64,000 nucleotides of DNA, from IMG/VR virus record IMGVR_UViG_3300008416_000001. One strand, given 5' to 3'. Below, piece after piece: positions 1-64,000 of the stretch; position 1 is the stretch's first letter, and each line of letters begins with the position of its first letter. The notes under the pieces were generated by a model, which was not told the DNA's origin, did not search any database, and saw only the letters and a program-made list of their open reading frames with translations. Both the position numbers and the translations under genes were made by a program. Source of the stretch: a virus.

Positions 1-221
1 CAGGAGATACCCAGGTAGAGGCCGAGAAGGGCAAAGCCTCAGACGCCTTTAAACGTGCAGCCGTTCAATGGGGCGTTGGTAAGTATCTCTACAGCTTTCC
101 GAACGTCTGGGTTGAAATTGATGAATGGAAGAAAATCGTTAAACCGCCGAACGTCCCAACTTGGGCGACTCCTGAAGGGTATTGGAAAATCATCAACGAC
201 AGAAAGGAGTCTAAATCATGA
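1..221 (+). CDS. 3' part of Rad52/Rad22-like single-strand annealing protein (full copy at 36068..36547)
   Basis: Encodes ...GDTQVEAEKGKASDAFKRAAVQWGVGKYLY..., identical to the C-terminal part of 36068..36547. Confidence 0.85.
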   Translation, partial: GDTQVEAEKGKASDAFKRAAVQWGVGKYLYSFPNVWVEIDEWKKIVKPPNVPTWATPEGYWKIINDRKESKS

Positions 222-649
222 TTCCTGTCGTTGCCAACCAAACCCAAGACTCCACTGGCGCTACAGGATGTTTGCCTCAAAACGAGTATGACATCCATTG
301 CCATGCTATTCCTGGCCCCGAGTACAAATTGAATTATCTCGCCTCTTCTTGCAATATCCGTATTGAAGACAAGACATGCACAGAGTACGAGTGCAAGCGA
401 TATGCCGGCGAGAGGAAAGTCAGCAAGTCTAAGATAACGCCACGCAAAAGACCAAAAGGTAAGGTTAAGCGGACATGTGTCGGCTGTGGCGAGTTAAGCT
501 TTATCAAGGGGCGTGGTCTGTGTGGTAAGTGCTACAAAAGAAACGAGTACCGCGGCACCTTGGATAATTACAAGACAGCCCAGGAGATTCACGAATTGCG
601 GTATCAAGAAGACTCACACGATCACCGACGAGAAAGGCCGTACCGCTGA
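218..649 (+). CDS. Hypothetical Cys-rich protein with C-terminal zinc-ribbon motif
   Basis: 143 aa; CVGC...GRGLCGKC; ATGA overlap with the upstream annealase. Confidence 0.7.
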   Translation: MIPVVANQTQDSTGATGCLPQNEYDIHCHAIPGPEYKLNYLASSCNIRIEDKTCTEYECKRYAGERKVSKSKITPRKRPKGKVKRTCVGCGELSFIKGRGLCGKCYKRNEYRGTLDNYKTAQEIHELRYQEDSHDHRRERPYR

Positions 650-700
650 AATCTCAGACGGGTTGCATTCAGAGCTTTTTTAACAACTACGGAGGAAATT

Positions 701-880
701 ATGAAAGACTGGATCTACATTTTGTTTGGCGTCGCTATGATGGTTGGCTCTTTCGGTGGATGGATAACCCATATCTTCGCATGCTTATCAACTGAGGCAT
801 GGGGGTTTCTGATCGCTGGTGCCTTGTTTTTCCCAATCGGCATTATTCATGGAATTGGCATCTGGTTCGGGGCTTGGTGA
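701..880 (+). CDS. Small two-TM membrane protein (59 aa; not in ORF track)
   Basis: GGAGG RBS at 691-695; MKDWIYILFGVAMMVGSFGGWITHIFACLSTEAWGFLIAGALFFPIGIIHGIGIWFGAW. Confidence 0.75.
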   Translation: MKDWIYILFGVAMMVGSFGGWITHIFACLSTEAWGFLIAGALFFPIGIIHGIGIWFGAW

Positions 881-888
881 TTATTTAT

Positions 889-917
889 TTGACATCACCA
901 CGCATCACTGATAGGCT
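889..917 (+). promoter_or_regulatory. sigma70-type promoter TTGACA-17-TAGGCT
   Basis: Perfect -35 at 889-894, 17-bp spacer, -10 TAGGCT at 912-917, in an intergenic gap. Confidence 0.65.
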
Positions 918-984
918 GTAAGCGTTCTCTTGGCGGGAACAAGTTTTTAACTTGTAGGTTATGCGGAACTAAAATTTAACGAAG

Positions 985-1038
985 AAGCCCCGCACTAAGT
1001 AGCCTCGTAAGTCCCGCCAAGGATTTGCGGGGCTTTTT
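985..1038 (+). terminator. Large-loop intrinsic terminator/attenuator in a 5' leader
   Basis: AAGCCCCGCA (985-994) pairs with TGCGGGGCTT (1026-1035), whose end runs into a T-tract; the loop carries a 10-nt complement to 929-938. Confidence 0.6.
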
Positions 1039-1053
1039 CCATTGGAGGTTGGC

Positions 1054-1251
1054 ATGATTAAGAATCACGAAAAGGATTACAAAGAGAACGCATGGAATGA
1101 ATACACGATGCAAGAGCTTGGTCAGTGGGTTCATTTGCTCTCAACGAGGGCTCAACACAGAGCGAACGGCGATAAAAGAGTAAAAGACCTATATGACGCT
1201 CAGAACTATCTGGACATGATGCAGCAAAGGTTGACCGAGTTGAAGACATGA
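1054..1251 (+). CDS. Hypothetical protein (65 aa)
   Basis: GGAGG at 1044-1048 points to ATG 1054 (MIKNHEKDY...), shorter than the track ORF. Confidence 0.7.
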   Translation: MIKNHEKDYKENAWNEYTMQELGQWVHLLSTRAQHRANGDKRVKDLYDAQNYLDMMQQRLTELKT

Positions 1252-1373
1252 AGGACTTGGTTGCTTGTTCGGGCGAGTGTGGTAGAAGACGACAACTCCC
1301 CAAGGGTTGGATTTGCGACGAGTGCAAAAAGAAAAAGGATCGTAATGCTCATACTTGTTTCTGGGGCGACTAA
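1248..1373 (+). CDS. Small zinc-finger-like protein (41 aa; not in ORF track)
   Basis: ATGA overlap with the upstream stop; MKDLVACSGECGRRRQLPKGWICDECKKKKDRNAHTCFWGD. Confidence 0.55.
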   Translation: MKDLVACSGECGRRRQLPKGWICDECKKKKDRNAHTCFWGD

Positions 1374-1941
1374 AACTATGGACAAAATGTCTGGTCATCC
1401 GAATCTCGGACAGTTGATAACACCTCATGACGGGAACAAGATCAGGGGTGACATGCCATGGGCTGCTGATAATGCCGCTTTCTCTAATTGGGACAGAATA
1501 AAATGGTTGTCCATGCTTCGCAGGATTTCCGGTTCTGACCCCCTTTTTGTTGTTGCTCCTGACGTTGTTGGTGACGCAATGAGTACACTCAAGCGGCTAA
1601 AGGTTACATCGCCAATGATAAGAAAACGCGGTCTAAAAGTAGCGTGCGCTCTTCAGAATGGACAAGAATGGATAGGAGTAAGACGACACTTGATTGACGC
1701 TATATTTATTGGTGGTGACACTGAGTTTAAATTAGGCCCATACGTTAGGCATTGTGTGTGTTCAGCAAAAGAGCGTGGGGAATGGGTGCATATGGGCAGA
1801 GTTAACTCATTCAAGAGACTTCAATATGCCAGAGAAATTGGGTGTGATTCTGTTGATGGTAGTGGATACAGTATGTTCCCAGACCAGAAACTTATTCCAG
1901 CGTTGAGATATTTAGAAACAGAACAATTGAAACTATTCTAA
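1345..1941 (+). CDS. Minimal TGT-fold (DpdA-like / queuine tRNA-ribosyltransferase-like) protein, 198 aa
   Basis: Ordered motifs WAADNAAF, APDVVGD, LQNG, IFIGG, VHMGRV, GCDSVDGS parallel the TGT catalytic motifs; start chosen at MLILVSG. Confidence 0.65.
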   Translation: MLILVSGATKTMDKMSGHPNLGQLITPHDGNKIRGDMPWAADNAAFSNWDRIKWLSMLRRISGSDPLFVVAPDVVGDAMSTLKRLKVTSPMIRKRGLKVACALQNGQEWIGVRRHLIDAIFIGGDTEFKLGPYVRHCVCSAKERGEWVHMGRVNSFKRLQYAREIGCDSVDGSGYSMFPDQKLIPALRYLETEQLKLF

Positions 1942-1947
1942 ACAAAA

Positions 1948-1997
1948 GTTGGAGTTCACTCGCCAGATTCTCCAACGCCGAAAGGTGGATAGCTGGC
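1948..1997 (+). ncRNA. Candidate pseudoknot RNA with an inserted GNRA hairpin
   Basis: GTTGGAG/CTCCAAC stem; CGCC-GAAA-GGTG hairpin; loop GCCAG (1962-1966) complementary to CTGGC (1993-1997); intergenic. Confidence 0.35.
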
Positions 1998-2126
1998 ATG
2001 AAAAAACAAGTGGGCAACGCTTGAGACTTTGCGACCCACAACTTGGCGACGAAATCGAATGTGTTAAATAGTGGGTTGATATGCGGAGAACAAGGGGCTT
2101 CGTGTCTCTAAAACAAGGAGAGTGAA

Positions 2127-2330
2127 ATGGAAGGATATAGAAAAGAGATAGAGATTACTTCAACAGGGATGGTTATCGCTAGAGTTATAGGCCCTGATGG
2201 ACTTAAAAAGGGATATAAGTTTTTCGATCAATTTATAAGCACGCCAGCTAATGTTGAAAGAAGTTGCAAGAAGGCGCATGCTTGGAGTGACGAATATATG
2301 AAAATATGTGAGCGGCAAGAATGTCTCTAA
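2127..2330 (+). CDS. Hypothetical protein
   Basis: 67-aa ORF with AAGGAG RBS. Confidence 0.7.
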   Translation: MEGYRKEIEITSTGMVIARVIGPDGLKKGYKFFDQFISTPANVERSCKKAHAWSDEYMKICERQECL

Positions 2331-2412
2331 AATATCTTCAGGACTCACCAAAGGGCTAGAGGTTAAGACTAAACACATAGGCCGAGACACACAGACAGAA
2401 AAGGAGACAGAT

Positions 2413-2667
2413 ATGTTTATTAAATTTGTACATTATCCAAACACAAGCAAAGGCACCATGGTAGAGCGAGTTATTGAGTGCCGTGAGTTTCACCAGGGCT
2501 ATTCCGAGAAAGGACGTGAGGCGACCTTTATGATCGACAGCCCAACAAGAAACTACGAGGTTGTCGTGCAGTGTGTAGAAACCTCAGTTTACATTATGAG
2601 CAACGAAGGCAAAACAATCGATAGCTACAAATGGCGTGGCGTTGATGGTATAATTACGCGCATGTAA
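2413..2667 (+). CDS. Hypothetical protein
   Basis: AAGGAG RBS before MFIKFVHY; start trimmed from the track ORF. Confidence 0.65.
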   Translation: MFIKFVHYPNTSKGTMVERVIECREFHQGYSEKGREATFMIDSPTRNYEVVVQCVETSVYIMSNEGKTIDSYKWRGVDGIITRM

Positions 2668-2741
2668 CTGAATTGTCTCGGCCTATTTTAAGTTACACAC
2701 GGTACGTTGCTATCCCCAATGCTCACATAAGGAGAAAGAGG

Positions 2742-3008
2742 ATGAAGAAAGTTTCAAGTATGGCAGAATTCAGCGGTGACGGAACAAAGCAAACAATAAA
2801 ACAAGCACTTGAATCTGCGCTTGAAGAGGTAGGCGAAAGAGGAGCCTTTGAACATGGAAAGAAGATACTCATACTAGCTCTTGAAGAGGGCGACAATAAA
2901 GATCTTTACAAAATCTCTTTTGTCCAAGCTGGGATGAAAATGAGCGAATGCTTAACTCTTTGTGAGGTTGCAAAGACTTTATTTCTTGACGAAATGGGTT
3001 ATATCTAA
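2742..3008 (+). CDS. Hypothetical protein
   Basis: AAGGAG/GAGG upstream of MKKVSS. Confidence 0.65.
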   Translation: MKKVSSMAEFSGDGTKQTIKQALESALEEVGERGAFEHGKKILILALEEGDNKDLYKISFVQAGMKMSECLTLCEVAKTLFLDEMGYI

Positions 3009-3023
3009 ACCGCGAGGAAAGCC

Positions 3024-3233
3024 ATGAGCCTAAAATACATAAGTGAATCATACGGAGTCCCAGCCAAGAAAGGCCAGAGAATAATCTACACTGGTCTAAA
3101 CTATCCAAGGCCGGGGGAGATAGTTGGATCTCACAACGCCTCGATAAAGGTTGTCTTTGACGATGAGCCGGAAAGAACTTACATCCATCATCCTACCTGG
3201 AACGTGGAATATGTTGAAAGTGAGGAGACATGA
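3024..3233 (+). CDS. Hypothetical phage protein
   Basis: 69 aa, GAGG RBS, operon packing. Confidence 0.7.
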   Translation: MSLKYISESYGVPAKKGQRIIYTGLNYPRPGEIVGSHNASIKVVFDDEPERTYIHHPTWNVEYVESEET

Positions 3234-3592
3234 GAGTAATTAAGTTCAGAGGGTGGGACCATGGTACTAATGCGTGGCATAATTTCAATGCAAATGACTT
3301 TAGTTTTAACCCTACACCGCCACTTGATGCATTATTCTTAACATCGCTTGACGGCCAGTGTAATCTCGAACAATTTACTGGCCTCTTAGATAAGAACGAT
3401 GTGGAGATTTACGAGGGCGATATATTGTTTTGTTCTGTAGAGAAAATGATCGGAACTGTGAAGTTCACATCTGGCTGTTTCACAACAGACTGTAGTGGCT
3501 GGGGTGATGAATGCCTCAATGGCATTGATACAGATCACATTGAGATTGTCGGCAACATCCACGAGAATCCAGAATTATTGGAGGCCACATGA
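3230..3592 (+). CDS. yopX: YopX-family protein
   Basis: IKFRGWD...QFTGLLDKNDVEIYEGDIL...EIVGNIHENPELL signature. Confidence 0.9.
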   Translation: MRVIKFRGWDHGTNAWHNFNANDFSFNPTPPLDALFLTSLDGQCNLEQFTGLLDKNDVEIYEGDILFCSVEKMIGTVKFTSGCFTTDCSGWGDECLNGIDTDHIEIVGNIHENPELLEAT

Positions 3593-3765
3593 AGAAATCA
3601 TACACTTCAATCATGAAGGACATAAAGCAGACAGACCAGATGGTAATGCTTGCCGGTTCTGACGATGTAAAGCAGACATGGGTAGATCGCAGAGAGAGTC
3701 TTGATAGTTGTTTGTCTTGCCCGGTGCTTGGCCGTGAGTGTCCACCAGGATGCAAAAGTCTATGA
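3589..3765 (+). CDS. Small Cys-containing hypothetical protein (58 aa; not in ORF track)
   Basis: ATGA overlaps at both ends (YopX stop, NinB start); C-terminal CLSCPVLGRECPPGC. Confidence 0.6.
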   Translation: MKKSYTSIMKDIKQTDQMVMLAGSDDVKQTWVDRRESLDSCLSCPVLGRECPPGCKSL

Positions 3766-4160
3766 AACACACCATCACCACACCAGAGGCATTAAGACGC
3801 GCTGTGTGCCAAATCTCAGCCTCTCAACTACCAATCACAGTTGAGACCAGGCCATACAAGGACACGCGCAGCAATGAACAGAACCGGCGCATGTGGGCTA
3901 TGCTTCGTGACGTGTCCCAACAGGTTAACTGGTACGGAAAAAAGCTGACGTCTGATAACTGGAAAGATGTATTCACGGCCTCTTTAAAAAAACAAGAAGT
4001 CGTGCCAGGAATTGACGGAGGCTTTGTTATCCTTGGCCAGTCAACTAGCAAAATGACGATAGCTGCTATGTGTGAATTGACTGATTTGATGTTCGCCTTC
4101 GGTGCTGAACATGATGTTTTGTTTTCAGATCCTTCTGACGTGATGCACAGTGAGAGATAA
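3762..4160 (+). CDS. ninB: NinB/Orf-family recombination mediator
   Basis: RSNEQNRRMWAMLRDVSQQV.WYG.KL...WKDVFTA.L...VVPGIDGGFV.LG.STSKM. Confidence 0.92.
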   Translation: MKHTITTPEALRRAVCQISASQLPITVETRPYKDTRSNEQNRRMWAMLRDVSQQVNWYGKKLTSDNWKDVFTASLKKQEVVPGIDGGFVILGQSTSKMTIAAMCELTDLMFAFGAEHDVLFSDPSDVMHSER

Positions 4161-4185
4161 AACTACCTAAAATGACATTATCAGC

Positions 4186-4213
4186 TTGACACCGCCGCCT
4201 AATGTGGCATGAT
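4186..4213 (+). promoter_or_regulatory. Possible internal promoter TTGACA-16-(TG)CATGAT
   Basis: Perfect -35 in the gap after ninB; weaker extended -10. Confidence 0.4.
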
Positions 4214-4240
4214 AGGGGAAACTTTAACAGGGAGGAAGTT

Positions 4241-4600
4241 ATGAAAAAGTATGTGACGTTTGTTAAGAGCGAGGTTGAATCACAGAAAGTTCAGGAGGCG
4301 CTATTCGGGGCTGGATTCGAATGGGGTGCAGTCCGTGGTTGTAACATTGTAGCTAACTGTGAGTTTCCATTCATTTCGCTTAACTGGTGTGACATTTCTG
4401 GCAACATTACCTGTTCCTCTGATTATGCATATCATTTCAACAGCGACGAAGACAATGTATTCTATATAAACGCAGAAGACGTCATAGCTAATCCCTTCCA
4501 ACTCGACGGAGCCAAGAAACCAGAAAAGATGATTGCGGTTTATGGTAAAGAGTATTCCGAAAGCACAATTAAGGCGGCACTTCAGGAATATGTAAAATGA
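4241..4600 (+). CDS. Hypothetical protein
   Basis: GGAGG RBS before MKKYVTF. Confidence 0.7.
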   Translation: MKKYVTFVKSEVESQKVQEALFGAGFEWGAVRGCNIVANCEFPFISLNWCDISGNITCSSDYAYHFNSDEDNVFYINAEDVIANPFQLDGAKKPEKMIAVYGKEYSESTIKAALQEYVK

Positions 4601-4788
4601 ACGCCTTCACAAAAGAACTCCGAGACAAAGGCTGGACGCTAAAAGCCTTTGCTGAATTTCTCGGCCAACCATTGCGGAACATCTCACGCATAGCCAAGAA
4701 CCCAAAGCCTATACACTGGCTGGCAATCCGCGAAGGTTTACCAGTAAAGCACCGCACATCTAACCGGGGTGGATGGGGGGAGGTATGA
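4597..4788 (+). CDS. Small HTH (Cro/XRE-like) DNA-binding protein
   Basis: LRDKGWTLKAFAEFLGQPLRNISRIAK pattern. Confidence 0.6.
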   Translation: MNAFTKELRDKGWTLKAFAEFLGQPLRNISRIAKNPKPIHWLAIREGLPVKHRTSNRGGWGEV

Positions 4789-5012
4789 GCGAATGGATTA
4801 GCGTTGAGGAAGATTCACCGAGGCCGATGCACTTCGTTGATGTTTATTTAAAATCGACAAAGAACTCAACGTATGGTGTAAGAATGACAGATGTCTTGTA
4901 TACAGGGGAGAAATTTAATCACAGAGATGCCTTCGACTTGTTTTTGTGGCATACTGGATGCCCCTACCCTCACCACCAAAGGAGTGATTATGTCTCACAA
5001 GGCGATGATTAA
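4785..5012 (+). CDS. DUF551-like protein
   Basis: MSEWISVEEDSP N-terminus; GGAGG RBS. Confidence 0.55.
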   Translation: MSEWISVEEDSPRPMHFVDVYLKSTKNSTYGVRMTDVLYTGEKFNHRDAFDLFLWHTGCPYPHHQRSDYVSQGDD

Positions 5013-5196
5013 ATCCTATCTGTTGGAAGGTCACAGAATCGAACCCATGGAGGCACTCAGCCAGTTCGGATGTTTCAGGCTCGGCGCTCGTATCCATGAG
5101 CTTAAATCGGAGATGAGCATTGAGAGTCACTTTGTCACGGTGATTAATCGGAACGGTGAAGAGTGCAGGGTTAAGCAATACTGGATGGTGTCATGA
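4990..5196 (+). CDS. Winged helix-turn-helix protein (HTH_39-like)
   Basis: IKSYLLEGHRIEPMEALSQFGCFRLGARIHELK; AAGGAG RBS. Confidence 0.7.
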   Translation: MSHKAMIKSYLLEGHRIEPMEALSQFGCFRLGARIHELKSEMSIESHFVTVINRNGEECRVKQYWMVS

Positions 5197-5549
5197 AGGT
5201 TTATCCTGTCACTCCTGTTGCTAAGCCAAGGCAAACAAGGTCTGACAAGTGGAAACAACGTCCACCAGTTCTTAAATATAGGGCTTTCGCTGACGAGGTT
5301 AGGCTGAGAGGCGTTAAACTCAATGAGGCATACTCACGCATCACCTTTGTTCTGCCGATGCCGCAGAGCTGGTCTGAGAAGAAAAAAAAGCTAATGGACG
5401 GGCAGCCGCATCAACAAGTGCCGGATCTTGATAATTTGATTAAGGCTCTCTGCGATGCAGTTCATAAACAGGACTGTCGTATATGGGATTATCATGCCTC
5501 TAAGATATGGGGGCGTAATGGTGAGATAAGGATAGGTGTACTGTTATGA
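5193..5549 (+). CDS. rusA: RusA-family Holliday junction resolvase
   Basis: PVAKPRQT...KY..F...PDLDNLIKALCDAV...D..I motifs. Confidence 0.88.
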   Translation: MKVYPVTPVAKPRQTRSDKWKQRPPVLKYRAFADEVRLRGVKLNEAYSRITFVLPMPQSWSEKKKKLMDGQPHQQVPDLDNLIKALCDAVHKQDCRIWDYHASKIWGRNGEIRIGVLL

Positions 5550-5671
5550 TTCAAATCTGGAAAAGACAAACTGGTTGTGACATGCAAACGCAGACCGAAT
5601 GCTACATAAAAATATGCGGGTGGAAAGTGCTTGTGTGGTCCGTGTATCTAAACCACTTCCCAGATGAAAAC

Positions 5672-5710
5672 AAAAAAGGCCGCTCTTGACGGAGGATATC
5701 AGGAGCGGCC
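5672..5710 (-). terminator. Intrinsic terminator at the convergence of the late (-) and early (+) arms
   Basis: GGCCGCTCTTGA (5678-5689)/TCAGGAGCGGCC (5699-5710) stem with A6 at 5672-5677 (U-tract on the minus strand). Confidence 0.7.
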
Positions 5711-5718
5711 AATAACAA

Positions 5719-6237
5719 CTATTTCTTTGCTGCGGTTATCGAATCAATTCCTTTGCCAACCTGACGTAAACCAGCATATGCCCAAGGCAGAGTAAATAGC
5801 GCGCCCAGAACCCACACATCAATTGTCTCAGCAATGAATACATAAGCAAAGGCAGCAACCAAACTGCACCAGCTTTGCGCCGGTCGTGTTCGCCTTACAA
5901 ATTTATCCTCTGCGTTATCTCCACTCTGGATAGTTTTCTGTGTCTGTTCATGTGACTTTTGAGCATCTACAAGCTCTAACTCTTTCATCGACCGGATGTG
6001 TTCGCGTATGCTGTCTTCTTCTTTAAACGATAGCTCTTTGAGCTTCAGCAACGTATCAGGGTTGTTCTGTAGGCTCTCCAAGGCTCTGACTGGATCGTCG
6101 GTACCTGTCGCGCTAGAAACAAGTGAGACACCGGCTGCTATTGCACCGGGAACATTTCCTGTTAACAGTGAACCAACCAGGGCAGCGCCTGAGCCTGCGT
6201 TGTCTTTTATCCAGTCGCCAACTTCATTCCATTTCAC
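5719..6237 (-). CDS. Holin-like protein, 3TM (GTA holin) family
   Basis: G.A.LVGSLL.G..G.AI N-terminus, coiled middle, RRTRP followed by hydrophobic segments. Confidence 0.7.
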   Translation of the reverse strand: MKWNEVGDWIKDNAGSGAALVGSLLTGNVPGAIAAGVSLVSSATGTDDPVRALESLQNNPDTLLKLKELSFKEEDSIREHIRSMKELELVDAQKSHEQTQKTIQSGDNAEDKFVRRTRPAQSWCSLVAAFAYVFIAETIDVWVLGALFTLPWAYAGLRQVGKGIDSITAAKK

Positions 6238-6250
6238 AATGACCTCCCTA

Positions 6251-6583
6251 TCATGCTATCTGTCCTATACCTTCAAAACGAGTCCCGTCAGGATTGCCGT
6301 TAATGTCAAACTTTGTGACCTCGATCAACGGTTTTGTTGGAAACTCTTCTGGTCTGTCAGATCGATGAACGATGGTGAACACAGGGCTATTATTGTCAGG
6401 GATTACATGCACCCTGTCGCTAGGAACGCGAAAAGAAAAATAAGTCTTCCCATTTACGACATTATCAAGATTAATCGTGACGATATCAGTAACATCGTTA
6501 TTCCCTGTTTCAAGACCAAGCGAATGAAGCCGATTAATAGCGCCAGTTCTGTTAGTTGTTTCAACCTGAATGTCTACACTCAT
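6251..6583 (-). CDS. Hypothetical late protein
   Basis: ORF in the late operon; start at MSVDIQ overlapping the upstream stop. Confidence 0.6.
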   Translation of the reverse strand: MSVDIQVETTNRTGAINRLHSLGLETGNNDVTDIVTINLDNVVNGKTYFSFRVPSDRVHVIPDNNSPVFTIVHRSDRPEEFPTKPLIEVTKFDINGNPDGTRFEGIGQIA

Positions 6584-8436
6584 GCTGGCTCCTTCCATGT
6601 GTCATCTGTCGGGTCAAGGTCCGCATCAAAACGGAAATCGGTTGCATTGCCTAAACTAATCTCGCCCCAAGTTGGAGAGTAAGCCCCGGTAGTATCTTCG
6701 AGGCTCGCATTGACCCACATTTTTCCTGTGGATTCCTGAATTACCACTGTGTCACCGATAGCTCTCGCACCTGCTGCCGTCATGGTATTAGTGCCATCGG
6801 AGAAAGTTAGGCTTGAACTACCATCATAATCGCATGAAATAGTACCGCTTGTCAGATAGTTCTCAGCATTCACAGAACCAAGACGGAAGCGTAAAAAGTC
6901 TGCTGTGGTTGGTGTTACCAGGAATTCTGTTGTGGCTCTGATGACTGTGCTTGTTATAGTGATGATTGGTGAGGAGACTACTGAGTCTTCAGTTAGTTGA
7001 GCGTGATGAATAATAGATGTCAAAGTATTTGCACCTTGGCCAACTGGGTAAATGTATAAAAGCCTACCGTTCGTAGCAGTGCCAGTGCATTTAATCTCTA
7101 ACCTATAAACCTCGCCACCGTTTGGCCCGTCGTTACTTATTAATGCCACACTTGGCGTCCCGGTCCCTTGCGAATCACTAAGAACATGGGTTGTCCAGTC
7201 AAAGTCTGCAAGGTATACCCATCCTGCTGCCGTAGAATCATAGATGCCTAAAGATGTATTTGTGGCATCCACATTTTCAATAATAAGGTAATAAGTTTCT
7301 TCTATACCAGTCAGGGTAGTTACCGCTTGTGTTCTTGCTCTGAAGGTTTGATTTGTATTGGTTGTTTTGTACGGTGTTGCAAAACTACTGTAACCTGTTG
7401 CGGCAACGTAACTAAAGTCACTACCATCAGGCCAGTAAGTTGCTACATTTGATGGAGTACTCTCTACAATAAGGTTCGTCGCCGCTGATTCATTCAAAAC
7501 ATGAGGCAGATAGTTAATCGATTCTGTGGCGAGATTGGAATAATGAGAATCAACTCTGTATTCAACTGTACCGTCTGTCAAAACATTACCGATGTTAGCT
7601 TTAACAACACCAATCGGTGTGCCCTGTGTGGTGCCGGAGACAGTGATGGTCAATGCGTAGTTATGGTTGTCAGCTCCAGTCGTATAGAGTTTGTCGTCTA
7701 CAGAATAAGCGGTAACATTTTCTCTGTAAGTATAAAGCAGGAAGATGTCCTCACCGCTTGTACCTGTCTTCGTCGGGTGAAGCTTTATCCCGCTGTCTTT
7801 CGCTGTGTCGTTTAGGAAGATGGGGATAATCAAAGCCCTTGAAACAAACTCGACATCACCAACAAACGTAGATAAAGCCCTAATAAATATGCCGTCACTG
7901 GCGACAGGTCGCGACTCTAAGTTCCCAGAGTATGTACCATTAGCTGTAATCGTGGCATCTATTTGGCTCCCATCCATGAAAAATTGTAGGGTTCCTGTTA
8001 CATAGTTAGATACAACAATTTCCCATCTGTATATTCTACTGTTTTCACCGACACCGTTGACAGGGTTTTCCCTCAAGTCAGAGTTCCCTGACTGTGTCCC
8101 ATCACAAGAAGCCTTACCTCCAGCCACAGACCAACCTGTTCCAGTAGTCCACTGGGATGGGTTATCGAATGAAGGGTCAGCTACCTCCTCTAACGATATA
8201 ACCCCTGGTTCATCCGTATCATAGCTAATCCGCATCCCTTCAGACACAGCAATGCCAGCAGGGACTTCTTCTATCAGCAAGCCGTTCGTGCTATCCCGTA
8301 CTCTTGCTTGGGTTACGCTGGTACCACCGGCTGTGATATTGGCCCCGATTGTCGCCAAAGTATCTAGAACGAAAGTGGCAAGCCATCTTACCTGCGATAC
8401 AACAGATTTGAAAAATGATATAGGATATGTAAACAT
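6580..8436 (-). CDS. Fibre/spike-like structural protein (618 aa) with CBM-like and head-spike-fibre-like segments
   Basis: Thr/Ser/Gly-rich beta protein; PSFDNPSQWTTGTGWSV and HAQLTE..VSSPII.T...V.RA motifs. Confidence 0.55.
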   Translation of the reverse strand: MFTYPISFFKSVVSQVRWLATFVLDTLATIGANITAGGTSVTQARVRDSTNGLLIEEVPAGIAVSEGMRISYDTDEPGVISLEEVADPSFDNPSQWTTGTGWSVAGGKASCDGTQSGNSDLRENPVNGVGENSRIYRWEIVVSNYVTGTLQFFMDGSQIDATITANGTYSGNLESRPVASDGIFIRALSTFVGDVEFVSRALIIPIFLNDTAKDSGIKLHPTKTGTSGEDIFLLYTYRENVTAYSVDDKLYTTGADNHNYALTITVSGTTQGTPIGVVKANIGNVLTDGTVEYRVDSHYSNLATESINYLPHVLNESAATNLIVESTPSNVATYWPDGSDFSYVAATGYSSFATPYKTTNTNQTFRARTQAVTTLTGIEETYYLIIENVDATNTSLGIYDSTAAGWVYLADFDWTTHVLSDSQGTGTPSVALISNDGPNGGEVYRLEIKCTGTATNGRLLYIYPVGQGANTLTSIIHHAQLTEDSVVSSPIITITSTVIRATTEFLVTPTTADFLRFRLGSVNAENYLTSGTISCDYDGSSSLTFSDGTNTMTAAGARAIGDTVVIQESTGKMWVNASLEDTTGAYSPTWGEISLGNATDFRFDADLDPTDDTWKEPA

Positions 8437-9473
8437 TAGTTAAAATCCTGTGTGAAGGTTCCCATCATGTTAGTCCCATCAGATACGAATGCTAAAACGT
8501 CTTTCCCTGTCGTTAGTGTCGTTGTAATAACAGGCGCTGTTCCCCCCGGCCATTGATAGGCTGATCCGTATGCCAATGTCCGGCTTCCTGTACCGTCCTG
8601 CTTGACTGTAAGCAAGTACGTTGCGCCAGCAACCTGATTAGTTGGGTTGTCAAGCGTTCTGTTGCCTCCAAGCGTCAATGTGGCGACTTGATTGGCTGCT
8701 AGATCCCATGCCACGTTAGCTTGGTCTGTCAATGTCGTAGCGTCGAAATTCTGTGTTGCGGTGTATTCCTGTGCCTCGTCTGTTACTGCGTTGTTTGCGT
8801 CATAGAGTAGGAATGCGTGTTCATCAGTACCCTGTGCTCTCACAAATAAGGTACCACTAACTGCAGAATTAATAACAAATGCAATAGGTAGTCCTATCGC
8901 AGGTTGTGTTGGCTCTGTTGAAGTTAACCCACCAATAACCGTGCTACTGATCCACAATACATCACCATCACCAAATGCAGATGTATTAACACCACGAATT
9001 TTACCGAAGTGTGTCACTTTCCCATCCGTACCATCCGCTATGTCCTCAGTAGCAATACCAATAAAAAACTTAGCATTTGCTGGATTAGTCCCGTCCATTG
9101 GCGAAACTGTCAAACGTCCTGACGCACCAACTGTACCAGTAGCCATAACAGGAGTCCCATCACTAATTAAAACACCCGTTAAATTGCGAACATGGTAATG
9201 CACTTCCTGGCCAAGTTGCAGGGTTGCACCATTAAGACCTAAATCACAAGTTTCTTCATCAGCGTTCCATGCTATTTCACCTTGAACTACAGTCTCGCCT
9301 GCAGCTGTGTCAAATTTAAATTTACCAATTGGCAATATTCTAAGAATCTTTTGTAGAACATTACCAAGGGTAGCCTTGAGACTTTCACCGCCTCCGGTCT
9401 TCTGGATTTCAATCTCGTCAGTTGAAACCGGCGTTGACTCTTCAGATAAATCATTTATTTCGACGTTTGCCAT
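8436..9473 (-). CDS. Fibre/decoration-like structural protein (345 aa)
   Basis: MANVEINDL N-terminus; IGIATEDI.DG..G.VT.FG.IRG; C-terminal LTLGGN.TL.NPTN...GATY.L...QD.TG.RT module. Confidence 0.55.
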   Translation of the reverse strand: MANVEINDLSEESTPVSTDEIEIQKTGGGESLKATLGNVLQKILRILPIGKFKFDTAAGETVVQGEIAWNADEETCDLGLNGATLQLGQEVHYHVRNLTGVLISDGTPVMATGTVGASGRLTVSPMDGTNPANAKFFIGIATEDIADGTDGKVTHFGKIRGVNTSAFGDGDVLWISSTVIGGLTSTEPTQPAIGLPIAFVINSAVSGTLFVRAQGTDEHAFLLYDANNAVTDEAQEYTATQNFDATTLTDQANVAWDLAANQVATLTLGGNRTLDNPTNQVAGATYLLTVKQDGTGSRTLAYGSAYQWPGGTAPVITTTLTTGKDVLAFVSDGTNMMGTFTQDFN

Positions 9474-9489
9474 AGTTTGACTCCTTAAA

Positions 9490-9801
9490 TTACTTCATTC
9501 CTTCGTGTTCTAAAGAATAGTGATTAGCATCATTAAAACGCCCACCCCAAGAGCCTCCGATTTCTTCCCAGTATTCTCCCATCTCTCTGTGATCGTCTGT
9601 AGTTGTTAAATATTTACCACCCTTGAATAAATTCAAATCAATAGCAAGCCTCTTGCGGTGCAATGAATTAGGATGCCCGTACAATACTTGTTCACTTCTA
9701 AACGCATCGCCTAGTGTTACCTGGTAGCCTTTAGAGTGAGCATAGCGAATAAGCAAAACAACCATACCTGTGAATTCATTTTGTTTGTCAACTAGTCCCA
9801 T
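9490..9801 (-). CDS. Endolysin, M15-family (L-Ala-D-Glu type) peptidase
   Basis: SLH...LAIDLN and WGGRF.DANHYS zinc-peptidase motifs. Confidence 0.88.
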   Translation of the reverse strand: MGLVDKQNEFTGMVVLLIRYAHSKGYQVTLGDAFRSEQVLYGHPNSLHRKRLAIDLNLFKGGKYLTTTDDHREMGEYWEEIGGSWGGRFNDANHYSLEHEGMK

Positions 9802-9983
9802 TAGATAAATACTCCAACTATAACAGCGATAATAATACCGCCAAGAATACTAAAAGCCCACCTTCTGGTTGACTCTAGGCTCTTAATTCTTTCGTGTTTT
9901 CTTCCGTCGCTAACCGACATTTCTGTCATACCTTTTCTTAGTTCTTTTACATCGTCTCTTATTTCTCTAAGCAACTCTTCCAT
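9801..9983 (-). CDS. Small C-terminal TM protein (XhlA/holin-like)
   Basis: Charged coiled N-terminus with a hydrophobic C-terminal helix; directly upstream of the endolysin. Confidence 0.55.
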   Translation of the reverse strand: MEELLREIRDDVKELRKGMTEMSVSDGRKHERIKSLESTRRWAFSILGGIIIAVIVGVFI

Positions 9984-9991
9984 GACAGTCC

Positions 9992-10291
9992 CTAATTGTG
10001 AGCGTGTTTTGATTTCTCCACGTCCCTCATCCTAGCTTGTATTCTCAATATCTGCCCATGCACCTTGTCCTGTCCTTCAGCAATCCTAGTATCTAATACA
10101 GTGGCATAGGTCAGAGCGCTTGTTACTCTTTCGTCAAGTCGGCCAAAATAAACAAGTGTTGAAAACGCTAAACCCACCATAATAAGCCCAATGCTAAACA
10201 TCCCTTTGCCAATCGCATTATGCCATTTAAGATCGCTTTGTATTCGCTGCAAAGTGATCACCGTGTCTGTTCTCTCTCTGTTGTCAGTCAT
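9992..10291 (-). CDS. Single-TM coiled-coil protein, possibly lysis-related
   Basis: One hydrophobic helix (GMFSIGLIMVGLAFSTLVYFG) followed by a coiled coil. Confidence 0.5.
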   Translation of the reverse strand: MTDNRERTDTVITLQRIQSDLKWHNAIGKGMFSIGLIMVGLAFSTLVYFGRLDERVTSALTYATVLDTRIAEGQDKVHGQILRIQARMRDVEKSKHAHN

Positions 10292-10305
10292 GTAGTGGAC
10301 TCCGG

Positions 10306-10830
10306 TTAAGAAACTCTGGTTACAATTAGAGATGCCTCTTGTGGTGTAAAGCTTGTCCCGCCAGTGCTTGAACTTATGTATAAAGAGATTTCGTCATTTG
10401 CAGCGCATGTGATTAACGCATTACATCCAGCGTCACCTGTATCACCACCAGCACTTATAAAGCGATTAAACGCATATCCGGTCCCTGTTGTATTATTATA
10501 AATTTCGACTTGGAAAATATCAGAAGAGCTACCTATAAAAGAGGCGCTGGCATTGATAAGATAATCACCTGCCGTTAATATAGTAATTTTATCATTTGCG
10601 TGATCTGGAGTTGTACCACTTGATATACCATTGGTCGCAAAACCTGTCATTTGTGCAGGTGTCCCGGTTATACCGGTTTGTGCAGTAGAACCACCGTTAA
10701 CATATATAGAACCATATCCTCCCATTGAAGACACCAGAAAGTCTCTCAAGTCTTGTGGTGATATATCGCCAGTCGTATTGTCTGCAAACAGTGCCTGTAA
10801 CGCCGCCAGTGTTCTTTGTGTGTCTGCCAT
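10306..10830 (-). CDS. Structural protein with a C1q/BclA-like C-terminal beta domain
   Basis: ADNTTGDISPQDLRDF N-terminus; KITILTAGDYLINAS...C..NDEISLY pattern. Confidence 0.5.
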   Translation of the reverse strand: MADTQRTLAALQALFADNTTGDISPQDLRDFLVSSMGGYGSIYVNGGSTAQTGITGTPAQMTGFATNGISSGTTPDHANDKITILTAGDYLINASASFIGSSSDIFQVEIYNNTTGTGYAFNRFISAGGDTGDAGCNALITCAANDEISLYISSSTGGTSFTPQEASLIVTRVS

Positions 10831-11144
10831 TATTTATCCTTATATGGAAAGAGTTGATTGAGTTTCGCTTGTCTTTTATTGCATCCGCCGCACGGCTTTA
10901 CACCTACAGACTTAGTTAGTTTAGCAATCGTATCACCTAACCCTCTAGGCTTTGAATTGTTACCCCTTAACCAAAGTTTATACGCGGCTTCATCCCAAGC
11001 GTTCTTTTTAAGAAACGCGCGCATTTTCTTTTGTCTGATAGCTACCCCTGATTCGTCGCCAGCCCCAATCAGCGCCATTACTTCGTGTGTATCAAGATGC
11101 AGTGTATCATGTATTGTCTGATGTATACTCATGGGCATTGCCAC
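10830..11144 (-). CDS. Hypothetical protein with a GLGD...CGGC motif
   Basis: GLGDTIAKLTKSVGVKPCGGCNKRQAKLN. Confidence 0.6.
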   Translation of the reverse strand: MAMPMSIHQTIHDTLHLDTHEVMALIGAGDESGVAIRQKKMRAFLKKNAWDEAAYKLWLRGNNSKPRGLGDTIAKLTKSVGVKPCGGCNKRQAKLNQLFPYKDK

Positions 11145-11800
11145 TCTTCAGTTAGATACCTGGATTGTATCGGAACGGTGTAAACTGAAGTAGTGCATAA
11201 GTCGCAATCAGCTATAGCAGACACTACTGGTGTACCTAGTGGGCATAGTTCTGAATCACTGCGACCATCTATGCAATTCCACCCCTCTGTTATTCTTATT
11301 GCCCCATTTATTGTTATTTGTGACCCAACTGCGCAGATGTGGGCATCGGTAAATTTTATAGCACAGTCAGTACCATTTACCCCCCAGAAGTAAGAACCTC
11401 TGGGTGGATCAGATACCGTGACCCATATGCCACCAGTTAGCCTAACGGTCAATGTGTTGCTATTCCCGCAGGTATCTGTTGCAGTCACAACGCCGCCACG
11501 GTAGTCGCCTGGAGTAACACAAGAATTAATTGAAGTTATCTCACCGCTTGAATCTATACCACCGGAGTCAAACGACCAAGTATATGGCCCGATGCCACCT
11601 GTTGCAGAATAAATATCCCCCACGTTACAATCTCCGTCGCCTGAAACGGTTATATCCATAGACGTTAAACACGGATCTACCCTTCCTGGATCAACGCACA
11701 CCTTTATGTCCTGTGGTTTTGGTGTTTGCTCATCGTCGCAGATGACTATGTCTGATGGTGTAGCGGTATTTTCATCTGTGCAAACCTTAATATTACTCAC
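11129..11800 (-). CDS. Cys-rich tail-region protein
   Basis: 223 aa with about a dozen Cys; IKVC.D motif repeated at the N-terminus. Confidence 0.6.
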   Translation of the reverse strand: MSNIKVCTDENTATPSDIVICDDEQTPKPQDIKVCVDPGRVDPCLTSMDITVSGDGDCNVGDIYSATGGIGPYTWSFDSGGIDSSGEITSINSCVTPGDYRGGVVTATDTCGNSNTLTVRLTGGIWVTVSDPPRGSYFWGVNGTDCAIKFTDAHICAVGSQITINGAIRITEGWNCIDGRSDSELCPLGTPVVSAIADCDLCTTSVYTVPIQSRYLTEEWQCP

Positions 11801-12057
11801 AGAGCGTAATTCCTATCAGCCGAATAATCTGCGTAAGCACTATCGCCAATAATTGAATAGGTGCGCTTGTCGGTTCTGACTTCAACATTAGCGCCAGCTG
11901 TAAATGACTGACCTGCAGCTTTACCAGCGCGGACAGCTTGGCCTTTTGGCGTTCTCACGTTAGTGTGTGTGTCAAAATCTCTGATTACAACACAGACGAT
12001 AATATTCTGCTGGTCAATATTTAACAGCTTTTTGACTTCTCTTAAACTCATGACCAA
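11797..12057 (-). CDS. Small tail-region protein
   Basis: 86 aa, operon packing. Confidence 0.55.
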   Translation of the reverse strand: MVMSLREVKKLLNIDQQNIIVCVVIRDFDTHTNVRTPKGQAVRAGKAAGQSFTAGANVEVRTDKRTYSIIGDSAYADYSADRNYAL

Positions 12058-14063
12058 ATCACATAGTAAGCTAGGTTTAAGTTATATTCTATCCTGTCGA
12101 AGTTGGTAACTCTCTGCGTTGATAACACTTCGCATTTCTGAGCAACCAAGCCTAATCCATCAACATCTATAGTGATAATATCGCCTTCTTTAATGTCCTG
12201 TGTTGCGTTGCTTGATGCGTCAACATCGTCAACCCTGACAGTTAAAAAATGTTTGTGATATATACCTTTTTCTACTTCAACCTGTGCAGATGCCTTGGCC
12301 TGATCTTCATCGACGTAATAAATAAGTACAGATTCATCAAGCCAATTAACGTTCACTCCATCATATATTTCCTCTGACTCGTCCAATGCCAAAGAAAGGT
12401 CTTTATATACAACAATGCTTGGGGCCTTAGTCCCTGCAGGTTCTGTATTCGTTGCTGTCGTCGTAGTAAAATAAAAAGTCTCTTCAAATGGATCACCTGC
12501 GCCATCAACGGCTATAATTTCAACTTTCACTTCTTTACGATAACCACTTGACGATACAGGTGTAAATGTTACCTTAAATCCTTCCCCACCGAATCCACTG
12601 CTAAAACCATTTGAGAATCCTGACCCAAAGCTCGTTATGGTAGTTGATACTACACCACCATTAATTTTAGTAGTGATATCTGAAGACGATAAACCATGTA
12701 ATGTATCGCCAATTTCATAATATAAGGTCCAGTCTCGCCTAACGTCTCTATTCCTGGACGCTGGACTTACGTGATCGATTGAAGCGAACTTCTCCAGAGT
12801 AATATCTCGCACAGTTAAGTCTGCTTGGTCGTCTATCCAACAAGCCACAAACGTTCCTATCGCTGTATCTAATGTTGCAACTCCTGCAAGGTCATATATT
12901 ACAACATCGTCGCTACTGTCAACATATGCGACATATCCAGCTGTTCTAGTTGCAGTTGTTGACGCCCATACATAAGGAATATTACCACTTGAAATTGTAT
13001 CTAATGTTACATTATATATTAAAACATCATCAACTTCAAAAGCTTCACCGTCTATATTACCATCAACACTTCCGATATTGAATGTTGTGTTTCCTGAGCT
13101 ACGAGTAAAAAATCCCGTATAAGTCCCTTCTGAACTTTGAGGTATTACCTCGAAATAATCATCACCCTCTAACCCACCAAGATCACCGCCGATCCTGAAC
13201 GGTACAATATCACCTGACCCCCCACCTGTTGTCGTATTCTTAATTTTCAATGATACATAATAAGCCTCATTTATAGCTAACACATCAAGATTCGCCGCAT
13301 CAGTGGCGCCATCACCTTTCATGTAGAGTTTGTCTGATACCGTTGTGTTTATATCAAAAGTGCCGAGTGATGCACCTGTCCAATTGTTTGCACCACTCAT
13401 ATCTGAATCTGTGCCAGTCGCTAAGCTGGCCCCTATTGATTCGTTATAATCAAAAACATCTACCCCCGCACCTGTAGCAATAAACAGAGTGTTATCTGCA
13501 CCATAACTTAAATTGTTAACCGTATCATTTGATATCGTTGGAACATTTAACCTGAACGTTTCTTCTGCTGTCCAGTTATTAGAAGGAAATGCTAAGGTCT
13601 CCAATCCTGATGCTACAGAATAAGCTATATATGTTCCATTGATCGCCGCGTTGTCTGTCTCCTCGTCAGAATATTGATGCGGTAATCCAGGGGAGGCGAA
13701 ATATTCAGCGCCCAACGAGTGACAGACTAGCAATTTTGTGTCAATACCTGCTAGAGAGTTGATATCATCACTCTGAATGGCATAACTTGTTCCAGATACA
13801 GCGTAATATTGTTGCAGTTGGCTCGTTAAATCACCATTACCGATCGGACATTGCCAAACACCACGGTCTGAAGTCCCCAACCATATGCCGTTAGCATTAA
13901 CCGCGCCACTTGTCACATTAGAAAGCGCTGCATATCCCAAGCGAGACCACGATATATACGATGTTTGATAAATATCAACGCCGCCTGCAGAGAATATGAA
14001 CACTTTGTCGCCTAAGTAGGCATAAGTTTTAACAGTTGTCGATTGTGTGTCTAGTGTTGACAT
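12048..14063 (-). CDS. Large tail protein (671 aa), beta-propeller-like N-terminus
   Basis: Located after the TMP; acidic and beta-rich; short repeats resembling propeller blades. Confidence 0.6.
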   Translation of the reverse strand: MSTLDTQSTTVKTYAYLGDKVFIFSAGGVDIYQTSYISWSRLGYAALSNVTSGAVNANGIWLGTSDRGVWQCPIGNGDLTSQLQQYYAVSGTSYAIQSDDINSLAGIDTKLLVCHSLGAEYFASPGLPHQYSDEETDNAAINGTYIAYSVASGLETLAFPSNNWTAEETFRLNVPTISNDTVNNLSYGADNTLFIATGAGVDVFDYNESIGASLATGTDSDMSGANNWTGASLGTFDINTTVSDKLYMKGDGATDAANLDVLAINEAYYVSLKIKNTTTGGGSGDIVPFRIGGDLGGLEGDDYFEVIPQSSEGTYTGFFTRSSGNTTFNIGSVDGNIDGEAFEVDDVLIYNVTLDTISSGNIPYVWASTTATRTAGYVAYVDSSDDVVIYDLAGVATLDTAIGTFVACWIDDQADLTVRDITLEKFASIDHVSPASRNRDVRRDWTLYYEIGDTLHGLSSSDITTKINGGVVSTTITSFGSGFSNGFSSGFGGEGFKVTFTPVSSSGYRKEVKVEIIAVDGAGDPFEETFYFTTTTATNTEPAGTKAPSIVVYKDLSLALDESEEIYDGVNVNWLDESVLIYYVDEDQAKASAQVEVEKGIYHKHFLTVRVDDVDASSNATQDIKEGDIITIDVDGLGLVAQKCEVLSTQRVTNFDRIEYNLNLAYYVIWS

Positions 14064-16484
14064 CTATGCTGGCCCTTCGTAAGTAATTGCACCTGTTTTG
14101 TTATCAGTGCATGTAACATTATACCCGCCTCGCGCGTCACTGTTTTGGGGCGATATGTTGAAGCTATAACTAACACCGTCAACAACAACCTCGTTTGAAC
14201 CGCTTGACCCATTCCCGAAGGTAAAATATCCATCTGCATCTGTACGAGACGAGACACCATTCACCGTTACAACCTTACCCGCTATCGGTTGGCCTTCGCA
14301 GTCAACTATACGTCTAGTGCCATCAACGTCACCGTCAGTGCCGTTAGAATCGTTTTCAACTGTCGTGCAAGTCTCGTCACCAGTTCGCTCTCTGCGGTCA
14401 ATCTCTGTTTCCCATGACCAGCCACCGGAGTCTCCAAACCTTGCAAAGTTCCCGCCTGTTGCGTCATCGTCTGTGATTTCTATCTCAACGTCAGCTTTAT
14501 AGCCGCCAACAATAGCACGTACTGTTACCGTTCCGTAATCTGTACCGGAGGTGAGATTAATTGACGCTACTCCGTCAGTGGTAGTCGCTGTTGGTGATGA
14601 TAACAAACAACCTAAATCATTACCTCTGAACTCAAAATAAACAGTCGTGCCATTGGTCACGAAAGTTCCATCTTCCTTCAGGACTGTGGCCTGTATAGTT
14701 GAAGTCTTATCTTCCTCACTTAGTACCTCATAACCTTGATAAGATGTTGCCGTATTAGCTCCTGCTGTCGGTTGGCCTGTAACATAAAGGCGATAACTCG
14801 ACCCCACATTCTCCCATTTAAGAATGACTGAGGATGGAAACCCTGTAACCGTTACGGCTGTAGCGTAGAAAATAGGATTATCAAGCTCTGTGTATCTATC
14901 ATCACCATCAGCAGTTATAATGCTTGTCTCGCCAACGTAGTTATTGATTATAGTTTCATCTTCTATACTCTTTCTAATTCTGGCTGGATCAGCTTCAAGA
15001 AATAAAGAACCAACAGCAGAGCCAGTCAAAGACAATTGAGCTTCGCCTTGTTGACCTAACGAAGACGCAACGACAAGACCACTACCGACAGCTGTGCCTG
15101 CACCAACCAATGTTTCTGCTATACCATTCTCATTGCACAAACTAGACGCAGGTGAGACGTTAACTCCGGTAAGCGGGTTTGCGTTATATTTAATGTAATC
15201 GATGATTACAGCTTGCCCTGTTGGCCCTGGAGATATGCCTAATGTTATTGGCTTAGTGTTTGGGGTGAAGCTTCCACCAGTAAAGAAATTTGTTCCTACT
15301 TTGCGCGTATCTGATGCACGATAGACACCAATGACTTGACCAATATTATTAGTCGTTGATACTGCCAGGCTACCTGTCGTCGTCTGAGTCTCGTCTATTA
15401 CTTTGTCAGCATAATCTTCAATAGCCCATGTCACCGTCTCAGCAGTCACATAACTCACAATAAACAAATCAGTACCGTTGTCTGCTACTTCTATTTCGTC
15501 AGCGTCAAACGTTATGTAGTCTATCCTATCACCCTTGACAGGAACAGATTGAGTACCATCATTCAACCAAATGGCTATAACATCAAAGCATCCACTCACA
15601 GGAATAATTGTAAATGAACCCGCATCAATCGGTTCGTCAATAATGGTTGAGTGTTGAACAGGAATACCTGAAGCATCAAAAACCTGGGCAGCTGCCGTTG
15701 CCGTGCTAGTACCATCAGCAGGGATAGTGTCAGGCCGCACAAATACGGTTACAACAGGTATCTTGCCTAAACTGTAGTCAAAGGCCGCACCCTTAACCCT
15801 GATAGCGTTACGCGGCGAATCTATGCGGTCTTCGTTGTATGAAAGTGAAAGAGCATTATCAAAATCAAAGGTTGCTGAATCGGTTAGCGACTTTGTAGGT
15901 ATGTCGAAAATCTCGAATCCTAACCCGTCATTAGTAACACGAACTCCCGCGCCACAGGATTCTGCCAAGTCGCGAAGAACGTCAAGTCTTCTTGCTCTAT
16001 TAAACTCTAATCGCTTACCTGGGACCGTTGGATCTTCCGTTGCTTGCCAATCTACGGAGATAACATCTCCGGTCTGAGTCTGTACGTTCTCAACGCAAAT
16101 TTGCCGGGCTACGGCTGACATTGGCGCATCAATTGTTGGTACATATGTTAGCAAAGGAAAGTCAACAATCCGTCCAGCAAAGGCACGACCGGAAGCAATA
16201 GGAAAGGGGAATTCTTGAGCCACCGTTCCGTTTGTATCTTCAAACAAGTAATGTGTGGTCGTGGTGTTTTCTGTCACCCTCAATCTAGCGCGATCCTGAT
16301 TAATTGAAGGATCTAGATATTGCTCTACATCATCACCATCAATGCCGAAATCTATATTGATAGTTGGCACGAGTTGTGATTCTGATGTTGTCCCATCTCT
16401 TAAGGTTACAACTGAAGCTGTGATGTCTTGCCATGTCAGGCCAGCGTCTTCTATCTCGACTTTAAATGTTGATGCTATAGGCAT
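14064..16484 (-). CDS. Tail hub/baseplate protein with Ig-like (Big-1/invasin-like) domains (806 aa)
   Basis: Immediately after the TMP; VRPDTIPADGTSTATAAAQVFDASG and TSTIQATV...G..V..GTTV.F Ig-like signatures. Confidence 0.65.
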   Translation of the reverse strand: MPIASTFKVEIEDAGLTWQDITASVVTLRDGTTSESQLVPTINIDFGIDGDDVEQYLDPSINQDRARLRVTENTTTTHYLFEDTNGTVAQEFPFPIASGRAFAGRIVDFPLLTYVPTIDAPMSAVARQICVENVQTQTGDVISVDWQATEDPTVPGKRLEFNRARRLDVLRDLAESCGAGVRVTNDGLGFEIFDIPTKSLTDSATFDFDNALSLSYNEDRIDSPRNAIRVKGAAFDYSLGKIPVVTVFVRPDTIPADGTSTATAAAQVFDASGIPVQHSTIIDEPIDAGSFTIIPVSGCFDVIAIWLNDGTQSVPVKGDRIDYITFDADEIEVADNGTDLFIVSYVTAETVTWAIEDYADKVIDETQTTTGSLAVSTTNNIGQVIGVYRASDTRKVGTNFFTGGSFTPNTKPITLGISPGPTGQAVIIDYIKYNANPLTGVNVSPASSLCNENGIAETLVGAGTAVGSGLVVASSLGQQGEAQLSLTGSAVGSLFLEADPARIRKSIEDETIINNYVGETSIITADGDDRYTELDNPIFYATAVTVTGFPSSVILKWENVGSSYRLYVTGQPTAGANTATSYQGYEVLSEEDKTSTIQATVLKEDGTFVTNGTTVYFEFRGNDLGCLLSSPTATTTDGVASINLTSGTDYGTVTVRAIVGGYKADVEIEITDDDATGGNFARFGDSGGWSWETEIDRRERTGDETCTTVENDSNGTDGDVDGTRRIVDCEGQPIAGKVVTVNGVSSRTDADGYFTFGNGSSGSNEVVVDGVSYSFNISPQNSDARGGYNVTCTDNKTGAITYEGPA

Positions 16485-17836
16485 TATTCGCCCTCAGTAC
16501 GGGAGAGGTTTTGAAGTAAGCTTTCATCACCGAAAGTTCGTTGGCCTGGAACTGATCCCGGACCAAATGATGATATGCTGACAAGTTTCTGATTATCTGC
16601 CACTCGTTTCCATGCTTCCGCTAATTTATCAACTTCACCCACTTGTTTTTCAACTGAGCTAGTACCATCATTTACAGACTTTACGAAATCATCAACACCC
16701 TTTTTCACGTCTTCAATGCTTGCTTGTTCTTTCTGATAACCTGCTATATTTTCATTTTGTTTTTTTATGGCTTCGTCTTTGTCTTTGTTGATTTGTTGAT
16801 TTATTTGTTCTTGGTTCTGTGCAAAAGCCACCAAAGATTTTAACTGTTCATCAAATATACCGCCTGCGTTTGCTGCCTCAAGTACAACTGCCAAACCCTT
16901 GGCCATTGTCTCTATGGCGCTTTGCATAATCCCAACAAATCCCAACCAAAGTATTTTTAATTCGCCTATGAGCAAACCCCAACCACGAAACGCCTGGAGC
17001 AATCTGCTGGTAATGTCAAGGACAAGGATTAATCCCTTTGGAATAACATCAACTAAAAACTTCCCTAAGTCTTTAGCCCATTCAGACAGAGCACCACTTT
17101 TAGCCCAACCTACGAGTTTTTCGCCGACAGCTTCTAATGTTGGAGCAAATTGCTTGACAAGCTGAATAGATGCACCAGTGATTGCAGCTTTAACTCTAGT
17201 CAGAGAATCGTTGATATTTTCCATCTGTTTAGCATCTGCACGATTAATTGCAATGCCGAACAGTTCAGCCTCTTTCCTGGCCTCTGCAAAAGCGTCTGCA
17301 GTTGTATTCAGAATCCTATCGCCAGAACGTCCAAAGATATCCATGGCAATAGAGGTTTTATCTGCTGCACTTTCTACGCCTTCGAGTTTGCGTGTGACTA
17401 TCTCCATGGCTTCGGCTGGAGACTTCTTTTTTAATTCCTCTGCATTGATTCCAAGCATTTCAAATGCAGCTGCAGCTTCACCAACTCCTTGAGCCGCGTC
17501 AGATATATTGCGCTGAAGAAATTTAAAAGTCTGATCAGCTTCTTTTGTGCTTGCGCCAGCCAAAGACATTTGATGTCTGAATGCTGAGAGTTCCTCTGTA
17601 GTTACTCCTAGCCTGTCTGCTGTCTTGGCTAGATCGTCATTCAAGTTTAGAACTTTTATGGTTAGCGCGACAATAGCAGTCGCAGCAACACCGAATCCAG
17701 CCGCTAAACCTAGCCCGACCTTTTTGCCAGCATTGACAACACTACTCATTCCCTTCTTGAGTGAATTGAAAACGCGACGAGCTTGACGGTCGGTTGCCGT
17801 GATTATAATCTTTAATGTTTTAGTTCCAACAGCCAT
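16484..17836 (-). CDS. Tail tape measure protein (450 aa)
   Basis: IIITATD N-terminus; DDLAKTADRLGVTTEELSAF; amphipathic helical repeats; position after the tail tube. Confidence 0.85.
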   Translation of the reverse strand: MAVGTKTLKIIITATDRQARRVFNSLKKGMSSVVNAGKKVGLGLAAGFGVAATAIVALTIKVLNLNDDLAKTADRLGVTTEELSAFRHQMSLAGASTKEADQTFKFLQRNISDAAQGVGEAAAAFEMLGINAEELKKKSPAEAMEIVTRKLEGVESAADKTSIAMDIFGRSGDRILNTTADAFAEARKEAELFGIAINRADAKQMENINDSLTRVKAAITGASIQLVKQFAPTLEAVGEKLVGWAKSGALSEWAKDLGKFLVDVIPKGLILVLDITSRLLQAFRGWGLLIGELKILWLGFVGIMQSAIETMAKGLAVVLEAANAGGIFDEQLKSLVAFAQNQEQINQQINKDKDEAIKKQNENIAGYQKEQASIEDVKKGVDDFVKSVNDGTSSVEKQVGEVDKLAEAWKRVADNQKLVSISSFGPGSVPGQRTFGDESLLQNLSRTEGE

Positions 17837-17902
17837 TTAGAATTGAAACCCCGTAAAATACATGATGCAGAAAATACCAGCTACAAACCAAAGGACCTTC
17901 AT
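17837..17902 (-). CDS. 21-aa hydrophobic micro-ORF between tail tube and TMP
   Basis: MKVLWFVAGIFCIMYFTGFQF; GGGGGG RBS; fills the gap exactly, stop abuts the TMP ATG. Confidence 0.5.
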   Translation of the reverse strand: MKVLWFVAGIFCIMYFTGFQF

Positions 17903-17911
17903 AAACCCCCC

Positions 17912-18850
17912 TTACGTGAAAGCAACAACAACGCCACCTGTAACGATAAACGGCACTGAATATTCAACGGTCCCTTCATCGTCAGCGCTATCCACTGCAC
18001 CGTACTGGCAATCTGTGAGCGTGATGGTCACGGTCTCAGTAACGGCATTATTCGTAGCTGATCCAGCAATAACAATGTCAGATAGAATAGATCCGAAGTA
18101 ATTCGTCATCTCAGTGTCGTCTTCAGCAACCACAACCATTGTCCCTTCGATAGTCAGTGCTGAATCTTCAGGAAGATCTGAGACACCAGGGTCGTTGATG
18201 CAGCGCTGGATTTTGGGATTAGCGGTAGTGAGTTCAACGGATTTGCAACACTTGGGAGACCCCTCGATGGTGAAGGTCATGTCCTGGGCAACAAACGGCA
18301 CAGAAAGGCCATCAATGGTAGGTGTGTTAGGATCTGCCGTGTCTGTCTCTTCTGCTGTCAGAGACATTAGACCATAGGTTTGTGTGATAATCTCACCTAC
18401 TGCTGCACTAATTCCCCAAGAGCGGCAACGAGTATCGACACCGGAAACCTTAACCCCATCAACAAAAGAATGGGCTGTATACCATGTGGTATCTCCTGCA
18501 GTAGTAATTGAGTATGTAACGCTGGTACTGGCCACGATGGTTTCGTCACCTAAAAGAGATGTGAGGAAAGGGCCGAATTCAGGAGCCGTGCCTACTGTGC
18601 CGCTGCCGTGCATCTCAACGCCCAACGGATTGGGAGTTTCGCCCCATTTACCAACCGGCAATGTTGCTTGAGGCAATCGGCTGAGTCTGATGTTATTTCT
18701 AACAACATCATTAGCCATCGGCTTGAACGGGAGAGCAGCACTATCATATGTAAGCTCAATTGCTTCTGAGCCGTCCATAGTTGCCTCTACACCTTTACCC
18801 GATTGACTTTTGAAATAGAAAGTTGTTTGCTGCCGATCCAATGAGGCCAT
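17912..18850 (-). CDS. Tail tube protein (Phage_tube_2-like)
   Basis: VEMHGSGTVGTAPEFG.FL...G.ET......V.Y motif; position upstream of the TMP. Confidence 0.75.
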   Translation of the reverse strand: MASLDRQQTTFYFKSQSGKGVEATMDGSEAIELTYDSAALPFKPMANDVVRNNIRLSRLPQATLPVGKWGETPNPLGVEMHGSGTVGTAPEFGPFLTSLLGDETIVASTSVTYSITTAGDTTWYTAHSFVDGVKVSGVDTRCRSWGISAAVGEIITQTYGLMSLTAEETDTADPNTPTIDGLSVPFVAQDMTFTIEGSPKCCKSVELTTANPKIQRCINDPGVSDLPEDSALTIEGTMVVVAEDDTEMTNYFGSILSDIVIAGSATNNAVTETVTITLTDCQYGAVDSADDEGTVEYSVPFIVTGGVVVAFT

Positions 18851-18860
18851 GATGTTCTCC

Positions 18861-19346
18861 TTATCTTACTCTTGAAATTCTAGTATCACCGTTGGCCGTA
18901 ACACGCTGGTCTCCGATGTCTGTTATTCTGAAAGCGTCCACAAATGAAGGTGTACGCCGAAATCTCACGTTCACGTTTATTCTTGTGCTTAGAATGTCTT
19001 CGCCTTCTGGCTCGTCTATACCTTCGGGCTTTATCCATGTAACTTCTGTCGGTTTATTTGCTGGTAATAGTACTGCGTCGAGAACTGAGTAAACCTTGTC
19101 TATCAAATCATCATCTGTATTTCTTGTTGTTCTTATTTCTATTGCAACGGGTAATGTGTGGTCATCACGATCATTGACACTATTGATAACCCAAAGCTCT
19201 ATAGATTCGCCACGGTAAAGAACAGAAGCAGAGTATTGACCAGAAGCAATCTCGTCAGTCTTCCTGCTACTATTGACCCTGGCTATACCAGTAACCCCTT
19301 CAACGACTGTGCGAATTTCAGCTAAAATATCTTTTGGTGTCGCCAT
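18861..19346 (-). CDS. Tail terminator/completion-like protein
   Basis: 161 aa, position between adaptor and tube. Confidence 0.5.
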   Translation of the reverse strand: MATPKDILAEIRTVVEGVTGIARVNSSRKTDEIASGQYSASVLYRGESIELWVINSVNDRDDHTLPVAIEIRTTRNTDDDLIDKVYSVLDAVLLPANKPTEVTWIKPEGIDEPEGEDILSTRINVNVRFRRTPSFVDAFRITDIGDQRVTANGDTRISRVR

Positions 19347-19807
19347 TATTTCACCATAAATGTCTGGCCGCTTATGCGCTCTTCGTCTTCGTCAATCTCG
19401 CCGTCTTCGTCCAAATCGATATCAAGCACAGCACGATTAAGCATATCATCATATTCAGCGCGATAGAAAACATGGAGGCTGAACCATTTGGCTTCTGTGT
19501 CTGCTTCTCCAATGTTGATAGAATAATCAAGGAAGATAAGCGCGACGGTTAGGTTTGACAGCATGTCCTTCCTGATCTTGTTAAGATTGCGCGTGGTGCC
19601 GTCAGTGGCAACAAAATATAGATCGTTTGTTGAGTCAAAAACTTGTGAGAACTTGATGCTTTTTTTGTCCTCTATATCGTTCTTGAATTGAAGCAAAGCA
19701 GATGCCGTATAATCAGTTACATCGCGAGTGTCGAGTAGATACTCAGTGATATCAAATCTTTGCGCCTGGACTTCTGCTAATGTAGGCGGTGCGTTTGTCT
19801 CTGCCAT
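19346..19807 (-). CDS. Head-tail adaptor-like protein
   Basis: Acidic helical 153-aa ORF downstream of the capsid gene. Confidence 0.5.
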   Translation of the reverse strand: MAETNAPPTLAEVQAQRFDITEYLLDTRDVTDYTASALLQFKNDIEDKKSIKFSQVFDSTNDLYFVATDGTTRNLNKIRKDMLSNLTVALIFLDYSINIGEADTEAKWFSLHVFYRAEYDDMLNRAVLDIDLDEDGEIDEDEERISGQTFMVK

Positions 19808-19923
19808 TACTCAGCCTTTTGTGCCCGTGGTTTGCGAGTCTTTTTGACTTCTTCTTTTGGCTCTTCGCCTTTGTTGTAAATAACGCCATTGACCTTGACG
19901 GTCTCTAGAATTTCTTGTGACAT
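19807..19923 (-). CDS. Small post-capsid protein (38 aa; not in ORF track)
   Basis: MSQEILETVKVNGVIYNKGEEPKEEVKKTRKPRAQKAE; TAATG coupling to the next gene. Confidence 0.55.
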   Translation of the reverse strand: MSQEILETVKVNGVIYNKGEEPKEEVKKTRKPRAQKAE

Positions 19924-19938
19924 TACAGCACCATTCCC

Positions 19939-19967
19939 AAAAAAGAGGGGGATTATTAGTCCCCCTC
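19939..19967 (-). terminator. Intrinsic terminator after the major capsid gene
   Basis: Minus strand GAGGGGGA-CTAATAA-TCCCCCTC-TTTTTT. Confidence 0.85.
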
Positions 19968-19973
19968 GGTAGG

Positions 19974-21116
19974 TTAGCCAAGCAATTGAGCTGTATGCTC
20001 AGGCTTGATGTTTTTAACGCCCCAAGATAGACCAAGCTCATAATGAACTTGACGATACTGACGATAAACCGACAGTTCGAAATTGAGACCAGAGCGAGGG
20101 TCAGTAACCATCATGCGGTCATCTGCCGAATCACCGCCGTCAGGAAGTGCAGGCATACGAGAAGCGAGAACGATAGCCGAGGGAGCGAAGCCCATGTTCT
20201 GGACAGCATCAGCGCCAATGGTCATAGCGGTAGCAGAAGTTGTGATAGCAACACGCAGACCAGGAGCAGCAAGAGTGATGACACCAGGAGCAGCAACGCC
20301 GGTTGTTACGAGGTACTTGTTCGTATCACCAGCGAATGTGACGACATCACCAGCAACAACAGTACCTGAGCCGGTAATCAGAGTGATTGCCGTGTCGCCT
20401 ACAGAGTAACCAGCGGTATCTGTCGTGTAGCTTGTGCCTGTACCTTTGGTTGCATCTACTACTTGAGCAGACTCACTGATAGCGAATCCTGCTGTGTCAA
20501 GCAGTACACCTTGACGAAGCATGGTATCTTGACCGGCAATGTCCATACGTGACTGGAAGCCGATCAGGTTCGCGCCGGCGGTTGTATCAATGACCATACG
20601 ATTGCCGACACCAGGAGCGCCGTTATCCTTCAGGATCTTGGCCAGCAATGAGGCATCTGTAAAGTTCCCAGCGGTAGCGAATGGAGTAGTACCAGCAGCA
20701 CCAGCAGCGCGGCTAAACGTGCTAGATAGTGCACACAGGTCCGTCTCTACCTCATTTGTCAACGTGCGAAAAGCTTGAGCAATCTGCTGTTGACGCATGT
20801 TCAGAGAACCGGGACCATTGTTGTTGACACCTAGAGTCTCTTCACCGTTCCAACGGAAAGGTACAGCGCGCGATTTGGTGATTTGGATGTCTTTGTTCGT
20901 AAAGACCTGATCACCAGTGTCAGGAGCAGTAACTGCCGGAGTAATGTCAGCAGCGGCAGCGGCAGGAGCAATATCTACTCGCACAGATTGTCCTACGGCT
21001 GCACGGTCTGCTGTTGCATCACGTGTGACGCCTGGAATCATGCCGACAAGTTCACGCGATACAACATCGAGTGCAGTATAAAGATCTGGGATGAGATTGG
21101 TCAGTGTATTTGCCAT
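19974..21116 (-). CDS. Major capsid protein, P22 coat-protein (gp5)-like
   Basis: MANTLTNLIPDLY.ALDVVSRELVG.IP.V; follows the scaffold gene and precedes a terminator. Confidence 0.88.
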   Translation of the reverse strand: MANTLTNLIPDLYTALDVVSRELVGMIPGVTRDATADRAAVGQSVRVDIAPAAAAADITPAVTAPDTGDQVFTNKDIQITKSRAVPFRWNGEETLGVNNNGPGSLNMRQQQIAQAFRTLTNEVETDLCALSSTFSRAAGAAGTTPFATAGNFTDASLLAKILKDNGAPGVGNRMVIDTTAGANLIGFQSRMDIAGQDTMLRQGVLLDTAGFAISESAQVVDATKGTGTSYTTDTAGYSVGDTAITLITGSGTVVAGDVVTFAGDTNKYLVTTGVAAPGVITLAAPGLRVAITTSATAMTIGADAVQNMGFAPSAIVLASRMPALPDGGDSADDRMMVTDPRSGLNFELSVYRQYRQVHYELGLSWGVKNIKPEHTAQLLG

Positions 21117-21128
21117 TGTTTTTCTCCG

Positions 21129-21671
21129 TTAATCGTGGATTGTCCCGCCGCCTGATACATGCTTGGACTTATCGACGGGTGACAGTGCATCGAATGCCTG
21201 TCTTGTGATTGAGTTGTCGCCGCCTTCACCTGGAGGACGATAGCCAGCGGGGTCGGTCTTCTGCCCTGCAAGTTTCCTCGCTAAAGACAGTCGTGTTGAT
21301 AGCGGCAAAGATTCATCCGAAACGTCAGCCCTCAATGCTTCAGGGACTTTAGCAAGGATTGACTTGAACTCTTCTTCATCGCGCTTCTGGTAGGCGTCAA
21401 GCTGATCTTTCATGCCATCAATCTGAGTCGTCTGGTCTGTGAGCAAAGTTTCTTTCTCACCAAGGATGCCACGCAATTCTGTAAGGTCTTCTGAATTTTT
21501 AACCTTATCGGTTTCATCGCGTTGCTTGATCTCTGACAATTCATGCCTGAATGTAGCCGCCTCACCATTTGCCTTCTGTGTCGCATCGGCGATCATCGTC
21601 TCGACTTGCGCCTTTGTGAATGTTGCTTCGATTGTTGTTTCCACTACCGTCTCGGTATTGGCCTCTGACAT
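21129..21671 (-). CDS. Capsid scaffolding protein
   Basis: Acidic coiled coil; FT..QV..M N-terminus; C-terminal ITRQAFDALSP.DK..HV..GG.I.D; directly before the MCP. Confidence 0.75.
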   Translation of the reverse strand: MSEANTETVVETTIEATFTKAQVETMIADATQKANGEAATFRHELSEIKQRDETDKVKNSEDLTELRGILGEKETLLTDQTTQIDGMKDQLDAYQKRDEEEFKSILAKVPEALRADVSDESLPLSTRLSLARKLAGQKTDPAGYRPPGEGGDNSITRQAFDALSPVDKSKHVSGGGTIHD

Positions 21672-21779
21672 CTCGTCACCTCTTCGGGCATCTCGCCTTT
21701 TTTTCAGGTTTATTCCAAACTGCCGGTGTAATTACTTGTCCTTCTTTAAACGTCATATCCTTTATGTAAACGAATGTCT

Positions 21780-22208
21780 CTATTTTAACTCGTTGTTCTT
21801 TTCTACCCATTTAGACACTCGCCTGAAAATGCTTTCAATGTCTTCTTTACTTAACGCGAAGAACACACGGCCTCTTTCTTCGTTCTGGAAAGCCTTAAAG
21901 CCTTGTTCTCCTGTTAATTGAACTATAGCTTCACCTTTGCGACCAAACGAGCGCATACCGCCTAACATCTTACCTGTGAATGAGAGGTTAGGTTTAGCAC
22001 TGCGGCCTTTCTCGCGCCTAAGTTCAGCATAAGCTTTGCTATAAGGTGTAAATGCTTTATTCTGTGCATCCTCACCTTGTGTTTCTGTTCTTTCTCTAAC
22101 TTCTTTCTGTGCTGTGACTGCAACGCCTTTCCAGAACCTAACATCGGTAGGAGGCTTAAAAGTAATCTTCTCAGCTTTTATCTTTGTGTCGAAATCAATC
22201 AAGCTCAC
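21780..22208 (-). CDS. Virion morphogenesis/neck protein (Mu gpG-like)
   Basis: FTPYSKAYA..R..KGR...PNL..TG.ML motif. Confidence 0.6.
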   Translation of the reverse strand: MSLIDFDTKIKAEKITFKPPTDVRFWKGVAVTAQKEVRERTETQGEDAQNKAFTPYSKAYAELRREKGRSAKPNLSFTGKMLGGMRSFGRKGEAIVQLTGEQGFKAFQNEERGRVFFALSKEDIESIFRRVSKWVEKNNELK

Positions 22209-22212
22209 ACTG

Positions 22213-22533
22213 TCACCACCTATTTAATCGTTCCATATTTCTCCAGACAAAAAGCTGAAACCTACCAATAAACGTAGGCACTTCGGTTGGTTCCTTAATA
22301 GTTATTACAACATCACCAAGCCTTTGCTCGTATTGGAAGCATCCTGCTACCATTACAGGTATATCGCTCCCTGGCAAAAAAGTCTCCAGGGCCACATAGC
22401 CAGCCTCTTCGTCAGCTATACAACATCTATCGGTGACTTCTTCATCATCAATAGTCACGGTGAACGTGGTGCCATAAGGGCTATTAATGTATGCGTTATA
22501 ACCTGGGTCGTTTCTGTAGCCTGATATTCTCAT
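22213..22533 (-). CDS. Hypothetical protein in the head module
   Basis: 106-aa ORF, ATGA overlap. Confidence 0.55.
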   Translation of the reverse strand: MRISGYRNDPGYNAYINSPYGTTFTVTIDDEEVTDRCCIADEEAGYVALETFLPGSDIPVMVAGCFQYEQRLGDVVITIKEPTEVPTFIGRFQLFVWRNMERLNRW

Positions 22534-23297
22534 GCAGTCACCACTGGAAAGAGTTGGTGCCTACAGTTCCACCCGCCTGGAGTACCACCCCAATAAGGCT
22601 CACCGTCTGCACCTTCATGTTGTTTCCATTCCGACTCTGTTCTGACTGGATCAGATAACGCTTCTCTGCATTCTTCTCTGGTCACATCATCGTTCGGGCC
22701 GACAACTTGCCATTGAGTCGCGCCGATGTTCTCGCCGGCAATACGTAGGGTCTCACCACCGAAATCAAGGATAGCAGTGTTAGCAATTGTTTTGGCGTGA
22801 TTGGCCATTGGGCTTCCCTTGCCATCAACACCCACTGTGGCAGCTCTCACGCTCTCTACCAGCGCACTAAAAGGCTGATTGCTCACCGCTTGCTTGTAAA
22901 GGCCTAGTCTCAGCTCGCTCATTGCGTTAGTTCCTGCAGCAGAGAACGCCTGAAGATCAGCCTTAGCAAGTCCAGCGAATATTTCAGCATCAGCAGTTGT
23001 AAACTTAGGAGGTGGAAGTTTCCTGTCAGTCATCGCCGTCGCTACTGTTGCAGGTATGCCTTGATATTCTTCTACATAATCACGAGCTAGAGCGAAGTAT
23101 CCAGAATCCCTCAACGCTTGCACCATCTGAGGCCTAGAGTTAAGAATGATAGCTGCATCAAATTCAGTGCGAGAAGTACGAGCGCCTGCAACAATGTCCA
23201 CTACTCTTTTATCAAGATCTTTGAGAACAAGTAGAAGGGTCTCAGCATATTGTTCAGCGAGTTTATCTCCTGCTGTTAAGATTTTACTGTTCGCCAC
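22530..23297 (-). CDS. Minor head protein (Mu gpF / SPP1 gp7-like)
   Basis: C-terminal D.VTR..C...GGWNCRHQLFPV; follows the portal gene. Confidence 0.75.
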   Translation of the reverse strand: MANSKILTAGDKLAEQYAETLLLVLKDLDKRVVDIVAGARTSRTEFDAAIILNSRPQMVQALRDSGYFALARDYVEEYQGIPATVATAMTDRKLPPPKFTTADAEIFAGLAKADLQAFSAAGTNAMSELRLGLYKQAVSNQPFSALVESVRAATVGVDGKGSPMANHAKTIANTAILDFGGETLRIAGENIGATQWQVVGPNDDVTREECREALSDPVRTESEWKQHEGADGEPYWGGTPGGWNCRHQLFPVVTA

Positions 23298-24657
23298 TGA
23301 CTATCCCTTGAAATGTCGGCGCTGTTATTGTTCCTTCTTCCTCAATTCTCAAGCGCTTTGCCTCTATTTCTTCCGGTGTAATGCTTGGATTCTTCTCTTT
23401 CCAGAAATCCTCTTTAGACAGAACACCGATGCCAAGTTCTTCCTTCCTGATATCGTGTGCTTCCTTCTCATTAACAGGCAAGCGAGGTTCAGGAAACTTC
23501 ACTGACAACTCTGAGTCTGCAGGCAATCCCCATTCTCTAGCATCGGATATGGCAAGAATAACTTTATACATGCGTTTCTCATAAGCTGTCGCGGCCTTCA
23601 ATCGACTCCGGCGAGTCATCAGTGACCAGATTTCCTCAACTACTAACTTAAAACCTGAGTCAGCGCTTGCAGAACCTGACACCTTGAGATTAACACCCCA
23701 ATTATCAGCGATCATTGATTCGTATTCTTGAAACCATTCTTTAAACTTATCGAGGTTGATATCAGGAGCGCGATACTCAAGAAACACTGATTCGCCAGCC
23801 TCTTGCTTGACTTGCACAACAGCATCAGGACCAATCACCTGATCATCAAGTATCTTTGCATTAGTGAATAAAGCACCGAAAGCTTGGAAACCTGCGTTGA
23901 AGGCAACTTCTGTTGAAAACATATTAAGCGCTTCATTTGCAGAAACAAGTTCTTCCCATGAACACTTCGGCCAGAAACCGCAGCGAGGCTTGTTAGTATC
24001 CCAAAGAACAGTGGCTGGAATGCTACCTATTTCATTCTCAATCTTGCTCAGTTCGCGGCAATCCATGACCTCACCGCTTTTGTCTCTTTGAACTTCAAGG
24101 TCAATTATGTGGTGGCAGTCCCAATAATGATAAAGCTCGCCACCTCGCGGTCCACATCCGCCCGAGAAATATAGCAACGAGTCAACCTCGCCAGTCTTAA
24201 AGTTGTAATGAACGTCACAGTTACCGCGATGAAGAACGGAAAACATAAGCTTCTCTGGATCTTCATTCTCAGGCTTAACAGGTTGCGCAAGGAGTACAAC
24301 TGATTTCAGGAGACGGCACACGCTGTCAGCGGAATCCATAACCGCCTCAAATTCGCCAGCGTCAAGAAGTTCTAAATAGAGCGCTGTTGCGTCTTCGTCA
24401 ATCTCATCATTCACTAAAACTTGGCGCTCTGGTTGTTCGTTATAGCTAAGCGCTGAACGATCAACAATCTTTTTGGTAATATTTGTATAGAGAGGCTCGA
24501 CACGTCTCCTACGCCATTGTTTAATGCCTTTCACGCTATCATCAAGTGTCTGCTCTAACCAATACAGCTGATAACCATCATAGAAATCAAGGGCTTTTGA
24601 TGCACTCTGAGTGTCACATGCTGCTAGATTATTGAGATGCGTTCTCCAGTGTGCCAT
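23284..24657 (-). CDS. Portal protein
   Basis: 457 aa directly after TerL; NITKKIVDRSA..Y...P; SGF.L; helical clip/wing pattern. Confidence 0.82.
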   Translation of the reverse strand: MAHWRTHLNNLAACDTQSASKALDFYDGYQLYWLEQTLDDSVKGIKQWRRRRVEPLYTNITKKIVDRSALSYNEQPERQVLVNDEIDEDATALYLELLDAGEFEAVMDSADSVCRLLKSVVLLAQPVKPENEDPEKLMFSVLHRGNCDVHYNFKTGEVDSLLYFSGGCGPRGGELYHYWDCHHIIDLEVQRDKSGEVMDCRELSKIENEIGSIPATVLWDTNKPRCGFWPKCSWEELVSANEALNMFSTEVAFNAGFQAFGALFTNAKILDDQVIGPDAVVQVKQEAGESVFLEYRAPDINLDKFKEWFQEYESMIADNWGVNLKVSGSASADSGFKLVVEEIWSLMTRRSRLKAATAYEKRMYKVILAISDAREWGLPADSELSVKFPEPRLPVNEKEAHDIRKEELGIGVLSKEDFWKEKNPSITPEEIEAKRLRIEEEGTITAPTFQGIVSGEQ

Positions 24658-25938
24658 TTAGCTAATCCTTATTGTTGGGCTTCCGTGTGCCGGGAACTCA
24701 ATGTTTGTGTAATATCTCAGCGCCGTGGTAATATGTTGCGCGCTGTTTGTTTCATCCTCAATAAATGTCGAACCCTTCTTGAGTTGGACTGTCTTCAAAC
24801 CTCTATCAACCGTTGGCGCTTTTTCAGGATTAACAAAGAATGATCGCTGGCCGTTTGCATTCAATATCTTGCCTCGGAGACTGTTCTGCCCGTCCCTTAT
24901 AGCTGGGTTACCTAGAGGTACTTTGCGCTCTACCGTGAAACCGTTCTTTCTCAGCACTGTCTCGATCTCGATGTAATCTGACACATGGCCGTGTTTCTCA
25001 CCAATTCTCCCTGAAGCATCACCAAAGAGAACAACCTTGCAATTCTTATGGTCCTTATACCTATCCACAAACTCTAGGCCTGTATCACGCGCAACAGCAT
25101 GTTCCAATACGATTTCATCAACAGCATAAACCTTTTCACCTTCACGCTGAATGATTGCTGACGACATAGGGAGGAAGTTGAAGTCATGGGTCCAGTAGAT
25201 TGTACCTGGGCTAAATTCTCTGGTCGTATGATTTTCATTCCCATAGTTATCATAAACACGTCCTGATGCTGTTTCAAAACTTGCCTCATATTCTTGCCTG
25301 TATGTCCGTGGGTCTAATCTTCTCTTTGCTGCGTCTATTTTCTTTTGGCTCAGAACATCGCTTGAATGCCAAGTATGGAAAGACCAATCATCGTCTTGTC
25401 CGCTTCTCGCGTATTCTGCAACATCGTAGAAATGATTGAGTCCATCAGGTACGCCAATTATATCCGCGCCTGTTTCAAGTCCTTCAGTATCTAATGCTGG
25501 AGATATGTTCTCATCCCAAGCCTTCGACTTAGTGTCTGCAAACTCGTCAAGTATCCCCCATGTCCAGGGCGTCCCTTCTATCCTCTCAGGCTTATCAAGA
25601 CCTATCAAGTGGACTTCGTTGTCATTGTCTAGCGTTATAATCAAGTCTGACTCGCTGACCTTTACAATAGCTGGCCTGAGTAAATCCTTAATGTCTTTCC
25701 AGTAAATGCGTTTAACTTGTCCGTATGTGGGCGCTGCAACGAAAAAAAGACCGTCTTCTGTGACAGTCTTCTTTGATAACCTAAGCTTTGCTATGTGTGT
25801 TTTACCTGATCGCCTACCGCATGGTGCAACATTGAACCTTGATTCACTCAGATAATACTTCTTCTGTGCTGGTGTAAGCGTCTTCAAGAGACTCAATAGC
25901 TTCGCGCAGCGTTTCGCTTCCTGTGGTGAGATTGACAT
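24658..25938 (-). CDS. terL: Terminase large subunit
   Basis: Walker A CGRRSGKT; APTYGQ; Walker B ILDEFA; RQEYEASF; nuclease DFN and GDASG motifs. Confidence 0.95.
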   Translation of the reverse strand: MSISPQEAKRCAKLLSLLKTLTPAQKKYYLSESRFNVAPCGRRSGKTHIAKLRLSKKTVTEDGLFFVAAPTYGQVKRIYWKDIKDLLRPAIVKVSESDLIITLDNDNEVHLIGLDKPERIEGTPWTWGILDEFADTKSKAWDENISPALDTEGLETGADIIGVPDGLNHFYDVAEYARSGQDDDWSFHTWHSSDVLSQKKIDAAKRRLDPRTYRQEYEASFETASGRVYDNYGNENHTTREFSPGTIYWTHDFNFLPMSSAIIQREGEKVYAVDEIVLEHAVARDTGLEFVDRYKDHKNCKVVLFGDASGRIGEKHGHVSDYIEIETVLRKNGFTVERKVPLGNPAIRDGQNSLRGKILNANGQRSFFVNPEKAPTVDRGLKTVQLKKGSTFIEDETNSAQHITTALRYYTNIEFPAHGSPTIRIS

Positions 25939-26233
25939 CCGATTTAGATTCTACCTTATCTGATTGGCCTAAATATTGTTTGCCAAGCCATATAAGCATT
26001 GTTGCGTTGCCGCCTTCAGCCGCTTTGTATTGCATCCTGCGTAATGAAGATTTACCGCCTGCTGCCTTCTTTTTTATATAGTCCGCACATGCTGTCTTAT
26101 GGACCTCTTTGCATCGGCGCTCTAATGTGTCGTAACTGCATCCCAATACATCGGCTATTTCTTCCCCCGTGCATTGTATCTTGCACAGTTCATCGACTAT
26201 CTCCCAATCAATTTGTATTTTCTTTGCTGCCAT
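25844..26233 (-). CDS. terS: Terminase small subunit
   Basis: HTH CTGEEIADVLGCSYDTL; LRRMQYKAA..GNATMLIWLGKQYLGQ.DK. Confidence 0.8.
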   Translation of the reverse strand: MAAKKIQIDWEIVDELCKIQCTGEEIADVLGCSYDTLERRCKEVHKTACADYIKKKAAGGKSSLRRMQYKAAEGGNATMLIWLGKQYLGQSDKVESKSDVNLTTGSETLREAIESLEDAYTSTEEVLSE

Positions 26234-26332
26234 ATCATATGCTCTTGTCCTGACCCTGAAAACCAGGCTCCGGTTAGGGAACCATAACACGGATGGTGAG
26301 ATTTTTGGATAACTTACGTATTGTGCCATAAA

Positions 26333-26362
26333 AGTATAGCTTATTGTTTGTGGTTGAGTCAA
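26333..26362 (-). promoter_or_regulatory. Late promoter TTGACT-18-TATACT
   Basis: Near-consensus hexamers in the gap upstream of terS. Confidence 0.7.
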
Positions 26363-26368
26363 GTGACT

Positions 26369-26716
26369 TTAATTATTTATTACTTTCGATATGTGCAGAC
26401 CGTCACCAATTAGATTTGCCTCCTTTACTCTATGCCAGAATTTCCAGATGATTGATCGTTCTACTGCTGTTCTTTTTCTCCTTGTGTCTGCCACTCTGGA
26501 ATAATACACATTGTCAAGTGTTTTTCTCCATCCATCTTCTGCACAACCGAAGAAATCCATTCTCCATTCGTCCCAACATAATGACTTGTCTGATTTTGTC
26601 CCGGCAGATTCAACATCATGCGACCCTGTTTTGTATAAATTGGCCTCTTCTAGCAATAAGGCGGTTAGGTATATGTCTCTCTTCTCCTCCATTGATAGTT
26701 TAGGTACCCTGCTCAT
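26369..26716 (-). CDS. Hypothetical protein (115 aa), positional candidate for a late-gene regulator
   Basis: GGAGG RBS; last gene before the late promoter. Confidence 0.65.
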   Translation of the reverse strand: MSRVPKLSMEEKRDIYLTALLLEEANLYKTGSHDVESAGTKSDKSLCWDEWRMDFFGCAEDGWRKTLDNVYYSRVADTRRKRTAVERSIIWKFWHRVKEANLIGDGLHISKVINN

Positions 26717-26913
26717 GTGGCCTCCGGTAGCGGGTCTAGCGATTTCCAATGTGTCACATGCCCATATGTTTCATTAAACTTTTTAGAATCAAACAATAAA
26801 ACCTCTTGATAACGAACTGGTCCTTCAGTTCCCGTAGCCTGATACTGTGCAACGACAAGAACAAAAAGTCTCCCTTCGGGCAATCTATCTTTAACGCTAA
26901 TCCATTCGCTCAT
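26713..26913 (-). CDS. DUF551-like protein
   Basis: MSEWISVKDRLPE...VTHWK.L..LP signature. Confidence 0.75.
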   Translation of the reverse strand: MSEWISVKDRLPEGRLFVLVVAQYQATGTEGPVRYQEVLLFDSKKFNETYGHVTHWKSLDPLPEAT

Positions 26914-27442
26914 CGTATTGCTCCCCTGGTTTCGTTGGTTCGGTGAGGGCTTGTTGGGCGATCTTGGCAACAAATGTCGGACGCCCCGCATCCATGTGGC
27001 CATAGCCTATTTTGTCCTTAGCTATACTCTCCAAAGCAGCACGCAATCGCTGTGCTGTGGCTTGGGATTGCTTTTTGCCTTGTAAGTAATCAGAATTTTC
27101 AACCTGTAAAGATCGTATATAATCAGCTTGTTTGTCTGCCTCTTCTTCCAACTCCTTCACCTTGGCTTCGGCTTTCTCGGCGCGGAGTAAGAACTCTGTC
27201 GCTAAATTTGATTCGTCCTCAAGGTCTTTGAGTAACTCAGTTTCTCTCTGCTTCAACCTATCCACCTCTTCTTGGCTCTTGGCGAGTTCGGAAATATAAT
27301 ATTCTTCAACAGATGCGTGATAATTTTCGTCATGGCATTCTGGGCAAAGTCCGTTGATGATTGCTCCCCAGCGACCGCAGTCACATTGCCCGGTTGTTGC
27401 ACGATCCCAATCTTTGTGTACTCTTTTTGGTTTTTCCATCAC
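26897..27442 (-). CDS. Coiled-coil hypothetical protein with an N-terminal Cys cluster
   Basis: CDCG...CPEC followed by heptad repeats. Confidence 0.65.
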   Translation of the reverse strand: MMEKPKRVHKDWDRATTGQCDCGRWGAIINGLCPECHDENYHASVEEYYISELAKSQEEVDRLKQRETELLKDLEDESNLATEFLLRAEKAEAKVKELEEEADKQADYIRSLQVENSDYLQGKKQSQATAQRLRAALESIAKDKIGYGHMDAGRPTFVAKIAQQALTEPTKPGEQYDERMD

Positions 27443-27804
27443 TTCCTCCCTTTGTCGTGCTTTGCAGAAGCATCAGCGACTCCAATGGCCCATTTTAGAA
27501 ATGCGGCCATTTCGGTATTGTCTGTGTGAAAAGAAATATTAATAGGTGGTGGATTTTTCGCCGCTTCCAGCACCGCTTCAACGGATTCTGAGAGGTGGCG
27601 GGTGTTGAACGCTTTAAGATTGTCTGCCTGGAGCTCTGACAATGTGTCTCTTCCATGCTCAGACCTATCATCGAATTGGAATAACAAACCACAACTCTTG
27701 CACTCAATATTGTCGCAACACTCGCCACTCACTTTCTCACCATCAAAGTCACACCATTGCACTTGACCTTGACATATTGGACACGGCAACAATTTCTCAC
27801 TCAT
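27439..27804 (-). CDS. Lar-like (restriction alleviation) zinc-ribbon protein
   Basis: MSEKLLPCPICQG...IECKSCG...AFNTR pattern. Confidence 0.6.
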   Translation of the reverse strand: MSEKLLPCPICQGQVQWCDFDGEKVSGECCDNIECKSCGLLFQFDDRSEHGRDTLSELQADNLKAFNTRHLSESVEAVLEAAKNPPPINISFHTDNTEMAAFLKWAIGVADASAKHDKGRK

Positions 27805-28256
27805 AAGCCTATTCTCCTCGCCAGCCTCTGCACTACACCAATAGTTATACTGTGCCTCTTGCATGGTGCATCCAAGTCACAGGGTTCACCGATGCAAGCC
27901 TTGTTTGTATGCTTCATTGCTAAATTTACTTTTTGTTGTAGGTTCATCTCGTGGTTGCGAGGATTGAACGGGAAAGTTTTTTTCCATCGCTCCATAAACA
28001 ACATCATCGCAAAATTAGCTAAATCAACTAAGTCTTTGTCATCAACTTCCTCCTTGGCCGCTATCTTTGCTGCTTTCATCAACAACCGTTCTTTAACGTT
28101 GAAGTTTTGAGGTGTCTGCCAACCAGTAAAACCTTTGCTGAACTTGCAGTGCATCCTCTTTCCCATCCACTCAGAAAATATATCAATTGAATGGTTTATT
28201 TCTTCGCGTTCTTCACTACCTGAGACAGCATCCGGCAACAACTCTTTCTCACTCAT
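27801..28256 (-). CDS. Hypothetical protein with a KG..GW / DLVDLANFAMML helical domain
   Basis: AAGGAG RBS; motif recurrent in phage early regions. Confidence 0.6.
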   Translation of the reverse strand: MSEKELLPDAVSGSEEREEINHSIDIFSEWMGKRMHCKFSKGFTGWQTPQNFNVKERLLMKAAKIAAKEEVDDKDLVDLANFAMMLFMERWKKTFPFNPRNHEMNLQQKVNLAMKHTNKACIGEPCDLDAPCKRHSITIGVVQRLARRIGL

Positions 28257-28354
28257 TTGGTTGCTCCTTTGGTATAAGAACCGCAACAAGTACACCTATA
28301 GACTGTGTATGGGTATCTGATACCACAGCACTCCCACCATGCTTCTGTATTCAT
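28253..28354 (-). CDS. Cys-rich microprotein (33 aa)
   Basis: GAGG RBS; MNTEAWWECCGIRYPYTVYRCTCCGSYTKGATK; ATGA coupling. Confidence 0.55.
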   Translation of the reverse strand: MNTEAWWECCGIRYPYTVYRCTCCGSYTKGATK

Positions 28355-28363
28355 CACTTCCTC

Positions 28364-28507
28364 CTAAGTCACCAGCCCGACCAAGCTTTTCGGGCGGTCA
28401 GTTGGTTTCTGGTCGCAGTCAGGGCAACTTTCATGCTCCTGCAAGGTTTGATTCCAGGGTTCGTCAGGGATGTGCCAGCCTTTGTCTTGGCAGGTCGGGC
28501 AGTTCAT
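28364..28507 (-). CDS. Zinc-finger microprotein (47 aa)
   Basis: GGAGGAG RBS; CPTC...CPDC. Confidence 0.6.
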   Translation of the reverse strand: MNCPTCQDKGWHIPDEPWNQTLQEHESCPDCDQKPTDRPKSLVGLVT

Positions 28508-28508
28508 C

Positions 28509-28775
28509 TCACTCCTCCAATCCGTAGAACTCTGCGACGGCGTTTAGAAATGTTGTGGGGTTTATGAGGTCTACTGGTAAGGCGTCATATGATGGGTCAA
28601 GATAACCAGCATTAATCATCTGATCTGATACAAACACTTTCCAGTCATCACTATTCCCCATAGCGTTAAAGAGCTTGATGAACCCTTCTGGTGAATCGAA
28701 ACAAGATAAACAACCCTTAATATATATTGGGTATGGCATGTCTAGCCTTTTACATAGCAATTCTTCTTTATTCAT
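28509..28775 (-). CDS. Hypothetical protein
   Basis: 88-aa ORF, ATGA overlap. Confidence 0.65.
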   Translation of the reverse strand: MNKEELLCKRLDMPYPIYIKGCLSCFDSPEGFIKLFNAMGNSDDWKVFVSDQMINAGYLDPSYDALPVDLINPTTFLNAVAEFYGLEE

Positions 28776-29338
28776 TTTTCTCTCCCATGGTTAGGATGAT
28801 AATCATTCTTCATGTTTGCAACATCTCTTACTAGAATAGCTTTCTTTAGGCAGAAGAAATATCCAAGATGTTTTCTGCCGCTGTCTGTGCAAATTCTGAC
28901 TAACCATTTATTAGCTTTGCTATTCCATGTGACACCAGTAAACCCAGACTTGTTATCTTTTCTTCTTTTGGCGTTTCTTTGATTCTGGCTTCTAGTCACA
29001 TCTCTTAAGTTTGAAATATGGTTGTTCAGGCCGTTACCATCAACATGGTCTATTTGTCCCTTGGGCCAAGAGAGATAACAATATAACCATACTACTCGAT
29101 GAAGAGCATACACTTTACCTATAGCCCTAACTTGCAAATAAGTTGTGCCATGTCCAGCGCGTTCGTAACCTACTTTCCTTCCCGCGTACATCTTATTAAA
29201 AACGTTTCGCGCTCGTCTGTTTGGTTCGACATCATCAGTACGCTCCCGCCAGAACAATTCACCTGTTTGATCGTTGGCATAAAATAGTTCGCGTACATTA
29301 TTAGGGCCAACATCGTATACCTGCTTTTGGATGTTCAT
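28772..29338 (-). CDS. HNH homing endonuclease with a C-terminal AP2-like domain
   Basis: LHRVVW...IDHVDGNGLNNHISNLR..T..QN..N...DNKSGFTGV.W. Confidence 0.9.
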   Translation of the reverse strand: MNIQKQVYDVGPNNVRELFYANDQTGELFWRERTDDVEPNRRARNVFNKMYAGRKVGYERAGHGTTYLQVRAIGKVYALHRVVWLYCYLSWPKGQIDHVDGNGLNNHISNLRDVTRSQNQRNAKRRKDNKSGFTGVTWNSKANKWLVRICTDSGRKHLGYFFCLKKAILVRDVANMKNDYHPNHGREK

Positions 29339-29373
29339 GTTGCCTCCTTGTTCCACGAATGATTGATAACTAC

Positions 29374-29562
29374 TTACCCAAAAGTTACGAGGTGGGCAGT
29401 TCTGCCAGAAATTTGTTTTATCTGCTTACTTAGCTCAAGGATGCAATCATAAGGATTGGTATGTTGTGCTCCGTAATCATCTCCGTCACGACTAGCCCAC
29501 ATTAATGTTCCTTGACCACCGCAGTAACGGCATTTATTTGGTTTTCCTTTTGGGTTTTTCAT
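29374..29562 (-). CDS. Hypothetical small protein
   Basis: 62 aa; CRYCGG; GAGG RBS. Confidence 0.6.
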   Translation of the reverse strand: MKNPKGKPNKCRYCGGQGTLMWASRDGDDYGAQHTNPYDCILELSKQIKQISGRTAHLVTFG

Positions 29563-29571
29563 CTCTTCCTC

Positions 29572-30030
29572 CTATCTGCTGCAAAGGTTGGTTACTGCTT
29601 CCTTAAACGACATTCCGTCACGGTCCATCAAAACCCCGATTGAATCAAAAGACTTCCCGCAGACGGGGCAATTTGCTTTGTTAATTCTCGTAGCGTGGTA
29701 CATGCTAGGGTTTTTATCCTCATGACAAAAAGCTATTGCCTTGCCATGCTTAAACTCTACCAACTGTCCAACAGGGTAATCCCTGGCTCTGTCTATCATC
29801 TCATCTGTCAATCCTGGCTTTTTAAATGTCACTTGCTTAATCGTCCTTAGCTCTGATTTTATCTTGGCCCTCTTCAGTGCCAGTTCAGAATACTGGCACA
29901 GAGAGAAATACTCGTTTGCAACGTCGCCCTCATAATCGTCATAAAAAGCTATTTCAAGGTCTAACAGTTCAAGCTCGTCTGTCAAGTACCGGCGCCGAGC
30001 GTTACAAACGTATTGAGGTGTTAGGTTCAT
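29572..30030 (-). CDS. Stand-alone CHC2 zinc-finger (DnaG ZBD-like) protein
   Basis: FCHEDKNPS...CPVCG..FD.I..LM..DGMSF.EAV..L; no TOPRIM domain. Confidence 0.8.
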   Translation of the reverse strand: MNLTPQYVCNARRRYLTDELELLDLEIAFYDDYEGDVANEYFSLCQYSELALKRAKIKSELRTIKQVTFKKPGLTDEMIDRARDYPVGQLVEFKHGKAIAFCHEDKNPSMYHATRINKANCPVCGKSFDSIGVLMDRDGMSFKEAVTNLCSR

Positions 30031-30061
30031 TTCTTCGCCCACCTTCAGTCCTTGATAGATA

Positions 30062-30901
30062 TTACTTTTTTGGTAGCCCGAATTTTGCATGTAAGTCATC
30101 CTTCATCAAACCTGATTTGTAATCGTAGTACATCTGGATTTTCCCAACTCGTCCGAAGTTCTTTTGCTTTATCTTCTGAACGTCTAAAGTCGGTTCGTTC
30201 TTTTGCATATCCTCGCGGTGGATTACTAAACCATAATCAGCCTTGTTCCGCCAATGAGCAGATCCGCTGATTGACCATAGATTTATTGATGGCATTTTCC
30301 CGTCACGGTTTGGCTGCATCTTTGTTGGGTGAGCTATGATCGTACCGAATAATTCGTTTTCACGACAGAAGCGCCGGAACTTTCGCAGAGCCTCTTCAAT
30401 GTAATCTGTCTCAGATATGCCCCGCGGTCTGGTTATCTCATTCCAAGGGTCAAGCACGAAGGCATCAAGGCCATAGGTGTCTTTAACTGTCTTTACAGTG
30501 TCCAGTATCTCGTCTAACGTGATGTCTTCTTGATCCGGGTAGATCCATGTAGCGTATTCATCTATGACCTTGGTGACACTTTTGTAGTCTGCATCTTTGG
30601 CGTCCTTGTGGCTCATGCCTAAAAACTTCTCGCAGAGCTTAATGAAGTGCAGAGCTGTCGGATAGTTTTCCGGTGAGAAGATAGCCCACCGCCATTGATG
30701 CAACCAGATAGTGTTCGCAATCAGGCAATCGTAAAATTCTGATTTGCCATGCCCTGGTATTCCAGTAGCAACACAGAAATAACCTTTCTGTGGCCTGAAG
30801 TGCTTATCAACATCATGCCAACCAGTTGAGACGCCTTGTGGCAATCCAACGGTTCTGATGGTGTTAAGGTCGTCCATGAGGTCTGCGTATTTTTGTATCA
30901 T
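30062..30901 (-). CDS. SF4 (T7 gp4/Twinkle/DnaB-like) replicative helicase
   Basis: TGIPGHGKSEF Walker A; FSPEN; FVLDPWN Walker B; AHPTK; ISGSAHWRNKAD. Confidence 0.85.
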   Translation of the reverse strand: MIQKYADLMDDLNTIRTVGLPQGVSTGWHDVDKHFRPQKGYFCVATGIPGHGKSEFYDCLIANTIWLHQWRWAIFSPENYPTALHFIKLCEKFLGMSHKDAKDADYKSVTKVIDEYATWIYPDQEDITLDEILDTVKTVKDTYGLDAFVLDPWNEITRPRGISETDYIEEALRKFRRFCRENELFGTIIAHPTKMQPNRDGKMPSINLWSISGSAHWRNKADYGLVIHREDMQKNEPTLDVQKIKQKNFGRVGKIQMYYDYKSGLMKDDLHAKFGLPKK

Positions 30902-31431
30902 CAGTATTGCCCGTAGTTAGTGCCAGTTGGTTTTTCTAATTCTTTTTTCTTTGCCCACTTCTGGATAACAAGAGAGTGATTCTTATATTTGTATCCGTAA
31001 GTTTCTATGGCATCATCAAGTTCTTTAATCTTTTCATCAACACTTCCGTTGAACTTGTCTTTCAGACTTTCATATTGAGTGTCTGTCAAAAGAACGTTTT
31101 TGTATTCCCCGTATTTATGTTTATTACCTTTACCCTTACTACTAGTGTCAAGGTCATCAACAGGGGGTGTACTTAAGTCCTTGTTTTTATGTTCTTTTTT
31201 AGGCCACCTTTTTGCAACGCCTTTTTTACCACTTTCTGACGATTTACCACGCCTTTTATCGGTTGCTGACATAAGTTTTTTAGCATAGGCAGTCTTGCAT
31301 TTTCTTGGTTCATTCTGATTAAGGTCAGCAATGAAATCCAATAACCATTGATGGGCAGTTTCTTTATCAAGACGTAACACTTCAGCCGTCAGGTCAGAGA
31401 TAACCATTGTATGATAGAGCGGTTTTTTCAT
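30901..31431 (-). CDS. Replication initiator / replisome organiser
   Basis: Basic linker and C-terminal YGEYKNVLLT...KYKNH..VI.KW domain; directly before the helicase. Confidence 0.7.
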   Translation of the reverse strand: MKKPLYHTMVISDLTAEVLRLDKETAHQWLLDFIADLNQNEPRKCKTAYAKKLMSATDKRRGKSSESGKKGVAKRWPKKEHKNKDLSTPPVDDLDTSSKGKGNKHKYGEYKNVLLTDTQYESLKDKFNGSVDEKIKELDDAIETYGYKYKNHSLVIQKWAKKKELEKPTGTNYGQY

Positions 31432-31464
31432 GTCTTACCTGCTATGTAGAAGGGCGTCCATGCT

Positions 31465-32148
31465 TTAGCCATTATCAATTTCCTTAATTGCTTGCATTAT
31501 TGCAGCGGCTACTTTGGGGTCAATTGAATTGCCTAGAGATTTAAGTCTGTGTGTCCTATTGGGTAGTTCATCAGATACTCGAACAACTCTGGAGAAATCC
31601 TCTGCTCCCCTATAATCGTTTTGTAATTCCTGCAGCTCTTCCACTTTTGCATCGATGGCGCTTTGAAGTTTGCCATCGTTGTAGGTGTGTGCAATAACCC
31701 ACCAGCGATTCCTCTGATGGTCATACCCAAGCTGAGAAGAACCAATACACTGTATAAACGCATTGTATCCGAGTGCTTCCAATTCTCTCTTAACGCCTTC
31801 AACAGCTTTTCTTTGGACATTTTCGCCAATGACATATCGAGGCATGACATTTCGTATAATTCTGACAAAATCAGAAGAAAGGCATGGTGCATTGTTTCTG
31901 CCTCTTGCCGCTGTACTATGTGCTTGGCAGGGATATCCACCAGTGACGATGTATACATGTGCGATGTCGCTTCCATCAAGTTGGGTAATGTCATAGTATA
32001 ACTCCGATTCTGGCCAATGCTTCATAAGAATTTTTTGTGGGAACTCTTCTATCTCGCAAAAGATATGCTCAACATTCTCTTTCCCCCACACCCAATCAGC
32101 CGCTAGCGAAAAGCCTCCTATGCCACTGAATAAATCAAGATGTTTCAT
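31465..32148 (-). CDS. DNA (cytosine-5) methyltransferase
   Basis: Motif I DLFSGIGG; IV GGYPCQ; VI ENV; VIII Q.RNRW; X LGNSI. Confidence 0.92.
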   Translation of the reverse strand: MKHLDLFSGIGGFSLAADWVWGKENVEHIFCEIEEFPQKILMKHWPESELYYDITQLDGSDIAHVYIVTGGYPCQAHSTAARGRNNAPCLSSDFVRIIRNVMPRYVIGENVQRKAVEGVKRELEALGYNAFIQCIGSSQLGYDHQRNRWWVIAHTYNDGKLQSAIDAKVEELQELQNDYRGAEDFSRVVRVSDELPNRTHRLKSLGNSIDPKVAAAIMQAIKEIDNG

Positions 32149-32166
32149 AATCCACCAAAAGAAAAA

Positions 32167-32229
32167 GCTGCTTAGGAGATTGACCCTGCTATGGAGCGTG
32201 TGAAAACTCCGGTCAATCACCTAAACAGC
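32167..32229 (-). promoter_or_regulatory. Long leader hairpin/attenuator upstream of the methyltransferase-replication operon
   Basis: 19-nt arms 32167-32185 and 32211-32229 (2 mismatches), inner GGAG/CTCC hairpin, followed by a U-rich tract on the minus strand. Confidence 0.55.
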
Positions 32230-32231
32230 CT

Positions 32232-32321
32232 ATTGTAAATCTTCACACTTTGTTGCCCAAGCGGATAGCAGTCCGTTTTTCTTGAACGTCTTCATATTAT
32301 CACATTTCATATCTTTGTCAA
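32232..32321 (-). promoter_or_regulatory. Tandem promoters: TTGACA-16-(TG)TAATAT (32294-32321) and TTGGGC-17-TACAAT (32232-32260)
   Basis: Hexamer matches in the intergenic gap. Confidence 0.5.
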
Positions 32322-32367
32322 CCGGATAAGGGCGTTAAAATAACCTCGTCCGATGTTTGTCAAGGGG

Positions 32368-32553
32368 TTAATCACGCAGTCTATTGAGAGTTTCACTATC
32401 ATCATTCAGTAAATGCTCTACATAGGCGCGAGGCTCCAGTGTTGCTATATGTTCCCACTCTGGATGATCTTCATATTCTTTCGCATCGTCTAAGTAAGTG
32501 ACGACAACAGCCCCAAGCCTTACATAGACAAATAACATAGATGATAAATCCAT
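32368..32553 (-). CDS. Hypothetical protein
   Basis: GGAGG RBS before MDLSSM. Confidence 0.6.
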   Translation of the reverse strand: MDLSSMLFVYVRLGAVVVTYLDDAKEYEDHPEWEHIATLEPRAYVEHLLNDDSETLNRLRD

Positions 32554-32648
32554 CACATCCTCCACGTATAAAGGTTAAATACCACCGTACAGCTATAAAA
32601 TAGCGCGAATAGGGATAAGAGGTAGAGGACTGTCTCTTCTTGTGTCAT

Positions 32649-32843
32649 TTATTCCTCCATACCGAAAGCATTATCTTCTTTCGCTAGCTCTGCATCGTTT
32701 CTGTCGGCACACATTCGATGTATCTCGTGCTCGATATCGTTTATTGTTCGCATAACACCTCTGCCGCCGTTCAGTCTAAGCCCACACAGGAAGCAACGTT
32801 TATGCCTTGTTCTCTTTGGCTGCACAATCTCTTCGTTTGTCAT
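32649..32843 (-). CDS. Small zinc-finger-like protein
   Basis: CFLCG...HRMC. Confidence 0.6.
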   Translation of the reverse strand: MTNEEIVQPKRTRHKRCFLCGLRLNGGRGVMRTINDIEHEIHRMCADRNDAELAKEDNAFGMEE

Positions 32844-33121
32844 GATAACACTCCTTCGTTCAAAGCCCTCTCAATCGTCCTGAGAGCTAAAAGCATTTGA
32901 TAGCTTTCCATGTAGATACCATCGTTGTGGACATTTGAATGATGTTCCCGGCAAATAGGTATGGTGAACAGATCACTAATTTTAGTCCCGGTCCCCTTGC
33001 CCAACCCTCTAACTTGGATGTGGTGAGCGTCATCAGCAGGAGCCCCACAATCACACGGCAGAGACTTCACCCACTTGAGGTACTTCTTTGATCTCCACTT
33101 AACCGGCTTAGCAAACATCAT
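32840..33121 (-). CDS. DUF968-like HNH-related protein
   Basis: RSKKYLKWVKSLPC.CG..AD.AHH...G.GTK.SDL..IPICR.HH. Confidence 0.8.
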   Translation of the reverse strand: MMFAKPVKWRSKKYLKWVKSLPCDCGAPADDAHHIQVRGLGKGTGTKISDLFTIPICREHHSNVHNDGIYMESYQMLLALRTIERALNEGVLS

Positions 33122-33263
33122 CTTTCTCCCATTCTTCACAGACGCATTCAACCTCTAAACAATCGTCGCAGATCTCAGCCGGGCAGGGATTCTTGCCACG
33201 GACACATTTACCGGTGCCTTCCATCGGGTTGAATCTGAAAAACTGGCAGTTGTTATAACACAT
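33108..33263 (-). CDS. 9-Cys microprotein (51 aa; not in ORF track)
   Basis: AAGGAG RBS; MCYNNCQFFRFNPMEGTGKCVRGKNPCPAEICDDCLEVECVCEEWEKDDVC. Confidence 0.6.
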   Translation of the reverse strand: MCYNNCQFFRFNPMEGTGKCVRGKNPCPAEICDDCLEVECVCEEWEKDDVC

Positions 33264-33282
33264 GGCTCTCTCCTTGTTGGTG

Positions 33283-33447
33283 CTATAAATTGAATGCTTT
33301 TTTTATATGTTCTATAAGTTCGATAGCAGTTGTTTTGTCCAGCCAAAAATAAGCTGTGTCATCGCAATAGAATATCTCGAACCCTAATTCATTGTCTCGA
33401 TCAAGCTCATCATCAACTTCCATCCTACCTTCAAAAAACTCAGCCAT
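33283..33447 (-). CDS. Hypothetical acidic protein
   Basis: TAAGGAG RBS before MAEFFEG. Confidence 0.6.
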   Translation of the reverse strand: MAEFFEGRMEVDDELDRDNELGFEIFYCDDTAYFWLDKTTAIELIEHIKKAFNL

Positions 33448-33475
33448 CTCACGTCTCCTTAATCTGTCTTGGGGG

Positions 33476-33619
33476 CTAAACATAATAACAAAATCGGTGA
33501 TCATGTTGCATTTGTTTATATCTCTTTAGACATTGAGGGCTGCAAACATGACCATATGAAACCTGTATTGGCTTCCTTGCTACTTCCTTACAATAAATAC
33601 AAATTTTTGGCCTCATCAT
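33476..33619 (-). CDS. Zinc-finger microprotein (47 aa), first gene of the leftward arm
   Basis: AAGGAG RBS; CIYC...CSPQC. Confidence 0.6.
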   Translation of the reverse strand: MMRPKICIYCKEVARKPIQVSYGHVCSPQCLKRYKQMQHDHRFCYYV

Positions 33620-33639
33620 GTTCTCCTTTTGTTTGTCCT

Positions 33640-33667
33640 ATCTTATCAAGTGGCAAGCTAAAGTCAA
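33640..33667 (-). promoter_or_regulatory. Leftward early promoter TTGACT-16-(TG)TAAGAT
   Basis: Hexamer and extended -10 match at the strand switch. Confidence 0.65.
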
Positions 33668-33709
33668 TAAAAAAAGTTAACCCGAACAAAATAAAAAGTG
33701 AAAATAAAG

Positions 33710-33738
33710 TTGACAGGCATGTGGGGCCGTGTTATCTT
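33710..33738 (+). promoter_or_regulatory. Rightward early promoter TTGACA-17-(TG)TATCTT with an A-rich UP element
   Basis: Near-consensus hexamers; A-tracts at 33668-33708. Confidence 0.75.
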
Positions 33739-33776
33739 TTAATCACATTGAGGCACCAACCAACAAGGATAACATC

Positions 33777-33953
33777 ATGAAAACTCACTTACGCCAAAGC
33801 AGAAACAACAAAATTCCATCATGCACAACATATGGAACGGAGCGAAATACTTTTGGCGTATCCCCTCTCGACTTTCATGCATCAAACGACAAATGCAAAA
33901 AATGTGAAATTGTTTTTGAAAAACGAAGAGCCGCAGCAAAAAAAGGAGTTTAA
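33777..33953 (+). CDS. Hypothetical basic protein, first gene of the rightward arm
   Basis: AAGGA RBS; C...CKKC. Confidence 0.6.
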   Translation: MKTHLRQSRNNKIPSCTTYGTERNTFGVSPLDFHASNDKCKKCEIVFEKRRAAAKKGV

Positions 33954-33989
33954 GAAATGAACAGACCAGTTAAAACAAAAGGAGTCACG

Positions 33990-34187
33990 ATGCAAGTATT
34001 CACTGTTGATATGATCCAGGAACTTATTGATGCCCTCGGATGGACGCAGAAAGAAGTCTGCGCCTATGTAGGATGCTCCGAGCAATCAATGACGAGATGG
34101 CTGAAGGGACGAAACACAAACAAACTTCGGCCTGTTCATCGTTCTAAGTTCATCGAGTTACGCAACCAACTCAAGGGGGAGTCATGA
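33990..34187 (+). CDS. XRE/Cro-like HTH regulator
   Basis: IQELIDALGWTQKEVCAYVGCSEQSMTRWLKG; AAGGAG RBS. Confidence 0.8.
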   Translation: MQVFTVDMIQELIDALGWTQKEVCAYVGCSEQSMTRWLKGRNTNKLRPVHRSKFIELRNQLKGES

Positions 34188-34435
34188 CACTACAAGAAGC
34201 ATATGATAAGGCCAAGGAACTCGGCAGCAAGGTTTATGTGTCGGAACATATAAACACATATCAAGACAGAGACGAGAGTTTTCGTGGTTACACTATGCAC
34301 GTTGATAATGCTTCTGTTTCTTCTTACGACTCATTTGAAAATTGCTTGAGGCAGGTCAGGGAAATAGATCCAAACCTACTGCGCAAAGACAGAATTGCTA
34401 AGCTAAAGGCCGAAATAGAGGAACTTGAATCTTAA
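34184..34435 (+). CDS. Hypothetical protein
   Basis: 83 aa, ATGA overlap. Confidence 0.7.
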   Translation: MTLQEAYDKAKELGSKVYVSEHINTYQDRDESFRGYTMHVDNASVSSYDSFENCLRQVREIDPNLLRKDRIAKLKAEIEELES

Positions 34436-34459
34436 CGCTGATCTTCACAGGAGGTTGAA

Positions 34460-34600
34460 ATGAGCACAATGGATATTGTTTTATTGATCACTTTCGTTGT
34501 CAATATTGTTGCGGCCTTAATATCAAAAAACAGGCCTTCGGCTTGCGGCTGGACTGTTGCCATTCTTATGTTGTTTCGACCATACGGGGGAGCATCATGA
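34460..34600 (+). CDS. Small membrane protein (46 aa; not in ORF track)
   Basis: AGGAGG RBS; two hydrophobic segments. Confidence 0.6.
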   Translation: MSTMDIVLLITFVVNIVAALISKNRPSACGWTVAILMLFRPYGGAS

Positions 34601-34761
34601 AAATACACAACCGAAGATACGACGACCAACACGATTGCACATGGGCGGCAATTACTTTGATTATTTTAATCGCTTTTGTACTGGTTTTTCACGAAGAAAT
34701 CTGGGTGTTCATTGATTGGGTGCTTACCGTGACCGAGAACTTCAACGGGAGGCATCAATGA
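34597..34761 (+). CDS. Small membrane protein (54 aa)
   Basis: ATGA overlap; TM segment WAAITLIILIAFVLVF. Confidence 0.6.
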   Translation: MKIHNRRYDDQHDCTWAAITLIILIAFVLVFHEEIWVFIDWVLTVTENFNGRHQ

Positions 34762-34913
34762 GAAAACCTTGCTGTGAGTCGAATAGTTATGGCTTCCCCT
34801 GCCAGTGTATTCAAAACGACAGGAACTCTCAACAGGCAGAGGATGACGGGCTTTGTGACTATGAATATGACCGTGAACGCGATCACCTTGACGACATAAT
34901 GGACGGATGTTGA
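34758..34913 (+). CDS. Small Cys/acidic protein (51 aa)
   Basis: GGAGG RBS; KPCC...PCQC. Confidence 0.55.
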   Translation: MRKPCCESNSYGFPCQCIQNDRNSQQAEDDGLCDYEYDRERDHLDDIMDGC

Positions 34914-34941
34914 AACTAAACTAGCTGGCAGTTGTCGGCGC

Positions 34942-35934
34942 ATGGAGGAAAGAATGAAAGAAACTGAAGAGGTTTTTGAGATTGCAACGATTGAAAATCA
35001 AAGTGAAGAGCGGAGACTTGCAGTTTTTACTACTTCTGGGATTGATCCTATTCTGGAGAGGATTGCACATGAAGCGCGTAAGCATGTTCCAGACCTTTCA
35101 ACCGATAAGGGGCGCAAGGCCGTTGCATCTAATTCTTACAAGGTTTCTCAGTCAAAGATTCTTCTTGGCAAAGCTGGGCGAAGCCTTACTTCAGATATGA
35201 AAGATAAGTGCAAAGCCATCGACTCAGTAATAAGCATGATGGAAAAGTCATGTGACGAAATTCGCGACGAAGCACGACAACCGCTGACCGATTGGGAAGA
35301 TGCTGAGAAAGAACGAGAAGCGGCAGAGAAAGAACGAGAAGCAGCAGAGAAACTTGCAGCAGAAATATCGATGGCACACGGCGAAGCGTTGACTACGAAT
35401 GATATTGTTGACCGTGAACGTGAGCTTATCCAAAAAGAAACCGCGATGGCCCTAGAAGAAGCGAGAAGATTTGCAGAGGTGGCCGCAGCAGAGATGGAGA
35501 AAGAACGCATAGCACGTGAAGAGATTGTGCGCCAGGAAGCCATTGCAGCGGAGAAGCTTGCAGCAGGGCAAGAAAAACAACGTATCGAACAAGAAGCAAA
35601 AGAAGAAATCGAAAAAGCCAAACGTGCAAAGCGTGAAGCTGAAATAAACGCAGAGATTGAAAAACGTGAAGCGAAAGAACGTGAAGAACGCGCTAAGATC
35701 TGGGCAGAAGAAGAGAAGAAACAAGCAATCGAAGCTGAGCGTAAGCGTGTAGCCGATGAGCACGAAGCCGCAAGAATTAAAGCGGAAAAGATTGCAGCGA
35801 ACAAGGCTCATCAAAAGAAAATAAACAATGCTGCACTTTCTGCTCTGTGTGGAATCGTTAAAGAAGCAGAAGCCAAAGAGATTATTTCGGCAATCGCTAA
35901 AGGCGAAGTACCACACATAACCATTAATTACTGA
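34942..35934 (+). CDS. Long coiled-coil phage protein
   Basis: PDLST.KGRKAVAS...KVSQSK...PLT.WE N-terminal domain followed by an E/K/A/R-rich coil. Confidence 0.8.
   Translation: MEERMKETEEVFEIATIENQSEERRLAVFTTSGIDPILERIAHEARKHVPDLSTDKGRKAVASNSYKVSQSKILLGKAGRSLTSDMKDKCKAIDSVISMMEKSCDEIRDEARQPLTDWEDAEKEREAAEKEREAAEKLAAEISMAHGEALTTNDIVDRERELIQKETAMALEEARRFAEVAAAEMEKERIAREEIVRQEAIAAEKLAAGQEKQRIEQEAKEEIEKAKRAKREAEINAEIEKREAKEREERAKIWAEEEKKQAIEAERKRVADEHEAARIKAEKIAANKAHQKKINNAALSALCGIVKEAEAKEIISAIAKGEVPHITINY
35302..35352 (+). repeat. In-frame 21-bp tandem repeat (AEKEREA x about 2.4)
   Basis: GCTGAGAAAGAACGAGAAGCG GCAGAGAAAGAACGAGAAGCA GCAGAGAAA. Confidence 0.8.
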
Positions 35935-35942
35935 GGTGATTT

Positions 35943-36071
35943 ATGACTGTATGCCCGAAATGCTTTTCTGATCTTTCGACAGAAGACAAAAACGTCAACG
36001 GTGAAACTCAGTGTCGCTATTGCGGATACACTGGTGAACCAGTAGCCGGTGGATACGAGGAGGAACTATGA
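35943..36071 (+). CDS. Zinc-ribbon microprotein (42 aa; not in ORF track)
   Basis: GAGGTG RBS; CPKC...CRYCG; ATGA coupling to the annealase. Confidence 0.65.
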   Translation: MTVCPKCFSDLSTEDKNVNGETQCRYCGYTGEPVAGGYEEEL

Positions 36072-36547
36072 TCTGGGATGAAATCAAAGATAAACTAGCT
36101 GAGCCGTTTCCTGTCAACAAAATTAGTTGGCGTGTTGGTTCTGTAACTAAGGACAAAAAGAAGGCAATGGCCCTTGCATATATCGACGCCAGAGACGTTA
36201 TTAAACGCCTAGACGATGTTTGCGGTGCCTTGTGGCAAAACGAATACCCATTATCTGACGGAACTCTGCTTATATGCAAGATAGGCATTAAGATCGACGG
36301 AGAGTGGCTATGGAGGGCGAACGGTGCAGGAGATACCCAGGTAGAGGCCGAGAAGGGCAAAGCCTCAGACGCCTTTAAACGTGCAGCCGTTCAATGGGGC
36401 GTTGGTAAGTATCTCTACAGCTTTCCGAACGTCTGGGTTGAAATTGATGAATGGAAGAAAATCGTTAAACCGCCGAACGTCCCAACTTGGGCGACTCCTG
36501 AAGGGTATTGGAAAATCATCAACGACAGAAAGGAGTCTAAATCATGA
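36068..36547 (+). CDS. Rad52/Rad22-family single-strand annealing protein
   Basis: L.EPFP...I.WR...ALAYIDAR.V..RLDDVCG..WQ..Y...EKG.ASDAFKRAAV.WGVG.YLY. Confidence 0.92.
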   Translation: MIWDEIKDKLAEPFPVNKISWRVGSVTKDKKKAMALAYIDARDVIKRLDDVCGALWQNEYPLSDGTLLICKIGIKIDGEWLWRANGAGDTQVEAEKGKASDAFKRAAVQWGVGKYLYSFPNVWVEIDEWKKIVKPPNVPTWATPEGYWKIINDRKESKS

Positions 36548-37670
36548 TTCCTGTCGTTGCCAACCAAACCCAAGACTCCACTGGCGCTACAGGATGTTTG
36601 CCTCAAAACGAGTATGACATCCATTGCCATGCTATTCCTGGCCCCGAGTACAAATTGAATTATCTCGCCTCTTCTTGCAATATCCGTATTGAAGACAAGA
36701 CATGCACAGAGTACGAGTGCAAGCGATATGCCGGCGAGAGGAAAGTCAGCAAGTCTAAGATAACGCCACGCAAAAGACCAAAAGGTAAGGTTAAGCGGAC
36801 ATGTGTCGGCTGTGGCGAGTTAAGCTTTATCAAGGGGCGTGGTCTGTGTGGTAAGTGCTACAAAAGAAACGAGTACCGCGGCACCTTGGATAATTACAAG
36901 ACAGCCCAGGAGATTCACGAATTGCGGTATCAAGAAGACTCACACGATCACCGACGAGAAAGGCCGTACCGCTGAAATCTCAGACGGGTTGCATTCAGAG
37001 CTTTTTTAACAACTACGGAGGAAATTATGAAAGACTGGATCTACATTTTGTTTGGCGTCGCTATGATGGTTGGCTCTTTCGGTGGATGGATAACCCATAT
37101 CTTCGCATGCTTATCAACTGAGGCATGGGGGTTTCTGATCGCTGGTGCCTTGTTTTTCCCAATCGGCATTATTCATGGAATTGGCATCTGGTTCGGGGCT
37201 TGGTGATTATTTATTTGACATCACCACGCATCACTGATAGGCTGTAAGCGTTCTCTTGGCGGGAACAAGTTTTTAACTTGTAGGTTATGCGGAACTAAAA
37301 TTTAACGAAGAAGCCCCGCACTAAGTAGCCTCGTAAGTCCCGCCAAGGATTTGCGGGGCTTTTTCCATTGGAGGTTGGCATGATTAAGAATCACGAAAAG
37401 GATTACAAAGAGAACGCATGGAATGAATACACGATGCAAGAGCTTGGTCAGTGGGTTCATTTGCTCTCAACGAGGGCTCAACACAGAGCGAACGGCGATA
37501 AAAGAGTAAAAGACCTATATGACGCTCAGAACTATCTGGACATGATGCAGCAAAGGTTGACCGAGTTGAAGACATGAAGGACTTGGTTGCTTGTTCGGGC
37601 GAGTGTGGTAGAAGACGACAACTCCCCAAGGGTTGGATTTGCGACGAGTGCAAAAAGAAAAAGGATCGTA

Positions 37671-38267
37671 ATGCTCATACTTGTTTCTGGGGCGACTAAA
37701 ACTATGGACAAAATGTCTGGTCATCCGAATCTCGGACAGTTGATAACACCTCATGACGGGAACAAGATCAGGGGTGACATGCCATGGGCTGCTGATAATG
37801 CCGCTTTCTCTAATTGGGACAGAATAAAATGGTTGTCCATGCTTCGCAGGATTTCCGGTTCTGACCCCCTTTTTGTTGTTGCTCCTGACGTTGTTGGTGA
37901 CGCAATGAGTACACTCAAGCGGCTAAAGGTTACATCGCCAATGATAAGAAAACGCGGTCTAAAAGTAGCGTGCGCTCTTCAGAATGGACAAGAATGGATA
38001 GGAGTAAGACGACACTTGATTGACGCTATATTTATTGGTGGTGACACTGAGTTTAAATTAGGCCCATACGTTAGGCATTGTGTGTGTTCAGCAAAAGAGC
38101 GTGGGGAATGGGTGCATATGGGCAGAGTTAACTCATTCAAGAGACTTCAATATGCCAGAGAAATTGGGTGTGATTCTGTTGATGGTAGTGGATACAGTAT
38201 GTTCCCAGACCAGAAACTTATTCCAGCGTTGAGATATTTAGAAACAGAACAATTGAAACTATTCTAA
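37671..38267 (+). CDS. TGT-fold/DpdA-like protein (copy 2)
   Basis: Identical to 1345..1941. Confidence 0.65.
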   Translation: MLILVSGATKTMDKMSGHPNLGQLITPHDGNKIRGDMPWAADNAAFSNWDRIKWLSMLRRISGSDPLFVVAPDVVGDAMSTLKRLKVTSPMIRKRGLKVACALQNGQEWIGVRRHLIDAIFIGGDTEFKLGPYVRHCVCSAKERGEWVHMGRVNSFKRLQYAREIGCDSVDGSGYSMFPDQKLIPALRYLETEQLKLF

Positions 38268-39555
38268 ACAAAAGTTGGAGTTCACTCGCCAGATTCTCCA
38301 ACGCCGAAAGGTGGATAGCTGGCATGAAAAAACAAGTGGGCAACGCTTGAGACTTTGCGACCCACAACTTGGCGACGAAATCGAATGTGTTAAATAGTGG
38401 GTTGATATGCGGAGAACAAGGGGCTTCGTGTCTCTAAAACAAGGAGAGTGAAATGGAAGGATATAGAAAAGAGATAGAGATTACTTCAACAGGGATGGTT
38501 ATCGCTAGAGTTATAGGCCCTGATGGACTTAAAAAGGGATATAAGTTTTTCGATCAATTTATAAGCACGCCAGCTAATGTTGAAAGAAGTTGCAAGAAGG
38601 CGCATGCTTGGAGTGACGAATATATGAAAATATGTGAGCGGCAAGAATGTCTCTAAAATATCTTCAGGACTCACCAAAGGGCTAGAGGTTAAGACTAAAC
38701 ACATAGGCCGAGACACACAGACAGAAAAGGAGACAGATATGTTTATTAAATTTGTACATTATCCAAACACAAGCAAAGGCACCATGGTAGAGCGAGTTAT
38801 TGAGTGCCGTGAGTTTCACCAGGGCTATTCCGAGAAAGGACGTGAGGCGACCTTTATGATCGACAGCCCAACAAGAAACTACGAGGTTGTCGTGCAGTGT
38901 GTAGAAACCTCAGTTTACATTATGAGCAACGAAGGCAAAACAATCGATAGCTACAAATGGCGTGGCGTTGATGGTATAATTACGCGCATGTAACTGAATT
39001 GTCTCGGCCTATTTTAAGTTACACACGGTACGTTGCTATCCCCAATGCTCACATAAGGAGAAAGAGGATGAAGAAAGTTTCAAGTATGGCAGAATTCAGC
39101 GGTGACGGAACAAAGCAAACAATAAAACAAGCACTTGAATCTGCGCTTGAAGAGGTAGGCGAAAGAGGAGCCTTTGAACATGGAAAGAAGATACTCATAC
39201 TAGCTCTTGAAGAGGGCGACAATAAAGATCTTTACAAAATCTCTTTTGTCCAAGCTGGGATGAAAATGAGCGAATGCTTAACTCTTTGTGAGGTTGCAAA
39301 GACTTTATTTCTTGACGAAATGGGTTATATCTAAACCGCGAGGAAAGCCATGAGCCTAAAATACATAAGTGAATCATACGGAGTCCCAGCCAAGAAAGGC
39401 CAGAGAATAATCTACACTGGTCTAAACTATCCAAGGCCGGGGGAGATAGTTGGATCTCACAACGCCTCGATAAAGGTTGTCTTTGACGATGAGCCGGAAA
39501 GAACTTACATCCATCATCCTACCTGGAACGTGGAATATGTTGAAAGTGAGGAGAC

Positions 39556-39918
39556 ATGAGAGTAATTAAGTTCAGAGGGTGGGACCATGGTACTAATGCG
39601 TGGCATAATTTCAATGCAAATGACTTTAGTTTTAACCCTACACCGCCACTTGATGCATTATTCTTAACATCGCTTGACGGCCAGTGTAATCTCGAACAAT
39701 TTACTGGCCTCTTAGATAAGAACGATGTGGAGATTTACGAGGGCGATATATTGTTTTGTTCTGTAGAGAAAATGATCGGAACTGTGAAGTTCACATCTGG
39801 CTGTTTCACAACAGACTGTAGTGGCTGGGGTGATGAATGCCTCAATGGCATTGATACAGATCACATTGAGATTGTCGGCAACATCCACGAGAATCCAGAA
39901 TTATTGGAGGCCACATGA
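39556..39918 (+). CDS. yopX: YopX-family protein (copy 2)
   Basis: Identical to 3230..3592. Confidence 0.9.
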   Translation: MRVIKFRGWDHGTNAWHNFNANDFSFNPTPPLDALFLTSLDGQCNLEQFTGLLDKNDVEIYEGDILFCSVEKMIGTVKFTSGCFTTDCSGWGDECLNGIDTDHIEIVGNIHENPELLEAT

Positions 39919-40087
39919 AGAAATCATACACTTCAATCATGAAGGACATAAAGCAGACAGACCAGATGGTAATGCTTGCCGGTTCTGACGATGTAAAGCA
40001 GACATGGGTAGATCGCAGAGAGAGTCTTGATAGTTGTTTGTCTTGCCCGGTGCTTGGCCGTGAGTGTCCACCAGGATGCAAAAGTCT

Positions 40088-40486
40088 ATGAAACACACCA
40101 TCACCACACCAGAGGCATTAAGACGCGCTGTGTGCCAAATCTCAGCCTCTCAACTACCAATCACAGTTGAGACCAGGCCATACAAGGACACGCGCAGCAA
40201 TGAACAGAACCGGCGCATGTGGGCTATGCTTCGTGACGTGTCCCAACAGGTTAACTGGTACGGAAAAAAGCTGACGTCTGATAACTGGAAAGATGTATTC
40301 ACGGCCTCTTTAAAAAAACAAGAAGTCGTGCCAGGAATTGACGGAGGCTTTGTTATCCTTGGCCAGTCAACTAGCAAAATGACGATAGCTGCTATGTGTG
40401 AATTGACTGATTTGATGTTCGCCTTCGGTGCTGAACATGATGTTTTGTTTTCAGATCCTTCTGACGTGATGCACAGTGAGAGATAA
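40088..40486 (+). CDS. ninB: NinB-family protein (copy 2)
   Basis: Identical to 3762..4160. Confidence 0.92.
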   Translation: MKHTITTPEALRRAVCQISASQLPITVETRPYKDTRSNEQNRRMWAMLRDVSQQVNWYGKKLTSDNWKDVFTASLKKQEVVPGIDGGFVILGQSTSKMTIAAMCELTDLMFAFGAEHDVLFSDPSDVMHSER

Positions 40487-41518
40487 AACTACCTAAAATG
40501 ACATTATCAGCTTGACACCGCCGCCTAATGTGGCATGATAGGGGAAACTTTAACAGGGAGGAAGTTATGAAAAAGTATGTGACGTTTGTTAAGAGCGAGG
40601 TTGAATCACAGAAAGTTCAGGAGGCGCTATTCGGGGCTGGATTCGAATGGGGTGCAGTCCGTGGTTGTAACATTGTAGCTAACTGTGAGTTTCCATTCAT
40701 TTCGCTTAACTGGTGTGACATTTCTGGCAACATTACCTGTTCCTCTGATTATGCATATCATTTCAACAGCGACGAAGACAATGTATTCTATATAAACGCA
40801 GAAGACGTCATAGCTAATCCCTTCCAACTCGACGGAGCCAAGAAACCAGAAAAGATGATTGCGGTTTATGGTAAAGAGTATTCCGAAAGCACAATTAAGG
40901 CGGCACTTCAGGAATATGTAAAATGAACGCCTTCACAAAAGAACTCCGAGACAAAGGCTGGACGCTAAAAGCCTTTGCTGAATTTCTCGGCCAACCATTG
41001 CGGAACATCTCACGCATAGCCAAGAACCCAAAGCCTATACACTGGCTGGCAATCCGCGAAGGTTTACCAGTAAAGCACCGCACATCTAACCGGGGTGGAT
41101 GGGGGGAGGTATGAGCGAATGGATTAGCGTTGAGGAAGATTCACCGAGGCCGATGCACTTCGTTGATGTTTATTTAAAATCGACAAAGAACTCAACGTAT
41201 GGTGTAAGAATGACAGATGTCTTGTATACAGGGGAGAAATTTAATCACAGAGATGCCTTCGACTTGTTTTTGTGGCATACTGGATGCCCCTACCCTCACC
41301 ACCAAAGGAGTGATTATGTCTCACAAGGCGATGATTAAATCCTATCTGTTGGAAGGTCACAGAATCGAACCCATGGAGGCACTCAGCCAGTTCGGATGTT
41401 TCAGGCTCGGCGCTCGTATCCATGAGCTTAAATCGGAGATGAGCATTGAGAGTCACTTTGTCACGGTGATTAATCGGAACGGTGAAGAGTGCAGGGTTAA
41501 GCAATACTGGATGGTGTC

Positions 41519-41875
41519 ATGAAGGTTTATCCTGTCACTCCTGTTGCTAAGCCAAGGCAAACAAGGTCTGACAAGTGGAAACAACGTCCACCAGTTCTTA
41601 AATATAGGGCTTTCGCTGACGAGGTTAGGCTGAGAGGCGTTAAACTCAATGAGGCATACTCACGCATCACCTTTGTTCTGCCGATGCCGCAGAGCTGGTC
41701 TGAGAAGAAAAAAAAGCTAATGGACGGGCAGCCGCATCAACAAGTGCCGGATCTTGATAATTTGATTAAGGCTCTCTGCGATGCAGTTCATAAACAGGAC
41801 TGTCGTATATGGGATTATCATGCCTCTAAGATATGGGGGCGTAATGGTGAGATAAGGATAGGTGTACTGTTATGA
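41519..41875 (+). CDS. rusA: RusA resolvase (copy 2)
   Basis: Identical to 5193..5549. Confidence 0.88.
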   Translation: MKVYPVTPVAKPRQTRSDKWKQRPPVLKYRAFADEVRLRGVKLNEAYSRITFVLPMPQSWSEKKKKLMDGQPHQQVPDLDNLIKALCDAVHKQDCRIWDYHASKIWGRNGEIRIGVLL

Positions 41876-42044
41876 TTCAAATCTGGAAAAGACAAACTGG
41901 TTGTGACATGCAAACGCAGACCGAATGCTACATAAAAATATGCGGGTGGAAAGTGCTTGTGTGGTCCGTGTATCTAAACCACTTCCCAGATGAAAACAAA
42001 AAAGGCCGCTCTTGACGGAGGATATCAGGAGCGGCCAATAACAA

Positions 42045-42563
42045 CTATTTCTTTGCTGCGGTTATCGAATCAATTCCTTTGCCAACCTGACGTAAACCAG
42101 CATATGCCCAAGGCAGAGTAAATAGCGCGCCCAGAACCCACACATCAATTGTCTCAGCAATGAATACATAAGCAAAGGCAGCAACCAAACTGCACCAGCT
42201 TTGCGCCGGTCGTGTTCGCCTTACAAATTTATCCTCTGCGTTATCTCCACTCTGGATAGTTTTCTGTGTCTGTTCATGTGACTTTTGAGCATCTACAAGC
42301 TCTAACTCTTTCATCGACCGGATGTGTTCGCGTATGCTGTCTTCTTCTTTAAACGATAGCTCTTTGAGCTTCAGCAACGTATCAGGGTTGTTCTGTAGGC
42401 TCTCCAAGGCTCTGACTGGATCGTCGGTACCTGTCGCGCTAGAAACAAGTGAGACACCGGCTGCTATTGCACCGGGAACATTTCCTGTTAACAGTGAACC
42501 AACCAGGGCAGCGCCTGAGCCTGCGTTGTCTTTTATCCAGTCGCCAACTTCATTCCATTTCAC
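42045..42563 (-). CDS. 3TM holin-like protein (copy 2)
   Basis: Identical to 5719..6237. Confidence 0.7.
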   Translation of the reverse strand: MKWNEVGDWIKDNAGSGAALVGSLLTGNVPGAIAAGVSLVSSATGTDDPVRALESLQNNPDTLLKLKELSFKEEDSIREHIRSMKELELVDAQKSHEQTQKTIQSGDNAEDKFVRRTRPAQSWCSLVAAFAYVFIAETIDVWVLGALFTLPWAYAGLRQVGKGIDSITAAKK

Positions 42564-42905
42564 AATGACCTCCCTATCATGCTATCTGTCCTATACCTTC
42601 AAAACGAGTCCCGTCAGGATTGCCGTTAATGTCAAACTTTGTGACCTCGATCAACGGTTTTGTTGGAAACTCTTCTGGTCTGTCAGATCGATGAACGATG
42701 GTGAACACAGGGCTATTATTGTCAGGGATTACATGCACCCTGTCGCTAGGAACGCGAAAAGAAAAATAAGTCTTCCCATTTACGACATTATCAAGATTAA
42801 TCGTGACGATATCAGTAACATCGTTATTCCCTGTTTCAAGACCAAGCGAATGAAGCCGATTAATAGCGCCAGTTCTGTTAGTTGTTTCAACCTGAATGTC
42901 TACAC

Positions 42906-44762
42906 TCATGCTGGCTCCTTCCATGTGTCATCTGTCGGGTCAAGGTCCGCATCAAAACGGAAATCGGTTGCATTGCCTAAACTAATCTCGCCCCAAGTTG
43001 GAGAGTAAGCCCCGGTAGTATCTTCGAGGCTCGCATTGACCCACATTTTTCCTGTGGATTCCTGAATTACCACTGTGTCACCGATAGCTCTCGCACCTGC
43101 TGCCGTCATGGTATTAGTGCCATCGGAGAAAGTTAGGCTTGAACTACCATCATAATCGCATGAAATAGTACCGCTTGTCAGATAGTTCTCAGCATTCACA
43201 GAACCAAGACGGAAGCGTAAAAAGTCTGCTGTGGTTGGTGTTACCAGGAATTCTGTTGTGGCTCTGATGACTGTGCTTGTTATAGTGATGATTGGTGAGG
43301 AGACTACTGAGTCTTCAGTTAGTTGAGCGTGATGAATAATAGATGTCAAAGTATTTGCACCTTGGCCAACTGGGTAAATGTATAAAAGCCTACCGTTCGT
43401 AGCAGTGCCAGTGCATTTAATCTCTAACCTATAAACCTCGCCACCGTTTGGCCCGTCGTTACTTATTAATGCCACACTTGGCGTCCCGGTCCCTTGCGAA
43501 TCACTAAGAACATGGGTTGTCCAGTCAAAGTCTGCAAGGTATACCCATCCTGCTGCCGTAGAATCATAGATGCCTAAAGATGTATTTGTGGCATCCACAT
43601 TTTCAATAATAAGGTAATAAGTTTCTTCTATACCAGTCAGGGTAGTTACCGCTTGTGTTCTTGCTCTGAAGGTTTGATTTGTATTGGTTGTTTTGTACGG
43701 TGTTGCAAAACTACTGTAACCTGTTGCGGCAACGTAACTAAAGTCACTACCATCAGGCCAGTAAGTTGCTACATTTGATGGAGTACTCTCTACAATAAGG
43801 TTCGTCGCCGCTGATTCATTCAAAACATGAGGCAGATAGTTAATCGATTCTGTGGCGAGATTGGAATAATGAGAATCAACTCTGTATTCAACTGTACCGT
43901 CTGTCAAAACATTACCGATGTTAGCTTTAACAACACCAATCGGTGTGCCCTGTGTGGTGCCGGAGACAGTGATGGTCAATGCGTAGTTATGGTTGTCAGC
44001 TCCAGTCGTATAGAGTTTGTCGTCTACAGAATAAGCGGTAACATTTTCTCTGTAAGTATAAAGCAGGAAGATGTCCTCACCGCTTGTACCTGTCTTCGTC
44101 GGGTGAAGCTTTATCCCGCTGTCTTTCGCTGTGTCGTTTAGGAAGATGGGGATAATCAAAGCCCTTGAAACAAACTCGACATCACCAACAAACGTAGATA
44201 AAGCCCTAATAAATATGCCGTCACTGGCGACAGGTCGCGACTCTAAGTTCCCAGAGTATGTACCATTAGCTGTAATCGTGGCATCTATTTGGCTCCCATC
44301 CATGAAAAATTGTAGGGTTCCTGTTACATAGTTAGATACAACAATTTCCCATCTGTATATTCTACTGTTTTCACCGACACCGTTGACAGGGTTTTCCCTC
44401 AAGTCAGAGTTCCCTGACTGTGTCCCATCACAAGAAGCCTTACCTCCAGCCACAGACCAACCTGTTCCAGTAGTCCACTGGGATGGGTTATCGAATGAAG
44501 GGTCAGCTACCTCCTCTAACGATATAACCCCTGGTTCATCCGTATCATAGCTAATCCGCATCCCTTCAGACACAGCAATGCCAGCAGGGACTTCTTCTAT
44601 CAGCAAGCCGTTCGTGCTATCCCGTACTCTTGCTTGGGTTACGCTGGTACCACCGGCTGTGATATTGGCCCCGATTGTCGCCAAAGTATCTAGAACGAAA
44701 GTGGCAAGCCATCTTACCTGCGATACAACAGATTTGAAAAATGATATAGGATATGTAAACAT
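42906..44762 (-). CDS. Fibre/spike-like protein (copy 2)
   Basis: Identical to 6580..8436. Confidence 0.55.
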   Translation of the reverse strand: MFTYPISFFKSVVSQVRWLATFVLDTLATIGANITAGGTSVTQARVRDSTNGLLIEEVPAGIAVSEGMRISYDTDEPGVISLEEVADPSFDNPSQWTTGTGWSVAGGKASCDGTQSGNSDLRENPVNGVGENSRIYRWEIVVSNYVTGTLQFFMDGSQIDATITANGTYSGNLESRPVASDGIFIRALSTFVGDVEFVSRALIIPIFLNDTAKDSGIKLHPTKTGTSGEDIFLLYTYRENVTAYSVDDKLYTTGADNHNYALTITVSGTTQGTPIGVVKANIGNVLTDGTVEYRVDSHYSNLATESINYLPHVLNESAATNLIVESTPSNVATYWPDGSDFSYVAATGYSSFATPYKTTNTNQTFRARTQAVTTLTGIEETYYLIIENVDATNTSLGIYDSTAAGWVYLADFDWTTHVLSDSQGTGTPSVALISNDGPNGGEVYRLEIKCTGTATNGRLLYIYPVGQGANTLTSIIHHAQLTEDSVVSSPIITITSTVIRATTEFLVTPTTADFLRFRLGSVNAENYLTSGTISCDYDGSSSLTFSDGTNTMTAAGARAIGDTVVIQESTGKMWVNASLEDTTGAYSPTWGEISLGNATDFRFDADLDPTDDTWKEPA

Positions 44763-45799
44763 TAGTTAAAATCCTGTGTGAAGGTTCCCATCATGTTAGT
44801 CCCATCAGATACGAATGCTAAAACGTCTTTCCCTGTCGTTAGTGTCGTTGTAATAACAGGCGCTGTTCCCCCCGGCCATTGATAGGCTGATCCGTATGCC
44901 AATGTCCGGCTTCCTGTACCGTCCTGCTTGACTGTAAGCAAGTACGTTGCGCCAGCAACCTGATTAGTTGGGTTGTCAAGCGTTCTGTTGCCTCCAAGCG
45001 TCAATGTGGCGACTTGATTGGCTGCTAGATCCCATGCCACGTTAGCTTGGTCTGTCAATGTCGTAGCGTCGAAATTCTGTGTTGCGGTGTATTCCTGTGC
45101 CTCGTCTGTTACTGCGTTGTTTGCGTCATAGAGTAGGAATGCGTGTTCATCAGTACCCTGTGCTCTCACAAATAAGGTACCACTAACTGCAGAATTAATA
45201 ACAAATGCAATAGGTAGTCCTATCGCAGGTTGTGTTGGCTCTGTTGAAGTTAACCCACCAATAACCGTGCTACTGATCCACAATACATCACCATCACCAA
45301 ATGCAGATGTATTAACACCACGAATTTTACCGAAGTGTGTCACTTTCCCATCCGTACCATCCGCTATGTCCTCAGTAGCAATACCAATAAAAAACTTAGC
45401 ATTTGCTGGATTAGTCCCGTCCATTGGCGAAACTGTCAAACGTCCTGACGCACCAACTGTACCAGTAGCCATAACAGGAGTCCCATCACTAATTAAAACA
45501 CCCGTTAAATTGCGAACATGGTAATGCACTTCCTGGCCAAGTTGCAGGGTTGCACCATTAAGACCTAAATCACAAGTTTCTTCATCAGCGTTCCATGCTA
45601 TTTCACCTTGAACTACAGTCTCGCCTGCAGCTGTGTCAAATTTAAATTTACCAATTGGCAATATTCTAAGAATCTTTTGTAGAACATTACCAAGGGTAGC
45701 CTTGAGACTTTCACCGCCTCCGGTCTTCTGGATTTCAATCTCGTCAGTTGAAACCGGCGTTGACTCTTCAGATAAATCATTTATTTCGACGTTTGCCAT
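44762..45799 (-). CDS. Fibre/decoration-like protein (copy 2)
   Basis: Identical to 8436..9473. Confidence 0.55.
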   Translation of the reverse strand: MANVEINDLSEESTPVSTDEIEIQKTGGGESLKATLGNVLQKILRILPIGKFKFDTAAGETVVQGEIAWNADEETCDLGLNGATLQLGQEVHYHVRNLTGVLISDGTPVMATGTVGASGRLTVSPMDGTNPANAKFFIGIATEDIADGTDGKVTHFGKIRGVNTSAFGDGDVLWISSTVIGGLTSTEPTQPAIGLPIAFVINSAVSGTLFVRAQGTDEHAFLLYDANNAVTDEAQEYTATQNFDATTLTDQANVAWDLAANQVATLTLGGNRTLDNPTNQVAGATYLLTVKQDGTGSRTLAYGSAYQWPGGTAPVITTTLTTGKDVLAFVSDGTNMMGTFTQDFN

Positions 45800-45815
45800 A
45801 GTTTGACTCCTTAAA

Positions 45816-46127
45816 TTACTTCATTCCTTCGTGTTCTAAAGAATAGTGATTAGCATCATTAAAACGCCCACCCCAAGAGCCTCCGATTTCTTCCCAGTAT
45901 TCTCCCATCTCTCTGTGATCGTCTGTAGTTGTTAAATATTTACCACCCTTGAATAAATTCAAATCAATAGCAAGCCTCTTGCGGTGCAATGAATTAGGAT
46001 GCCCGTACAATACTTGTTCACTTCTAAACGCATCGCCTAGTGTTACCTGGTAGCCTTTAGAGTGAGCATAGCGAATAAGCAAAACAACCATACCTGTGAA
46101 TTCATTTTGTTTGTCAACTAGTCCCAT
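45816..46127 (-). CDS. M15 peptidase endolysin (copy 2)
   Basis: Identical to 9490..9801. Confidence 0.88.
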   Translation of the reverse strand: MGLVDKQNEFTGMVVLLIRYAHSKGYQVTLGDAFRSEQVLYGHPNSLHRKRLAIDLNLFKGGKYLTTTDDHREMGEYWEEIGGSWGGRFNDANHYSLEHEGMK

Positions 46128-48373
46128 TAGATAAATACTCCAACTATAACAGCGATAATAATACCGCCAAGAATACTAAAAGCCCACCTTCTGGTTGACT
46201 CTAGGCTCTTAATTCTTTCGTGTTTTCTTCCGTCGCTAACCGACATTTCTGTCATACCTTTTCTTAGTTCTTTTACATCGTCTCTTATTTCTCTAAGCAA
46301 CTCTTCCATGACAGTCCCTAATTGTGAGCGTGTTTTGATTTCTCCACGTCCCTCATCCTAGCTTGTATTCTCAATATCTGCCCATGCACCTTGTCCTGTC
46401 CTTCAGCAATCCTAGTATCTAATACAGTGGCATAGGTCAGAGCGCTTGTTACTCTTTCGTCAAGTCGGCCAAAATAAACAAGTGTTGAAAACGCTAAACC
46501 CACCATAATAAGCCCAATGCTAAACATCCCTTTGCCAATCGCATTATGCCATTTAAGATCGCTTTGTATTCGCTGCAAAGTGATCACCGTGTCTGTTCTC
46601 TCTCTGTTGTCAGTCATGTAGTGGACTCCGGTTAAGAAACTCTGGTTACAATTAGAGATGCCTCTTGTGGTGTAAAGCTTGTCCCGCCAGTGCTTGAACT
46701 TATGTATAAAGAGATTTCGTCATTTGCAGCGCATGTGATTAACGCATTACATCCAGCGTCACCTGTATCACCACCAGCACTTATAAAGCGATTAAACGCA
46801 TATCCGGTCCCTGTTGTATTATTATAAATTTCGACTTGGAAAATATCAGAAGAGCTACCTATAAAAGAGGCGCTGGCATTGATAAGATAATCACCTGCCG
46901 TTAATATAGTAATTTTATCATTTGCGTGATCTGGAGTTGTACCACTTGATATACCATTGGTCGCAAAACCTGTCATTTGTGCAGGTGTCCCGGTTATACC
47001 GGTTTGTGCAGTAGAACCACCGTTAACATATATAGAACCATATCCTCCCATTGAAGACACCAGAAAGTCTCTCAAGTCTTGTGGTGATATATCGCCAGTC
47101 GTATTGTCTGCAAACAGTGCCTGTAACGCCGCCAGTGTTCTTTGTGTGTCTGCCATTATTTATCCTTATATGGAAAGAGTTGATTGAGTTTCGCTTGTCT
47201 TTTATTGCATCCGCCGCACGGCTTTACACCTACAGACTTAGTTAGTTTAGCAATCGTATCACCTAACCCTCTAGGCTTTGAATTGTTACCCCTTAACCAA
47301 AGTTTATACGCGGCTTCATCCCAAGCGTTCTTTTTAAGAAACGCGCGCATTTTCTTTTGTCTGATAGCTACCCCTGATTCGTCGCCAGCCCCAATCAGCG
47401 CCATTACTTCGTGTGTATCAAGATGCAGTGTATCATGTATTGTCTGATGTATACTCATGGGCATTGCCACTCTTCAGTTAGATACCTGGATTGTATCGGA
47501 ACGGTGTAAACTGAAGTAGTGCATAAGTCGCAATCAGCTATAGCAGACACTACTGGTGTACCTAGTGGGCATAGTTCTGAATCACTGCGACCATCTATGC
47601 AATTCCACCCCTCTGTTATTCTTATTGCCCCATTTATTGTTATTTGTGACCCAACTGCGCAGATGTGGGCATCGGTAAATTTTATAGCACAGTCAGTACC
47701 ATTTACCCCCCAGAAGTAAGAACCTCTGGGTGGATCAGATACCGTGACCCATATGCCACCAGTTAGCCTAACGGTCAATGTGTTGCTATTCCCGCAGGTA
47801 TCTGTTGCAGTCACAACGCCGCCACGGTAGTCGCCTGGAGTAACACAAGAATTAATTGAAGTTATCTCACCGCTTGAATCTATACCACCGGAGTCAAACG
47901 ACCAAGTATATGGCCCGATGCCACCTGTTGCAGAATAAATATCCCCCACGTTACAATCTCCGTCGCCTGAAACGGTTATATCCATAGACGTTAAACACGG
48001 ATCTACCCTTCCTGGATCAACGCACACCTTTATGTCCTGTGGTTTTGGTGTTTGCTCATCGTCGCAGATGACTATGTCTGATGGTGTAGCGGTATTTTCA
48101 TCTGTGCAAACCTTAATATTACTCACAGAGCGTAATTCCTATCAGCCGAATAATCTGCGTAAGCACTATCGCCAATAATTGAATAGGTGCGCTTGTCGGT
48201 TCTGACTTCAACATTAGCGCCAGCTGTAAATGACTGACCTGCAGCTTTACCAGCGCGGACAGCTTGGCCTTTTGGCGTTCTCACGTTAGTGTGTGTGTCA
48301 AAATCTCTGATTACAACACAGACGATAATATTCTGCTGGTCAATATTTAACAGCTTTTTGACTTCTCTTAAAC

Positions 48374-50389
48374 TCATGACCAAATCACATAGTAAGCTAG
48401 GTTTAAGTTATATTCTATCCTGTCGAAGTTGGTAACTCTCTGCGTTGATAACACTTCGCATTTCTGAGCAACCAAGCCTAATCCATCAACATCTATAGTG
48501 ATAATATCGCCTTCTTTAATGTCCTGTGTTGCGTTGCTTGATGCGTCAACATCGTCAACCCTGACAGTTAAAAAATGTTTGTGATATATACCTTTTTCTA
48601 CTTCAACCTGTGCAGATGCCTTGGCCTGATCTTCATCGACGTAATAAATAAGTACAGATTCATCAAGCCAATTAACGTTCACTCCATCATATATTTCCTC
48701 TGACTCGTCCAATGCCAAAGAAAGGTCTTTATATACAACAATGCTTGGGGCCTTAGTCCCTGCAGGTTCTGTATTCGTTGCTGTCGTCGTAGTAAAATAA
48801 AAAGTCTCTTCAAATGGATCACCTGCGCCATCAACGGCTATAATTTCAACTTTCACTTCTTTACGATAACCACTTGACGATACAGGTGTAAATGTTACCT
48901 TAAATCCTTCCCCACCGAATCCACTGCTAAAACCATTTGAGAATCCTGACCCAAAGCTCGTTATGGTAGTTGATACTACACCACCATTAATTTTAGTAGT
49001 GATATCTGAAGACGATAAACCATGTAATGTATCGCCAATTTCATAATATAAGGTCCAGTCTCGCCTAACGTCTCTATTCCTGGACGCTGGACTTACGTGA
49101 TCGATTGAAGCGAACTTCTCCAGAGTAATATCTCGCACAGTTAAGTCTGCTTGGTCGTCTATCCAACAAGCCACAAACGTTCCTATCGCTGTATCTAATG
49201 TTGCAACTCCTGCAAGGTCATATATTACAACATCGTCGCTACTGTCAACATATGCGACATATCCAGCTGTTCTAGTTGCAGTTGTTGACGCCCATACATA
49301 AGGAATATTACCACTTGAAATTGTATCTAATGTTACATTATATATTAAAACATCATCAACTTCAAAAGCTTCACCGTCTATATTACCATCAACACTTCCG
49401 ATATTGAATGTTGTGTTTCCTGAGCTACGAGTAAAAAATCCCGTATAAGTCCCTTCTGAACTTTGAGGTATTACCTCGAAATAATCATCACCCTCTAACC
49501 CACCAAGATCACCGCCGATCCTGAACGGTACAATATCACCTGACCCCCCACCTGTTGTCGTATTCTTAATTTTCAATGATACATAATAAGCCTCATTTAT
49601 AGCTAACACATCAAGATTCGCCGCATCAGTGGCGCCATCACCTTTCATGTAGAGTTTGTCTGATACCGTTGTGTTTATATCAAAAGTGCCGAGTGATGCA
49701 CCTGTCCAATTGTTTGCACCACTCATATCTGAATCTGTGCCAGTCGCTAAGCTGGCCCCTATTGATTCGTTATAATCAAAAACATCTACCCCCGCACCTG
49801 TAGCAATAAACAGAGTGTTATCTGCACCATAACTTAAATTGTTAACCGTATCATTTGATATCGTTGGAACATTTAACCTGAACGTTTCTTCTGCTGTCCA
49901 GTTATTAGAAGGAAATGCTAAGGTCTCCAATCCTGATGCTACAGAATAAGCTATATATGTTCCATTGATCGCCGCGTTGTCTGTCTCCTCGTCAGAATAT
50001 TGATGCGGTAATCCAGGGGAGGCGAAATATTCAGCGCCCAACGAGTGACAGACTAGCAATTTTGTGTCAATACCTGCTAGAGAGTTGATATCATCACTCT
50101 GAATGGCATAACTTGTTCCAGATACAGCGTAATATTGTTGCAGTTGGCTCGTTAAATCACCATTACCGATCGGACATTGCCAAACACCACGGTCTGAAGT
50201 CCCCAACCATATGCCGTTAGCATTAACCGCGCCACTTGTCACATTAGAAAGCGCTGCATATCCCAAGCGAGACCACGATATATACGATGTTTGATAAATA
50301 TCAACGCCGCCTGCAGAGAATATGAACACTTTGTCGCCTAAGTAGGCATAAGTTTTAACAGTTGTCGATTGTGTGTCTAGTGTTGACAT
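48374..50389 (-). CDS. Large tail protein (copy 2)
   Basis: Identical to 12048..14063. Confidence 0.6.
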   Translation of the reverse strand: MSTLDTQSTTVKTYAYLGDKVFIFSAGGVDIYQTSYISWSRLGYAALSNVTSGAVNANGIWLGTSDRGVWQCPIGNGDLTSQLQQYYAVSGTSYAIQSDDINSLAGIDTKLLVCHSLGAEYFASPGLPHQYSDEETDNAAINGTYIAYSVASGLETLAFPSNNWTAEETFRLNVPTISNDTVNNLSYGADNTLFIATGAGVDVFDYNESIGASLATGTDSDMSGANNWTGASLGTFDINTTVSDKLYMKGDGATDAANLDVLAINEAYYVSLKIKNTTTGGGSGDIVPFRIGGDLGGLEGDDYFEVIPQSSEGTYTGFFTRSSGNTTFNIGSVDGNIDGEAFEVDDVLIYNVTLDTISSGNIPYVWASTTATRTAGYVAYVDSSDDVVIYDLAGVATLDTAIGTFVACWIDDQADLTVRDITLEKFASIDHVSPASRNRDVRRDWTLYYEIGDTLHGLSSSDITTKINGGVVSTTITSFGSGFSNGFSSGFGGEGFKVTFTPVSSSGYRKEVKVEIIAVDGAGDPFEETFYFTTTTATNTEPAGTKAPSIVVYKDLSLALDESEEIYDGVNVNWLDESVLIYYVDEDQAKASAQVEVEKGIYHKHFLTVRVDDVDASSNATQDIKEGDIITIDVDGLGLVAQKCEVLSTQRVTNFDRIEYNLNLAYYVIWS

Positions 50390-52810
50390 CTATGCTGGCC
50401 CTTCGTAAGTAATTGCACCTGTTTTGTTATCAGTGCATGTAACATTATACCCGCCTCGCGCGTCACTGTTTTGGGGCGATATGTTGAAGCTATAACTAAC
50501 ACCGTCAACAACAACCTCGTTTGAACCGCTTGACCCATTCCCGAAGGTAAAATATCCATCTGCATCTGTACGAGACGAGACACCATTCACCGTTACAACC
50601 TTACCCGCTATCGGTTGGCCTTCGCAGTCAACTATACGTCTAGTGCCATCAACGTCACCGTCAGTGCCGTTAGAATCGTTTTCAACTGTCGTGCAAGTCT
50701 CGTCACCAGTTCGCTCTCTGCGGTCAATCTCTGTTTCCCATGACCAGCCACCGGAGTCTCCAAACCTTGCAAAGTTCCCGCCTGTTGCGTCATCGTCTGT
50801 GATTTCTATCTCAACGTCAGCTTTATAGCCGCCAACAATAGCACGTACTGTTACCGTTCCGTAATCTGTACCGGAGGTGAGATTAATTGACGCTACTCCG
50901 TCAGTGGTAGTCGCTGTTGGTGATGATAACAAACAACCTAAATCATTACCTCTGAACTCAAAATAAACAGTCGTGCCATTGGTCACGAAAGTTCCATCTT
51001 CCTTCAGGACTGTGGCCTGTATAGTTGAAGTCTTATCTTCCTCACTTAGTACCTCATAACCTTGATAAGATGTTGCCGTATTAGCTCCTGCTGTCGGTTG
51101 GCCTGTAACATAAAGGCGATAACTCGACCCCACATTCTCCCATTTAAGAATGACTGAGGATGGAAACCCTGTAACCGTTACGGCTGTAGCGTAGAAAATA
51201 GGATTATCAAGCTCTGTGTATCTATCATCACCATCAGCAGTTATAATGCTTGTCTCGCCAACGTAGTTATTGATTATAGTTTCATCTTCTATACTCTTTC
51301 TAATTCTGGCTGGATCAGCTTCAAGAAATAAAGAACCAACAGCAGAGCCAGTCAAAGACAATTGAGCTTCGCCTTGTTGACCTAACGAAGACGCAACGAC
51401 AAGACCACTACCGACAGCTGTGCCTGCACCAACCAATGTTTCTGCTATACCATTCTCATTGCACAAACTAGACGCAGGTGAGACGTTAACTCCGGTAAGC
51501 GGGTTTGCGTTATATTTAATGTAATCGATGATTACAGCTTGCCCTGTTGGCCCTGGAGATATGCCTAATGTTATTGGCTTAGTGTTTGGGGTGAAGCTTC
51601 CACCAGTAAAGAAATTTGTTCCTACTTTGCGCGTATCTGATGCACGATAGACACCAATGACTTGACCAATATTATTAGTCGTTGATACTGCCAGGCTACC
51701 TGTCGTCGTCTGAGTCTCGTCTATTACTTTGTCAGCATAATCTTCAATAGCCCATGTCACCGTCTCAGCAGTCACATAACTCACAATAAACAAATCAGTA
51801 CCGTTGTCTGCTACTTCTATTTCGTCAGCGTCAAACGTTATGTAGTCTATCCTATCACCCTTGACAGGAACAGATTGAGTACCATCATTCAACCAAATGG
51901 CTATAACATCAAAGCATCCACTCACAGGAATAATTGTAAATGAACCCGCATCAATCGGTTCGTCAATAATGGTTGAGTGTTGAACAGGAATACCTGAAGC
52001 ATCAAAAACCTGGGCAGCTGCCGTTGCCGTGCTAGTACCATCAGCAGGGATAGTGTCAGGCCGCACAAATACGGTTACAACAGGTATCTTGCCTAAACTG
52101 TAGTCAAAGGCCGCACCCTTAACCCTGATAGCGTTACGCGGCGAATCTATGCGGTCTTCGTTGTATGAAAGTGAAAGAGCATTATCAAAATCAAAGGTTG
52201 CTGAATCGGTTAGCGACTTTGTAGGTATGTCGAAAATCTCGAATCCTAACCCGTCATTAGTAACACGAACTCCCGCGCCACAGGATTCTGCCAAGTCGCG
52301 AAGAACGTCAAGTCTTCTTGCTCTATTAAACTCTAATCGCTTACCTGGGACCGTTGGATCTTCCGTTGCTTGCCAATCTACGGAGATAACATCTCCGGTC
52401 TGAGTCTGTACGTTCTCAACGCAAATTTGCCGGGCTACGGCTGACATTGGCGCATCAATTGTTGGTACATATGTTAGCAAAGGAAAGTCAACAATCCGTC
52501 CAGCAAAGGCACGACCGGAAGCAATAGGAAAGGGGAATTCTTGAGCCACCGTTCCGTTTGTATCTTCAAACAAGTAATGTGTGGTCGTGGTGTTTTCTGT
52601 CACCCTCAATCTAGCGCGATCCTGATTAATTGAAGGATCTAGATATTGCTCTACATCATCACCATCAATGCCGAAATCTATATTGATAGTTGGCACGAGT
52701 TGTGATTCTGATGTTGTCCCATCTCTTAAGGTTACAACTGAAGCTGTGATGTCTTGCCATGTCAGGCCAGCGTCTTCTATCTCGACTTTAAATGTTGATG
52801 CTATAGGCAT
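50390..52810 (-). CDS. Ig-like tail hub protein (copy 2)
   Basis: Identical to 14064..16484. Confidence 0.65.
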   Translation of the reverse strand: MPIASTFKVEIEDAGLTWQDITASVVTLRDGTTSESQLVPTINIDFGIDGDDVEQYLDPSINQDRARLRVTENTTTTHYLFEDTNGTVAQEFPFPIASGRAFAGRIVDFPLLTYVPTIDAPMSAVARQICVENVQTQTGDVISVDWQATEDPTVPGKRLEFNRARRLDVLRDLAESCGAGVRVTNDGLGFEIFDIPTKSLTDSATFDFDNALSLSYNEDRIDSPRNAIRVKGAAFDYSLGKIPVVTVFVRPDTIPADGTSTATAAAQVFDASGIPVQHSTIIDEPIDAGSFTIIPVSGCFDVIAIWLNDGTQSVPVKGDRIDYITFDADEIEVADNGTDLFIVSYVTAETVTWAIEDYADKVIDETQTTTGSLAVSTTNNIGQVIGVYRASDTRKVGTNFFTGGSFTPNTKPITLGISPGPTGQAVIIDYIKYNANPLTGVNVSPASSLCNENGIAETLVGAGTAVGSGLVVASSLGQQGEAQLSLTGSAVGSLFLEADPARIRKSIEDETIINNYVGETSIITADGDDRYTELDNPIFYATAVTVTGFPSSVILKWENVGSSYRLYVTGQPTAGANTATSYQGYEVLSEEDKTSTIQATVLKEDGTFVTNGTTVYFEFRGNDLGCLLSSPTATTTDGVASINLTSGTDYGTVTVRAIVGGYKADVEIEITDDDATGGNFARFGDSGGWSWETEIDRRERTGDETCTTVENDSNGTDGDVDGTRRIVDCEGQPIAGKVVTVNGVSSRTDADGYFTFGNGSSGSNEVVVDGVSYSFNISPQNSDARGGYNVTCTDNKTGAITYEGPA

Positions 52811-54162
52811 TATTCGCCCTCAGTACGGGAGAGGTTTTGAAGTAAGCTTTCATCACCGAAAGTTCGTTGGCCTGGAACTGATCCCGGACCAAATGATGAT
52901 ATGCTGACAAGTTTCTGATTATCTGCCACTCGTTTCCATGCTTCCGCTAATTTATCAACTTCACCCACTTGTTTTTCAACTGAGCTAGTACCATCATTTA
53001 CAGACTTTACGAAATCATCAACACCCTTTTTCACGTCTTCAATGCTTGCTTGTTCTTTCTGATAACCTGCTATATTTTCATTTTGTTTTTTTATGGCTTC
53101 GTCTTTGTCTTTGTTGATTTGTTGATTTATTTGTTCTTGGTTCTGTGCAAAAGCCACCAAAGATTTTAACTGTTCATCAAATATACCGCCTGCGTTTGCT
53201 GCCTCAAGTACAACTGCCAAACCCTTGGCCATTGTCTCTATGGCGCTTTGCATAATCCCAACAAATCCCAACCAAAGTATTTTTAATTCGCCTATGAGCA
53301 AACCCCAACCACGAAACGCCTGGAGCAATCTGCTGGTAATGTCAAGGACAAGGATTAATCCCTTTGGAATAACATCAACTAAAAACTTCCCTAAGTCTTT
53401 AGCCCATTCAGACAGAGCACCACTTTTAGCCCAACCTACGAGTTTTTCGCCGACAGCTTCTAATGTTGGAGCAAATTGCTTGACAAGCTGAATAGATGCA
53501 CCAGTGATTGCAGCTTTAACTCTAGTCAGAGAATCGTTGATATTTTCCATCTGTTTAGCATCTGCACGATTAATTGCAATGCCGAACAGTTCAGCCTCTT
53601 TCCTGGCCTCTGCAAAAGCGTCTGCAGTTGTATTCAGAATCCTATCGCCAGAACGTCCAAAGATATCCATGGCAATAGAGGTTTTATCTGCTGCACTTTC
53701 TACGCCTTCGAGTTTGCGTGTGACTATCTCCATGGCTTCGGCTGGAGACTTCTTTTTTAATTCCTCTGCATTGATTCCAAGCATTTCAAATGCAGCTGCA
53801 GCTTCACCAACTCCTTGAGCCGCGTCAGATATATTGCGCTGAAGAAATTTAAAAGTCTGATCAGCTTCTTTTGTGCTTGCGCCAGCCAAAGACATTTGAT
53901 GTCTGAATGCTGAGAGTTCCTCTGTAGTTACTCCTAGCCTGTCTGCTGTCTTGGCTAGATCGTCATTCAAGTTTAGAACTTTTATGGTTAGCGCGACAAT
54001 AGCAGTCGCAGCAACACCGAATCCAGCCGCTAAACCTAGCCCGACCTTTTTGCCAGCATTGACAACACTACTCATTCCCTTCTTGAGTGAATTGAAAACG
54101 CGACGAGCTTGACGGTCGGTTGCCGTGATTATAATCTTTAATGTTTTAGTTCCAACAGCCAT
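52810..54162 (-). CDS. Tape measure protein (copy 2)
   Basis: Identical to 16484..17836. Confidence 0.85.
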   Translation of the reverse strand: MAVGTKTLKIIITATDRQARRVFNSLKKGMSSVVNAGKKVGLGLAAGFGVAATAIVALTIKVLNLNDDLAKTADRLGVTTEELSAFRHQMSLAGASTKEADQTFKFLQRNISDAAQGVGEAAAAFEMLGINAEELKKKSPAEAMEIVTRKLEGVESAADKTSIAMDIFGRSGDRILNTTADAFAEARKEAELFGIAINRADAKQMENINDSLTRVKAAITGASIQLVKQFAPTLEAVGEKLVGWAKSGALSEWAKDLGKFLVDVIPKGLILVLDITSRLLQAFRGWGLLIGELKILWLGFVGIMQSAIETMAKGLAVVLEAANAGGIFDEQLKSLVAFAQNQEQINQQINKDKDEAIKKQNENIAGYQKEQASIEDVKKGVDDFVKSVNDGTSSVEKQVGEVDKLAEAWKRVADNQKLVSISSFGPGSVPGQRTFGDESLLQNLSRTEGE

Positions 54163-54237
54163 TTAGAATTGAAACCCCGTAAAATACATGATGCAGAAAA
54201 TACCAGCTACAAACCAAAGGACCTTCATAAACCCCCC

Positions 54238-55176
54238 TTACGTGAAAGCAACAACAACGCCACCTGTAACGATAAACGGCACTGAATATTCAACGGTCCC
54301 TTCATCGTCAGCGCTATCCACTGCACCGTACTGGCAATCTGTGAGCGTGATGGTCACGGTCTCAGTAACGGCATTATTCGTAGCTGATCCAGCAATAACA
54401 ATGTCAGATAGAATAGATCCGAAGTAATTCGTCATCTCAGTGTCGTCTTCAGCAACCACAACCATTGTCCCTTCGATAGTCAGTGCTGAATCTTCAGGAA
54501 GATCTGAGACACCAGGGTCGTTGATGCAGCGCTGGATTTTGGGATTAGCGGTAGTGAGTTCAACGGATTTGCAACACTTGGGAGACCCCTCGATGGTGAA
54601 GGTCATGTCCTGGGCAACAAACGGCACAGAAAGGCCATCAATGGTAGGTGTGTTAGGATCTGCCGTGTCTGTCTCTTCTGCTGTCAGAGACATTAGACCA
54701 TAGGTTTGTGTGATAATCTCACCTACTGCTGCACTAATTCCCCAAGAGCGGCAACGAGTATCGACACCGGAAACCTTAACCCCATCAACAAAAGAATGGG
54801 CTGTATACCATGTGGTATCTCCTGCAGTAGTAATTGAGTATGTAACGCTGGTACTGGCCACGATGGTTTCGTCACCTAAAAGAGATGTGAGGAAAGGGCC
54901 GAATTCAGGAGCCGTGCCTACTGTGCCGCTGCCGTGCATCTCAACGCCCAACGGATTGGGAGTTTCGCCCCATTTACCAACCGGCAATGTTGCTTGAGGC
55001 AATCGGCTGAGTCTGATGTTATTTCTAACAACATCATTAGCCATCGGCTTGAACGGGAGAGCAGCACTATCATATGTAAGCTCAATTGCTTCTGAGCCGT
55101 CCATAGTTGCCTCTACACCTTTACCCGATTGACTTTTGAAATAGAAAGTTGTTTGCTGCCGATCCAATGAGGCCAT
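54238..55176 (-). CDS. Tail tube protein (copy 2)
   Basis: Identical to 17912..18850. Confidence 0.75.
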   Translation of the reverse strand: MASLDRQQTTFYFKSQSGKGVEATMDGSEAIELTYDSAALPFKPMANDVVRNNIRLSRLPQATLPVGKWGETPNPLGVEMHGSGTVGTAPEFGPFLTSLLGDETIVASTSVTYSITTAGDTTWYTAHSFVDGVKVSGVDTRCRSWGISAAVGEIITQTYGLMSLTAEETDTADPNTPTIDGLSVPFVAQDMTFTIEGSPKCCKSVELTTANPKIQRCINDPGVSDLPEDSALTIEGTMVVVAEDDTEMTNYFGSILSDIVIAGSATNNAVTETVTITLTDCQYGAVDSADDEGTVEYSVPFIVTGGVVVAFT

Positions 55177-56299
55177 GATGTTCTCCTTATCTTACTCTTG
55201 AAATTCTAGTATCACCGTTGGCCGTAACACGCTGGTCTCCGATGTCTGTTATTCTGAAAGCGTCCACAAATGAAGGTGTACGCCGAAATCTCACGTTCAC
55301 GTTTATTCTTGTGCTTAGAATGTCTTCGCCTTCTGGCTCGTCTATACCTTCGGGCTTTATCCATGTAACTTCTGTCGGTTTATTTGCTGGTAATAGTACT
55401 GCGTCGAGAACTGAGTAAACCTTGTCTATCAAATCATCATCTGTATTTCTTGTTGTTCTTATTTCTATTGCAACGGGTAATGTGTGGTCATCACGATCAT
55501 TGACACTATTGATAACCCAAAGCTCTATAGATTCGCCACGGTAAAGAACAGAAGCAGAGTATTGACCAGAAGCAATCTCGTCAGTCTTCCTGCTACTATT
55601 GACCCTGGCTATACCAGTAACCCCTTCAACGACTGTGCGAATTTCAGCTAAAATATCTTTTGGTGTCGCCATTATTTCACCATAAATGTCTGGCCGCTTA
55701 TGCGCTCTTCGTCTTCGTCAATCTCGCCGTCTTCGTCCAAATCGATATCAAGCACAGCACGATTAAGCATATCATCATATTCAGCGCGATAGAAAACATG
55801 GAGGCTGAACCATTTGGCTTCTGTGTCTGCTTCTCCAATGTTGATAGAATAATCAAGGAAGATAAGCGCGACGGTTAGGTTTGACAGCATGTCCTTCCTG
55901 ATCTTGTTAAGATTGCGCGTGGTGCCGTCAGTGGCAACAAAATATAGATCGTTTGTTGAGTCAAAAACTTGTGAGAACTTGATGCTTTTTTTGTCCTCTA
56001 TATCGTTCTTGAATTGAAGCAAAGCAGATGCCGTATAATCAGTTACATCGCGAGTGTCGAGTAGATACTCAGTGATATCAAATCTTTGCGCCTGGACTTC
56101 TGCTAATGTAGGCGGTGCGTTTGTCTCTGCCATTACTCAGCCTTTTGTGCCCGTGGTTTGCGAGTCTTTTTGACTTCTTCTTTTGGCTCTTCGCCTTTGT
56201 TGTAAATAACGCCATTGACCTTGACGGTCTCTAGAATTTCTTGTGACATTACAGCACCATTCCCAAAAAAGAGGGGGATTATTAGTCCCCCTCGGTAGG

Positions 56300-57442
56300 T
56301 TAGCCAAGCAATTGAGCTGTATGCTCAGGCTTGATGTTTTTAACGCCCCAAGATAGACCAAGCTCATAATGAACTTGACGATACTGACGATAAACCGACA
56401 GTTCGAAATTGAGACCAGAGCGAGGGTCAGTAACCATCATGCGGTCATCTGCCGAATCACCGCCGTCAGGAAGTGCAGGCATACGAGAAGCGAGAACGAT
56501 AGCCGAGGGAGCGAAGCCCATGTTCTGGACAGCATCAGCGCCAATGGTCATAGCGGTAGCAGAAGTTGTGATAGCAACACGCAGACCAGGAGCAGCAAGA
56601 GTGATGACACCAGGAGCAGCAACGCCGGTTGTTACGAGGTACTTGTTCGTATCACCAGCGAATGTGACGACATCACCAGCAACAACAGTACCTGAGCCGG
56701 TAATCAGAGTGATTGCCGTGTCGCCTACAGAGTAACCAGCGGTATCTGTCGTGTAGCTTGTGCCTGTACCTTTGGTTGCATCTACTACTTGAGCAGACTC
56801 ACTGATAGCGAATCCTGCTGTGTCAAGCAGTACACCTTGACGAAGCATGGTATCTTGACCGGCAATGTCCATACGTGACTGGAAGCCGATCAGGTTCGCG
56901 CCGGCGGTTGTATCAATGACCATACGATTGCCGACACCAGGAGCGCCGTTATCCTTCAGGATCTTGGCCAGCAATGAGGCATCTGTAAAGTTCCCAGCGG
57001 TAGCGAATGGAGTAGTACCAGCAGCACCAGCAGCGCGGCTAAACGTGCTAGATAGTGCACACAGGTCCGTCTCTACCTCATTTGTCAACGTGCGAAAAGC
57101 TTGAGCAATCTGCTGTTGACGCATGTTCAGAGAACCGGGACCATTGTTGTTGACACCTAGAGTCTCTTCACCGTTCCAACGGAAAGGTACAGCGCGCGAT
57201 TTGGTGATTTGGATGTCTTTGTTCGTAAAGACCTGATCACCAGTGTCAGGAGCAGTAACTGCCGGAGTAATGTCAGCAGCGGCAGCGGCAGGAGCAATAT
57301 CTACTCGCACAGATTGTCCTACGGCTGCACGGTCTGCTGTTGCATCACGTGTGACGCCTGGAATCATGCCGACAAGTTCACGCGATACAACATCGAGTGC
57401 AGTATAAAGATCTGGGATGAGATTGGTCAGTGTATTTGCCAT
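56300..57442 (-). CDS. Major capsid protein (copy 2)
   Basis: Identical to 19974..21116. Confidence 0.88.
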   Translation of the reverse strand: MANTLTNLIPDLYTALDVVSRELVGMIPGVTRDATADRAAVGQSVRVDIAPAAAAADITPAVTAPDTGDQVFTNKDIQITKSRAVPFRWNGEETLGVNNNGPGSLNMRQQQIAQAFRTLTNEVETDLCALSSTFSRAAGAAGTTPFATAGNFTDASLLAKILKDNGAPGVGNRMVIDTTAGANLIGFQSRMDIAGQDTMLRQGVLLDTAGFAISESAQVVDATKGTGTSYTTDTAGYSVGDTAITLITGSGTVVAGDVVTFAGDTNKYLVTTGVAAPGVITLAAPGLRVAITTSATAMTIGADAVQNMGFAPSAIVLASRMPALPDGGDSADDRMMVTDPRSGLNFELSVYRQYRQVHYELGLSWGVKNIKPEHTAQLLG

Positions 57443-57454
57443 TGTTTTTCTCCG

Positions 57455-57997
57455 TTAATCGTGGATTGTCCCGCCGCCTGATACATGCTTGGACTTATCG
57501 ACGGGTGACAGTGCATCGAATGCCTGTCTTGTGATTGAGTTGTCGCCGCCTTCACCTGGAGGACGATAGCCAGCGGGGTCGGTCTTCTGCCCTGCAAGTT
57601 TCCTCGCTAAAGACAGTCGTGTTGATAGCGGCAAAGATTCATCCGAAACGTCAGCCCTCAATGCTTCAGGGACTTTAGCAAGGATTGACTTGAACTCTTC
57701 TTCATCGCGCTTCTGGTAGGCGTCAAGCTGATCTTTCATGCCATCAATCTGAGTCGTCTGGTCTGTGAGCAAAGTTTCTTTCTCACCAAGGATGCCACGC
57801 AATTCTGTAAGGTCTTCTGAATTTTTAACCTTATCGGTTTCATCGCGTTGCTTGATCTCTGACAATTCATGCCTGAATGTAGCCGCCTCACCATTTGCCT
57901 TCTGTGTCGCATCGGCGATCATCGTCTCGACTTGCGCCTTTGTGAATGTTGCTTCGATTGTTGTTTCCACTACCGTCTCGGTATTGGCCTCTGACAT
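57455..57997 (-). CDS. Scaffolding protein (copy 2)
   Basis: Identical to 21129..21671. Confidence 0.75.
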   Translation of the reverse strand: MSEANTETVVETTIEATFTKAQVETMIADATQKANGEAATFRHELSEIKQRDETDKVKNSEDLTELRGILGEKETLLTDQTTQIDGMKDQLDAYQKRDEEEFKSILAKVPEALRADVSDESLPLSTRLSLARKLAGQKTDPAGYRPPGEGGDNSITRQAFDALSPVDKSKHVSGGGTIHD

Positions 57998-58855
57998 CTC
58001 GTCACCTCTTCGGGCATCTCGCCTTTTTTTCAGGTTTATTCCAAACTGCCGGTGTAATTACTTGTCCTTCTTTAAACGTCATATCCTTTATGTAAACGAA
58101 TGTCTCTATTTTAACTCGTTGTTCTTTTCTACCCATTTAGACACTCGCCTGAAAATGCTTTCAATGTCTTCTTTACTTAACGCGAAGAACACACGGCCTC
58201 TTTCTTCGTTCTGGAAAGCCTTAAAGCCTTGTTCTCCTGTTAATTGAACTATAGCTTCACCTTTGCGACCAAACGAGCGCATACCGCCTAACATCTTACC
58301 TGTGAATGAGAGGTTAGGTTTAGCACTGCGGCCTTTCTCGCGCCTAAGTTCAGCATAAGCTTTGCTATAAGGTGTAAATGCTTTATTCTGTGCATCCTCA
58401 CCTTGTGTTTCTGTTCTTTCTCTAACTTCTTTCTGTGCTGTGACTGCAACGCCTTTCCAGAACCTAACATCGGTAGGAGGCTTAAAAGTAATCTTCTCAG
58501 CTTTTATCTTTGTGTCGAAATCAATCAAGCTCACACTGTCACCACCTATTTAATCGTTCCATATTTCTCCAGACAAAAAGCTGAAACCTACCAATAAACG
58601 TAGGCACTTCGGTTGGTTCCTTAATAGTTATTACAACATCACCAAGCCTTTGCTCGTATTGGAAGCATCCTGCTACCATTACAGGTATATCGCTCCCTGG
58701 CAAAAAAGTCTCCAGGGCCACATAGCCAGCCTCTTCGTCAGCTATACAACATCTATCGGTGACTTCTTCATCATCAATAGTCACGGTGAACGTGGTGCCA
58801 TAAGGGCTATTAATGTATGCGTTATAACCTGGGTCGTTTCTGTAGCCTGATATTC

Positions 58856-59623
58856 TCATGCAGTCACCACTGGAAAGAGTTGGTGCCTACAGTTCCACCC
58901 GCCTGGAGTACCACCCCAATAAGGCTCACCGTCTGCACCTTCATGTTGTTTCCATTCCGACTCTGTTCTGACTGGATCAGATAACGCTTCTCTGCATTCT
59001 TCTCTGGTCACATCATCGTTCGGGCCGACAACTTGCCATTGAGTCGCGCCGATGTTCTCGCCGGCAATACGTAGGGTCTCACCACCGAAATCAAGGATAG
59101 CAGTGTTAGCAATTGTTTTGGCGTGATTGGCCATTGGGCTTCCCTTGCCATCAACACCCACTGTGGCAGCTCTCACGCTCTCTACCAGCGCACTAAAAGG
59201 CTGATTGCTCACCGCTTGCTTGTAAAGGCCTAGTCTCAGCTCGCTCATTGCGTTAGTTCCTGCAGCAGAGAACGCCTGAAGATCAGCCTTAGCAAGTCCA
59301 GCGAATATTTCAGCATCAGCAGTTGTAAACTTAGGAGGTGGAAGTTTCCTGTCAGTCATCGCCGTCGCTACTGTTGCAGGTATGCCTTGATATTCTTCTA
59401 CATAATCACGAGCTAGAGCGAAGTATCCAGAATCCCTCAACGCTTGCACCATCTGAGGCCTAGAGTTAAGAATGATAGCTGCATCAAATTCAGTGCGAGA
59501 AGTACGAGCGCCTGCAACAATGTCCACTACTCTTTTATCAAGATCTTTGAGAACAAGTAGAAGGGTCTCAGCATATTGTTCAGCGAGTTTATCTCCTGCT
59601 GTTAAGATTTTACTGTTCGCCAC
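58856..59623 (-). CDS. Minor head protein (copy 2)
   Basis: Identical to 22530..23297. Confidence 0.75.
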   Translation of the reverse strand: MANSKILTAGDKLAEQYAETLLLVLKDLDKRVVDIVAGARTSRTEFDAAIILNSRPQMVQALRDSGYFALARDYVEEYQGIPATVATAMTDRKLPPPKFTTADAEIFAGLAKADLQAFSAAGTNAMSELRLGLYKQAVSNQPFSALVESVRAATVGVDGKGSPMANHAKTIANTAILDFGGETLRIAGENIGATQWQVVGPNDDVTREECREALSDPVRTESEWKQHEGADGEPYWGGTPGGWNCRHQLFPVVTA

Positions 59624-60983
59624 TGACTATCCCTTGAAATGTCGGCGCTGTTATTGTTCCTTCTTCCTCAATTCTCAAGCGCTTTGCCTCTATTTCTTCC
59701 GGTGTAATGCTTGGATTCTTCTCTTTCCAGAAATCCTCTTTAGACAGAACACCGATGCCAAGTTCTTCCTTCCTGATATCGTGTGCTTCCTTCTCATTAA
59801 CAGGCAAGCGAGGTTCAGGAAACTTCACTGACAACTCTGAGTCTGCAGGCAATCCCCATTCTCTAGCATCGGATATGGCAAGAATAACTTTATACATGCG
59901 TTTCTCATAAGCTGTCGCGGCCTTCAATCGACTCCGGCGAGTCATCAGTGACCAGATTTCCTCAACTACTAACTTAAAACCTGAGTCAGCGCTTGCAGAA
60001 CCTGACACCTTGAGATTAACACCCCAATTATCAGCGATCATTGATTCGTATTCTTGAAACCATTCTTTAAACTTATCGAGGTTGATATCAGGAGCGCGAT
60101 ACTCAAGAAACACTGATTCGCCAGCCTCTTGCTTGACTTGCACAACAGCATCAGGACCAATCACCTGATCATCAAGTATCTTTGCATTAGTGAATAAAGC
60201 ACCGAAAGCTTGGAAACCTGCGTTGAAGGCAACTTCTGTTGAAAACATATTAAGCGCTTCATTTGCAGAAACAAGTTCTTCCCATGAACACTTCGGCCAG
60301 AAACCGCAGCGAGGCTTGTTAGTATCCCAAAGAACAGTGGCTGGAATGCTACCTATTTCATTCTCAATCTTGCTCAGTTCGCGGCAATCCATGACCTCAC
60401 CGCTTTTGTCTCTTTGAACTTCAAGGTCAATTATGTGGTGGCAGTCCCAATAATGATAAAGCTCGCCACCTCGCGGTCCACATCCGCCCGAGAAATATAG
60501 CAACGAGTCAACCTCGCCAGTCTTAAAGTTGTAATGAACGTCACAGTTACCGCGATGAAGAACGGAAAACATAAGCTTCTCTGGATCTTCATTCTCAGGC
60601 TTAACAGGTTGCGCAAGGAGTACAACTGATTTCAGGAGACGGCACACGCTGTCAGCGGAATCCATAACCGCCTCAAATTCGCCAGCGTCAAGAAGTTCTA
60701 AATAGAGCGCTGTTGCGTCTTCGTCAATCTCATCATTCACTAAAACTTGGCGCTCTGGTTGTTCGTTATAGCTAAGCGCTGAACGATCAACAATCTTTTT
60801 GGTAATATTTGTATAGAGAGGCTCGACACGTCTCCTACGCCATTGTTTAATGCCTTTCACGCTATCATCAAGTGTCTGCTCTAACCAATACAGCTGATAA
60901 CCATCATAGAAATCAAGGGCTTTTGATGCACTCTGAGTGTCACATGCTGCTAGATTATTGAGATGCGTTCTCCAGTGTGCCAT
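59610..60983 (-). CDS. Portal protein (copy 2)
   Basis: Identical to 23284..24657. Confidence 0.82.
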   Translation of the reverse strand: MAHWRTHLNNLAACDTQSASKALDFYDGYQLYWLEQTLDDSVKGIKQWRRRRVEPLYTNITKKIVDRSALSYNEQPERQVLVNDEIDEDATALYLELLDAGEFEAVMDSADSVCRLLKSVVLLAQPVKPENEDPEKLMFSVLHRGNCDVHYNFKTGEVDSLLYFSGGCGPRGGELYHYWDCHHIIDLEVQRDKSGEVMDCRELSKIENEIGSIPATVLWDTNKPRCGFWPKCSWEELVSANEALNMFSTEVAFNAGFQAFGALFTNAKILDDQVIGPDAVVQVKQEAGESVFLEYRAPDINLDKFKEWFQEYESMIADNWGVNLKVSGSASADSGFKLVVEEIWSLMTRRSRLKAATAYEKRMYKVILAISDAREWGLPADSELSVKFPEPRLPVNEKEAHDIRKEELGIGVLSKEDFWKEKNPSITPEEIEAKRLRIEEEGTITAPTFQGIVSGEQ

Positions 60984-62264
60984 TTAGCTAATCCTTATTG
61001 TTGGGCTTCCGTGTGCCGGGAACTCAATGTTTGTGTAATATCTCAGCGCCGTGGTAATATGTTGCGCGCTGTTTGTTTCATCCTCAATAAATGTCGAACC
61101 CTTCTTGAGTTGGACTGTCTTCAAACCTCTATCAACCGTTGGCGCTTTTTCAGGATTAACAAAGAATGATCGCTGGCCGTTTGCATTCAATATCTTGCCT
61201 CGGAGACTGTTCTGCCCGTCCCTTATAGCTGGGTTACCTAGAGGTACTTTGCGCTCTACCGTGAAACCGTTCTTTCTCAGCACTGTCTCGATCTCGATGT
61301 AATCTGACACATGGCCGTGTTTCTCACCAATTCTCCCTGAAGCATCACCAAAGAGAACAACCTTGCAATTCTTATGGTCCTTATACCTATCCACAAACTC
61401 TAGGCCTGTATCACGCGCAACAGCATGTTCCAATACGATTTCATCAACAGCATAAACCTTTTCACCTTCACGCTGAATGATTGCTGACGACATAGGGAGG
61501 AAGTTGAAGTCATGGGTCCAGTAGATTGTACCTGGGCTAAATTCTCTGGTCGTATGATTTTCATTCCCATAGTTATCATAAACACGTCCTGATGCTGTTT
61601 CAAAACTTGCCTCATATTCTTGCCTGTATGTCCGTGGGTCTAATCTTCTCTTTGCTGCGTCTATTTTCTTTTGGCTCAGAACATCGCTTGAATGCCAAGT
61701 ATGGAAAGACCAATCATCGTCTTGTCCGCTTCTCGCGTATTCTGCAACATCGTAGAAATGATTGAGTCCATCAGGTACGCCAATTATATCCGCGCCTGTT
61801 TCAAGTCCTTCAGTATCTAATGCTGGAGATATGTTCTCATCCCAAGCCTTCGACTTAGTGTCTGCAAACTCGTCAAGTATCCCCCATGTCCAGGGCGTCC
61901 CTTCTATCCTCTCAGGCTTATCAAGACCTATCAAGTGGACTTCGTTGTCATTGTCTAGCGTTATAATCAAGTCTGACTCGCTGACCTTTACAATAGCTGG
62001 CCTGAGTAAATCCTTAATGTCTTTCCAGTAAATGCGTTTAACTTGTCCGTATGTGGGCGCTGCAACGAAAAAAAGACCGTCTTCTGTGACAGTCTTCTTT
62101 GATAACCTAAGCTTTGCTATGTGTGTTTTACCTGATCGCCTACCGCATGGTGCAACATTGAACCTTGATTCACTCAGATAATACTTCTTCTGTGCTGGTG
62201 TAAGCGTCTTCAAGAGACTCAATAGCTTCGCGCAGCGTTTCGCTTCCTGTGGTGAGATTGACAT
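60984..62264 (-). CDS. terL: Terminase large subunit (copy 2)
   Basis: Identical to 24658..25938. Confidence 0.95.
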   Translation of the reverse strand: MSISPQEAKRCAKLLSLLKTLTPAQKKYYLSESRFNVAPCGRRSGKTHIAKLRLSKKTVTEDGLFFVAAPTYGQVKRIYWKDIKDLLRPAIVKVSESDLIITLDNDNEVHLIGLDKPERIEGTPWTWGILDEFADTKSKAWDENISPALDTEGLETGADIIGVPDGLNHFYDVAEYARSGQDDDWSFHTWHSSDVLSQKKIDAAKRRLDPRTYRQEYEASFETASGRVYDNYGNENHTTREFSPGTIYWTHDFNFLPMSSAIIQREGEKVYAVDEIVLEHAVARDTGLEFVDRYKDHKNCKVVLFGDASGRIGEKHGHVSDYIEIETVLRKNGFTVERKVPLGNPAIRDGQNSLRGKILNANGQRSFFVNPEKAPTVDRGLKTVQLKKGSTFIEDETNSAQHITTALRYYTNIEFPAHGSPTIRIS

Positions 62265-62559
62265 CCGATTTAGATTCTACCTTATCTGATTGGCCTAAAT
62301 ATTGTTTGCCAAGCCATATAAGCATTGTTGCGTTGCCGCCTTCAGCCGCTTTGTATTGCATCCTGCGTAATGAAGATTTACCGCCTGCTGCCTTCTTTTT
62401 TATATAGTCCGCACATGCTGTCTTATGGACCTCTTTGCATCGGCGCTCTAATGTGTCGTAACTGCATCCCAATACATCGGCTATTTCTTCCCCCGTGCAT
62501 TGTATCTTGCACAGTTCATCGACTATCTCCCAATCAATTTGTATTTTCTTTGCTGCCAT
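62170..62559 (-). CDS. terS: Terminase small subunit (copy 2)
   Basis: Identical to 25844..26233. Confidence 0.8.
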   Translation of the reverse strand: MAAKKIQIDWEIVDELCKIQCTGEEIADVLGCSYDTLERRCKEVHKTACADYIKKKAAGGKSSLRRMQYKAAEGGNATMLIWLGKQYLGQSDKVESKSDVNLTTGSETLREAIESLEDAYTSTEEVLSE

Positions 62560-64000
62560 ATCATATGCTCTTGTCCTGACCCTGAAAACCAGGCTCCGGT
62601 TAGGGAACCATAACACGGATGGTGAGATTTTTGGATAACTTACGTATTGTGCCATAAAAGTATAGCTTATTGTTTGTGGTTGAGTCAAGTGACTTTAATT
62701 ATTTATTACTTTCGATATGTGCAGACCGTCACCAATTAGATTTGCCTCCTTTACTCTATGCCAGAATTTCCAGATGATTGATCGTTCTACTGCTGTTCTT
62801 TTTCTCCTTGTGTCTGCCACTCTGGAATAATACACATTGTCAAGTGTTTTTCTCCATCCATCTTCTGCACAACCGAAGAAATCCATTCTCCATTCGTCCC
62901 AACATAATGACTTGTCTGATTTTGTCCCGGCAGATTCAACATCATGCGACCCTGTTTTGTATAAATTGGCCTCTTCTAGCAATAAGGCGGTTAGGTATAT
63001 GTCTCTCTTCTCCTCCATTGATAGTTTAGGTACCCTGCTCATGTGGCCTCCGGTAGCGGGTCTAGCGATTTCCAATGTGTCACATGCCCATATGTTTCAT
63101 TAAACTTTTTAGAATCAAACAATAAAACCTCTTGATAACGAACTGGTCCTTCAGTTCCCGTAGCCTGATACTGTGCAACGACAAGAACAAAAAGTCTCCC
63201 TTCGGGCAATCTATCTTTAACGCTAATCCATTCGCTCATCGTATTGCTCCCCTGGTTTCGTTGGTTCGGTGAGGGCTTGTTGGGCGATCTTGGCAACAAA
63301 TGTCGGACGCCCCGCATCCATGTGGCCATAGCCTATTTTGTCCTTAGCTATACTCTCCAAAGCAGCACGCAATCGCTGTGCTGTGGCTTGGGATTGCTTT
63401 TTGCCTTGTAAGTAATCAGAATTTTCAACCTGTAAAGATCGTATATAATCAGCTTGTTTGTCTGCCTCTTCTTCCAACTCCTTCACCTTGGCTTCGGCTT
63501 TCTCGGCGCGGAGTAAGAACTCTGTCGCTAAATTTGATTCGTCCTCAAGGTCTTTGAGTAACTCAGTTTCTCTCTGCTTCAACCTATCCACCTCTTCTTG
63601 GCTCTTGGCGAGTTCGGAAATATAATATTCTTCAACAGATGCGTGATAATTTTCGTCATGGCATTCTGGGCAAAGTCCGTTGATGATTGCTCCCCAGCGA
63701 CCGCAGTCACATTGCCCGGTTGTTGCACGATCCCAATCTTTGTGTACTCTTTTTGGTTTTTCCATCACTTCCTCCCTTTGTCGTGCTTTGCAGAAGCATC
63801 AGCGACTCCAATGGCCCATTTTAGAAATGCGGCCATTTCGGTATTGTCTGTGTGAAAAGAAATATTAATAGGTGGTGGATTTTTCGCCGCTTCCAGCACC
63901 GCTTCAACGGATTCTGAGAGGTGGCGGGTGTTGAACGCTTTAAGATTGTCTGCCTGGAGCTCTGACAATGTGTCTCTTCCATGCTCAGACCTATCATCGA

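Follow-up and report, generated by a model that had tools for sequence, protein, structure and literature searches.

Positions 889 to 1,053 of the window, by which we mean the whole 64,000-nucleotide stretch of viral DNA analysed here, very probably encode a real and selected structured leader RNA with a working terminator. Judged by its sequence, this is an RNA element under selection, of an uncatalogued variety that is absent from Rfam. Our preferred reading, to which we assign a probability of about 0.5, is that of a cis-acting, promoter-proximal attenuator in which a pairing between the 5′ end of the RNA and the tip of its terminator forms first and weakens termination, an arrangement for which we use the term 'kissing-loop terminator leader'. 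That the pairing acts on termination in cis is, in our estimate, about evenly balanced, and the direction of its effect, which we infer to be anti-termination, is put forward more tentatively. The timing of phage gene expression is usually explained by proteins, namely repressors, Q and N, and sigma factors. In the present genome, two operons that are predicted to be delayed-early, one of them with replication genes, are each located behind a strong promoter and a terminator, and the match between the terminator tip and the 5′ end has been kept in relatives through a complete turnover of the sequence. If the contact controls termination, it would represent a compact programmable RNA device in which any 'address' of 6 to 10 nt works, and this would bear on the annotation of phage early regions, the prediction of delayed genes and the design of synthetic attenuators.

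Organisation of the genome and of the leader

The window consists of one phage genome of 36.3 kb that is written approximately 1.76 times (period 36,326 bp, every ORF recurring at +36,326), and this repeat places a second written copy of the leader at 37215–37379 on the plus strand. A BLAST search among 50,697 deposited phage records revealed no close relative of the genome. The plus-strand genes extend from about 33.7 kb over the junction to about 5.7 kb and include the genes for an HTH regulator, a Rad52-like protein and the 198-amino acid (aa) TIM-barrel protein discussed below. The genes on the minus strand extend from about 33.6 kb down to 5.7 kb. The genes for small early proteins, many of which have no family in Pfam or PHROGs, come first on this strand and are followed by a C5-methylase-like ORF and the genes for a DnaB-like helicase, a primase zinc ribbon, an HNH nuclease and a Lar-like protein, downstream of which the terminase and structural genes are located.

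Direct reading of positions 889 to 1,053 showed that all sequence features on which the original prediction was based are indeed present, at the coordinates given here. The promoter (P1L, 889–917, plus strand) combines a −35 box TTGACA (889–894) and a −10 box TAGGCT (912–917) with a 17-nt spacer, the end of which is TGA (909–911) and makes this an extended −10 promoter. Transcription is expected to start at about 923–925, and the leader is approximately 115 nt long. At the 5′ end of the RNA, a hairpin is predicted (H1, 924–940, plus strand) with a 6-bp stem (924–929/935–940) and the loop UUGGC (930–934); it folds well compared to shuffled sequences (dG −6.3, z −2.3), as do both terminator forms described below. 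The segment CTTGGCGGGA (929–938), which includes the H1 loop and the 3′ side of its stem, is the 5′ partner of a long-range pairing that we designate P1. A second hairpin, H2 (ACAAGTT/AACTTGT, 939–955, plus strand), is A/U-rich, has 7 bp and overlaps H1 by 2 nt. It is followed by a linker and an optional helix P3 (956–1005, plus strand), in which 956–966 is paired with 990–1005, and in which UGCGG (962–966) pairs with CCGCA (989–993). In the P1 conformer, P3 would mask part of the 5′ arm of the terminator.

The single 3′ arm of the terminator has two alternative 5′ partners. Terminator T, the stem that had been noticed originally (985–1035, plus strand), has 10 Watson-Crick bp (985–994/1026–1035) around a 31-nt interior and can be extended by GAAGAA/UUUUUC. 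The compact terminator T′ (1001–1034, plus strand) has 14 bp (1001–1014/1021–1034), three of which are G-U pairs, and an apical loop CGCCAA (1015–1020), with a dG of −22.5 and a z-score of −5.2 against shuffled sequences. Because of its G-U pairs, T′ exists only in the plus-strand RNA. The 3′ partner of P1 is TCCCGCCAAG (1012–1021), and the core of P1 is a match between the two loops, UUGGCG with CGCCAA, which extends into both stems to 10 bp. Since the 5′ segment is located inside its own hairpin H1, P1 represents a loop-loop contact that can be extended to this length. Direct reading places the terminator U-run at 1034–1038 (plus strand), and the terminator ends 8 nt ahead of the Shine-Dalgarno (SD) sequence GGAGG (1044–1048), which together with the ATG (1054–1056) marks the start of a 65-aa ORF (SD and start codon at 1044–1056, plus strand; ORF at 1054–1251).

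The operon behind the leader contains, in this order, the 65-aa ORF, the gene for a 41-aa Zn-ribbon protein, the gene for the 198-aa TIM-barrel/TGT-like protein and further genes, which we take to encode NinB, an HTH_39 protein and a RusA-like resolvase (NinB and the RusA-like protein by reading of the ORFs). The 198-aa protein belongs to a PHROG of unknown function; no Pfam family was found for it, and no TGT was found in a PDB sequence-profile search. Its structural model (pLDDT 90.5) is a TIM barrel, and a fold search with this model returned TGT at TM 0.5–0.57 among many other weak barrel matches. The label 'TGT-like' that had been given to this protein is therefore supported at the level of the TIM-barrel fold only, TGT being one of many weak matches, and we regard the label as plausible. 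The closest relatives of the protein (P0001–P0007) are 67–89% identical to it, and the closest relative in IMG/VR is only 56% identical. Upstream of more distant TGT-like genes (50–59% identical) no equivalent leader was found.

Conservation of the pairing in relatives and in a second leader

Relatives of the leader were found via the 198-aa protein, and the closest fetched copies are located on two metagenome contigs, L016 and L001, of which the encoded proteins are 80% and 66% identical, respectively. In both contigs a leader of the same design heads the same operon, and the sequences are unrelated yet still pair: BLAST of the leader against L001 and L016 yielded a single match, which covers the last 29 nt (U-run and SD) in L001. 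The L001 promoter is found at the same position (TTGACT-17-TATTCT), with the RNA expected to start at about GCGAGAGUCGGG. Its leader has neither a counterpart of H2 nor P3, and its terminator is a 12-bp stem around a small inner hairpin with the apical loop CUCGCA. The segment CCCUGACUCUCGC, comprising the inner 5′ arm and the loop, can pair with the 5′ end in 9+3 bp interrupted by one bulge; in this pairing the 5′ strand GCGAGAGUC-GGG is matched with CCC-U-GACUCUCGC, so that the apical loop is covered. The terminator is followed by a U-run and then by UUGGAGGUUGGAAUG. In L016, the promoter is again at the same position (TTGACA-17-TGgTAGTTT), and the first hairpin (CGCGUU[UAGUGG]AACGUG) has a loop, UAGUGG, of which the 6-nt apical loop of the long terminator hairpin, CCACUA, is the exact complement; a U-run and GGAGG follow. 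Taken alone, this 6-nt match is weak, as its background frequency is approximately 5%. Directly behind the leader comes the 65-aa ORF in the window; in L001 this place is taken by the 41-aa Zn-ribbon ORF, and in L016 by one that is HNH-like. As the first gene differs in all three phages, the leader belongs to the operon and not to the 65-aa gene.

A further leader of the same design (leader 2; the leader at 889–1053 is referred to as leader 1) was identified at 32146–32321 on the minus strand of the window. Its promoter reads TTGACA (32321–32316)-16-TGaTAATAT (32299–32294), and its H1 is a bipartite hairpin (32287–32255) with the loop CUGCUA (32271–32266). The terminator hairpin (32231–32165) is very stable (dG about −35.8, z −6.6), and its 3′ internal loop AUAGCAG (32192–32186), which besides the tip is the sole sizeable unpaired patch of this hairpin, is complementary to the H1 loop. 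Leader 2 ends with a U-run, the SD GGUGG and the ATG (32148–32146) of an ORF that we take to be C5-methyltransferase-like on account of its FSGIGG motif, read by eye; the helicase and primase genes are located behind this ORF. Given the position of these genes behind a very strong terminator, read-through must happen, unless there is an unrecognised promoter in between; no recognisable promoter was found between the leader 2 terminator and the helicase and primase genes. A homologue of leader 2 that is 84% identical is present at 136–300 of L001, where it heads a radical-SAM gene. Between the two versions, the terminator stem has undergone five compensatory double changes (A-U to G-C, G-C to U-A, G-C to A-U, A-U to C-G and C-G to U-A), and the 6–7-nt kissing partners are invariant and predicted to be unpaired.

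Altogether five leaders are available for comparison (leaders 1 and 2 of the window, the two leaders of L001 and the one of L016), and the order of promoter and then terminator is kept in all of them. At one and the same operon, the three phages have three unrelated pairings, and the present genome by itself has two different ones; the lengths of the pairings are 10 bp for leader 1, 9+3 bp for its counterpart in L001, 6 bp in L016 and 7 bp for leader 2 in both the window and L001. In the three genomes the pairing is thus retained with other letters, in agreement with the covariation check that had been proposed at the outset.

The original prediction held that two crossed 10-bp helices are unlikely to arise by chance, and a systematic screen bore this out. 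In 241 sequences (the genome and 240 fetched loci; both strands, approximately 1.4 Mb) we examined 186 terminator-like hairpins with interiors of 8–60 nt, and a complement of at least 10 nt linking the interior of a hairpin to the 110 nt that precede it was found only for leader 1 and for the leader at the corresponding position in L001. For the geometry of leader 1, about 1e-3 10-mers are expected, and the 10-mer of P1 occurs in the genome only at its two leader sites. In a stricter loop-loop screen, controls made of reversed or merely complemented loops gave matches of at least 7 nt in approximately 1%, and of at least 6 nt in approximately 5%, of the terminator-like hairpins. Real complements were no commoner than in these controls when all 785 distinct terminator-like hairpins of the loci were considered, the other 238 loci showed no enrichment of kissing-type leaders over controls, and all convincing kissing-type matches in the general search correspond to one of the five leaders. 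Since there is no excess across the loci, the design is confined to this phage clade in the present data.

The promoters of the leaders stand out as well. The pattern TTGAC[AT]-N16/17(TGn)-TAnnnT has four sites in the 36.3-kb genome versus approximately 0.1 expected, which amounts to a roughly 40-fold enrichment, and all four (plus strand 889 and 33710, minus strand 33667 and 32321) are intergenic and facing genes. The two sites without leaders are the divergent immediate-early pair at 33667/33710, which have short plain 5′ UTRs. A late-promoter leader at approximately 26,200–26,335 on the minus strand is of another design than leaders 1 and 2. BLAST of both leaders against the 50,697 phage records returned nothing but a small membrane-protein gene, and exact-pattern scans of IMG/VR with the two complementary 10-mers and with the conserved 3′ ends of both leaders gave no matches.

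Folding, proposed mode of action and competing explanations

Nested folding of leader 1 gave −36.6 kcal/mol for the P1 conformer versus −38.9 kcal/mol for the terminator conformer, and the corresponding values for L001 are −23.6 versus −26.3 kcal/mol. When the growing transcript was folded, P1 was the minimum-energy structure for 3′ ends from 1021 to 1031 (1702–1716 in L001), and the terminator fold overtook it only with the full 3′ arm out, by 2–3 kcal/mol. The minimum-energy fold of leader 1 includes a three-way junction that is closed by P1. P1 excludes the compact T′, because a 12-nt loop cannot hold a 10-bp duplex, but in the window it can coexist with the 985–994/1026–1035 stem as a pseudoknot. 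By a rough estimate from stacking energies and a pseudoknot penalty of 9.6 kcal/mol, the pseudoknot of P1 and T would be the most stable structure of all (about −44 for the window and −36 for L001). The two helices had originally been described as possibly mutually exclusive; this is true of P1 and T′, whereas for P1 and the T stem a pseudoknot is possible and favoured by the rough estimate. The pairing leaves the terminator base free in L001, L016 and leader 2, so that pairing and terminator can coexist. The structure as such requires no switch, and the pairing could be neutral or even help termination.

In the attenuator that we propose, the host sigma-70 RNA polymerase would start at about 924 and make H1 first. 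The terminator of leader 1 would stop the transcripts from its own promoter as well as those from the immediate-early promoter at 33710, and the operon behind it would be delayed-early. P1 should form first because its 3′ strand exits the polymerase before the 3′ arm of the terminator. It would thereby remove the fast-folding T′ and leave the 3′ arm with a slow long-range closure onto 985–994, the pseudoknot being the end state. Intrinsic termination needs quick closure of the hairpin. As a fast short-loop hairpin would be replaced by a slow closure, the pairing should lower termination, and blocking the pairing should restore it. In L001, P1 would destroy the nucleating inner hairpin of the terminator, and in L016 and leader 2 the contact would tether the terminator tip to the 5′ domain. 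The leader would in this way set or switch the flow into its operon, and leader 2, with its private pairing, would do the same for the methylase/replication operon. The contact may serve as constitutive tuning or as a switch operated by a factor, or it may be titrated by free leader RNA. A more far-reaching version, which we consider unlikely, is a protein-free RNA gate that discriminates transcripts by their start site and by its own copy number. Only RNAs from the leader's own promoter would carry the complementary segment at a free 5′ end, and only such an end could pair along the whole terminator tip and overcome the terminator; free leader RNA would build up with the number of genome copies, compete for this contact in trans and bring termination back, and each operon would have its private pairing 'address'. 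If true, phages would thus possess a timing and dosage device of a new class.

Several other explanations for the conserved pairing were weighed against the cis-acting attenuator. The one that survives best, although in itself it seems rather improbable, is a factor-dependent antitermination unit of the lambda PR′-6S RNA-tR′ type. Here the terminator would be efficient regardless of the pairing, an unrecognised phage early protein would permit passage, and the pairing of the 5′ end with the terminator tip would merely compact the short RNA or the mRNA 5′ end, or protect it from RNases. The constant promoter-then-terminator order of the five leaders would be expected for such a unit, and the phage encodes many small early proteins without known function. 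Furthermore, in four of the five leaders the terminator can form fully in the presence of the pseudoknot or kissing contact, and in four of the five the H1 or P1 strand starts within a few nt of the predicted 5′ end, which suits a 5′-end protector. However, plain protection of the 5′ end needs a 5′ hairpin only and not a conserved match to the terminator tip, and the different H1 loops of the two leaders of one phage imply that H1 is no shared protein-binding site. The scan of approximately 35 proteins against Pfam and PHROGs also revealed no Q, N or other antiterminator family, and inspection by eye, as opposed to a formal model, showed no TAnnnT-like pause hexamer in 918–940 or at the start of leader 2.

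It is still less probable that the terminated RNA of approximately 115 nt is a trans-acting regulator in the manner of P4 CI or phage P1 C4, the terminator tip or the H1 loop of which would pair with nascent leader copies or host RNAs and thereby cause an immunity-like or copy-number-dependent shut-off. A strong promoter and a terminator should indeed give rise to large amounts of a short RNA, the loops have their complement within their own transcript like seqA and seqB of P4 (PMC4825925), and short RNAs of phage PR′-tR′ units can turn into regulators, as exemplified by StxS (PMC7547250). Moreover, the pairing code is private to each leader, and replication genes follow leader 2 as they follow the P4 leader. 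In the finished RNA, however, both loops are occupied in cis, which opposes an action in trans. A search with the C4 covariance model gave no match, and a scan with ARAGORN gave no tRNA or tmRNA gene. The only other plus-strand complement of the terminator tip with at least 8 nt is a 9-nt stretch inside ninB, and the 7-mer CTTGGCG at 2042, which had been noted earlier, has five copies on the plus strand in all, as many as expected by chance. Membership in the C4/CI family was rejected on these grounds, namely the absence of a covariance-model match, of a tRNA or tmRNA gene and of a convincing second target.

A riboswitch that controls the TGT-like operon in response to preQ1, preQ0 or another ligand appears highly improbable. 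The three-way junction closed by P1 in the minimum-energy fold, the nearly equal energies of the P1 and terminator conformers and the TIM-barrel/TGT-like gene downstream would all fit such a switch, but the three leaders are without a shared core sequence, which argues against a ligand pocket; L001 has neither H2 nor P3, and leaders of this design also stand in front of a methylase/helicase operon (window) and of a radical-SAM gene (L001). No Rfam family was matched either. An Infernal search against Rfam, as had been suggested at the outset, gave no match, the C4 and preQ1 classes included, at E ≤ 10 in positions 600–1400; across the whole genome all families stayed below their gathering scores, and the contigs L001 and L016 gave no match at E ≤ 5. 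A preQ1 riboswitch of classes I–III was rejected for want of an Rfam match and of a core common to the window, L001 and L016. Of the earlier suggestion of an attenuator, an antisense-RNA precursor or a riboswitch, it is thus the switch-like attenuator leader that stands, whereas the riboswitch and the membership in C4/CI, for which Rfam gave no match, do not. Sub-threshold matches to His and Thr leaders in Rfam (22.6 and 17.9 bits versus thresholds of 49 and 55) lie mainly over the terminator. A leader-peptide attenuator of the his, thr or trp type was discarded; the only ORF in the leader is AUG-CGG-AAC-UAA (961–972), with an AGG 2 nt upstream. Finally, the segments 929–938 and 1012–1021 form a perfect inverted repeat with centres 83 bp apart, or about 8 helical turns, but a DNA-level role as two half-sites for a DNA-binding protein, with no function in RNA, is extremely doubtful in view of the spacing of approximately 45 bp in L001, which is out of phase, the partners of just 6–7 nt in L016 and leader 2, which are located exactly in predicted RNA loops, and the G-U pairs in the stems of T′ and leader 2, which point to strand-specific RNA structures.

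Relationship to known systems

The leader was compared with four kinds of known systems. With the preQ1-I, ZTP and fluoride riboswitches it shares a long-range pairing that runs across or up to an intrinsic terminator, the outcome being decided by the order of events during transcription; unlike in these riboswitches, there is no conserved pocket, and the sequence varies freely while the pairing is kept. In the plasmids pT181, pIP501 and pAMbeta1, an antisense RNA drives transcription attenuation of the rep genes. The resemblance to leaders of the pT181 type lies in a 5′ 'preemptor' that competes with a terminator just before the RBS of a replication gene, and in a decisive contact that starts by loop-loop kissing. 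The pT181 type employs a countertranscript from the opposite strand, whereas both partners are here located in one sense RNA; a consensus scan found no promoter-like site on the minus strand between 238 and 3260. In addition, as compared to the pT181 type, the 5′ segment overlaps an arm of the terminator in leader 1 of the window alone.

With P4 CI and the C4 RNAs of phages P1 and P7, the leader shares its promoter-proximal, untranslated position and a segment that is complementary to an upstream site in the same transcript. In the C4 family, a precursor is processed by RNase P into an RNA of approximately 77–79 nt. Termination in P4 is Rho-dependent; here, by contrast, an intrinsic terminator itself contains the complementary segment, and no second target downstream (seqC, a2/b2) was found in the genome. 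In P4, too, pairing in the leader controls premature termination ahead of the replication genes (PMC4825925).

In the lambdoid PR′-6S RNA-tR′ unit, as in the present leader, a strong constitutive promoter and, within approximately 100–200 nt of it, an intrinsic terminator are placed ahead of an operon; the default product is a short RNA, and expression of the downstream genes depends on read-through. The lambdoid unit serves late genes and the antiterminator Q, whereas the leaders described here head predicted delayed-early operons for modification/recombination and replication, and no Q-family protein was recognised among the approximately 35 scanned proteins. To our knowledge, complementarity between a 5′ hairpin and the tip of the terminator is no described feature of 6S RNA. 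In Stx phages, the short RNA of the PR′-tR′ unit is processed into the regulator StxS (PMC7547250). On the basis of this comparison, the leader appears to be a member of none of the known systems considered, and the one that it most resembles in the way it would work is the lambdoid PR′-6S RNA-tR′ cassette.

A second leader in the window

The minus strand carries a second leader at 32146-32321 in the window that shares the design of leader 1, a kissing-loop terminator leader in which the loop of a 5' hairpin is complementary to an unpaired patch of the terminator hairpin. A promoter is followed by a hairpin with the loop CUGCUA, a very stable terminator with the internal loop AUAGCAG and finally the RBS. 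Leader 2 heads an operon encoding C5-methylase-like, helicase and primase products. It has a homologue at positions 136-300 of the related metagenome contig L001, and the two show five compensatory changes in the stem.

Both window leaders also contain CUUGG at or just past the first hairpin (32287-32255 and 924-940), in the contexts UCUCUUGGCGGG and UCCGCUUGGGC. The match could be coincidental or mark a common recognition element.

The TIM-barrel protein and other ORFs

The 198-aa product of the operon behind leader 1 (1345-1941) is a confident TIM barrel (model pLDDT 90.5) to which no Pfam family could be assigned. It has thousands of relatives, located in prophages across many phyla, and its nearest genome matches (57-59%) are Desulfuromonadales and Geobacterales MAGs, a weak hint as to the host. 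Directly 3' of this gene lies the hairpin GTTGGAG...CTCCAAC (1948-1976), part of a structured gap (1948-2110). A U-run follows it on the minus strand alone, which makes this hairpin resemble a terminator for antisense transcripts.

A 26-nt inverted repeat (92%; 4785-4810 and 26888-26913) marks two opposite-strand ORFs that both start with MSEWISV... and are probably paralogues; judged by eye, they look DUF551-like.

Divergent promoters and genome layout

Two strong extended -10 promoters are arranged divergently in region 33640-33740, TTGACT-16-TGaTAAGAT at -33667 (minus strand) and TTGACA-17-TGtTATCTT at +33710 (plus strand), each followed by a short, plain 5' UTR. The region probably serves as the immediate-early switch, and 33957-34187 encodes a Cro-like HTH protein. 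The window (1-64000) spans about 1.76 lengths of one 36,326-bp genome, which could reflect either a record that is circular or terminally redundant, or one that is concatenated.

A prophage terminator of another design

A terminator is also present at about 2765-2840 in L166, a Paenibacillus chitinolyticus prophage, and in L081, an IMG/VR contig matching it. The SD region UUUCGGAGGAA, immediately 3' of the U-run, has its complement in the terminator's inner loop UUUUCCUCCGAAA. Unlike the window leaders, this design places an anti-SD within the terminator.

Follow-up and report, generated by a model that had tools for sequence, protein, structure and literature searches.

The closest described counterparts of the control region considered here are antisense attenuators of the P4 CI type, among which phage P1 c4 is counted. 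In P4 CI/seqA/seqC and in Gifsy-1 IsrK, the long transcript is the target of a short RNA that comes from the leader (PMC4825925). For the enzyme encoded downstream, the closest described proteins are the singleton DpdA proteins of phages, whose carriers can be unmodified or barely modified: there is no modification in Orion, and only 0.02% of G is modified in 7-11 (PMC6884629). Other proteins that bear on the locus are members of the DUF6610 family, which is DpdA4 (10.1101/2023.04.13.536721), the queuosine-precursor transporter YhhQ (QPTR, PF02592; PMC11130926), and Cap10, a TGT-fold protein of type IV CBASS that binds a deazaguanylated protein (10.1101/2025.04.06.647259).

The locus and its setting

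The window, which is the whole 64,000-nt stretch of DNA that was analysed, is made up of a tailed-phage genome of 36,326 bp and an exact tandem repeat of it (1-36326 versus 36327-64000). This duplication is an assembly concatemer and, because the repeat is exact, the second copy of the candidate cassette at 37215-38436 is not independent. The region of interest (889-2126) lies inside a rightward series of small early genes, downstream of a gene for an Erf/Rad52-like recombinase and upstream of the YopX, NinB and RusA genes. Its features are as follows.

889..917, + strand: sigma70-type promoter with a consensus -35 at 889-894, a 17-nt spacer and a weak -10 at 912-917 (3/6)
924..940, + strand: leader 5' hairpin, whose loop and 3' arm (929-938) complement 1012-1021; putative antiterminator strand or antisense target
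986..994, + strand: alternative 5' arm for the terminator 3' strand, pairing with 1026-1034; compensatory change in homologue L321
1001..1039, + strand: intrinsic terminator hairpin (1001-1034, 14 pairs) and T-tract; its loop is the complement of that of the 5' hairpin; kept in homologues L088 and L321
1054..1251, + strand: 65-aa helical-hairpin protein with a strong SD; a real phage family (244 clusters by profile)
1248..1373, + strand: 41-aa Cys4 zinc-ribbon-like ORF (CxxxC..CxxC), an orphan with no clear SD
1345..1941, + strand: minimal TGT/DpdA-like transglycosylase of 198 aa, phrog_15826 family, assigned by profile, fold and invariant residues
1942..2126, + strand: structured intergenic stretch of 185 nt with a possible pseudoknot at 1948-1998 and no terminator

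There are no tRNA genes and no Rfam matches anywhere in the 36,326-bp genome, and no integrase was seen among the 60 ORFs scanned. The same ORFs include no member of the Pfam families for folE, queD, queE, queC or yhhQ, and tblastn of phage QueC, QueD, QueE, FolE and YhhQ against the genome gave no match. Judged by the presence of folE/queD/queE/queC or of yhhQ, the genome does not carry a complete phage 7-deazaguanine DNA modification cluster. The same phage encodes a Lar-like restriction-alleviation protein (27439-27864, - strand; this ORF was so labelled on visual inspection), as well as a C5 DNA methyltransferase (31465-32220, - strand).

We consider it probable that this region is a mosaic early operon under the control of an attenuator, and that its enzyme exchanges bases of the phage DNA for preQ0/preQ1 made by the host, as a defence against restriction. 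A portable unit of promoter and attenuator leader would control whichever gene comes next, and in this genome the genes behind it would be a pair of small accessory ORFs followed by a DpdA-like transglycosylase that stands alone. This enzyme would remove guanine from replicating phage DNA and insert a 7-deazaguanine (preQ0/preQ1) drawn from the host pool, and the base exchange would confer partial protection from restriction.

Leader and downstream RNA

The leader is known from three homologues (in the window, L088 and L321) and one analogue (L096), all of them from short metagenomic contigs. In L088, a promoter and leader like those of the window are placed straight before an enzyme gene whose product is 89% identical. 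The leader of L321 (JGI Ga0209976_10122753; leader region 580-800; 82 bits, E 5e-15) was found by a pattern scan of metagenomes, and it heads not the transglycosylase but an ORF (~660-1331) of phrog_12600, which by its motifs looks like a minimal C5 methyltransferase-like protein. This unannotated family is also found in a microvirus and in small Xanthomonas phage genomes. The L096 leader, associated with a 79%-identical enzyme, has the same design with a 16-bp helix and an unrelated sequence.

Transcription is predicted to start at ~924. The -10 element, matching at three of six positions, is too weak for a simple promoter scan and was missed there. Nevertheless, the claim made from the sequence alone that the genes have a promoter of their own is borne out by the promoter-like site at 889-917, wherein the -35 and the 17-nt spacing are kept in L088 and L321 despite a diverged spacer. 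The L096 promoter likewise has the -35 and the spacing, embedded in a different sequence.

The segments 929-938 and 1012-1021 are perfect complements (shuffle p=0.0007) centred on the loops of the 5' hairpin and of the terminator, and the leader as a whole has a folding z of -1.96. The helix between the 5' segment and the terminator loop comprises 10 Watson-Crick pairs in the window, 11 in L088 and 14 in L096, compared with at most 9 for generic viral terminators (n=107). One antiterminated and two terminated folds of the window leader are computed at -43.1, -43.0 and -40.5 kcal/mol, all within ~3 kcal/mol, and the transcript prefix that precedes the terminator 3' arm folds as the antiterminator in all three homologues. 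The leader is thus predicted to fold as a near-isoenergetic terminator/antiterminator switch. The pattern of variation is consistent with this model. L088 has one additional base in each loop, and these two bases pair with each other (a compensatory insertion), while in L321 a loop-loop base pair is replaced by a different pair (a compensatory substitution). The bases that vary and covary between the homologous leaders are exactly the two loops; covariation is also present in L321 for the stem formed by 986-994 and 1026-1034. The + strand has five such 7-nt words, among them a repeat at 2042 that was considered as a candidate downstream complement.

There is no Rfam match to suggest a known class. 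At the window leader, Rfam gives only sub-threshold His/Thr leader matches, which arise from the terminator, and no C4-type match; similarly, the C4-type models do not match the L088 and L096 leaders. A scan of 22 related loci yielded no riboswitch or other ncRNA, apart from an unrelated epsC match. For preQ1 riboswitches of classes I-III, there is neither an Rfam match nor a set of conserved aptamer residues at the leader, in the genome or in these 22 loci. The sequence-only reading had suggested that the RNAs couple expression to the availability of a precursor. This idea finds no backing in the riboswitch searches. Since the leader also heads an unrelated gene in L321, sensing of the enzyme's precursor does not appear to be its role. 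Judged by its conservation, the leader is a genuine, conserved and portable regulatory element rather than a sensor dedicated to this enzyme, and this attenuator-type RNA, which has no Rfam match, is apparently undescribed.

Among 112 enzyme loci examined, the design of promoter plus switch is restricted to the close clade. Exact-pattern scans of IMG/VR returned chance matches or nothing, a leader model found no match within a sample of 151 genomes from the phylum of G001, and a BLAST search against phage GenBank gave no match. The contig L087, whose enzyme is 80% identical, carries, upstream of the enzyme, an HNH gene that has a promoter and a terminator to itself (5348-6000). The leader of this HNH gene was considered as a further example and rejected, since its helix of 6 Watson-Crick pairs is at the level of chance. 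Of a leader of the L096 type, L087 retains just the half with the terminator, which suggests that an insertion replaced the 5' half.

How might such a leader operate? During transcription, 929-938 would pair with 1012-1021 before the 3' arm of the terminator is made, such that read-through would be the default. Occupation of the 5' segment would then let the terminator form. The simplest occupant would be the finished short leader RNA, acting loop-to-loop in trans as in P4 CI/seqA, and the outcome would be a burst of expression on entry followed by a later shut-off. We tentatively entertain a broader proposal, wherein the leader is the first member of a family, so far undescribed, of antisense attenuators that regulate themselves and are located before phage DNA-modification enzymes (a transglycosylase and a methyltransferase-like ORF). 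Such leaders would permit a default burst and a shut-off by leader RNA, with loops that give phage-specific insulation, and the enzyme would represent a YhhQ-linked minimal DpdA subfamily.

Of the other explanations, the one that survives best is a constitutive, leaky attenuator, wherein folding kinetics set a low level of expression with no trigger in trans, and the enzyme is perhaps inactive in this host. The near-equal fold energies would allow partial read-through without assistance, no antisense promoter was found on the opposite strand between 900 and 1500, and there is a precedent for inactive singleton DpdA proteins (PMC6884629). However, variation and covariation fall exactly in the two loops, as expected of kissing loops that bear specificity, and a weak terminator needs no such design. 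We therefore regard the leaky attenuator as a rather doubtful explanation.

The RNA-like stretch at the other end of the region is less compelling. The reading of the locus as flanked by two structured noncoding segments stands for the leader, which is conserved and switch-like, and is only weakly supported for the downstream RNA. Nucleotides 1942-2126 have a folding z of -2.5 (2 of 200 shuffles are as good), and they also contain a 40-codon ORF with a TTG start codon and no SD. No intrinsic terminator that would close the unit and no Rfam match were found in this stretch. In L088, both complementary 5-mers and the hairpin between them are kept while the remaining sequence is different (post hoc shuffle p 0.002), and the element is absent 3' of the enzyme gene in L087, L095 and L096. 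The pair of pseudoknot words occurs in 5 of 109 unrelated loci and is hence not diagnostic. Two specific assignments of the fold were rejected, each with a blank Rfam result: an HDV-like ribozyme, for which the P3/L3 element is missing, and a preQ1-II riboswitch, for which the aptamer consensus is missing. Perhaps the stretch is another regulatory RNA, specific to this clade and serving the genes that follow, and we consider it a weak candidate.

The predicted transglycosylase and its genomic context

The enzyme matches phrog_15826 with an E of 1e-46. There are 2,241 homologues (>2,000 clusters at 90% identity), with 360 matches in IMG/VR and 98 in genome bins, the nearest of the latter being from Desulfuromonadales/Geobacterales (57-59% identity). 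Phage records that match with at least 80% coverage number 23, and cultured phages are among the carriers. SEA-PHAGES members of the family, which are 40-44% identical to the window enzyme, are labelled 'DpdA-like tRNA-guanine transglycosylase'. A gene caller places the start within the zinc ORF to give a 220-aa product; this version was rejected, as the homologues begin at 1345.

The AF2 model of the enzyme is a (beta/alpha)8 TIM barrel (pLDDT 93). Foldseek against the PDB ranks TGT first (E 1e-4), and viral proteins annotated as TGT or DpdA head the list of BFVD matches. By VIA-align, TGT, arcTGT, Cap10 and DpdA are all in the top 18 with Z of 12.4-13.1, although Z alone is not specific here, in that unrelated barrels tie and pyruvate kinase is equally high. 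The alignment with bacterial TGT covers 191 residues (Z 13.1, rmsd 3.5). Residues D42, D73, Q104, G124 and D171 show no variation across all 81 family sequences, and they supply the set expected of a TGT: two catalytic Asp and a base-binding Asp, Gln and Gly. D42, D73 and the IGG motif align with the queuine tRNA-ribosyltransferase gp87 of Sonali, in a weak match (E 0.009), and D171 is assigned by the C-terminal DS-D-S motif. The proposal that the ORF encodes a TGT-like enzyme is thus upheld by its barrel and by its invariant TGT-type residues.

The subfamily is less easily named. By Atlas features the nearest Pfam cluster is DUF6610 (score 0.91), and the PF20314 HMM for this DpdA4 family, run with E values up to 1, matches none of the 81 members. 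The enzyme sequence likewise had no match in Pfam or in the PDB. On the evidence of sequence and model, we place the enzyme in the TGT/DpdA superfamily, outside every HMM-defined subfamily tested. We found no biochemical or functional test of any family member in the literature.

The neighbours of the enzyme were counted for 109 clusters at 80% identity. Vut_1/YhhQ, which transports preQ0/preQ1, is the commonest recurrent neighbour, found within about 4 kb in 39 of the 109, followed by DNA methyltransferases (19/109) and Que synthesis genes (7/109). These recurrent associations tie the family to the salvage of 7-deazaguanines. The enzyme and Vut_1/YhhQ form a two-gene pair across actinobacterial, bacillota and marine phages (e.g. 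L073 3415-3984, L016, L004 and L001), which looks like a real conserved module. In L002 (Sonali), L005 (Vibrio phage R29Z) and L059, the minimal enzyme is found alongside Que genes and a DpdA of the canonical kind, which implies that the two proteins are not redundant. Members of the enzyme family are also present in many soil Solirubrobacterales MAGs (L108-L145), where they share a similar location that is possibly chromosomal rather than prophage.

These associations also bear on whether DNA is the target at all. The enzyme might instead act on host tRNA, either by salvage with queuine or preQ1 imported by YhhQ or by removal of Q, or it might bind a deazaguanylated protein in the manner of Cap10, for example as a decoy. 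The family has a strong tie to the QPTR/YhhQ transporter and not to synthesis genes, Cap10 ranks sixth by structure, and members also occur in bacterial genome assemblies. However, the zinc-binding CxCxxC motif of tRNA TGTs is present in 0 of 81 members, which at ~200 aa are about half the length of tRNA TGTs (about 370 aa or more). Moreover, the neighbours are DNA replication and methylation genes, and the nearest annotated relatives are phage DNA enzymes. A target other than DNA thus seems unlikely to us, and exchange of bases in phage DNA is the activity we favour.

Small genes and comparison with known systems

The three ORFs overlap as first noted from the sequence: 1054-1251 and 1248-1373 share 4 nt, and 1248-1373 and 1345-1941 share 29 nt. 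The last ten codons of the 41-aa ORF are an alternative frame of the start of the enzyme gene. There is no detectable homologue of this ORF, only sub-threshold matches to zinc-finger Pfam models, and it is absent beside the 87%- and 89%-identical enzymes. It is probably a recent insert or a remnant.

The 65-aa protein has 12 close homologues. Its family has no Pfam match, and fold searches return generic helical hairpins with no significant structural match. Weak leads suggest that it may be DUF3310/T7 gp1.7-like: the Atlas score for DUF3310 is 0.91, although only 10% of members carry the label, and 5 of 24 family members match the PHROG 'nucleotide kinase' weakly (E 0.06). A homologue adjoins the enzyme gene in 2 of 20 other loci, namely the GCA_044344285 contig, where the 65-aa gene precedes the 87%-identical enzyme, and L182, whose enzyme is 32% identical. 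The latter contig also presents a tight operon (2983-5230) of the 65-aa homologue, the distant enzyme homologue and then a C5 methyltransferase. Two independent adjacencies exceed the chance expectation for two rare genes, yet they indicate a loose functional neighbourhood and not an obligate subunit. The 65-aa product would be an accessory of nucleotide metabolism often located near DNA-modification genes, and the 41-aa ORF would be a passenger.

The sequence-only reading had joined these parts into a self-contained, moron-like module, and had held that the linkage would fall if homologues of the enzyme gene occurred in unrelated neighbourhoods without these partners. They do occur there, and even enzymes with 80-89% identity have different neighbours: abutting genes on both sides on an 82% contig, a different upstream gene in L095 (80%), and in L087 the HNH gene upstream with a replication gene 9 nt downstream. 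On visual inspection, the partial ORF at 3-194 of L095 looks like the C-terminal end of a protein of the nucleoside deoxyribosyltransferase kind, with no Pfam or PHROG match. The small proteins are not fixed partners of the enzyme, because the 65-aa gene is missing from 172 of 174 enzyme loci and none of them has the zinc ORF. Of the proposed link between the 65-aa protein and the enzyme, what stands is the adjacency in two other contigs, one with an enzyme of 32% identity; the link is only a loose one. A co-inherited cassette, wherein the microproteins serve the enzyme as subunits or as targeting factors, with its expression coupled by the RNAs to precursor availability, could draw on the overlapping ORFs behind one promoter, on those two adjacencies and on the leader and similar downstream fold retained in L088, but it is very improbable, as the enzyme is missing from 18 of the 20 other loci of the 65-aa gene, the zinc ORF is without a detected homologue, no riboswitch match or closing terminator was found, and the leader is joined directly to the enzyme in L088 and to an unrelated ORF in L321. 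The parts are not inherited together and do not constitute a fixed new multi-part system; small genes and downstream RNA come and go among relatives. This negative result indicates that overlapping small ORFs in the early regions of phages are no evidence of a system.

Should an assay be positive, the enzyme would found a minimal subfamily of DpdA, the fifth, and offer a compact means of exchanging DNA bases. As a natural terminator/antiterminator switch whose loops can be exchanged, the leader would be new, and it would bear on the timing of anti-restriction modification by phages and on orthogonal RNA regulators.

Several described systems share features with this locus. Like the phage singleton DpdA proteins (PMC6884629; DpdA1-4, 10.1101/2023.04.13.536721) and the SEA-PHAGES DpdA-like proteins of cluster P mycobacteriophages and of Sonali (gp81), the window enzyme is a TGT-type barrel with catalytic aspartates, encoded in a genome with no precursor pathway. 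It differs from known DpdA proteins in being only 198 aa and in matching no Pfam model, and, whereas some singleton DpdA phages carry YhhQ, the window genome does not. The 65-aa protein shares with DUF3310/T7 gp1.7 a helical hairpin and the basic R..R/K-DL..A.NYL motif, and its N-terminal motif differs. Phage morons similarly have their own promoter within an operon of small genes; unlike morons, this unit has a terminator that precedes its genes, none that closes it, and a composition like the rest of the genome.

In overall design the leader resembles P4 CI/seqA/seqC and Gifsy-1 IsrK: a promoter, a structured untranslated leader with internal complementary segments, a premature terminator, and genes expressed by read-through. 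There is no sequence or Rfam similarity to these RNAs, and the window leader precedes DNA-modification-like genes and not replication or antirepressor genes. The P4 CI-type RNA acts in trans; by analogy the window leader, known here from its sequence, may do the same. The locus represents a mosaic operon with an orphan DpdA-like gene of a kind already known, preceded by an attenuator-type leader that is apparently undescribed.
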